Assembly (NCBI GenBank): GCA_038844785.1
Contig: JAWBRA010000020.1
Coordinates: 1 to 29,841, forward strand
Direction of reading: 5' to 3'
Length of the DNA: 29,841 bases
Origin: Candidatus Caldarchaeum sp.
GTDB taxonomy: Archaea > Thermoproteota > Nitrososphaeria_A > Caldarchaeales > Caldarchaeaceae
The notes beneath the pieces were generated by a model. The model was given only the letters and a program-made list of their open reading frames with translations, was not told where the DNA came from and did no database searches. How positions within the stretch are numbered: position 1 is the first letter of the stretch; every line of letters begins with the position of its first letter. Shown here one piece after another: positions 1 through 29,841 of this stretch. Position numbers and translations under genes: made by a program.

Positions 1-1354
1 CGAGCCGCTCCCCGCCGCGTCATATGGCTGAGGCCCGGGAGCAGGCCCCTCCTCAACCCCGGAGGCGGGGCCTTCAACCATGTCCCCCGTGGACATGGCT
101 GTCCCGGGAGGCCTAGGCCGCCGGAGAGCATTCCCCGACAGGAGGAAGAACCTCCCGCCAGAGAACCGATCTCCAGCGGAAGGCCCTCCCATCGGGGAAA
201 ATGTTGAAGGGGTGTTTGGGGATGGATGTGGAGGGATGTCGTCTATCGTCGTCTGTCTCCCTACCGACGTCTGTCGGTCCGAGCGAACCGTCCAGACGTG
301 TTTCGGGAGCCTCAGGCCCCAAGGGCCTACCCGTGCCGCTGCACGCCGCCGATTCGGCCGGCCCAGTGACCGCGCCGAGGCCCGACTCCAGCCAAACCCT
401 CCCCAGCCACCCCACAGCATTTAGAAAGGGGTGGCCGCCTTTTACGGCGGGTGTGGGTGAGGGTTTGTGTTTGGCGGAGGTTTCCTATGCGTTTCGCGGG
501 ACGACCCTATGCTTTCACATCCCCTCCCCGCCTGGAGGGGATGGCCTCAGGGCTTTTAACCCATCACGGGATGATCGTCCCGTTCATCACATTACCATGC
601 TACAAGCATGGATTTAAGCAGATAATGGTGTTGCCTGTACTGTCCCGAATAACGCTTTAAACATCTTGGTTCTGGGCATTATGGGGGATTGAATCTATTG
701 GCGGCAAAACCTGTCACGGCTTCGGGTTTTGCTGAGGCTTCTAACGTGCTGCCGCTGATGCTTAGACGTTTGACGTAAAGCGTCATTATTTTTACACCCC
801 ACCTCTGTGGAGAGGCGAAACTTCAGGGATTTAGGCCCACTTTCAAGGTGTCAAAAATTCTCCGAAACGTACTACCGTAACGCATGGAGAAAACCCTGTG
901 TAGAAAGCCGAAGCTTACGTGAATCAGGCGCTGTTCCAGACCAACGACAGCCGTCGAACACCACCTTCCCCGACTATGCTCAAGCGTCAGGCAAAGCTGT
1001 CATGCTGGAGGAGGTTTGGCCATGCTTCCCGCCTTCCTAGCCCTAAACCATAAGATAAGGAAGGCAGGCTTCATGCTCACAGTAATGGCTGTTAAAATGT
1101 AGGAAACACCATCGGTGTCGATGACGGCTCTTGCTTCGACAGCTATCTAAAAATAGGCATGATATTACAGCATTTGTCTAAAACTATATAAATGTCAAAT
1201 GATTGACACCATCATGTTTGTCAGCTCCTGAGCCGCTTCAAGTACCTACCACACCACCTTTATCCTCCGGCCACTATTATGAATACAACCCTGTCACTAT
1301 AGGCTTGGTACAACCTCTATTTTTGATGTTGCATGCTGAACGTTTAGGTCATGG

Positions 1355-1957
1355 CTATGGGTTGAAATTTTTTATGGACTCAGCTATCTTATGCTTGGTC
1401 AGCCTTGAAATAGCCGCCAGCTCTGCCAAAGCTTGGTCAAAGCCCATTTTTTCGACGAAAAGTTTTCCAACAGCTTTCACGGTCTCCATTCTCTCCCAAG
1501 GAAAGACAATCCAAGCATCGGTCAGCTCAACAGTGTAATCAGGTTTTATACGGCTCCACGGCTTAGTCAGAAGAGTTGCTGTCTTAACCATGTCTGGCTG
1601 CCTTGGTTTAAGCACCATGTTCACCGCCGCATTCAGGGTTGCGCCCGTGTCGGCCACATCGTCGACAAGCAGCACTTTTCTCCCCTTCAGGTCTTTCAGC
1701 TGCAGGTCATGGTATATTTTAAGCTCACCACTCTCAGTCCCTGCATAAGATTTGCAGCCTACAACGTAGACCTCCCTGACGTCTAGAAGGTCTGAGAGAA
1801 GGTCTGCAACTATCATACCTCCTCTGAGAACGCCTACCAAGGTGTCCGCAGCGTACCTGTCAGCCGTTATGAGACGTTCCAACGTATCGACATACCTCTC
1901 AATGTCAGCCCAGCTGAGCAGGAGAAACTTGCGGCCTCCGACGGATCTTATCTCCAT
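1355..1957 (-). CDS. Type I phosphoribosyltransferase (purine PRTase-like)
   Basis: PRPP-binding motif VLLVDDVADTGATL, N-terminal LSWADI and VGVLRGG, C-terminal WIVFPWE typical of archaeal HPT/XGPRT-like proteins. Confidence 0.9.
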   Translation of the reverse strand: MEIRSVGGRKFLLLSWADIERYVDTLERLITADRYAADTLVGVLRGGMIVADLLSDLLDVREVYVVGCKSYAGTESGELKIYHDLQLKDLKGRKVLLVDDVADTGATLNAAVNMVLKPRQPDMVKTATLLTKPWSRIKPDYTVELTDAWIVFPWERMETVKAVGKLFVEKMGFDQALAELAAISRLTKHKIAESIKNFNP

Positions 1958-2416
1958 AGCAAACCTTTTCTGCAGGATGAATTTTAATCTCTTTCAGACT
2001 AGGGCGAGCTCTCCCATCTCATCCTCCAAATGCCATGGTTTGTTTGCGTAAACGTCTTCAAAAAGGCTAGTGTGCTGATTTGCGGTGTTTTTCAGCTTCC
2101 TCGACTTGGCAGAGGGGTTAGCTCGTCCGAGAGTTTTTTTGTCTTTTGATTCATTCCGGACGCCTCTTTCCTCAAGGTTGGTATGACCTTCAGAAGAGGT
2201 ATAGGCAGCTGTTTTGCCGGTTCTCTGCAGTTTAAACCATCATATTGTCGAAAATTCTGGCAAAAACCATATCTTTGTACATTTTCAGAGCGAGTTCGTC
2301 AGAAAACACGAGTCAAAATTGCGCATCCAGCCTTTATATTCTATGCGGCAGTTAACAGAATAGCCTTTCCTACCGACCGCCTTTATGTATTTATTGCGAG
2401 ATGCAGTACTAATGCT

Positions 2417-3670
2417 GTGAGCGCGGGTAGTTTTTTTCTCTCTAACGCGTTGAAATCGTTTGACGAGGCAGCCGACCATCTCAACATTGACTCAGGCATC
2501 AGAGAGTTTCTGAAAAAACCTAAGCGGGTTGTCATAGTGTCTGTTCCGGTTAAAATGGACAACGGCTCTCTAAAAGTTTTCACAGGTATAAGGGTTCAGC
2601 ACTCAAATGCCAGAGGCCCCTACAAAGGCGGTATAAGATACTATCCAACGGTTGACGTTGACGAGGTGACGGCGTTGGCTATGTTGATGACGTGGAAATG
2701 CGCTGTGGTCGACCTGCCCTACGGCGGCGCGAAAGGCGGCGTCGCATGCAACCCCAAAGAACTGTCGAAAAACGAGCTTGAGCGAATCACACGCCGTTAC
2801 ACGTCGATGATATATGAAATTATAGGCCCGTACTTGGACATCCCAGGCCCTGATGTATACACAGATGCTCAAACGATGGCCTGGATTGTTGACACATACA
2901 GCCAGATGAAAGGGGTTTTAACTCCTGAGGTAGCTACCGGAAAACCCTTAAGCCTTTACGGGAGCCTCGGCCGCCTCGACGCAACTTCGAGAGGTGTCGT
3001 AATAACGGCAAGGGAGTTGGCCAAAGCATTCAACAAGCCTTTAAAGGATGCGAAGATAGTGATTCAAGGCTTCGGCAACGTGGGCTACAACGCGGCCAGG
3101 ATACTTTACGACGAATACGGTGCCAAAATAGTTGCGGTCAGCGATTCTAAGGGCGGTATCTATGAGCCAAGAGGTTTGAACCCCCACAAGGTGCTGGAGC
3201 ACAAGAACAAAACAGGCTCCGTCGTAGGATTTGACGGTGCGAAAGAGCTCAGCAACGAGGAGCTGCTGACAACGACCTGCGACATACTGATACCCTCAGC
3301 GCTGGAAAATCAGATAACGAAGCAGGTGGCGGAGAAGCTGGATGCCTTCGCAGTTGTGGAGGGGGCAAACGGTCCTACTACAGCCGAGGGTGACAGGGTT
3401 TTGAAGGAAAGGGGGATTGTGGTAGTCCCTGACATCCTAGCCAACGCGGGAGGCGTGACGGTCAGCTACCTTGAGTGGGTGCAGAACCTGAAGAGGGAGA
3501 GCTGGACTCTGGAGGAAGTTAACGCCAAGCTCGAGGCGAAGATGGTAAAAGGCTTTAAAGACGTGATGGAAAGGTCGAGAAAACACGAAGTCACCATGAG
3601 ACAGGGGGCTATGATACTTGCAGTAGACAGGGTAGTAGAAGCTATAAACTATCTCGGAATCTGGCCATAA
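2417..3670 (+). CDS. gdhA: Glutamate dehydrogenase (Glu/Leu/Phe/Val dehydrogenase family)
   Basis: GPYKGGIRY, catalytic LPYGGAKGG, Rossmann GFGNVG, VEGANGPTT, PDILANAGGVTVSYLEWVQN. Start moved from 2183 to the in-frame GTG at 2417 because the upstream extension does not look like GDH. Confidence 0.95.
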   Translation: MSAGSFFLSNALKSFDEAADHLNIDSGIREFLKKPKRVVIVSVPVKMDNGSLKVFTGIRVQHSNARGPYKGGIRYYPTVDVDEVTALAMLMTWKCAVVDLPYGGAKGGVACNPKELSKNELERITRRYTSMIYEIIGPYLDIPGPDVYTDAQTMAWIVDTYSQMKGVLTPEVATGKPLSLYGSLGRLDATSRGVVITARELAKAFNKPLKDAKIVIQGFGNVGYNAARILYDEYGAKIVAVSDSKGGIYEPRGLNPHKVLEHKNKTGSVVGFDGAKELSNEELLTTTCDILIPSALENQITKQVAEKLDAFAVVEGANGPTTAEGDRVLKERGIVVVPDILANAGGVTVSYLEWVQNLKRESWTLEEVNAKLEAKMVKGFKDVMERSRKHEVTMRQGAMILAVDRVVEAINYLGIWP

Positions 3671-3675
3671 ACAAG

Positions 3676-4380
3676 ATGGAGCCTTGGAGCACGCTGATAA
3701 CATCCGCAACGCTTCTCTACGCCTCTTACCTTGACGTTAAAACTCGTGAAGTTGACGACAAGGTTTGGGTTATTCCGTCGGCGGTCGGCGCAACCCTGAA
3801 CCTTATCAATTTCTTTGGCTCTGGCTTCGAAACGTTCTTCAGCTATGGCTTAGCGGTTGGGATTACTGCCGCCGTGGCATTCGGCCTCTATTTTGCCGGT
3901 CTTTACGGAGGGGCTGACGCCAAAGCCCTCATAACGATATGTCTAGTCCAGCCGTTTGCAACAGCCCAGCCTCAGCTGCACGGCTTCAACGCGTTGACGG
4001 TTTTGACCAACGGCATGCTTTTGTCAGCGTCGCTTCCGATATCCTTGGGGCTCTACAACTTCTACAGGCTGTTGAAAGGCGAAAAGATTTTCGAAGGGTT
4101 TGAGGCGGAAAGTAGACTCAGAAAAATAGCCGCATGCTTCATAGGTGTACGTGTTAGGAAATCCGCTGGAAAAATGTTCTGGAGCCCGGTTGAGAAAACT
4201 GAAAACGGTGTCAGAAAGTTTTACTTCAAAATATCGATAGAAGAGTTTGACGGCGTCCACCAGGATGACATGTGGATAACCCCTGGAATACCTTTGCTTG
4301 TGTTTTTCACTGCAGGCTACTTCTTCAACCTATTCGCTGGCGACCTTATGGGCCGTCTTCTTTTTACGCTAGCTAGGTAA
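3676..4380 (+). CDS. Prepilin/prearchaellin peptidase, A24 family (FlaK/PibD-like)
   Basis: Two catalytic aspartate motifs (YASYLDVKTREV and GGADAK), several TM helices, C-terminal WITPGIPLLVF. Confidence 0.88.
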   Translation: MEPWSTLITSATLLYASYLDVKTREVDDKVWVIPSAVGATLNLINFFGSGFETFFSYGLAVGITAAVAFGLYFAGLYGGADAKALITICLVQPFATAQPQLHGFNALTVLTNGMLLSASLPISLGLYNFYRLLKGEKIFEGFEAESRLRKIAACFIGVRVRKSAGKMFWSPVEKTENGVRKFYFKISIEEFDGVHQDDMWITPGIPLLVFFTAGYFFNLFAGDLMGRLLFTLAR

Positions 4381-4908
4381 AAACCGTTGGAAGAATGCTA
4401 TTAACGCCCATTCGATGAAGGCGGCCAAAGCCAGCAGCCCAACAACCAAGGCTATAACGTAAGGAAGTACTCGTAGCTCTGTGCCAAACCTTTTCTTAAC
4501 TATCGCCGACGCCAGGTAGAAGCTTTCGGAGACAGCGAACCCGTAGGCAAGCATTTCAACGAAGCCGTACAAGGTGAGAAATGGGATGAGGAGCGAGAAG
4601 CCGGCGGGTATGTTGTGGACGGATGAGATGGCAGCTATGACTAGGCCTGTGTTGTAGACTATGAAAGCGGCCAAAGCCATGCCCAATGCAGGCACCATCA
4701 TCAACAACGAAGCGGTTAGGTTGTTGACAAATATTCCTGCAGGGCTCTGCGCCAGGCTAGAAGCCAGTTCGTCGAAGCTTTTAGACAGTTCTTCTGCCTG
4801 CGAGCTCGAGAGAGGTGTTAGAGCGCCTGCGGCCAGCAGACATACTAAGACGAAGGTAGCTACCAGCCCTGCGACAAACCGTGAAACAGCCAATGATGAC
4901 AAATGCAT
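4369..4908 (-). CDS. Stage II sporulation protein M (SpoIIM/DUF95) family membrane protein
   Basis: IFVNN...YNTG...YGFVE...LAAFIE pattern in a 5-TM hydrophobic protein. Confidence 0.8.
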   Translation of the reverse strand: MHLSSLAVSRFVAGLVATFVLVCLLAAGALTPLSSSQAEELSKSFDELASSLAQSPAGIFVNNLTASLLMMVPALGMALAAFIVYNTGLVIAAISSVHNIPAGFSLLIPFLTLYGFVEMLAYGFAVSESFYLASAIVKKRFGTELRVLPYVIALVVGLLALAAFIEWALIAFFQRFLPS

Positions 4909-4964
4909 GACAGCGTAGCCACATGCTCTTCAGAACTATTTGAGCTTGAGGTTGGTAAAGTAAC

Positions 4965-5292
4965 GGTGGCGGCGGCCCCCTGAGGTGGCAAGGGCCCGCA
5001 CCCGCCTCCGGTCCAGCACGGAGTTCTCGGACACGCTTATGGGAAGGCTGCGCCGCTGCGTCTTAGTGCTGCTCCCTCCCGGGCCTGACACGGTTCGACG
5101 CATTAGGAGGCTGGGGCCCTCCTACAAGGGCCTTGCCCTCCTGCGACGCCCCTGCCCGGCGTATCCTCATCGTCCCCGTGCCGTCGGCAGGCAGGCCGGC
5201 CTCATGCGCCCTCACGGGTTGTCAGGCCCCCGCATGTAGCCCGTCTCGGGTTGAAGGGAAGGGCTAGCTCCCCGGCCTTTCCCGCCGCCACC
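4965..5292 (-). ncRNA. ffs: Archaeal signal recognition particle (7S/SRP) RNA
   Basis: The minus strand carries helix 8 GUGUCAGGCCC-GGGA-GGGAGCAGCAC (GNRA loop) and helix 6 GGCCCUU-GUAG-GAGGGCC (GNAR loop). Termini are complementary (GGUGGCGGCGG / CCGCCGCCACC). About 328 nt, GC-rich. Confidence 0.93.
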
Positions 5293-5314
5293 ATAGTATG
5301 TATGTTTCGAAGTG

Positions 5315-5321
5315 TTTTTAA
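5315..5321 (-). promoter_or_regulatory. TATA box of SRP RNA gene
   Basis: TTAAAAA on the minus strand 23-29 nt upstream of the predicted SRP RNA 5' end. Confidence 0.6.
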
Positions 5322-5419
5322 GCGTTATGAATTAATTTTTCTTTTTTCTCGGGTTTTTTCTTAGTGTTCTGTTGCAGTTGGAGCATCTGTCTCTGCTCTC
5401 GTATGTTTTATGGCATGCG

Positions 5420-6275
5420 CTACAGAATGATTGTCCCTACTGTGGCTGAATACCTGAGGGTGTAAACGGAGGCTCTTCATAGTCTTGGTATTCCATCCTC
5501 AACCCACATGGCTATAATCTGTCTTCCGTCGTTAGCTTCGTAACTGAGCAGGTTTTTATACATGCTGGGTATTCTAAGCCTAAACCCAGCCGTAGCGTCG
5601 TATCTTCCTTTAAAATCCTCCCATGTCATAACCTGCATGATGCCATGTCTTGAGCATTTCCTGAAAGATGGTAATTTGCTCCAGTAAGCTGGTTCACAAG
5701 GGCCGCTGATACGTTTGACGTGGTTGAAACCCTAGTGGTCTAGGTCTGTGAAGAGGGTTAGAGGCCCTACCCTGCTCCCGTCATCGCCTATGAAGACTGC
5801 TTTGATTCCCAGCTCTGCCTGAAGTCTCCCCAAGGAATAGTCCCGAGAAGGTTGCGCAGTCAGGTTGAAGTATGTGTCGAGACGCTTGGATAGAACCCTG
5901 CCCCGTGCAGATGTCCAGAACCCTATAGGCCACTCATACCCCGACACCATAAGCTCTATGCTTGTTATGTTGAAGACTCCCGGCTCGAAGTTCTTCAGCC
6001 TCACCGACCCCCATCCAGCTCCTCCCGCATGTCTCCCTGCCAGCCTAGAAGGTCTGAGACAACCCTCCAAAACCCACCAGTCTCCCTGAACAAGCATGTT
6101 GTGAAAACCTCCCCTATCGAGAACCTTCTCTCACCATAGGTAAACCTGTAGCCGCTTGCAGTAATATAATAGGTGTAGTGCCATGCGTAGCCCTGTATCT
6201 CAGCTTAGCCCGTCATGTTTGTGACTGAGGCTCCGGCTATAGGCTGCTGGCTGGAGCAGTCAAGAACCCTTACAT
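5420..6275 (-). pseudogene. Decayed surface/secreted protein gene with a carboxypeptidase-regulatory-like beta-sandwich start
   Basis: Reading across frames gives VRVLDCSSQQPIAGASVT..*..ITASGYRFTYG..CLFRETGGFWRVVSD, then a frameshift into ORF 5732-6097, an in-frame TAG at 5732 and about 85 more open codons. Confidence 0.55.
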
Positions 6276-6419
6276 GAAACTTACCGTATGGGGTTCCTGA
6301 GGGGGGAGGCTCAAGCCCGTAAACCGCAGGCAGAAGAAACAGTACGGCCAGAAACAGCAAGCATCTCATCGAAGCCAGAGTTCTGGAAAGATTGTTGTAA
6401 GCGGATAATCGTCAAACAA

Positions 6420-6735
6420 TTTTTATCCAACAGCTTGTATAGCGATTGTGAGTTGCCGTCAGTTGTTATCGATAAGAATTCGGCTGCGTATAAGCTTTAC
6501 CAACCCTTAAAAAATTTTCTCTCAGAGAAAGCAAACAGAACAATCTTGATAGATTTGGAAACGCACACTAGGAAGGGTGTATTTTTAAACAATGGGAGAA
6601 TCTCGGCGATTGGCTCACTGGAGTATTCTTCCTCCGACTGTCTCTCGTTGGTTCTCGAAATACCGTAAGGGGCTTAAACTATACGGTCTAATGCGATACG
6701 CTTAACATATTCCTGATAGTTGACCATGCCATTCA
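6420..6735 (+). pseudogene. Remnant (copy 1) of a DnaQ/RNase H-like 3'-5' exonuclease gene, internally deleted
   Basis: ExoI-like ILIDLET. 56/75 aa identical to 27739-27515(-). After about 130 bp of deletion, a 32-bp exact match (6660-6691) to 27353-27384 reverse complement. Confidence 0.75.
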
Positions 6736-7010
6736 GAAAAATTCAGTCTTATATCTCCTATAAAACTATGGAACATTGCTTTAACCCTGAAATGGTCGAT
6801 GTTAAGAACACTCCCAAAACATGCCCGATATATGGCGGGTTGAATAAGCCGAAGGGGCATCTCTTCAAGTGTAGGAGGTGCGTCCTCCAAGCTGACAGAC
6901 ATCTCGTAGCCGCTTGGAACATAGCCATGAAACGTTCAATGTGGGGTGTTTTACCGTTGCTCCCGAAAGCTCTCGATGAACCTCTAATCTTAGAGGTGAG
7001 AGGGAGGGAT
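6728..7010 (+). mobile_element. tnpB: IS200/IS605-family TnpB 3' remnant
   Basis: PFRKIQSYISYK...KNTPKTCPIYG...FKCRRC..ADRHLVAAWNIA matches the TnpB Zn ribbon and RuvC-III. First CxxC is degenerate (CPIY) and the N-terminus is missing. Confidence 0.85.
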
Positions 7011-7122
7011 GAATATCTATGGTTCTGCAGAGGGTTCACAGAGCTTACAGAAAAATGGATAAACGGCCAGATGCTGAAGAAAGCAATCGATATTAACCGG
7101 ACTCGTCTCCCTCCTTACTGGT

Positions 7123-7641
7123 TTAGGTGTCGATTGTTGTCTTCAATTTAATCTTCTTTTGGATTGTTATGGCTAGGGCTACCGTCAGGAAGGCTATCAG
7201 CAAACCCTCTGCAGTGAATATTGGTGCGTCAAAGTTCGTTAAGACTCCGTAGTTATAGGGTTGCTCAAGGATTTTAAACATAAAGGAAAGTGTTGGGAGG
7301 CTTCCTATGTGGCGCTTCGATTCGAGAACCAGTTTATAGGAGTTCTGTGATAACGGCCAGAGGACTGGTGTGTAGCCTCCCGTGAAGTCTAGGATAACGT
7401 GAGACCCTAAACCAAGCGCTGAGAGGCGAAGAACAGATCTCAGCCTATAGTTCCAGGGGAGAAAAGAAACTAAAACTAGTATAATGGAGGGGATGACCGA
7501 GTGGCTTATGGATCTATGCATGTAGAAGACGTCGAAGTCTGGGAGAATGCCTAGGAGGCCTAGCAGAAGGCTCCGTTTAAGCCCTAGGCGAACCATTGAT
7601 CCAAGGGCGAAAGGTATTGCAAAGTGAAGCACAGGCTCCAT
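7123..7641 (-). CDS. Membrane-bound metal-dependent hydrolase (YdjM/DUF457 family)
   Basis: H...LPDFD...HRSISHS...SHVILD motifs with TM segments. GGAGGT upstream. Confidence 0.85.
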   Translation of the reverse strand: MEPVLHFAIPFALGSMVRLGLKRSLLLGLLGILPDFDVFYMHRSISHSVIPSIILVLVSFLPWNYRLRSVLRLSALGLGSHVILDFTGGYTPVLWPLSQNSYKLVLESKRHIGSLPTLSFMFKILEQPYNYGVLTNFDAPIFTAEGLLIAFLTVALAITIQKKIKLKTTIDT

Positions 7642-7649
7642 ACTCGTTC

Positions 7650-8160
7650 AACCTCCAGATAAACTGCAGTAGCGTCTTATCATGAGCTCAGCACCTCCCC
7701 AGCCAGCCACATCAGGGGGCATGTTCCAACACCTCATTGAACCCATACTTAAGCCGATTGACAGATATTGATGCAGAGCCGGCGGCTACTAACCTGCCCT
7801 CAACATAATCTTCAGCCATAATCCTATCTTTAATGGTGCACTTGCAGCGACCTAATATCTTACATTGCTTTATTAACGTCTCTACAAACCGCGTAAACCA
7901 CCTTTAGGTTGATGGATGCATAACCGGGGACCAGCAGTTTTCTCAAACAACTCTACCGATATATGTGTAGTCAGCGGTCATACCGTAACGATAGGTATAG
8001 ACGGCGCCAAATACATCGCGTTCACGGACAGCTTTCCTAAAGCCGGCATGGTCAGAGTCGCTTCCGACCCAGCGATACTATAGTTGCTCAGCTGGGTAGA
8101 AATCAGCTCCTCTCCCTCTAACGAGGGCTTCTCAAGGAACCAGTACCAATAATTGTGTGC
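7650..8160 (-). pseudogene. Probable decayed gene fragment (beta-rich, surface-protein-like)
   Basis: Protein-like stretches (AHNYWYWFLEKPSLEGEELISTQLSNYSIAGSEATLT...; EDYVEGRLVAAGSASISV) interrupted by stops and frame changes. Confidence 0.3.
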
Positions 8161-8177
8161 TGTTTGAGGGGTGGGAT

Positions 8178-8393
8178 CTACGCCGTCTTCGACCCCAACC
8201 TCTTCTCCAAGCTATCGAGCCTTGCAACCATCTCGCTGCGGAGCGAGGCGAGCCTCTCGTCGAAGGCCTTGAGCCTGTCGTCTATGTAGACCCTCAGGTC
8301 TTTCGTCTCTTCACGTATGAGCGCCCTGATCTCTGGCAGTAGGAACCTAGCAACCCATCCAAGAACCCTCTCAACCACTTTAGACAAACCCAA
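8178..8393 (-). CDS. Small coiled-coil protein (paREP-like)
   Basis: 71 aa with heptad pattern IDDRLKAFDERLASLRSEMVARLDSLEKRL after an amphipathic N-terminus. Confidence 0.6.
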   Translation of the reverse strand: MGLSKVVERVLGWVARFLLPEIRALIREETKDLRVYIDDRLKAFDERLASLRSEMVARLDSLEKRLGSKTA

Positions 8394-8740
8394 ACATCGG
8401 CACCGAGACAGTTATTTATCCCTTAAAGAGGCTCTGTTAACTTAAGGCCTTTGGCCTAGGGCTGTTTAGGGGATTGGCAGATGGGGCTCCGTGGTGGTAC
8501 ATTCCTTAGGATTGGTCTTAACATTTTAGGTATAGTTTAGGGATTGGCTGTTCCAAGCTATGGAGAGGAATGAAGGGAAGGAATACATATACCTGAGCAT
8601 GTCTTGATGTGGCTAAATTTCCACATATTCACCCAACCAGAGAAGCTACACCTGATAACAAGCATAACAAGGGTGACGGGGATGTCTTAACAGAGCCCAC
8701 GCTAGGCTCCATAACAATTATTAGGCAAGCTGAGGGTTTG

Positions 8741-9466
8741 ATGTTGGGAGGAGGTTTGGCTGTTGACCTTAAGCGGGAGCTGTTGAGGCTTTTGGAGGAG
8801 GATGAGGAGTTCCGTTATGCTGTGGCCGGCAGGATAGGGATACTGGAGATATTAAAACGTCTCGACAGGCTGGAGGAAGGACAGAACAGGCTGTGGGAGG
8901 AGGTTAGAAGCCTTAGAGAGGGGCAGGAGAAGCTGTGGGAAGGCCAGAAAAGGCTGTGGGAGAACCAGGAGAAGCTTTGGGAGAGCCAGAACAAGCTCTG
9001 GCAGGAGGTTAAAGAGCTGAAGAAGGCTTTTCATGGGCTGAGCAGAAAGGTTTCAGCGGGTTTTGCGGAGCTGGGATCTGCTTTAGGAGTAACATACGAG
9101 ATGCATGCAGCAGCATACATACAAGTCCTGCTCGAAGAGCTTGGATACCCCAGCGCAAGAGTGTCTAGGGGATGGGCCCTAAAAGACGGGGAAGTTCTGG
9201 AGATAGACATGTTCTGCGAAGAACCCCTAGTAGTAGGAGAGGTAACAACCAGGCTCAAGGACGAGAAGGAGGTAGAAAGTGAGATAACCAAGCTGCTGGA
9301 CAGGGTTGAGGCGGTCTCATCAAAATACGGAAGAAAACCTTTTCTGACAATACTGTCGGTGGGGATAGCCCCAGAAAACCTGGTAGACAGGCTGAGAGAA
9401 GAGACAGAAAAGCACGGCATCAAACTAATGCTGGGAAGAGAAATAGAAGAAGCGTTAAGCGTCTAA
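8741..9466 (+). CDS. Coiled-coil plus PD-(D/E)xK-like nuclease domain protein (DUF3782/paREP-like)
   Basis: LKRELLRLLEEDEEFRYAVAG N-terminus, heptad repeats, then E...EIDMF...VVGEVTT nuclease-like core. Start placed at ATG 8741 (TTG 8756 is an alternative). Confidence 0.8.
   Translation: MLGGGLAVDLKRELLRLLEEDEEFRYAVAGRIGILEILKRLDRLEEGQNRLWEEVRSLREGQEKLWEGQKRLWENQEKLWESQNKLWQEVKELKKAFHGLSRKVSAGFAELGSALGVTYEMHAAAYIQVLLEELGYPSARVSRGWALKDGEVLEIDMFCEEPLVVGEVTTRLKDEKEVESEITKLLDRVEAVSSKYGRKPFLTILSVGIAPENLVDRLREETEKHGIKLMLGREIEEALSV
8870..9016 (+). repeat. Seven imperfect 21-bp tandem repeats encoding heptads (L-W-E-x-Q-x-K/R)
   Basis: Units start at 8870, 8891, 8912, 8933, 8954, 8975 and 8996, e.g. 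ctgtgggaaggccagaaaagg / ctgtgggagaaccaggagaag. Confidence 0.85.
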
Positions 9467-9819
9467 CAAAAACACACAAGAACCACCCAACAACATACTC
9501 CGGCTTCAAGCCTCCGCTGCACATCCACATTCTTTAAACTTCTCAATTTCCATGACAATGTCACTGGCATGGCCGGAGCCTCTCCCGCAACCAGATGACA
9601 TGTACAGTCAACGGCACTGTCAGGGCCAGGCCCCTCGCCTACATGTGTGGCTGTATGGAGGCTGGCTTATCTGATTGTGGTGTCCGGCGTTAGATAAGTC
9701 TCTCTATGTGTTGGCTCCTGCCTAGCTCAAAGGTCTTAGGTTTAGGATTCCGTGTTAGCTAGAGCCTGTTAGTATGAAATCTTAGTTCAGTAAGCCTGAG
9801 GTGAGAAAGACAGTTTAAC

Positions 9820-10280
9820 CATGCTTACCAACAGACATTCTAAAGACCGCTGTAAAGTCCTTGGAGGAGCAGATGAATGCTATGGCGAAGATAATAGACT
9901 CCGAAGCCATTAAAAGAATACCTTCCTACAGTAGGGTTGTCGGGGCTCTGGGAATCGAGGGTGATAACCATCTACCTGCAAGAGATGCCTTAGCCGAGCT
10001 AATGACATACATGGACTTCAGTCATGAAATTAGGAAAATCAAGGACTACGTTGGGCTGTTCAAAGTTAGCAATGGAAAGAGAAAGATATTCAGCGGAGGG
10101 CCTCGTAAAGCTTTAGAGATGCTGACGATGGCTTTAAAAGGAACTACGATAATCACAGCCAAAGACCAACTACAAACAATCGAGAAAATCAGAGAGGCTG
10201 TCAGGAGAGAGGCTGGAGGTCATCGGCATAGACAGCAGAGAAAAACCACAAGCCGTTATGACGGATGTTTTAACATGTAG
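9820..10280 (+). mobile_element. Possible IS110-family-like transposase C-terminal remnant
   Basis: ALGIEG...ARDALAELMTYMDFSHEIRKIKDYVGL resembles the Transposase_20 pattern GIG..A..LAE..D..F...K..Y.GL. No N-terminal DEDD domain visible. Confidence 0.4.
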
Positions 10281-10490
10281 GGGTCTCACAATCCCATACA
10301 TGACGAAGGATTTAATGTACCGGCCTCTCTCTTTGGGGTTCTTTGATGCTGTCTTGCTGGTTGGCCTCCAGCCAAACCCTCCCTTATTTTTCCCTTCCTT
10401 AAATGAGGTGGTTTAGATTCTTTGGAAAACCTTTACATTGATTCCTCATAGATGTTAACCTTTTTAAGGTTTTGACCGTTGTTTAATTTT

Positions 10491-11252
10491 ATGGCGCAGG
10501 TTTTAGTGGGTTGCTGCGGCTGGGCTGTCAAAGGCGGTAGGAAAGCGTATTTCGGCAGGTTTCCAACGATAGAACTGCAGGAGACTTTCTACAGGCTTCC
10601 GAGACTAGAGACAGCGAGGAGATGGAGGGAGGAGGCGCCAGAAGGTTTCGTGTTCTGCATGAAGGCTTGGCAGGCGGTCTCCCATCCCGTCTCAAGCCCC
10701 ACCTGGCGTAAGGCTGGGCTGAAAGTCGACAAAGAGAAGCAACGAAGTTACGGGTTTCTGAGACCTGTGAAAGAGAACTTCGAAGCTTGGGACATGTCCG
10801 CGGACGTGGCTAAGGCGCTTGGAGCGAAGGTTGTTGTTGTGCAGACCCCGCCCACCATGCCTGCCGACGACCAATCAGTTAGGAACGCTGTGGAGTTCTT
10901 CAGGTATGCGTCATCTTCCGGGTTGAGCGTGGGCTGGGAGCCTAGGGGGAAGATTGCAGCACTAAAGCATGTAGTCTCGGACATATGCGGCAAAACAAAC
11001 ATCATACATGTTACAGACCTGCTTCGGGCAAACCCTGCGGTGGAGTCGCCGATTCTTTACACAAGGCTTCATGGGCTCGGGAGAAAAGAAGTCAACTACT
11101 CATACAAGTACACCGACGAAGACCTCCGAAGGCTTGCGGAGAAAGTCAGCGAATTCAGAGTCGAAGATGCATACGTCATGTTCAACAACGTTTACATGGC
11201 TGATGATGCTGAGAGGTTCACAAAACTTCTGCAGCTAGAGGGGAAGTGTTAG
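10491..11252 (+). CDS. DUF72 (YecE-like TIM-barrel) protein
   Basis: VGCCGW, ELQETFY, F.F.MKAWQ..SH, QTPP, WEPRG, YTRLHG, YVMFNN. Start moved to ATG 10491. Confidence 0.92.
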   Translation: MAQVLVGCCGWAVKGGRKAYFGRFPTIELQETFYRLPRLETARRWREEAPEGFVFCMKAWQAVSHPVSSPTWRKAGLKVDKEKQRSYGFLRPVKENFEAWDMSADVAKALGAKVVVVQTPPTMPADDQSVRNAVEFFRYASSSGLSVGWEPRGKIAALKHVVSDICGKTNIIHVTDLLRANPAVESPILYTRLHGLGRKEVNYSYKYTDEDLRRLAEKVSEFRVEDAYVMFNNVYMADDAERFTKLLQLEGKC

Positions 11253-11555
11253 ACGGCCGAGGAACCTGCTTATACCGTCTTTCTCCATTTTGGCGGCAAG
11301 GCTTTCCGCAACCCTGCAAGGCATGGTGTTGGACATGGCTTTTACATATCCGTCGCCATCGCACAAAACCAGCAGACATAGATTCTCACCTTTGTTGACT
11401 ATTGCGTAAAAGTTTTCCTCACCCACGGGAGCCCAGCCGTCAGGGCTTTCTTTCACGATCATTGCGGCCAACGCGATTCCCGTGTATTTTGCCAGAAGGT
11501 TCTGCGACCTTAAAGCCGCTGCCTCACCCAGCCTGACGGCCTGATAGTACTGCAT
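11235..11555 (-). CDS. Conserved hypothetical protein
   Basis: 106 aa from ATG 11555 (MQYYQAVRLG...PVGEENF...DGDGYVKA). It resembles from memory a small Nitrososphaerota family, unverified. Divergent from the next gene. Confidence 0.7.
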   Translation of the reverse strand: MQYYQAVRLGEAAALRSQNLLAKYTGIALAAMIVKESPDGWAPVGEENFYAIVNKGENLCLLVLCDGDGYVKAMSNTMPCRVAESLAAKMEKDGISRFLGRLTLPL

Positions 11556-11628
11556 GGATGAAAACCATCGTGGCTGAATTAAACCTCTACGGCTAAAGCT
11601 TATCAACATCCTGCAAGCCGTCTGAAAC

Positions 11629-11928
11629 ATGATCATACGTGTATGGACCTGTTCCTTAAAGAGCGGGGCTGAGAAAGCTTTTCAAAAGTTCGCTTTGGAA
11701 GACGCGCTGCCGCTGTTGAGGAGGCAGGATGGCTGTTTGAACGCGTTCTTCGGTGTTGACGAGTCTCAGCCGGCGAAAGCTGTGGTGGTCACGGTTTGGC
11801 GGGACCTCGATGCCCTGAAGGGTTTCACGGGCGAGAACTGGAGGGAGCCCTTCATCCACCCCAACGAAGCAGGTCTTCTGGCGGAGAAGCCTAGAGTCGA
11901 GCATTACAGGCTTCTGGGCGGCCTGTGA
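11629..11928 (+). CDS. Antibiotic biosynthesis monooxygenase (ABM)/dimeric alpha-beta barrel protein
   Basis: MIIRVW...RQDGC...VVTVWRDLDALKGFTG...VEHY pattern, 99 aa. Confidence 0.8.
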   Translation: MIIRVWTCSLKSGAEKAFQKFALEDALPLLRRQDGCLNAFFGVDESQPAKAVVVTVWRDLDALKGFTGENWREPFIHPNEAGLLAEKPRVEHYRLLGGL

Positions 11929-12021
11929 TATCCGTATAGGGAGCTGCCTTCCAGAAAAAATGTCCGGCGTATTAAGGGGGCAATACCTTAATAACGTCAG
12001 CCTACGGCGGAGAGAAAAGCC

Positions 12022-12027
12022 TTTAAA
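12022..12027 (+). promoter_or_regulatory. BRE/TATA box upstream of histone gene
   Basis: gagaaaagcc-TTTAAA about 30 nt before ATG 12058. Confidence 0.55.
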
Positions 12028-12057
12028 GCCTTTTTCAGCCTTTAACCCCGACCGGAA

Positions 12058-12234
12058 ATGGGGAAGGAATTGCTTGTTGTGGAGTCTAGAGTCAGGGAAG
12101 CCCTACCTGAGGGGATAAGGCTTAGCGCCGACGCTTTAGAGGGACTCGACGCTGTTGTCAGGGAGCTGATTGCGAAAGCTGTCAAGAGATGTCAGGCAAA
12201 CGGCAGGAAGACGCTGGTCAAGGAAGACTTTTAA
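12058..12234 (+). CDS. Histone-fold protein, short-alpha3 (face-to-face-like) type; absent from the ORF track
   Basis: 58 aa MGKELLVVESRVREALPEGIRLSADALEGLDAVVRELIAKAVKRCQANGRKTLVKEDF: L1 RLSADA, long alpha2, L2 GRKT-x4-D. Confidence 0.9.
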   Translation: MGKELLVVESRVREALPEGIRLSADALEGLDAVVRELIAKAVKRCQANGRKTLVKEDF

Positions 12235-12279
12235 CGTCCTCGAACGCTGTCCCCTTGCGCTTTCAACGTAGGGCTTAGG

Positions 12280-13419
12280 CTATTTTTTAGAAGTCTTAAC
12301 CTCCAGCGGCTTGAACCTAGGCTTCAGCTTCTCGATTATCTGAGGCAAAGTCGTGTACTCCATCTCCTCATGCCCAAGCCTTGCAGGCTCAAACTCACCC
12401 ATGCTTCTCAGCATGATTGCTGTCTCAGCCGCCTTCGCTCTGACATAATCCCAGAACGGGTCTTCAAACAAGTCACTAGGCTCCAGCCCGTCAACACCAA
12501 CCAGCCGTCCGTGAGACACCTGCCAGCCCATCGCAATAACTCTCGGGGGGCCGTCAAAGTATGAGACGACGTTCTGACCCTTGCGGAAGGAGACAGGCAT
12601 GAGCGGCCCTCTATGAGAGCCTCTCATCCACCCCGAAACAATAGTAGGCTGTGCAAACGCGCTCAGGATCTCGCCAACCGCTGGAAAGCCCGCCTGAGCA
12701 CGCACAACCATCACAGGGTCGTCTTTCCCAACGTATCTTCCGGCTATGAGGCTTAGACGCGTTGTGCTTGCAGCTGCTGCCGGCTCTCCATCCGCTGCTC
12801 TGTAAATCTTCGAGATGGCATACCTTCCTACAGTTCCTATCAAAGCAATCAGGTCATACATTTCCTCTGGTGTTTTGAGCAAAACAGACCATGATTCTAT
12901 CAGGTCTAGGACCTCAAACTTGAAGCCGTCGTGGAGTGTCGGGTCTATCACAAGCCCTGCTGTGTTGTCGGGCGATGCGAAAATCCGGTACAGCGGCAGG
13001 TTCCAAGCCCCAGGCTCCGTTTTATCCGCTGCAAAAACTATCACGGGGTCTGACTTTCTCTCCTCAAACTCTATCTCAGCCACACCCGGCCCGAGGCCTT
13101 TTACGTTGCCGCTGAAGGCGTCGGATAGAAGGTCCTGACCCGCTGCGTAGAGCTTTAAAGGCTTAGCCACCTTCTCAGAGACATCTTTGAAAATGCTCCA
13201 TGCAAGCCCATGGACTTCAGGGTTGTCCTCACCCTTGAAATGGCTCATCACAAGGATGATGTCGTCGCCGCAATGGTTTACGTATCCGCTGTTGATCAAG
13301 CCGGTTTGTTCAGCCTCCTTCAACTTCGCCGAAGCCGCTTCAATCATTTTAGAATGCGGTCTGTGATGGCCTGTCACGCTGCCGACATCCGCCTTAATCA
13401 CGGAGACCGTTGTCCTCAT
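12280..13419 (-). CDS. fbp: Fructose-1,6-bisphosphate aldolase/phosphatase (class V FBPase)
   Basis: SVIKADVGS..GH, GDDI, YAAGQDLLSDAFSGNVKGLGPG, DKTEPGAWN, Schiff-base YVGKDDP, GWMRGSH. Confidence 0.96.
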   Translation of the reverse strand: MRTTVSVIKADVGSVTGHHRPHSKMIEAASAKLKEAEQTGLINSGYVNHCGDDIILVMSHFKGEDNPEVHGLAWSIFKDVSEKVAKPLKLYAAGQDLLSDAFSGNVKGLGPGVAEIEFEERKSDPVIVFAADKTEPGAWNLPLYRIFASPDNTAGLVIDPTLHDGFKFEVLDLIESWSVLLKTPEEMYDLIALIGTVGRYAISKIYRAADGEPAAAASTTRLSLIAGRYVGKDDPVMVVRAQAGFPAVGEILSAFAQPTIVSGWMRGSHRGPLMPVSFRKGQNVVSYFDGPPRVIAMGWQVSHGRLVGVDGLEPSDLFEDPFWDYVRAKAAETAIMLRSMGEFEPARLGHEEMEYTTLPQIIEKLKPRFKPLEVKTSKK

Positions 13420-13430
13420 ACAGCTTCAAG

Positions 13431-14960
13431 TTACTTGCTGCGTGCTTGGTAAAAGGTCTTGCGCACCCGCCATACTTTATACACAGCATAGCCCAGCAAA
13501 GCCGTCATAAGTATAGCTGAAATTCTTAAGGAGGCTAGGGCTGCGGGGTTGTCGACCACGATAATAGTCAAAGTTGTGTCGGCCGTCAAGGCGAAGGTTG
13601 TTGGAGAAAAGCTTCCTGGGTCGACGGCGTTTATGACGTATGTTTGAGGGGGGAGTAGGGAGGTTTTTTCACCGTCGTCCTTTGAGGTAAAACCGTTGAT
13701 TTCGACTATTCTGGGACCCTGATGGATAGTTCCGTTGGGATAGACAAGCCTTGGCAAAAAACGGAACAGGTTTACGTAAATGTCCAAGTACTGTCCTGAC
13801 TTGATTTCAACCTGCGTGACATCTGCCACCCAGCCTTTGAAACCAAGCCTAACGTTTGCGGTCCTCGACGGGTTTACTGACGAGCCGTTCGAATAGTCGG
13901 AGACTGTCAGAATGTTGTAAAAAGCCAGAAGCGTCTCGCCACCGAGTTTATGCCAGCTAGAGCCTTCCAAAATCAGCTGGTAATCTTCTACATACACGCT
14001 GTGCTGGCTGTCGTAAACCCTTAAAACCGCGAGCGGTGGTTTAAGCTTCAACAGCCAAACGTTCCCCAGCTCATCGCCCACGACCAACGTATAGTTCTTT
14101 TCAAATGCTTCGCGGAAACCTGCTCTTACCGTTTTAGCAAGGCCTTTAAAACCGCCTAGATTTTTTGGAACTATTGTTATCTCGCGCTCGTAGACGACCC
14201 TACTGTCGCCCAGCGTCACAAGCCTTACAACGTGTTGTCCATAACTCAGAACCCGCAGGCCTGAGGGGCCTGAAGACCCTTCATCAGGTAGGTTGATTGA
14301 AAAGCTCATCAGCCCACCGCGTCCTCTCCCCTGGACAACCTGCGACAAAACAAGCTGGTCAAGCTCTATACCGTATGGGGTTCCTTGGAGCCTTCCGCTG
14401 TACCTAATACGCTCAGCCTTCCTAACCAGGTCAAACCTTAGCAGCGGGGTGTTCAGGTTTTCCAACGTTAACTGGATGTTTGCGCCTGGCGTGAAAACCA
14501 TGTCGTCGGACTGGGCTTGGAAGAGGGCAAAGCTTTGAGGGGGTGCGGACGCGCTCATAATTATCTCAGAGTTCTCCACAAAAACTGAAACAGTTACGGA
14601 TGGTTTAAACACCGGAGCTTCAACAATAACTATTAGATTCAATCCATTGTCGGTTGTCAGAATCCATTCGCCGACATCGTTGAACGTAAATTTCTTCAAA
14701 ACCTTTAGCGCGCCGTCTTGGATAAACACCCTATCCATGAGGCCTCTAGGCGATGTGAGGGTTACGGAGCCGTCACGGCCCATAAGCCGTACGGTAAGGC
14801 TTTCACCAACCCTCGCCGTGAGGATGCCGCCGTCAAGAAGCGGAAGCATCTGCTCTCCTCCAAAGCCAACAAGCCAGTATTGTGTGAGCGCCTGCTCCAC
14901 GTAAGCAATGTTTGTAAAAACAAGCGATAACGCCAGCAAAAAGCTAAGCATCCCTGTCAC
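13431..14960 (-). CDS. Large membrane-anchored extracellular hypothetical protein
   Basis: N-terminal signal-like hydrophobic stretch, beta-rich body, C-terminal TM followed by a basic tail. Last gene of the MoxR cluster. Confidence 0.75.
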   Translation of the reverse strand: MTGMLSFLLALSLVFTNIAYVEQALTQYWLVGFGGEQMLPLLDGGILTARVGESLTVRLMGRDGSVTLTSPRGLMDRVFIQDGALKVLKKFTFNDVGEWILTTDNGLNLIVIVEAPVFKPSVTVSVFVENSEIIMSASAPPQSFALFQAQSDDMVFTPGANIQLTLENLNTPLLRFDLVRKAERIRYSGRLQGTPYGIELDQLVLSQVVQGRGRGGLMSFSINLPDEGSSGPSGLRVLSYGQHVVRLVTLGDSRVVYEREITIVPKNLGGFKGLAKTVRAGFREAFEKNYTLVVGDELGNVWLLKLKPPLAVLRVYDSQHSVYVEDYQLILEGSSWHKLGGETLLAFYNILTVSDYSNGSSVNPSRTANVRLGFKGWVADVTQVEIKSGQYLDIYVNLFRFLPRLVYPNGTIHQGPRIVEINGFTSKDDGEKTSLLPPQTYVINAVDPGSFSPTTFALTADTTLTIIVVDNPAALASLRISAILMTALLGYAVYKVWRVRKTFYQARSK

Positions 14961-15657
14961 GCAAAACCACAGCCGCTAAAACAGTTAACACCGCCCCTGT
15001 AGCCAAAAGAACCAACGGGGTAACCGCTGGAAACAGGTAAACTGTTGCGGTTCCCAAGGCAACTGCAATGACTGAAGCCACCGCCGACTTCAGAAAAACA
15101 GACGTTATAACAACGGTCTTTCTCCCAGCGATTCCAAGCATAAGCGCTAGCGTAGCCATAGCCGTAATAGATGTAAGTAGTGGAGAGGCAGGTGTTTCGG
15201 GCGGGATTAGGTTCAGCTGGTCGCGTGAGAAAAAGCCCACCAGATTTCTGACGAGGTTGACGAACACCGTCTCAGGAGTGGCGTTCCCCGTCCCTGCAAC
15301 ACCATAGATCAGCAGGGAGGTTGTGTAGGCTGAGAAATAGCCCGACAACATGCCTGCAGCTGTGCGGCTGCTGTAGGCGGCCACGGCCAGAACTAATGGC
15401 GCGGCTAGTATGTATCCTGCTGCAAGGCCTAAAAAAGGTGCGGCTACACCGGTCAGCAGCAAGCCTACAGTATAGATTGCAGGTATGTAAACAAGCCCTA
15501 CACCCATCCACTTGAACTTATCCGTAGAAGATATCAGAAGAAGCGACACTATTCCAACAACAACATAGTAGTTGCTAAGGTTTACCTTCGATATTGCGAG
15601 TAGGGAGACCACTATGGGTGGTGCGAGAGCTGAAAGTGCTATAACACGTCTCATCAT
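14944..15657 (-). CDS. Polytopic membrane protein
   Basis: 237 aa, mostly hydrophobic helices, overlaps both neighbours. Confidence 0.75.
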   Translation of the reverse strand: MMRRVIALSALAPPIVVSLLAISKVNLSNYYVVVGIVSLLLISSTDKFKWMGVGLVYIPAIYTVGLLLTGVAAPFLGLAAGYILAAPLVLAVAAYSSRTAAGMLSGYFSAYTTSLLIYGVAGTGNATPETVFVNLVRNLVGFFSRDQLNLIPPETPASPLLTSITAMATLALMLGIAGRKTVVITSVFLKSAVASVIAVALGTATVYLFPAVTPLVLLATGAVLTVLAAVVLRDRDA

Positions 15658-16910
15658 GACACAGCCCTGAGCATTCTGTGGAGGTGAGAGAGATGATGAG
15701 GTATCTCATGCTGTTTGACTGAGGTTACGAACCCGGCATGTTTCTTCATGGTTTCTATCCTAGACATCTCCAGCTCGGCTAGAACCCGCTCAATCTCTCC
15801 CTCCGCTTCAAGAACCGGTATGACGACGAAAAAAACTCCCCCGTACCTTCTAACCTCTTCACCGGCTTGCTTCAACTGCTGTCCGCTGACGAAAGCCAAG
15901 CGTCCCAGCAGGAACACAGCGTCAAAACCCTTCACTTTCTCCATCTCCTTCAAAAAGTCGAAATTAACGCCAGGCTTGAGCACTGTCAAAAAGTTTGTCA
16001 ATCCTTCAAGATCCTTTGTACCTGTTGCGGTGTAGGAGCTGGGCTCCGAAGCACCCAATGCTTTCACGGTCACTATATCGCCTTTCTCAAGCATGGCCCG
16101 TGATGTGGAGGCGACGGCTGAGATGACGGTGTCCAAAACAGGCGGTTTTCCAACCATGTTGGAGACAGTACAGTCTAAGAGGAACAGGACCTTCAGTCTG
16201 TTGAGCCTGTCGTATTTTCTGACGTAGATCTCGCCGTCGTCCCTCGCAGTCCTACGCCAGTCTATGCTTTTAAGAGGCTGTCCCTCTTCATATTTCGTTA
16301 TCTCCCTGAACACGTCGTCAGCACCGTACTTGACTGACGAGCCTGTGCCTGAAAAAGATAGGGCGTGAACCCATCTAACACCTTCCACTAGCTTAGGCTT
16401 CTCAGAAGGCACGGGTTTTACCAAAACTTTGGCCTCTTTCTCTAAAGTTATGTACTTACAGCAAATTCCATAGTCGTCAGCGACTTTGACGACCAGCGGG
16501 CCTAGGGTGTAAACTCCTCTCCCCGGCGGTCTAAGGGAATACTTTAACACGGCCACGTCGTTGGGTTTGAGAAATCTCTCAACGGTAGAGGTGCCTTGGA
16601 CAAGCTGCAAACCTTCAAAACTGTCAATCACCGTAAGATGTAAAGCCCTGGACGACCTGTTTGTCACGGAGACTTGTACCTCCAACACTTCGCCTGGCCT
16701 AGGCTGGTTTGGGAAGATTTTTCTGCTGAAGACAAAGTCTGTCGGCTTTAAAGTTTTGAGGTTTTTCGCCGCCATCAGCACGTAGGAAAACGCGAAGACC
16801 GTGACTGCGAAGAGCGAGAGGGTAAGAGGCGGATACACTATCACCGTGGTGGTGAGGAGCAATAGGATGAAGGATGCGACGACTAGGTTAAACCCTTCAT
16901 GAGTCAGCAT
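15654..16910 (-). CDS. DUF58 domain protein (MoxR partner, vWA-like)
   Basis: RGVYTLGP, FREITKYEEGQPLKSIDWRRTAR, YVRKY, MIDAS-like LLDCTVSNM. Confidence 0.9.
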   Translation of the reverse strand: MLTHEGFNLVVASFILLLLTTTVIVYPPLTLSLFAVTVFAFSYVLMAAKNLKTLKPTDFVFSRKIFPNQPRPGEVLEVQVSVTNRSSRALHLTVIDSFEGLQLVQGTSTVERFLKPNDVAVLKYSLRPPGRGVYTLGPLVVKVADDYGICCKYITLEKEAKVLVKPVPSEKPKLVEGVRWVHALSFSGTGSSVKYGADDVFREITKYEEGQPLKSIDWRRTARDDGEIYVRKYDRLNRLKVLFLLDCTVSNMVGKPPVLDTVISAVASTSRAMLEKGDIVTVKALGASEPSSYTATGTKDLEGLTNFLTVLKPGVNFDFLKEMEKVKGFDAVFLLGRLAFVSGQQLKQAGEEVRRYGGVFFVVIPVLEAEGEIERVLAELEMSRIETMKKHAGFVTSVKQHEIPHHLSHLHRMLRAVS

Positions 16911-17869
16911 TAGACAGGCACCGCCACAGAGCTTAGATACTCGTTTACCAAGCTTGTGACAAACCCGTAGTCAGGCGTCTTCGACAGGCTTGAGTACTCA
17001 GGCTTTGGCTGTAGACGGTGGTTTAACACCCTGAAGAATACCTTTTTGATGTCGTCGGGGATGACGTATCGTCTCCCGCTGATGGCGGCTAAGGCTTTCG
17101 CAGCATAAAGCAGGGCTATTTCAGCCCTAGGGCTAGCCCCTATCGCAAGCCTATTGTCACTGCGGCTGATGGAGGCTATGTCTACGATGTACTTTATCAC
17201 GTCAGGGGCCACTGTGACGTTTCGGACCTCCTCAACCGCCGCATTGATCAACTCTTTCTCTACCACAGTCTGTATGGGAATATCGTCGCCGAGAACGTTT
17301 TTCATCTCCAGTATCTGCCTCTCCTCTTCCGGCGTGGGGTATGAAACTATGACACGCATCATGAACCTGTCCACCTCAGCCTCTGGGAGAGGGAATGTTC
17401 CCTCAAGCTCGATTGGGTTCTGAGTGGCTATGACGAGGAAAGGTTCGGGAAGCCTGTATGTAACACCTTCTACGGTGACCTGTCTCTCCTGCATCGCTTC
17501 CAGCAGGGCAGACTGACTCCTCGGCGGCGCCCTGTTAATCTCATCTATCAAAACCATGTTGGCGAAAATTGGACCAGGCCTGAACTCAAGCTCCCCCGAC
17601 TTTCTGTTGAAAACAAGACCTCCTATGATGTCTGAGGGGAGAATGTCTGATGTGAACTGGATCCTTTTGAACTTTAGCCCCAGCGAAAGCGCGAAAGACT
17701 TTGCGAGAAGTGTTTTCGCAAGTCCTGGAACCCCCTCCATGATTATGTGGCCGCCGGTGAATAAGGCTATCAGAAGTGATTCGATAGCCTCCTCCATGCC
17801 TACGATAACCTTGCCCACCTCACGTTTCACGTTCTCAGCAACCGCAGCTGCAACCGTCCTCTCACGCAT
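16910..17869 (-). CDS. moxR: MoxR family AAA+ ATPase
   Basis: Walker A EGVPGLAKT, RIQFTSDILPSD, Walker B IDEINRA, ATQNPIE.EGTFPLPEA, GASPR. Confidence 0.95.
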   Translation of the reverse strand: MRERTVAAAVAENVKREVGKVIVGMEEAIESLLIALFTGGHIIMEGVPGLAKTLLAKSFALSLGLKFKRIQFTSDILPSDIIGGLVFNRKSGELEFRPGPIFANMVLIDEINRAPPRSQSALLEAMQERQVTVEGVTYRLPEPFLVIATQNPIELEGTFPLPEAEVDRFMMRVIVSYPTPEEERQILEMKNVLGDDIPIQTVVEKELINAAVEEVRNVTVAPDVIKYIVDIASISRSDNRLAIGASPRAEIALLYAAKALAAISGRRYVIPDDIKKVFFRVLNHRLQPKPEYSSLSKTPDYGFVTSLVNEYLSSVAVPV

Positions 17870-18134
17870 GCTTTTTCACCAGTGCTTCAAGCTTCTCCAA
17901 CACAGCTTTTTCACCTGAATAGCGGTTAGATCTCTGAAGTCGTTTCAAAACTCCCAGCATTTCTCTGAATCTTTCCTGCGAAAGAAAAGTATACAACAAA
18001 GCATAATCATCCAGACCTTTGTAGAGGTCTTCGCTTGAACCTGTCTTCTTTCTTCTTTCACGGGGCATGAGGATGATGGCAGCCAGCCCGACTAAGGCAA
18101 AGCCAAGCACTGCAGCTAAAGGCCAGTCAACCAT
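17862..18134 (-). CDS. Small single-TM protein
   Basis: Start moved to ATG 18134 (MVDWPLAAVLGFALVGLAAIIL), which overlaps the stop of the upstream gene. Confidence 0.7.
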   Translation of the reverse strand: MVDWPLAAVLGFALVGLAAIILMPRERRKKTGSSEDLYKGLDDYALLYTFLSQERFREMLGVLKRLQRSNRYSGEKAVLEKLEALVKKHA

Positions 18135-18582
18135 TTCTCTCCATCTCTTCCGCCAGCTTTTCAAGGCTTGACCGGAAACGCTCCAGCTCTTCAGGGCCCG
18201 GCGGAACAAGTCCGTATCTCACAGGCTCATAAACAGAGTACATTTCTGAAAGAAATGTCTTGACGTTTTTAGGCAGCTTTCCGCTTTCCAAAAACTCTTT
18301 CACAGTCAGGTTTTTGCCGTCAACCCCTGTAATACTGCATATCTTTCTGAAGCATTGGACGAATGTTTGTGTCACCGCGTCGGAAGCGTTTCCCTGCCCA
18401 ATTAGTTTCTGGAAAAGGGTAATCTCGTTTCTGAAGTCTGGCCCTGTCGACTTTTGCTCGACGCGGCTTGCCGTACGCATCATCGAATACCTTATCAACA
18501 CAAGTCCAACAACCGCCGCCGTGAGAAACAAGTTCACGGCAAGCCAGAACGAAACATCATACAGATATGAATCCATCGTCAC
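18127..18582 (-). CDS. DUF4129-like membrane-anchored protein
   Basis: N-terminal TM, then LTVKEF...YEPVRYG motif (T.rE...YE.arYg) in a MoxR context. Confidence 0.7.
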   Translation of the reverse strand: MTMDSYLYDVSFWLAVNLFLTAAVVGLVLIRYSMMRTASRVEQKSTGPDFRNEITLFQKLIGQGNASDAVTQTFVQCFRKICSITGVDGKNLTVKEFLESGKLPKNVKTFLSEMYSVYEPVRYGLVPPGPEELERFRSSLEKLAEEMERNG

Positions 18583-19325
18583 GTCATCCTCAGCAGCTCG
18601 TTCTCAACCCTGTAAACTGGAACATAGCTTTCCTCTAAAGAGACGATCTGAATCATGTCAGGAACCAGGGCAGCCGTCGTAAGTGTTTCAGGGGTCTCCG
18701 GGGTTACGATGTATGTGAAAGGACCCTGGTATGGGATTTCAGCCAAGTTGAGGTAGGCCGTCAACCCTTCACCCGTAAACACCTTGTAGTACTGTTTGAA
18801 GTCTATGTAGGTGAGGTAAGGGCTTCCAACATAGACCGTTGAGTTGGGGGGCGGTGTATATGATGCTAGAACATACGATGATGATGTGGACGTGTCTATG
18901 GATATGTTGACCGCTGTGATTTTAAGCCTGTATTCAACGTAACGTACCCGCAGCTCTGTGACCTGTGTTTCTACTTCTATCTCGACGCTGTAGGTTGGAA
19001 AAAGCGACTGGGGTGAGCTGATTGTTACCATATGTTTTCCAGGGGTTGTCGAGAAATAGGCATATCCATTAAAGTTTGTGACGCCTACCTTCTCATCCAG
19101 CTTCACAATCAATCGTGGCACAAACCTTGGCTGCATCTCAACACCGTTAACCACGGTTATTTTTTCAACCCGCACGCGTAAAAGATATGGTTTTGAAGGC
19201 GTCTCGCCGAAGGAGAGGTCTAAAGTGAAAGATGTGCGTCCAAACGGGGGCATGATCTGAAATAGGTTAAACAGTACCAGCAGCGAGGCGGTCGCCAAAA
19301 CTAGGACAATCTTCTGACGGTCCAA
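18579..19325 (-). CDS. Secreted/membrane-anchored beta-sandwich protein, first gene of the MoxR cluster
   Basis: N-terminal hydrophobic signal. GVTNFNGYAYF..PGKHMVTI resembles a prealbumin/carboxypeptidase-regulatory-like fold. Confidence 0.7.
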   Translation of the reverse strand: MDRQKIVLVLATASLLVLFNLFQIMPPFGRTSFTLDLSFGETPSKPYLLRVRVEKITVVNGVEMQPRFVPRLIVKLDEKVGVTNFNGYAYFSTTPGKHMVTISSPQSLFPTYSVEIEVETQVTELRVRYVEYRLKITAVNISIDTSTSSSYVLASYTPPPNSTVYVGSPYLTYIDFKQYYKVFTGEGLTAYLNLAEIPYQGPFTYIVTPETPETLTTAALVPDMIQIVSLEESYVPVYRVENELLRMT

Positions 19326-19441
19326 ACTATTTATCCTATTATGATGGCTTTCTCTTATGCTTTTATCTATTTCCCAGCGTGTTATGCCTCCTAAGCCTGT
19401 AGGGGGTAGGCTGGAGAAAGATTCTTTATTACTACGTAAGT

Positions 19442-20011
19442 GTGTTCAGACGTGGCTTGAGCGGCGAGGAATCCGTCTCTGTTGTCGAGGTAAGCCGTTT
19501 TGAGCTCCTTGAAGACGATTCTGTTGTGTTTGTCGAAGGCGATTTATCATGGTTTCAGCAACGTGGTTACGGCGACCGGCGACAGGATGGCCGTTGGGGG
19601 TTCAGCCCTGTCGAGGCACTCTACTTGGTTAAAAACGGCAAAGCAGAAGTATACAGAGATGGGAAACAGCTTGGGTTTAACGAGCTGTTGAGCTTCTTCA
19701 TACAGCGTGACGGCAACATCTGGCGGGATTACGTCATCTACATGGATCTTCGAAAAAGACGATATGTTGTGAAGGAAGGGTTCGGACCGAAGCTTAGGTT
19801 TCGAGTCTTCGAGAGGGGAGAGTACCTTGAAAAGCCTGCAAAATACCTCATTATCCCGTTGTATGAGGGGGAGAGCATTAGGGTCGAGGAGCTTCTAAAT
19901 CTTTTAAAGTCGTGCAGGGCGATGAACAAAACCGCGGTCGTGGCCGTTTTGGACAGAAGGAACGAGGTAGTTTACTACAACGCTTCGCTTGTGGAGCTTG
20001 TCAACAAGTAG
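19442..20011 (+). CDS. tRNA-splicing endonuclease, probably the non-catalytic (structural) subunit
   Basis: SPVEALYL, YVIYMDLRKRRYVVKEG, AVLD...VVYY. Catalytic Tyr is replaced (FRVF) and the catalytic His is absent. Confidence 0.85.
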   Translation: MFRRGLSGEESVSVVEVSRFELLEDDSVVFVEGDLSWFQQRGYGDRRQDGRWGFSPVEALYLVKNGKAEVYRDGKQLGFNELLSFFIQRDGNIWRDYVIYMDLRKRRYVVKEGFGPKLRFRVFERGEYLEKPAKYLIIPLYEGESIRVEELLNLLKSCRAMNKTAVVAVLDRRNEVVYYNASLVELVNK

Positions 20012-20017
20012 GCTGGG

Positions 20018-20866
20018 ATGGTTGTGAGGCTTTTCGCCTACGTTAGGCTAACGAGGCCGCCTAACGGCTTGCTGATGTTCTTCGCCGTGCTTGTCGGCAT
20101 AGTTTTCTCCCAGAGGCAGACCGCCTCCATTGAACAAGTTTTCTACGCGTTACTTACCTCTTACGGGTTGACGGCTGCTTCGATGGCTTTGAACGACTAT
20201 TTCGACAGAGAGGTTGACAGGGTCAACAACCCTTCAAGGCCTATACCCTCAGGGGAGGTGCCACCCCGTTCAGCTTTGGCAGCTTCTTTTTTCATGGCTG
20301 CCTTGGGCCTGGTCTCCGCAATCCTAACCTCTATCCAGTGTTTTGCGATGGCTTTAACAGCGTATGCCGTTGCAGTGGTGTATAACTGGCGTTTGAAGAA
20401 GACGGGTTTGCCGGGCAACCTTGCAGTGAGCTTTACGGTGGTGGCGCCTTTCCTCTACGGCTCCATACTAGCCGACGGATACGTTTCTGGCCGGGTTCTC
20501 GTCTTCGCGGGATTGGCTTTTCTAGCCAACACTGGAAGAGAAGTCATCAAGGGGATGACAGATGTGGAGGGTGATGCGAAAAGAGATGTGTTGACTGTTG
20601 CGAGAAAACATGGTTTAACCACGGCTGCCTGGCTTGGTTCCAGCCTCTATTTCTCAGCCGTCGCCTTGAGCCCTCTACCCTACCTGCTGGGCATAGCAGG
20701 CCTTCTCTACATGTTTTCTGTCACAGCGGCCGACCTAGGGTTTTTGTATTCGGGGCTTAAGCTCGTGGCAAACCCCGTTGCAGAAGAGGCTTGGAGGCAG
20801 AAGAACCTGACGTTGGTCTGGATGTTTTTGGCGCTGCTTTCATTCCTCGCAGGCGGTTTAACATAG
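20018..20866 (+). CDS. Digeranylgeranylglyceryl phosphate synthase (UbiA family)
   Basis: LTRP.N, NDYFDREVDRVNNPSRPIPSG, YNWRLKK, REVIKGMTDVEGD. Confidence 0.9.
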   Translation: MVVRLFAYVRLTRPPNGLLMFFAVLVGIVFSQRQTASIEQVFYALLTSYGLTAASMALNDYFDREVDRVNNPSRPIPSGEVPPRSALAASFFMAALGLVSAILTSIQCFAMALTAYAVAVVYNWRLKKTGLPGNLAVSFTVVAPFLYGSILADGYVSGRVLVFAGLAFLANTGREVIKGMTDVEGDAKRDVLTVARKHGLTTAAWLGSSLYFSAVALSPLPYLLGIAGLLYMFSVTAADLGFLYSGLKLVANPVAEEAWRQKNLTLVWMFLALLSFLAGGLT

Positions 20867-20867
20867 T

Positions 20868-21521
20868 TCAGACTTCGGCGAAAACAGTGCAAGGCGCGCT
20901 GTCAACATCCTCAACCATCAAAGGAGCTAAAACCACCTTTTTCAAGCTGCTAGGCTTCCCCAGAAGATCCATGTCTTCTATGATGAGGAAATTCCTGCCG
21001 ACAAGCAGTTTTCGATGTGCTTCACGGCCTATTTCACGCATAAGGGGCGAGGATATCGATATGGCGTCTACGCCTAGAGCCCTCAAGCCCTCAAACCCAC
21101 GCAGATATTCCGCCGCCTCAACAGAAAGACAGGGCCCCTTCCTCATGAAAGCTTCAGGGTCCGACTCCCTGAGCCTCTGTATGCCTGTCCTTATCAGCAG
21201 AAGGTCTGAGCCCATAATCTCATCGTGGTAGGGTTTCAAGTCATCGGCCAGAACAAGTTCACCGATGTTTTTCACGACATCTATGAGGATGGGTTTTGAA
21301 AAAATCAGCTCATCCGCCGTGTAATGGGATATTTTACGCCCGCTTGGGTCGAAGTGGTTGGGGGCGTCGACATGCGTTCCCAGATGGTTGAGCATTTTGA
21401 TGAAGTAGGTGTTGCTGCTATCGCCTTTGGAGAGCTGTTTAACCGCAGTCACCTCAAGACGCGGGCCGTTGTCGTAGCAAGGCGTAGACGGCGAAAGCCT
21501 GTGGGACAGAAGGACCCACAT
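20868..21521 (-). CDS. Cyclase family metal-dependent hydrolase (kynurenine formamidase-like)
   Basis: HLGTHVDAPNHF, LLIRTG, LGVDAIS, AHRKLL, IIED. Start set at ATG 21521. Confidence 0.9.
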   Translation of the reverse strand: MWVLLSHRLSPSTPCYDNGPRLEVTAVKQLSKGDSSNTYFIKMLNHLGTHVDAPNHFDPSGRKISHYTADELIFSKPILIDVVKNIGELVLADDLKPYHDEIMGSDLLLIRTGIQRLRESDPEAFMRKGPCLSVEAAEYLRGFEGLRALGVDAISISSPLMREIGREAHRKLLVGRNFLIIEDMDLLGKPSSLKKVVLAPLMVEDVDSAPCTVFAEV

Positions 21522-21622
21522 GTAAAACGAGTTGCACGACACTTAATCAACCCATCGAAAACTGTTAAAAGCTTTGATTGGCGGTGGTTTGACGCGTCCA
21601 ACTTTAATATTGGGTTTTATGT

Positions 21623-22675
21623 TTGGATGATGTGGCCGCGGACGGCGTTTTAAGGCTTGGTTACTGGGCTGGTATGGAGCAGTATGACCCGGAAAGATTG
21701 TTAGCCCACGCCATACATGCGGAGGCTGTTGGCTTCGACATCATTGTTGCAAGCGACCACTTCCATCCCTGGAGCGACACAGGCGGTCAGGCAGGGTTTC
21801 CATGGATTTTCTGCGCAGCGGTTGCTGAAAGAACTAAGAGGGTTGAGGTGGGGACGGCTGTGACCACTCCGCTGTTCCGATACCATCCAGCCATCGTGGC
21901 CCAAGCCTTCGCCACCCTCAACTATCTCTACCCAGGCAGGATATTCATAACCGTTGGAACAGGGCATGCGATGAACGAGACTCCGTTAGGGTTTGAATGG
22001 CCCGGGTTCAAGGAGAAGGTTCAAAGGCTCAGGGAGGCTATCGAGATAATCCAGCTGCTTTGGAAAGGTGGTTTCGTAGACTATGAGGGGAAATACTATC
22101 GTATAAAGACGGCGAAGCTTTACACAAAGCCCAAGACGAAGATACCCATGTATGTGGCCACCTCCAACGCTGCTGTGGCGGAGATAGCTGGCGAGATGTG
22201 CGACGGCATCCTAACCAACCCGAGGGGTTTAGAGAAATATCTCGAAATAATAAATGCGTTTGAGAAGGGGGCTAGGAAGGCTGGCAAAGACCCTTCCAAG
22301 CTGAGCAAGTGTCTCGAGTTTAAGGTCTCCTACGACCATGACTACGATAGGGCTTATCGGTCGGCCCTCTTCTGGGCGCCGACGGCCATCCCGAGAGAGA
22401 AGAGGGAGCAGGTTTCAGACCCACGGGTGCTGGAGTCCATGGTCGGCGAGGAGGAGAAGCGGAAGGTGAAGGAGACGTGGCTGATAACAACCGATGTAGA
22501 CGACATCTTCAAGTCGCTGGCTTATTTTCTCAAGCTTGGGTTTGACCGCGTCTACATACACAGCGCAAGCCCGAACGAGGAGAAGTTTCTCAACTTCCTC
22601 GGCCGAGACATACTGCCTTGGATGAGGGAGTTTTACGAGCAGCTGGGCCGTCCCATCAGGCCTGTGCTCGAATAG
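21623..22675 (+). CDS. F420-dependent LLM-class oxidoreductase (G6PDH/Fgd-like family)
   Basis: EQYDP, ASDHFHPW, GTAVTTP..RYHPAIVAQAFATL, GTGHAMNE. Confidence 0.9.
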   Translation: MDDVAADGVLRLGYWAGMEQYDPERLLAHAIHAEAVGFDIIVASDHFHPWSDTGGQAGFPWIFCAAVAERTKRVEVGTAVTTPLFRYHPAIVAQAFATLNYLYPGRIFITVGTGHAMNETPLGFEWPGFKEKVQRLREAIEIIQLLWKGGFVDYEGKYYRIKTAKLYTKPKTKIPMYVATSNAAVAEIAGEMCDGILTNPRGLEKYLEIINAFEKGARKAGKDPSKLSKCLEFKVSYDHDYDRAYRSALFWAPTAIPREKREQVSDPRVLESMVGEEEKRKVKETWLITTDVDDIFKSLAYFLKLGFDRVYIHSASPNEEKFLNFLGRDILPWMREFYEQLGRPIRPVLE

Positions 22676-23848
22676 TTATGCTGTCACACTTTGATGCCAT
22701 CGGAGAATGTATTCCGGAAGTCTGAAGCCCTTTGACTCAAGGCTTTCGACGAGAAGTATGGGTAGGGGGCTTAACGCGAAGGCGGCGTAGATGTAAAACC
22801 TGTTAGGCCTTCCCGGCTCCGACTTTACAGGTATCTCCAAGACCGTGTCAGCCATCGAGGCTATCGTGCTGTCAGCGTTGCCGACGACGGCCGCTATCTG
22901 ACCTCCCATACGTTTGAAGCTCTTGCACCATGCCGCCACTATCTCAGTCTCTCCGCTGCTCGATATAACGACCAGCACGTCTCCTTGCCTCGGGGCTGGG
23001 GTGCTGGTTTCTTTGGCCACGTAAATCTGGTCGCCGATGGCTCTCTTTATATGCCCAACCCTGACGGCGGTCATCCTAGCGACTTCGTAGCTGCTGCCCA
23101 AGCCTGCGAAAAACCCTGTGCAGCGGGTCTCAAGCCTCCGGGTGACGAAATCATAGAATTCTGATGCGATGCTTTTGTCAACGACGGCCGCAGCCTCCCT
23201 GCAAACCTCTCTCGCGTATTCGTATGCTTTGCTCGGCAATGTTTTGTCATGGAGAGCCTCCGCGACTGCGTGCAGGATTACTCCACTCCCGAGTATGAAC
23301 GTGTCCTCCATTATGCCGACGTCGCGGAATACCTTGGCCTCCTCCGCCTCATGTACCTCCTCCCTTCCCATAAGCTCTAAAACGCTGCCGTATTTTGAAG
23401 CAATTTTAGCCAGAGGTGATTCTACGTCGGATGTTATGAGGTCTATGGTGTAGTCTCTGTGCGCTCCTGTTTTGCCTATGTATGACGCCATGTTCTGGGC
23501 GTCGACGAGAGGCGTCATAGACCTGCCTGACCCGGAGTTGATGAGCAAACAGACTCGGCCAAACCTCTGCTTAAGTATGGGGGCTGCGTCGCTAATGTCC
23601 CTTCCCGGAAAACCTATGTCACCGCGGTCGACTACTATTTTCCCGTCACGCATCTTGGCCATTTCGCTCGCCGCAATGCTCAAAGCGCCTTTAGACCTTC
23701 CCTCGCCAAGAGGTATTATCACGCCCGCCGACTGGATGTCGTGGAGAAGGCGTTCGAGCGCGTCAAGTTCTATGCCGCTGACGTTGTTGAAGATGCGGTT
23801 GACATAACCCAGGCTGCACACGGTCTCGGTCAAAAACCATCCACGCAA
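22676..23848 (-). CDS. Tandem SIS-domain sugar-phosphate isomerase-like protein
   Basis: Two SIS cores: IIPLGEGRS...INSGSGRS and FFAGLGSS...DVLVVISSSGET...STIASMAD. Confidence 0.8.
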   Translation of the reverse strand: MRGWFLTETVCSLGYVNRIFNNVSGIELDALERLLHDIQSAGVIIPLGEGRSKGALSIAASEMAKMRDGKIVVDRGDIGFPGRDISDAAPILKQRFGRVCLLINSGSGRSMTPLVDAQNMASYIGKTGAHRDYTIDLITSDVESPLAKIASKYGSVLELMGREEVHEAEEAKVFRDVGIMEDTFILGSGVILHAVAEALHDKTLPSKAYEYAREVCREAAAVVDKSIASEFYDFVTRRLETRCTGFFAGLGSSYEVARMTAVRVGHIKRAIGDQIYVAKETSTPAPRQGDVLVVISSSGETEIVAAWCKSFKRMGGQIAAVVGNADSTIASMADTVLEIPVKSEPGRPNRFYIYAAFALSPLPILLVESLESKGFRLPEYILRWHQSVTA

Positions 23849-23880
23849 ACAGCGTTAGCCGAGCATAAAAGCATAAACGC

Positions 23881-23888
23881 TATAAAAA
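23881..23888 (+). promoter_or_regulatory. TATA box of tRNA-Leu
   Basis: TATAAAAA 22-29 nt upstream of the tRNA 5' end. Confidence 0.65.
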
Positions 23889-23909
23889 ACCCTTGAGCAT
23901 AGATGTTGG

Positions 23910-24024
23910 GCGGGGGTCGCCAAGCCTGGTCAAACTAGCTCAGCCCAAGCTGAGTAAGGCTAGCGGCGCAGGGTTCAGGCCCCTGTCCCGTAGGGGTTCG
24001 TGGGTTCAAATCCCACCCCCCGCA
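23910..24024 (+). tRNA. tRNA-Leu(CAG) with a ~30-nt non-canonical intron at the D-loop/D-stem (about 23935-23964)
   Basis: Acceptor GCGGGGG/CCCCCGC-A, anticodon arm CAGGG-TTCAGGC-CCCTG, long variable arm, T arm GTGGG-TTCAAAT-CCCAC. Removing 23935-23964 restores GCCAAGCCTGGTCAAAGGC. CCA is not encoded. Confidence 0.92.
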
Positions 24025-24084
24025 CGCCCTACACCTATCACTGAGTGGTCTAATGTTGTCCGCCGCGTGGTCAGGCAAAAGATT

Positions 24085-24663
24085 TTACATTGTTCCCTTC
24101 GTGGATGGTGTTCCGGTTCTTTTTGGATCGTGTTCGACGGCTTGTCTTAAAGCGACGGCCAAGGCTTTGAACCCTGCCTCAACCTTGTGATGGTCGTCGG
24201 CCCCCTCCATAACTTTAACGTGGATTGTCGCGTTCATGCTTACCGTCAGCGTCTCGAGGAAGTGGTTTATCTCTGTGACAGGTATGTCTTCTACAACTTC
24301 GAGCTTTGTTTTAAGCTCTATGACGGGCTTTGGTCTTCTGACCAGGTCGACGGCGGCGTATGCCAGCGCTTCATCCATGGGGATTAAGGCGTAGCCGAAC
24401 CGTTTTATCCCCGTTCTGTCCCCCAAAGCCTTGTCGAGTGCTGCGCCTAAGACGATGGCCGTGTCCTCGACGACATGGTGCCGTAGGTCTCCGGAGGCTG
24501 AAACCTTCATGTCGACGAGGCTGTGTTTTGAAAGCGTTGCGACCATGTGGTCGAGGAACCTGTATCCCGTTGAAACGCTGCACAACCCGTTTCCATCAAG
24601 GTTTACCTCGGCTTCAACCTGCGTCTCAGCCGTAACCCTCGAAGCCCTGCCCAGCCTAGCCAA
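24085..24663 (-). CDS. hisB: Imidazoleglycerol-phosphate dehydratase
   Basis: FLDHM, HHVVED, GIKRFG...PMDEAL, DDHHKVEAGFKA. Confidence 0.96.
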   Translation of the reverse strand: MARLGRASRVTAETQVEAEVNLDGNGLCSVSTGYRFLDHMVATLSKHSLVDMKVSASGDLRHHVVEDTAIVLGAALDKALGDRTGIKRFGYALIPMDEALAYAAVDLVRRPKPVIELKTKLEVVEDIPVTEINHFLETLTVSMNATIHVKVMEGADDHHKVEAGFKALAVALRQAVEHDPKRTGTPSTKGTM

Positions 24664-24669
24664 AGCCCT

Positions 24670-25653
24670 TCAGCCCTGGCCAGAGCTTTTCTGAAGAATC
24701 TCCTCAAGCGGAAGAATTAGGTTTGGCTCGTGGACTACAAGCCCTTGGGCAAGCCTCCTCAAAGTCGGCAGAACCGTCATAAACTCGTTCTTTGAGATGA
24801 CCGTGTTGATGGCGTACCAGCCTTTTGCTGACAGCGGGCTAACCGTCGGGCTCTTGAGCGCCGGCAAAGATTTCAGAAGCGTTTCAAGGTTCTCCTCCCT
24901 CACGTTGACGAATATATGCAGTTTTTTACTGCTTTCGACAACGCCTTTCAAAAGAGTGAGGATGTCGAGAATCTTCTCACGCTTCGACGGATCTTCGTAT
25001 GACAGCTTGTTGGCTATCAGCGTAGCCGTCGACTCCATCACAGTCTCCAAAGGCTTTAGGTTGTTCTGTTCAAGCGTTATGCCTGTGGCTGAGGCGTCAA
25101 CTATCAAGTCAGCTTCCTCCGGCGGCTTCGCCTCAGTGGCGCCGAAGCTTAGATAAACACGCACCATGTCGTTATCACCCTTCCGCCACCATGGCGTTAT
25201 TATGAGGGGGTGTCTGTCGCCGTACAGCCTCTTGTAGGCAGGTGTTGATGCGACATACCTAGCCGTCGTGTTGAGATACTCTGTCGAAATCTTGAGCGGC
25301 CTACCCAGTCTCACATACTCCTCCAAATACTCGTTGAGAGTTGAATAGCTTGTTTGTTTGGGCGCCGCCACAACAAGCCTCACATAGCCGTATTCCAAGT
25401 CGAGGAGCGTAAGCACGTCGGCCCCGGTCTCTCTGACCCAGTCCACGCCGGAAATACCTATATCGTATGCTCCGCCTGCAACAAGCAGCGGAATCTCCTG
25501 AGGCCTCAAAATCTTCACCTCGATGTCTTTGTCTTCGACAACAGGCCTGTAGGTTCTCTCAACACCTTTGAGCCTCAGCATAGCCTTCGCTAGAATCTCC
25601 TGGGTCCCCGCCTCCAGAGAGCCTTTCGGAATCGCAAACTTAACTTTCGCCAA
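24670..25653 (-). CDS. hisG: ATP phosphoribosyltransferase, long form
   Basis: AIPKGSL, RPQEIP, DIGISGVDWVRE, SFGATEAKPP, TGITLEQNNL, C-terminal regulatory domain LPALKSPTVSPL. Confidence 0.95.
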   Translation of the reverse strand: MAKVKFAIPKGSLEAGTQEILAKAMLRLKGVERTYRPVVEDKDIEVKILRPQEIPLLVAGGAYDIGISGVDWVRETGADVLTLLDLEYGYVRLVVAAPKQTSYSTLNEYLEEYVRLGRPLKISTEYLNTTARYVASTPAYKRLYGDRHPLIITPWWRKGDNDMVRVYLSFGATEAKPPEEADLIVDASATGITLEQNNLKPLETVMESTATLIANKLSYEDPSKREKILDILTLLKGVVESSKKLHIFVNVREENLETLLKSLPALKSPTVSPLSAKGWYAINTVISKNEFMTVLPTLRRLAQGLVVHEPNLILPLEEILQKSSGQG

Positions 25654-25841
25654 GCCTGCTGGGTCTGGAATGAAGGGTTATTTAAGCGCAACATTTTGGG
25701 TTTACCGTTGAAGGCGTTAAAGACTTTACGGTTGATATTGCCAAGTTGCGGACCCTGTTAAGACAGTTACCTAAATTTAGTATGAAGGAGAAGACATCAC
25801 CGTTCGGGATTCCGTCGGGATATTCACTAGGCCGGAAACAG

Positions 25842-27099
25842 TTATCGGTTTATTCTACTTATTATTGGTTTCTCCTCATCATAGTAACTAGATTCGTATA
25901 GTTTGGACGCGTGTTTAACTGACATCCCCAGTTCATCAGCTATCAGACGCGTTACTTCCGCCTTTTCTCTGATTTTTAATTGTTCTGCGACTTTTTCAAG
26001 TTTCTTAATCTCAACCTCGGCGTCGTCACTTCGAAGCAAGCATAGCCGCCACTCTAGACTGTAAACTCTGTCCAGCCTTTTCCATATCTGGTCGCGCGCC
26101 TCCACTTTCATTTCCATTATGATGTCGTATACATAGTCCGTGAAAACATATGTATTGATGTCGAGTCCATTCTCCAGCGCACCCTTTACGTAAATCAGCG
26201 GTAACGGGGTGGCGACTTCGCTCAAGGTTCTCGTTTTAGGTCCTTGGTTGGACCAGTTGCTGCAAAACTTTCTCCACTGGCATTTTGTGCAGTAGTCTTT
26301 TTTCGGCGACTCCGGCTGGAAACCCATAAGCCCTAGCTGTTTAGATTCCCAAATATCATTCAGCATGTTCTTCAGCTGGAATACTTTCCCAACTTCTTCA
26401 ACCAAACCATGTCGTGGATAAAGCAGTACTGTGGATATCTTTTCGGCAGGGAGTGTTTCCGGCCGGGGAATGAATGCTTCCCCCTCCCTTCTCCTACCCA
26501 AAACAAGCCCTCCCATCCTGCTTAAAGTGTTGTAGAACGCTGTCTGATAGGAATCTAACGACGATGCTTCTCTCTCCACATTCTTTACCTCCGCAACCAA
26601 ATAACTTCTTGACCTCTCCGACTTGAAGATTAGGTCTGGTATGACGTGTGATGGTAGGGCGGGCCATTTCACATCGCATCTACCAACCACCTTCAGCCTC
26701 CCGTACTCTTCCCCAAGTATAGACGCAATCTTAACTAGGCCGACGACATCTCTTTTCACAATGTTCTGAACCAGATCACTCGAATGGTGTAGAGGTCTTC
26801 CCAGCACCTGCTCAGACACAAGCTTTACCTGTTGTTTCAAATACGGTAGGCGTTCTGCAACCTCGGCGACGTCTCTTTCACAGAGGTGCCGATGTCCATT
26901 GCTTTCTCCGAACGGGTGACTGACGGAATTACCTTCTCCGCCAGCCTTTCACCAAGCTTTCCTACGACAGCCGGCTGAACAGGCGGTTTTTCCGTCTTTC
27001 CAGCCTGCGTAACCTCAGAGCCATCGTCTTAAAGGCTAGGTTTTTCGGACACCTGAGAAAATCGTAGACATCCCACCACGTAACGGTGAAAGAACCCAT
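25842..27099 (-). pseudogene. Cas4/AddB-like Fe-S PD-(D/E)xK nuclease, frameshifted near its 5' end
   Basis: ATG 27099 gives MGSFTVTWWDVYDFLRCPK (first Cys). After indels near 27022 and 26877 it joins ORF 25842-26840, which has IPDLIF, VAEVK, YQTAFY and CTKCQWRKFC. Confidence 0.8.
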
Positions 27100-27100
27100 T

Positions 27101-27750
27101 TCAAAGCTCCCTTAAGAGCTGTTCATAGAGTTCACGGCTGGCTTTCAGGTCACACTGAAGATTTTTTGAATTTCCGCCTGCTCTTCCTCCACATATCATA
27201 AATCCATCTAGCTTTCTTAGACGATCCTGACTCTTGCTCCAACCTCTTACAGTTTTCATCAAACTTGTCTAGATTAAGGGCTATTTCGCTTAATTTTTTA
27301 TAACCGTAGAATGGCGCTAGGTCAATTATCAGGGCTGTGCTAAGCATATCTCTTAGACCGTATAGTTTAAGCCCCTTACGGTATAGAGTGTACTTCTGTG
27401 AAAGAAGAGGGATGTCATAGTAGCGTATACCATAGCCCACGACAACATCCGGCGCTATATCGAAATGCTTGTCGAACCTACTAAGCAGCCTCTTCTCGGA
27501 TTCGTTATTATTTTTTCGAGAACCAACGAAAGACAGTGGGAAGAAGAATACTCCAGTAAGCCAATCGCCAAGATTCTCTCATTTTTTAACAATCGGCCCT
27601 TCCTAGTGTCCGTTTCCGAATCTATGAAGATTGTTCTGTTTGCTTTCTCCAAGAGATAATTTTTTAAGGGTTGGTAACGCTTATAGGCAAACGAATTCTT
27701 ACCGACAACGTCTGACAGCAAATCACAATCGCTATACAACCAGCTGGATA
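27101..27750 (-). pseudogene. DnaQ/RNase H-like (PolB-exo-like) 3'-5' exonuclease, split by two frameshifts
   Basis: ExoI IFIDSETD, then SEKRLLSRFDKHFDIAPDVVVGYGIRYYDIPLL (ExoII), then LQCDLKASRELYEQL (ExoIII-like). Frames change at A6 runs 27511-27516 and 27162-27167. Confidence 0.8.
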
Positions 27751-27779
27751 AAAGCGTAACTGTCTTTGGCTCTTTCTAC

Positions 27780-28225
27780 AAGGGCTTGGAGGTTGCTTCA
27801 GGGATGCTCAAGCCCGGAACACCTGTGAAAACTGTTGTAGAGCTTGTAAACATAGCTGTCAGGGTTGTCAACGAGCTTGGCTCACCGATGGATTCAGACG
27901 TAGACCTAGTGGGAGGAGGAAGGACTATCGCAAGAGCTTCAGGCTCCGAGGTTAGGTTTGACAGGGTTCCTTCGGGATTATACACTGTCAGAGTAACACT
28001 GGATCTAAGCAGGTGGAGGTACAGATAAGAGCAGAGCAGGAGGATACGAGGATAACAGTAACGCTTCCAATAGCCTCCGTATTCCTGAACCAGCCAATCT
28101 CCCTGTCAGACATGTACATGGTTGCGGCGGTGTTGACGCCGTTGATTGCAGTAGCCGCAGCGCAGGTGATACATCCCAGAGTTAGAGGCAAACTCTCCAT
28201 AAAACTGTCTAGGGAACATGGCTGA
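27780..28225 (+). pseudogene. 3' fragment of a surface protein gene with C-terminal TM anchor, frameshifted
   Basis: VRVVNELGSP...FDRVPSGLYTVRVT continues in another frame as GSKQVEVQI...MYMVAAVLTPLIAVAAA. No signal peptide or clear start. Confidence 0.65.
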
Positions 28226-28264
28226 AACACATTAACCCATCCCACCACAAGCTTTTATCTAACC

Positions 28265-28270
28265 TTTAAA
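28265..28270 (+). promoter_or_regulatory. TATA box upstream of the Lys-rich small ORF
   Basis: TTTAAA 20-25 nt before ATG 28290. Confidence 0.5.
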
Positions 28271-28289
28271 TCATATCCACGGAGATAGT

Positions 28290-28433
28290 ATGGCGAGGAA
28301 GAAAAAAGCTAAAACAGCTAAAAAGAAGACGGTCAAAAAGCGAAAGGCTGGAAAACCCAAGAAAACAGCAGCTCCGACTGCGCCGGCAGAGGCTGCACCA
28401 GCTCAGGAGGCTGGAGCCCAGCCCACAGCGTAG
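28290..28433 (+). CDS. 47-aa Lys/Ala/Pro-rich basic peptide (histone H1 tail-like); absent from the ORF track
   Basis: MARKKKAKTAKKKTVKKRKAGKPKKTAAPTAPAEAAPAQEAGAQPTA, with clean ATG and TAG, upstream TATA and GGAG. Confidence 0.75.
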   Translation: MARKKKAKTAKKKTVKKRKAGKPKKTAAPTAPAEAAPAQEAGAQPTA

Positions 28434-28509
28434 GCTCGAAGCCTTGCTGAGGTTTTCAACCCTCTCAGCTAATGCGGAGTAGCAAGTGATTGGACTGGGT
28501 GACAAAAAA

Positions 28510-29094
28510 TCAAGCAGTATGTGTGAGCCCCTCATGTTTAATCATTCGTTTGACCTGTTTCACGCTGGCTGGCGGTATTATTCCAAACTCTCCGACGAAC
28601 TCTTCAGGGTTAAGCTGTGTGAAGCTTACTCCGGCTTCAACAAAAGCCCTCTCAAGCTTTTCAAAATCCTTCCAGTGGACTGATGTTACGAGCTTTATCC
28701 TCATGTCGCTGTATCTCAGGAAAACGGTGACGGGAACATGTGCTTCGAACCAGAGGGGTATGTGAAGTATCGAGAAACCATTGTGTATCTCCGGCTCACT
28801 CGACCATCTTACTCCAACAATCTGCCACCATGGTGTGAACAGGTCTCCGCAGCCCAGCCTGTTGTACCAAACCCTGATTCTCTCACGCCTCAAAACTCTG
28901 ATAACCTCTGGGACCGGGAGACAGGCTAGGGAGGCGGCTACCGGCATGAAAAGCCACGGGTCTAATTCGTAGCTGTTGAGCGCGTGCGCCGTGAAACCCG
29001 CAGCCAGCGCGACTATGATTATCTCGGCCATCAGGTACATCGTTCTGTTGGGTAAGGGTCCTCTGACGCTGGTTCTTAGAAAACCCTTGTCCAC
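28510..29094 (-). CDS. Two-TM hypothetical protein with a soluble C-terminal domain
   Basis: Two hydrophobic helices. Probable GTG start at 29094, one base after the upstream stop. Confidence 0.65.
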   Translation of the reverse strand: MDKGFLRTSVRGPLPNRTMYLMAEIIIVALAAGFTAHALNSYELDPWLFMPVAASLACLPVPEVIRVLRRERIRVWYNRLGCGDLFTPWWQIVGVRWSSEPEIHNGFSILHIPLWFEAHVPVTVFLRYSDMRIKLVTSVHWKDFEKLERAFVEAGVSFTQLNPEEFVGEFGIIPPASVKQVKRMIKHEGLTHTA

Positions 29095-29095
29095 C

Positions 29096-29841
29096 TCATC
29101 TGACGACCGTCTCAGGAGCATCAACTATCACCTCGTGTCTTTCGTAGAACAGGCCCGGGGATAGAAGCCTATCGTTACCCATCAACACCCTGTCTGCCAT
29201 TGTCAGGACCACTATCCAAGTTCTTTCACCCCCTGCTGAAGCTATCCTGAAACGGTTACCGCCAACCCATCTAATGGTTATGATAGCGTCGTCGTAGTCC
29301 ATGCCCCCCTCCTCGGAGCCGTATGGACATTTAGCCGTGTCCTCGAGCATGACCACCGACTCGTTTGCCCTGTTGTAGGTCAGTCTATCGCCTTTGTCGT
29401 ATTCCACGACCTCCCTCCTCAGGTAGGCGGGGTCGAATGACCATGTGATGTTCCACACGATGTATTGCATGGTGTAGCTCTTCTTGCAGCCATGCTTGTT
29501 CTCCGTGGCGGTTACTATGAAGACGAGGGGAGGCGGGGGATACGCCTTGGTTGTGTTGATGTGCCAGATGAAGCCCACTATGTTGGCTGTGATGGTTGCC
29601 TTAAGCACGACTGCTTCGTCGAAAGTTTCGAGACGCATCACCTTCATGTAGTCAATCCTGTAGTCAGGGTCCACGTAGAAGAGGTATAGGTGCGGGATTA
29701 ACGCGAAGAACGTGGGGTTGGGCGGCGGGGGAAGGCCTGTCAGCTCCTCGAACGCTTTTTCAAGCCCGCGGTCGGCGACGTTCTTCAGGAACCTCTTGTA
29801 GTGCGCGGAGTCTATTATCTCCGGCACCTTCCTCGACACCG
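29096..29841 (-). CDS. Hypothetical protein, 5' end outside the window, with a DUF4114-like acidic motif
   Basis: Open to the window edge. MLEDT...GGMDYDDAII resembles the ED...D.D.ND motif of extracellular Ca-binding-type domains. Confidence 0.65.
   Translation of the reverse strand, partial: VSRKVPEIIDSAHYKRFLKNVADRGLEKAFEELTGLPPPPNPTFFALIPHLYLFYVDPDYRIDYMKVMRLETFDEAVVLKATITANIVGFIWHINTTKAYPPPPLVFIVTATENKHGCKKSYTMQYIVWNITWSFDPAYLRREVVEYDKGDRLTYNRANESVVMLEDTAKCPYGSEEGGMDYDDAIITIRWVGGNRFRIASAGGERTWIVVLTMADRVLMGNDRLLSPGLFYERHEVIVDAPETVVR

Follow-up and report, generated by a model that had tools for sequence, protein, structure and literature searches.

A probable relic of a two-gene nuclease module in a Candidatus Caldarchaeum genome and its intact counterparts

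The minus strand of a 29,841-nt stretch of Candidatus Caldarchaeum sp. DNA (GCA_038844785.1, contig JAWBRA010000020.1; this whole stretch is referred to as the window) carries what is very probably a dead, 3'-truncated and pseudogenised relic of two adjacent genes. Gene A is assigned to the DEDDy 3'-5' exonucleases and gene B to the Cas4/Dna2-like PD-(D/E)XK nucleases. Intact copies of the pair were found in a sister Caldarchaeum-like species (G003) and in another Thermoproteota genome (G210); the genome of the window is G000. The best explanation, and one we consider reasonably probable, is that the locus is the dead copy of an operon of two genes, for nucleases A and B, which moves horizontally among hot-spring archaea.

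The relic and its surroundings

The relic corresponds to positions L007:7320-9277 of a G003 island with 90.6% identity (blastn; Table 1). Three-frame translation of the minus strand breaks gene A into pieces at 27739-27455, about 27512-27150 and 27262-27101, and gene B into pieces at 27099-26962, about 27013-26843 and 26840-25842. All of the motifs quoted by a first-pass annotation of this DNA were visible in these pieces: for A, the ExoI motif D-S-E-T, the PDVVVGY....YDIP block and the Q-C-D....LY block; for B, the N-terminal R-C-P-K cysteine, P-D...E-V-K, Q-x3-Y and C-x2-C-x5-C, followed by a helical C-terminal region. The junction it had described was exact, with the TGA of A at 27103-27101 and the ATG of B at 27099-27097. 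Its four indels turned out to be four frame-breaking deletions, which alignment of the DNA to the intact copies placed (i) in gene A, as -1 at 27517/27516 and -2 at 27163/27162, the latter taking out the ExoIII Tyr codon, and (ii) in gene B, as -1 at 26988/26987 and -13 at 26865/26864. Two further deletions, -3 at 27459/27458 and -9 at 25889/25888, are in frame. Homology to the intact copies stops at 25846, so the final ~58 codons of B are gone and unrelated sequence stands in their place. The ~419 aa that had been proposed for the B product is the length of a truncated relic, as intact B has 481 aa (G003) or 473 aa (G210). In intact B the extra helical C-terminal region spans ~190 aa.

Table 1. 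Features of the window and the evidence for each
Feature	Position	Strand	Evidence
Whole relic of the two-gene module	25846..27774	-	blastn and three-way DNA alignment
Gene A, PolB-exonuclease-like DEDDy 3'-5' exonuclease (predicted), pseudogene	27101..27739	-	Frames, DNA alignment, PF03104
Gene B, Cas4/Dna2-like PD-(D/E)XK nuclease (predicted), four Cys and helical C-terminal domain, pseudogene	25842..27099	-	Frames, alignment, AF2 model of intact ortholog, fold matches
A/B junction TGA-A-ATG, one base between the genes	27097..27103	-	Same in both intact copies
Short upstream leader, copied along with the module	27740..27774	-	Alignment to intact copies, blastn
Second, more decayed gene A fragment	6421..6725	+	N-terminal 240 nt at 88% identity and a 66-nt middle piece; internal deletion
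TnpB C-terminal fragment (Cas12f1-like TNB domain)	6720..7151	+	PF07282, E = 1.6e-10
hisG, intact, directly downstream of truncated B	24670..25653	-	Gene order compared with relatives

No intact copy of A or B was found elsewhere in G000, a 95%-complete genome. Because the window copy is pseudogenised and 3'-truncated and no intact copy was found, the A-B pair is non-working in G000. Relative to the G003 copy, window B has 46 non-synonymous and 29 synonymous codon differences, compared with 72 and 76 for the intact L008 copy; this ratio is a weak sign of relaxed constraint.

Could the breaks be artifacts? That they stem from faulty assembly or sequencing, or that recoding bypasses them, so that the genes still function in G000, is highly improbable. 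Short A runs do contain or flank three of the four breaks, and such runs are a typical spot for homopolymer errors. However, one of the breaks removes 13 nt, unrelated sequence has taken the place of the 3' end of B, and the adjoining housekeeping genes are intact. The window sequence was also reproduced in independent contigs: Logan contigs from 4 runs in 4 studies, possibly including the source sample itself, matched the window without gaps over every break (3 or 4 of the 4 runs per break). A single recoding signal cannot account for four breaks that differ in size, and programmed frameshifting was ruled out by the four breaks of unequal size, one of them 13 nt, together with the truncation.

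The homology of the upstream leader begins exactly at the left border of the G003 island, and the leader may contain a putative T-rich TATA-like box. Downstream of the relic lies hisG. In relatives hisH comes right after hisG, which places the relic within an insertion that separates these two genes. The second gene A fragment forms an inverted repeat with 27514-27753 and is abutted by the TnpB fragment. A gene for an MRC-type secreted protein was considered as a marker of the orthologous site of this second fragment and was dropped as uncertain, there being about five paralogs in the genome. The window holds no tRNA and no CRISPR-like repeat array, and the Cas1 matches in G000 are on contigs C43 and C10 only, neither of which is the window contig; the first-pass annotation had likewise reported neither array nor cas1/cas2 here.

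The two nucleases

Intact A is 214 aa long in G003 and 234 aa in G210. Against a cut-off of 23 bits for PF03104, the G003 protein scored 33 bits and the middle piece of the window copy 26.8 bits; PF10108 matches A weakly. By inspection, the intact orthologs retain ExoI D-x-E, ExoII Y-D and ExoIII Y-x3-D. In the ExoII block A can be aligned to Pol delta and Pol II, and D-x-E-T is invariant both in A and in the exonucleases that neighbour relatives of B. Judged from sequence alone, A is predicted to be a stand-alone DEDDy 3'-5' exonuclease of ~210 aa in the PolB-exonuclease clan. Its family is very small (3 hits among 5.8 billion clusters in a word-indexed search), and an AF2 model built from an 8-row alignment reached a pLDDT of only 39.5.

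The AF2 model of an intact B ortholog has a pLDDT of 92.8. In this model, the first ~290 residues form the nuclease fold and the last ~190 a helical domain that includes a long coiled-coil hairpin. Over residues 1-290, VIA returned Z-scores of 10.9 for Dna2, 10.7 for AdnA, 9.8 for ACE1, 8.9 for AddA, 8.3 for MGME1, 8.2 for Cas4 SSO0001 and 8.0 for Exo5, and the top of the Foldseek list held the same families at E about 1e-2. Residues D160, E175, K177, Q190 and Y194 are invariant in 27 members of the B family. The window copy has one N-terminal Cys and C-x2-C-x5-C, as do the orthologs of G003 and G210. The N-terminal part of B is thus modelled as a Cas4/Dna2/AddB-type PD-(D/E)XK fold in which four Cys form a predicted metal or Fe-S site. 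In the family as a whole, near-invariance is limited to the N-terminal Cys and C275, and C-x4-C-P-H-H replaces the C-terminal Cys triad in many members. Because the family does not conserve this triad, an Fe-S cluster in B is not assured.

In profile searches, B fell under the curated thresholds: 14.6 versus 22.7 bits for PF01930, 21.1 versus 65 for TIGR00372 and 18.7 versus 22 for PF12705. Its family has no Pfam model, and a profile search gathered 121 representative clusters and not the Cas4 superfamily. Against solved structures, the B profile picked up nothing beyond coiled-coil noise and BpuSI, a weak PD-(D/E)XK match (E = 0.0039), and for the ESM Atlas only generic PD-(D/E)XK/Cas4-like clusters were listed.

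Pairing, mobility and possible roles

In both G003 and G210, A and B are intact, adjacent and 1 nt apart, and the TGA-N-ATG junction is kept in all three genomes (G000, G003 and G210). A-B is a real conserved gene pair. The adjacency of homologues, which the first-pass annotation had proposed to check, holds for these intact pairs, but with a wider exonuclease profile an exonuclease was found at most 2.6 kb from B in only 7 of 61 B-family loci. With the narrow A-family profile no exonuclease was found in the 59 metagenome loci (collected by a scan with a 13-row alignment), and L017, which holds the nearest metagenomic relative of Caldarchaeum B, has none within 6 kb. Exonuclease genes of the PolB-exo/RNase_H_2 type adjoin B relatives at five separate places on the B tree, and stand-alone exonucleases of this type number only about 1-3 per genome; the exonuclease neighbours of other B relatives match PF13482. 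Prediction of a complex of intact A and B gave a score of 0.00 (mark, 0.32), which is uninformative either way.

The pair is mobile and accessory. Between G000 and G003 the module is 91% identical at the DNA level versus 72-73% for hisG, and because the module shows 91% identity while hisG shows only 73%, it looks recently and horizontally transferred. Searches recovered B from 3 of 61 related genomes and, across the phylum, from 5 of 401 (G000 counted). The first-pass view of a mobile module stands, and the module lies outside any cas operon. The G003 pair is carried by a 4.8-kb island, for which contig C6 of G000 has an empty site, and its neighbour there is a GmrSD type IV restriction gene (matching HEC-05/GmrSD in PADLOC); in G210, IS fragments adjoin the pair.

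We propose that A and B would cooperate at DNA ends with polarities opposite to each other, B handling 5' single-stranded ends or flaps and A handling 3' ends, in a manner that may be likened to the single-chain fusions of Cas4-like and DEDD nucleases (COG2251, DUF2779). Such joint action is somewhat favoured. As its most likely role, the Caldarchaeum-type pair would degrade or process foreign DNA as an accessory gene pair of defence islands, although we regard defence as possible rather than probable. A fuller version remains tentative: archaea would exchange horizontally an undescribed module, for immunity or against plasmids, that consists of two nucleases of opposite polarity without a helicase, the coiled-coil tail of B would dock an exonuclease, HerA/NurA or Argonaute according to lineage, and the whole would be the split counterpart of the COG2251/DUF2779 fusions.

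The neighbourhoods of B relatives point in more than one direction. In L025 only 443 nt separate a distant B relative from a convergent pAgo gene (PADLOC pAgo_I, E = 2.9e-142), which is accompanied by a gene for an Ago-associated protein; PADLOC also matched PDC-M41A/B in L021, a TmtA-like gene and a Cas3/PbeA-like helicase in L026, and HerA in L017 and L018, though many of its neighbour matches are to generic domains (HerA, UvrD-type helicase, HD) and are no proof of a defence system. A defence-island setting, which the first-pass annotation had proposed to check, would fit GmrSD beside the pair in G003, but not 30 of the 59 metagenome loci, all from one lineage, in which B sits beside rpl3 and a DUF2283-ferredoxin gene. 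This is a core-genome setting and does not look like a defence island.

It is conceivable, if unlikely, that the intact pair has a housekeeping rather than an immune function, as a module for DNA repair or end processing that trims 5' and 3' ends much as Dna2, Exo5 or MGME1 would alongside a proofreading-type exonuclease, and that its loss in G000 reflects redundancy. The conserved rpl3 context would fit, as would the top structural matches of B, which are repair nucleases (Dna2, AdnAB, AddAB, MGME1 and Exo5), and the presence of HerA and NurA beside B in L017 and of HerA in L018. PMC13621843 also reports a fused DUF2779 protein as quasi-essential in JCVI-syn3.0, a minimal Mycoplasma, which speaks for housekeeping over immunity. 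Against this, the Caldarchaeum-type pair is patchy among relatives, was recently transferred and shares its G003 island with GmrSD, and other B relatives lie near pAgo, PDC-M41, IS elements and integrase. The pair is also dispensable in G000, because two dead copies exist there.

Less probable still is that a virus, plasmid or other mobile element owns the pair and uses it in its own replication or recombination or to mature the ends of its genome. Archaeal viruses carry Cas4-like nucleases serving such roles. The mobility and island location of the pair, the IS fragments beside it in G210 and the TnpB fragment beside the second relic are consistent with this possibility, as are an integrase and a CcdA-like gene near the B relative in L057, a Prim-Pol gene in L050 and a weak match of A to phrog_403, a phage DNA polymerase exonuclease family (PHROGs, E = 5.8e-5). 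However, among IMG/VR viral contigs none of 165 pattern matches was confirmed as a relative of B, none was found in 50,697 phage records and 72,556 plasmid records, B has no PHROG match, and the G003 island contains no integrase, capsid or replication gene.

A role as a CRISPR adaptation accessory, with Cas4-like and DnaQ-like prespacer trimming encoded apart from the cas genes, is very unlikely. Both enzyme classes trim prespacers in known CRISPR systems, Cas1 is present elsewhere in each of G000, G003 and G210, and the exonuclease neighbours of B relatives weakly match the PADLOC model for CAS-associated DEDDh (E about 1e-6 to 1e-7); but neither the window nor the surroundings of the intact pairs in G003 and G210 hold a cas gene or an array, no Cas1 or Cas2 was found among the scanned B neighbours in non-rpl3 loci, and both the scores of B under the curated Cas4 thresholds and the composition of its 121-cluster family speak against it.

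The window copy is a mere relic and of little weight itself, yet it leads to a compact intact operon in the sister species and to the B family, which is distinct. A two-protein, thermostable version of this nuclease pairing would be a handy entry point for biochemistry, and the locus offers a dated example of the speed at which hot-spring archaea gain, duplicate and destroy accessory genes for nucleases. If the immunity-module reading were true, a function would be assigned to the whole COG2251/DUF2779 group in bacteria and archaea.

Comparison with known systems

For A, the closest comparison is with the stand-alone proteins of the PolB-exonuclease clan (PF03104/PF10108/PF13482, DEDDy), since it likewise matches PF03104 and keeps the DEDDy motifs. 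It differs from PolB-type proteins in its length of only ~210 aa, in having no polymerase part and in forming a tiny family of its own.

The best fold matches of B are the nuclease domains of Dna2 (237 residues aligned, rmsd 5.3), AdnAB/AddAB, Exo5 and MGME1. Unlike these, B has no helicase domain; it shows 8-15% identity to them, is a stand-alone archaeal protein and has its own C-terminal domain. With Cas4 (PF01930, TIGR00372; SSO0001 and type I-C Cas4), B shares PD-(D/E)XK, Q-x3-Y and the one-plus-three Cys arrangement, and the folds match with Z 8.2 (rmsd 4.9, 156 residues aligned) for SSO0001 and Z 7.9 for type I-C Cas4. B is set apart from Cas4 by scores under both curated thresholds, by a length more than twice as great, by the lack of a cas neighbourhood and by the unconserved C-terminal Cys triad of its wider family. 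ACE1, described in PMC12094033 as an Argonaute-associated Cas4 family enzyme, is a fold match with 217 of 269 residues aligned (Z given above). B is much longer than ACE1 and is partnered by an exonuclease instead; the surroundings of the pair hold no pAgo/Argonaute gene in the window, in G003 or in G210, so the co-encoding of a Cas4-family nuclease with a long-A pAgo, as in pAgo-ACE1 (APACE1) systems, is not seen here. PADLOC-DB 2.0 gave no match for A and only weak Cas4 models for B (best E = 1.9e-5).

The same two nuclease types as in A and B occur together in COG2251 and in PF11074/DUF2779, which combine a Cas4-like (DUF83) domain with a PolB-exo/DEDD RNase H-like domain. In PMC3985635, COG2251 (TM0106-type) and DUF2779 are uncharacterised fusions of Cas4-like and DEDD/RNase H-like domains recognised by sequence analysis, and the TM0106-type parallel drawn by the first-pass annotation was therefore apt. 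PMC13621843 adds MMSYN1_0389, a DUF2779-type fusion of both nuclease types that is likewise uncharacterised; fusions of this kind occur in many bacteria, the quasi-essential minimal-Mycoplasma gene among them. The domain pairing is already in print as the uncharacterised COG2251, DUF2779 and MMSYN1_0389 fusions, which overtakes the earlier suggestion of an undescribed system. No description of a split archaeal pair of the A-B type was found in the limited literature set searched.

The Caldarchaeum-type pair departs from these fusions in several respects. COG2251 and DUF2779 proteins are single polypeptides with the Cas4-like part first, whereas A and B are separate genes, exonuclease first, with 1 nt between them. 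The exonuclease A matches PF03104 and not PF13482, and neither PF11074, PF13482 nor a TM0106-type NCBIfam model was among the Pfam/NCBIfam matches of A or B at E <= 1. B carries in addition its ~190-aa helical domain with the coiled-coil hairpin. The pairing of Cas4-like and DEDD nucleases is already known in the form of fusions, and we rate the split, two-gene version as what is new.

Decay of the gene pair in the window

The window (contig C20) belongs to a genome of 1.74 Mb in 57 contigs that is 95% complete, and the runs holding its sequence are hot-spring metagenomes. Gene A, for a PolB-exonuclease-like DEDDy exonuclease, and gene B, for a Cas4/Dna2-like PD-(D/E)XK nuclease, are pseudogenes here, both split over three reading frames. 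The motifs quoted in the first-pass annotation, which had described a DnaQ-like and Cas4-like module, are all present in frame translations of the minus strand, as is its spacing of the junction: the TGA of A (27103-27101), one base, then the ATG of B (27099). This TGA-A-ATG junction is common to the intact copies in G003, a species of the same genus as the window organism, and in G210, from another family of the phylum, where A has 214 and 234 aa and B has 481 and 473 aa, respectively.

The lesions (table) were placed by a three-way DNA alignment of the window copy with the two intact copies. Homology of B to these copies ends at 25846, so that about 58 C-terminal codons are gone, including two family-conserved motifs, E-P-W and P..S...W..W. 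Logan contigs from four runs in four studies match the window ungapped over each lesion, with every lesion covered by three or four of the four runs, one of which may be the source sample. Between window B and the G003 copy, 46 codons differ non-synonymously and 29 synonymously, as against 72 and 76 between intact G210 B and the G003 copy, a weak sign of relaxed constraint. Housekeeping genes on the flanks, hisG and hisB among them, are intact. Neither a DNA search nor a search with the B family profile found an intact copy of the pair in this genome.

The second A fragment (6421-6725) forms with 27514-27753 the window's only long inverted repeat. Together with an apparently broken paralog and a TnpB fragment it makes up a small gene graveyard at 5838-7151. 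The paralog is one of about five encoding a secreted CarboxypepD_reg-like protein of ~195 aa, the others lying on contigs C6, C8, C36 and C7 of the same genome. A ~400-bp stretch without a long ORF (window 5340-5608; L007:6100-6508 in G003, downstream of an MRC-type gene) recurs in about 40 copies of 67-97% identity over many contigs of the window genome, and may represent a family of MITE-like or other non-coding repeats. The tandem 21/63-nt repeats at 8864-9004 were rejected as a CRISPR array; they lie inside ORF 8609-9466 and are coding.

Features of the window, of the G003 island and of metagenome loci with B relatives (L017-L059)
Feature	Location	Strand	Remarks
Genes A and B	27774-25846	minus	each in three frames
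Deletion in A	27517/27516	minus	-1 nt
Deletion in A	27459/27458	minus	-3 nt, in frame
Deletion in A	27163/27162	minus	-2 nt; ExoIII Tyr codon destroyed
Deletion in B	26988/26987	minus	-1 nt
Deletion in B	26865/26864	minus	-13 nt
Deletion in B	25889/25888	minus	-9 nt, in frame
Apparently broken paralog of secreted CarboxypepD_reg-like protein gene	5838-6369	minus	precedes second A fragment; three separate matching pieces
Second A fragment	6421-6660 and 6660-6725	plus	first 240 nt and 66-nt middle piece of A, 88-89% identity
TnpB C-terminal fragment	6720-7151	plus	PF07282, E = 1.6e-10; abuts second A fragment, downstream
G003 island holding the pair	L007:7320-12096		4.8-kb segment
HerA and NurA	L017:7546-10309		adjoin B-family gene
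HerA (DUF87)	L018:239-3541		HerA, 439-aa protein without family match, B; one strand
pAgo and Ago-associated Schlafen/AlbA_2 protein	L025:1154-5952		B convergent with pAgo, 443 nt away (PADLOC pAgo_I, E = 2.9e-142)
Integrase and CcdA-like gene	L057:586-3705		then 207-aa protein directly upstream of B relative
PDC-M41A/B	L021		neighbours of B relative
TmtA-like ATPase, Cas3/PbeA-like helicase, IS1595 fragment	L026		neighbours of B relative
Small Cas4, UvrD-type helicase	L038		neighbours of B relative
HD/dGTPase-like gene, IS110 fragment	L042		neighbours of B relative
PIN genes	L019, L029, L059		neighbours of B relatives
Prim-Pol gene	L050		neighbour of B relative

Mobility and rarity of the pair

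The suggestion that the module is mobile is borne out. It is 90.6% identical to its G003 counterpart (L007:7320-9277), whereas hisG of the two genomes is 73% identical. Also in the G003 island are a complete GmrSD type IV restriction gene (PF03235, PF07510; PADLOC HEC-05, E = 2e-41) and a gene for 209 aa that matches no family. On contig C6 of the window genome the flanks of this island are joined without the segment, and C6 therefore holds the empty site. The window copy starts exactly at the left border of the island and lies between hisG and the contig end. In four relatives hisG is followed directly by hisH, hisI and hisF, whereas here the cluster is split (hisB and hisG at window 24085-25653; hisH, hisI and hisF at C47:3781-5172), indicating that the relic belongs to an insertion that measures 4.2 kb or more. 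None of the other ORFs in this insertion (27786-29839) has a Pfam match. B is rare: among 61 genomes of the order it was found in three (the window genome, G003 and a weak match in G009), and a profile search of 401 genomes from the phylum gave five, the window genome included, two of the five being weak partial matches.

Protein families and genomic neighbours

A scores 33 bits against PF03104, the family of PolB exonuclease domains (cut-off 23), and weakly matches PF10108. Pol delta and Pol II align with it over the ExoII block, and the ExoI D-x-E-T shows no variation when A is aligned with exonucleases found beside B relatives elsewhere. The family is tiny (three hits in a sequence search), and the AF2 model reaches a pLDDT of only 39.5.

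B belongs to a small family of its own and not to the Cas4 superfamily. It stays below the curated cut-offs of PF12705, PF01930 and TIGR00372, and an exhaustive profile search of 1.84 billion clusters gave 121 representative clusters with E <= 1e-3, of which 79 reach 1e-10 and 48 reach 1e-30. All of 27 members share D160, E175, K177, Q190 and Y194, and nearly all have the N-terminal Cys and C275; the Caldarchaeum branch typically has a C-x2-C-x5-C triad, and many other members have C-x4-C-P-H-H. In the confident AF2 model (pLDDT 92.8, pTM 0.88), residues 1-290 match Dna2 (Z 10.9), AdnA (10.7), ACE1 (9.8), RecE (9.3), AddA (8.9), MGME1 (8.3), Cas4 SSO0001 (8.2), Exo5 (8.0) and type I-C Cas4 (7.9), families that also top a Foldseek search (E about 1e-2). 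The C-terminal domain is helical. Within it, a long hairpin of helices at residues 325-401 has no structural matches other than coiled-coil arms.

Pairing was surveyed in 61 loci (59 metagenome loci with B relatives, L007 of G003 and L008 of G210). A profile of the exonucleases had a hit within 2.6 kb of B in seven (L007, L008, L019, L023, L024 and the identical pair L042/L043), with PF13482 above cut-off in three of the seven. In a maximum-likelihood tree built from 42 full-length B proteins (380 aa or more), these loci are scattered over five positions; five label changes are required, a value matched by 36 of 500 shuffles, so that the label is not clustered. Since the five genomes checked have only about one to three stand-alone genes of this exonuclease clan each, we estimate, informally, that five independent adjacencies are far above chance. 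Both domain types also occur fused in COG2251 and DUF2779 proteins (PMC3985635; PMC13621843), which supports functional coupling of the two nucleases. The pairing is not universal: in one lineage of 30 loci B lies between a DUF2283-ferredoxin gene and rpl3, and no exonuclease was found near it.

The other neighbours in the table come from non-rpl3 loci, within about 3 kb of B; several of the PADLOC matches are generic domains and no proof of a defence system. At L025 an HD-domain gene lies on the other side of B. The 207-aa protein of L057 has Cas4-like motifs by eye (D-L-V, E-V-K, C-x2-C) and no Pfam or PADLOC match. A distant B relative in genome G144 has a weak NurA-like neighbour (E = 0.0059, below cut-off).

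Possible role and known systems

Cas4, Dna2, Exo5 and AddB act on 5' single-stranded ends or flaps, which they thread and cleave. By analogy with these families B would do the same, and A, as a member of its family, would take off 3' ends. Their translational coupling and the fusions point to one DNA end as the common substrate. The coiled-coil tail may be what B uses for docking or oligomerisation.

For the Caldarchaeum-type pair we tentatively favour degradation or processing of foreign DNA, because the pair is accessory and island-borne, has a GmrSD neighbour and decays rapidly. A role in repair or end processing comes second and seems somewhat less probable; the repair-type structural matches of B, the HerA/NurA neighbours of its relatives, the rpl3-context lineage and the quasi-essentiality reported for the DUF2779 fusion in JCVI-syn3.0 (PMC13621843) speak for it. 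Participation in CRISPR adaptation is unlikely, as Cas1 of this genome is encoded on other contigs, the window has no array, and no Cas1 or Cas2 match was found among the scanned neighbours of B relatives.

Of the first-pass interpretation, a real module, a conserved pair, its mobility and its independence from CRISPR stand; what the window holds is a dead relic, represented twice. The fold of B resembles ACE1, and the B relative in L025 adjoins a pAgo. The domain combination is not undescribed: it was already known from the uncharacterised fusion proteins COG2251 and DUF2779. The pair is a split, archaeal version of this known combination of Cas4-like and DEDD nucleases, and the split form is what appears to be new.
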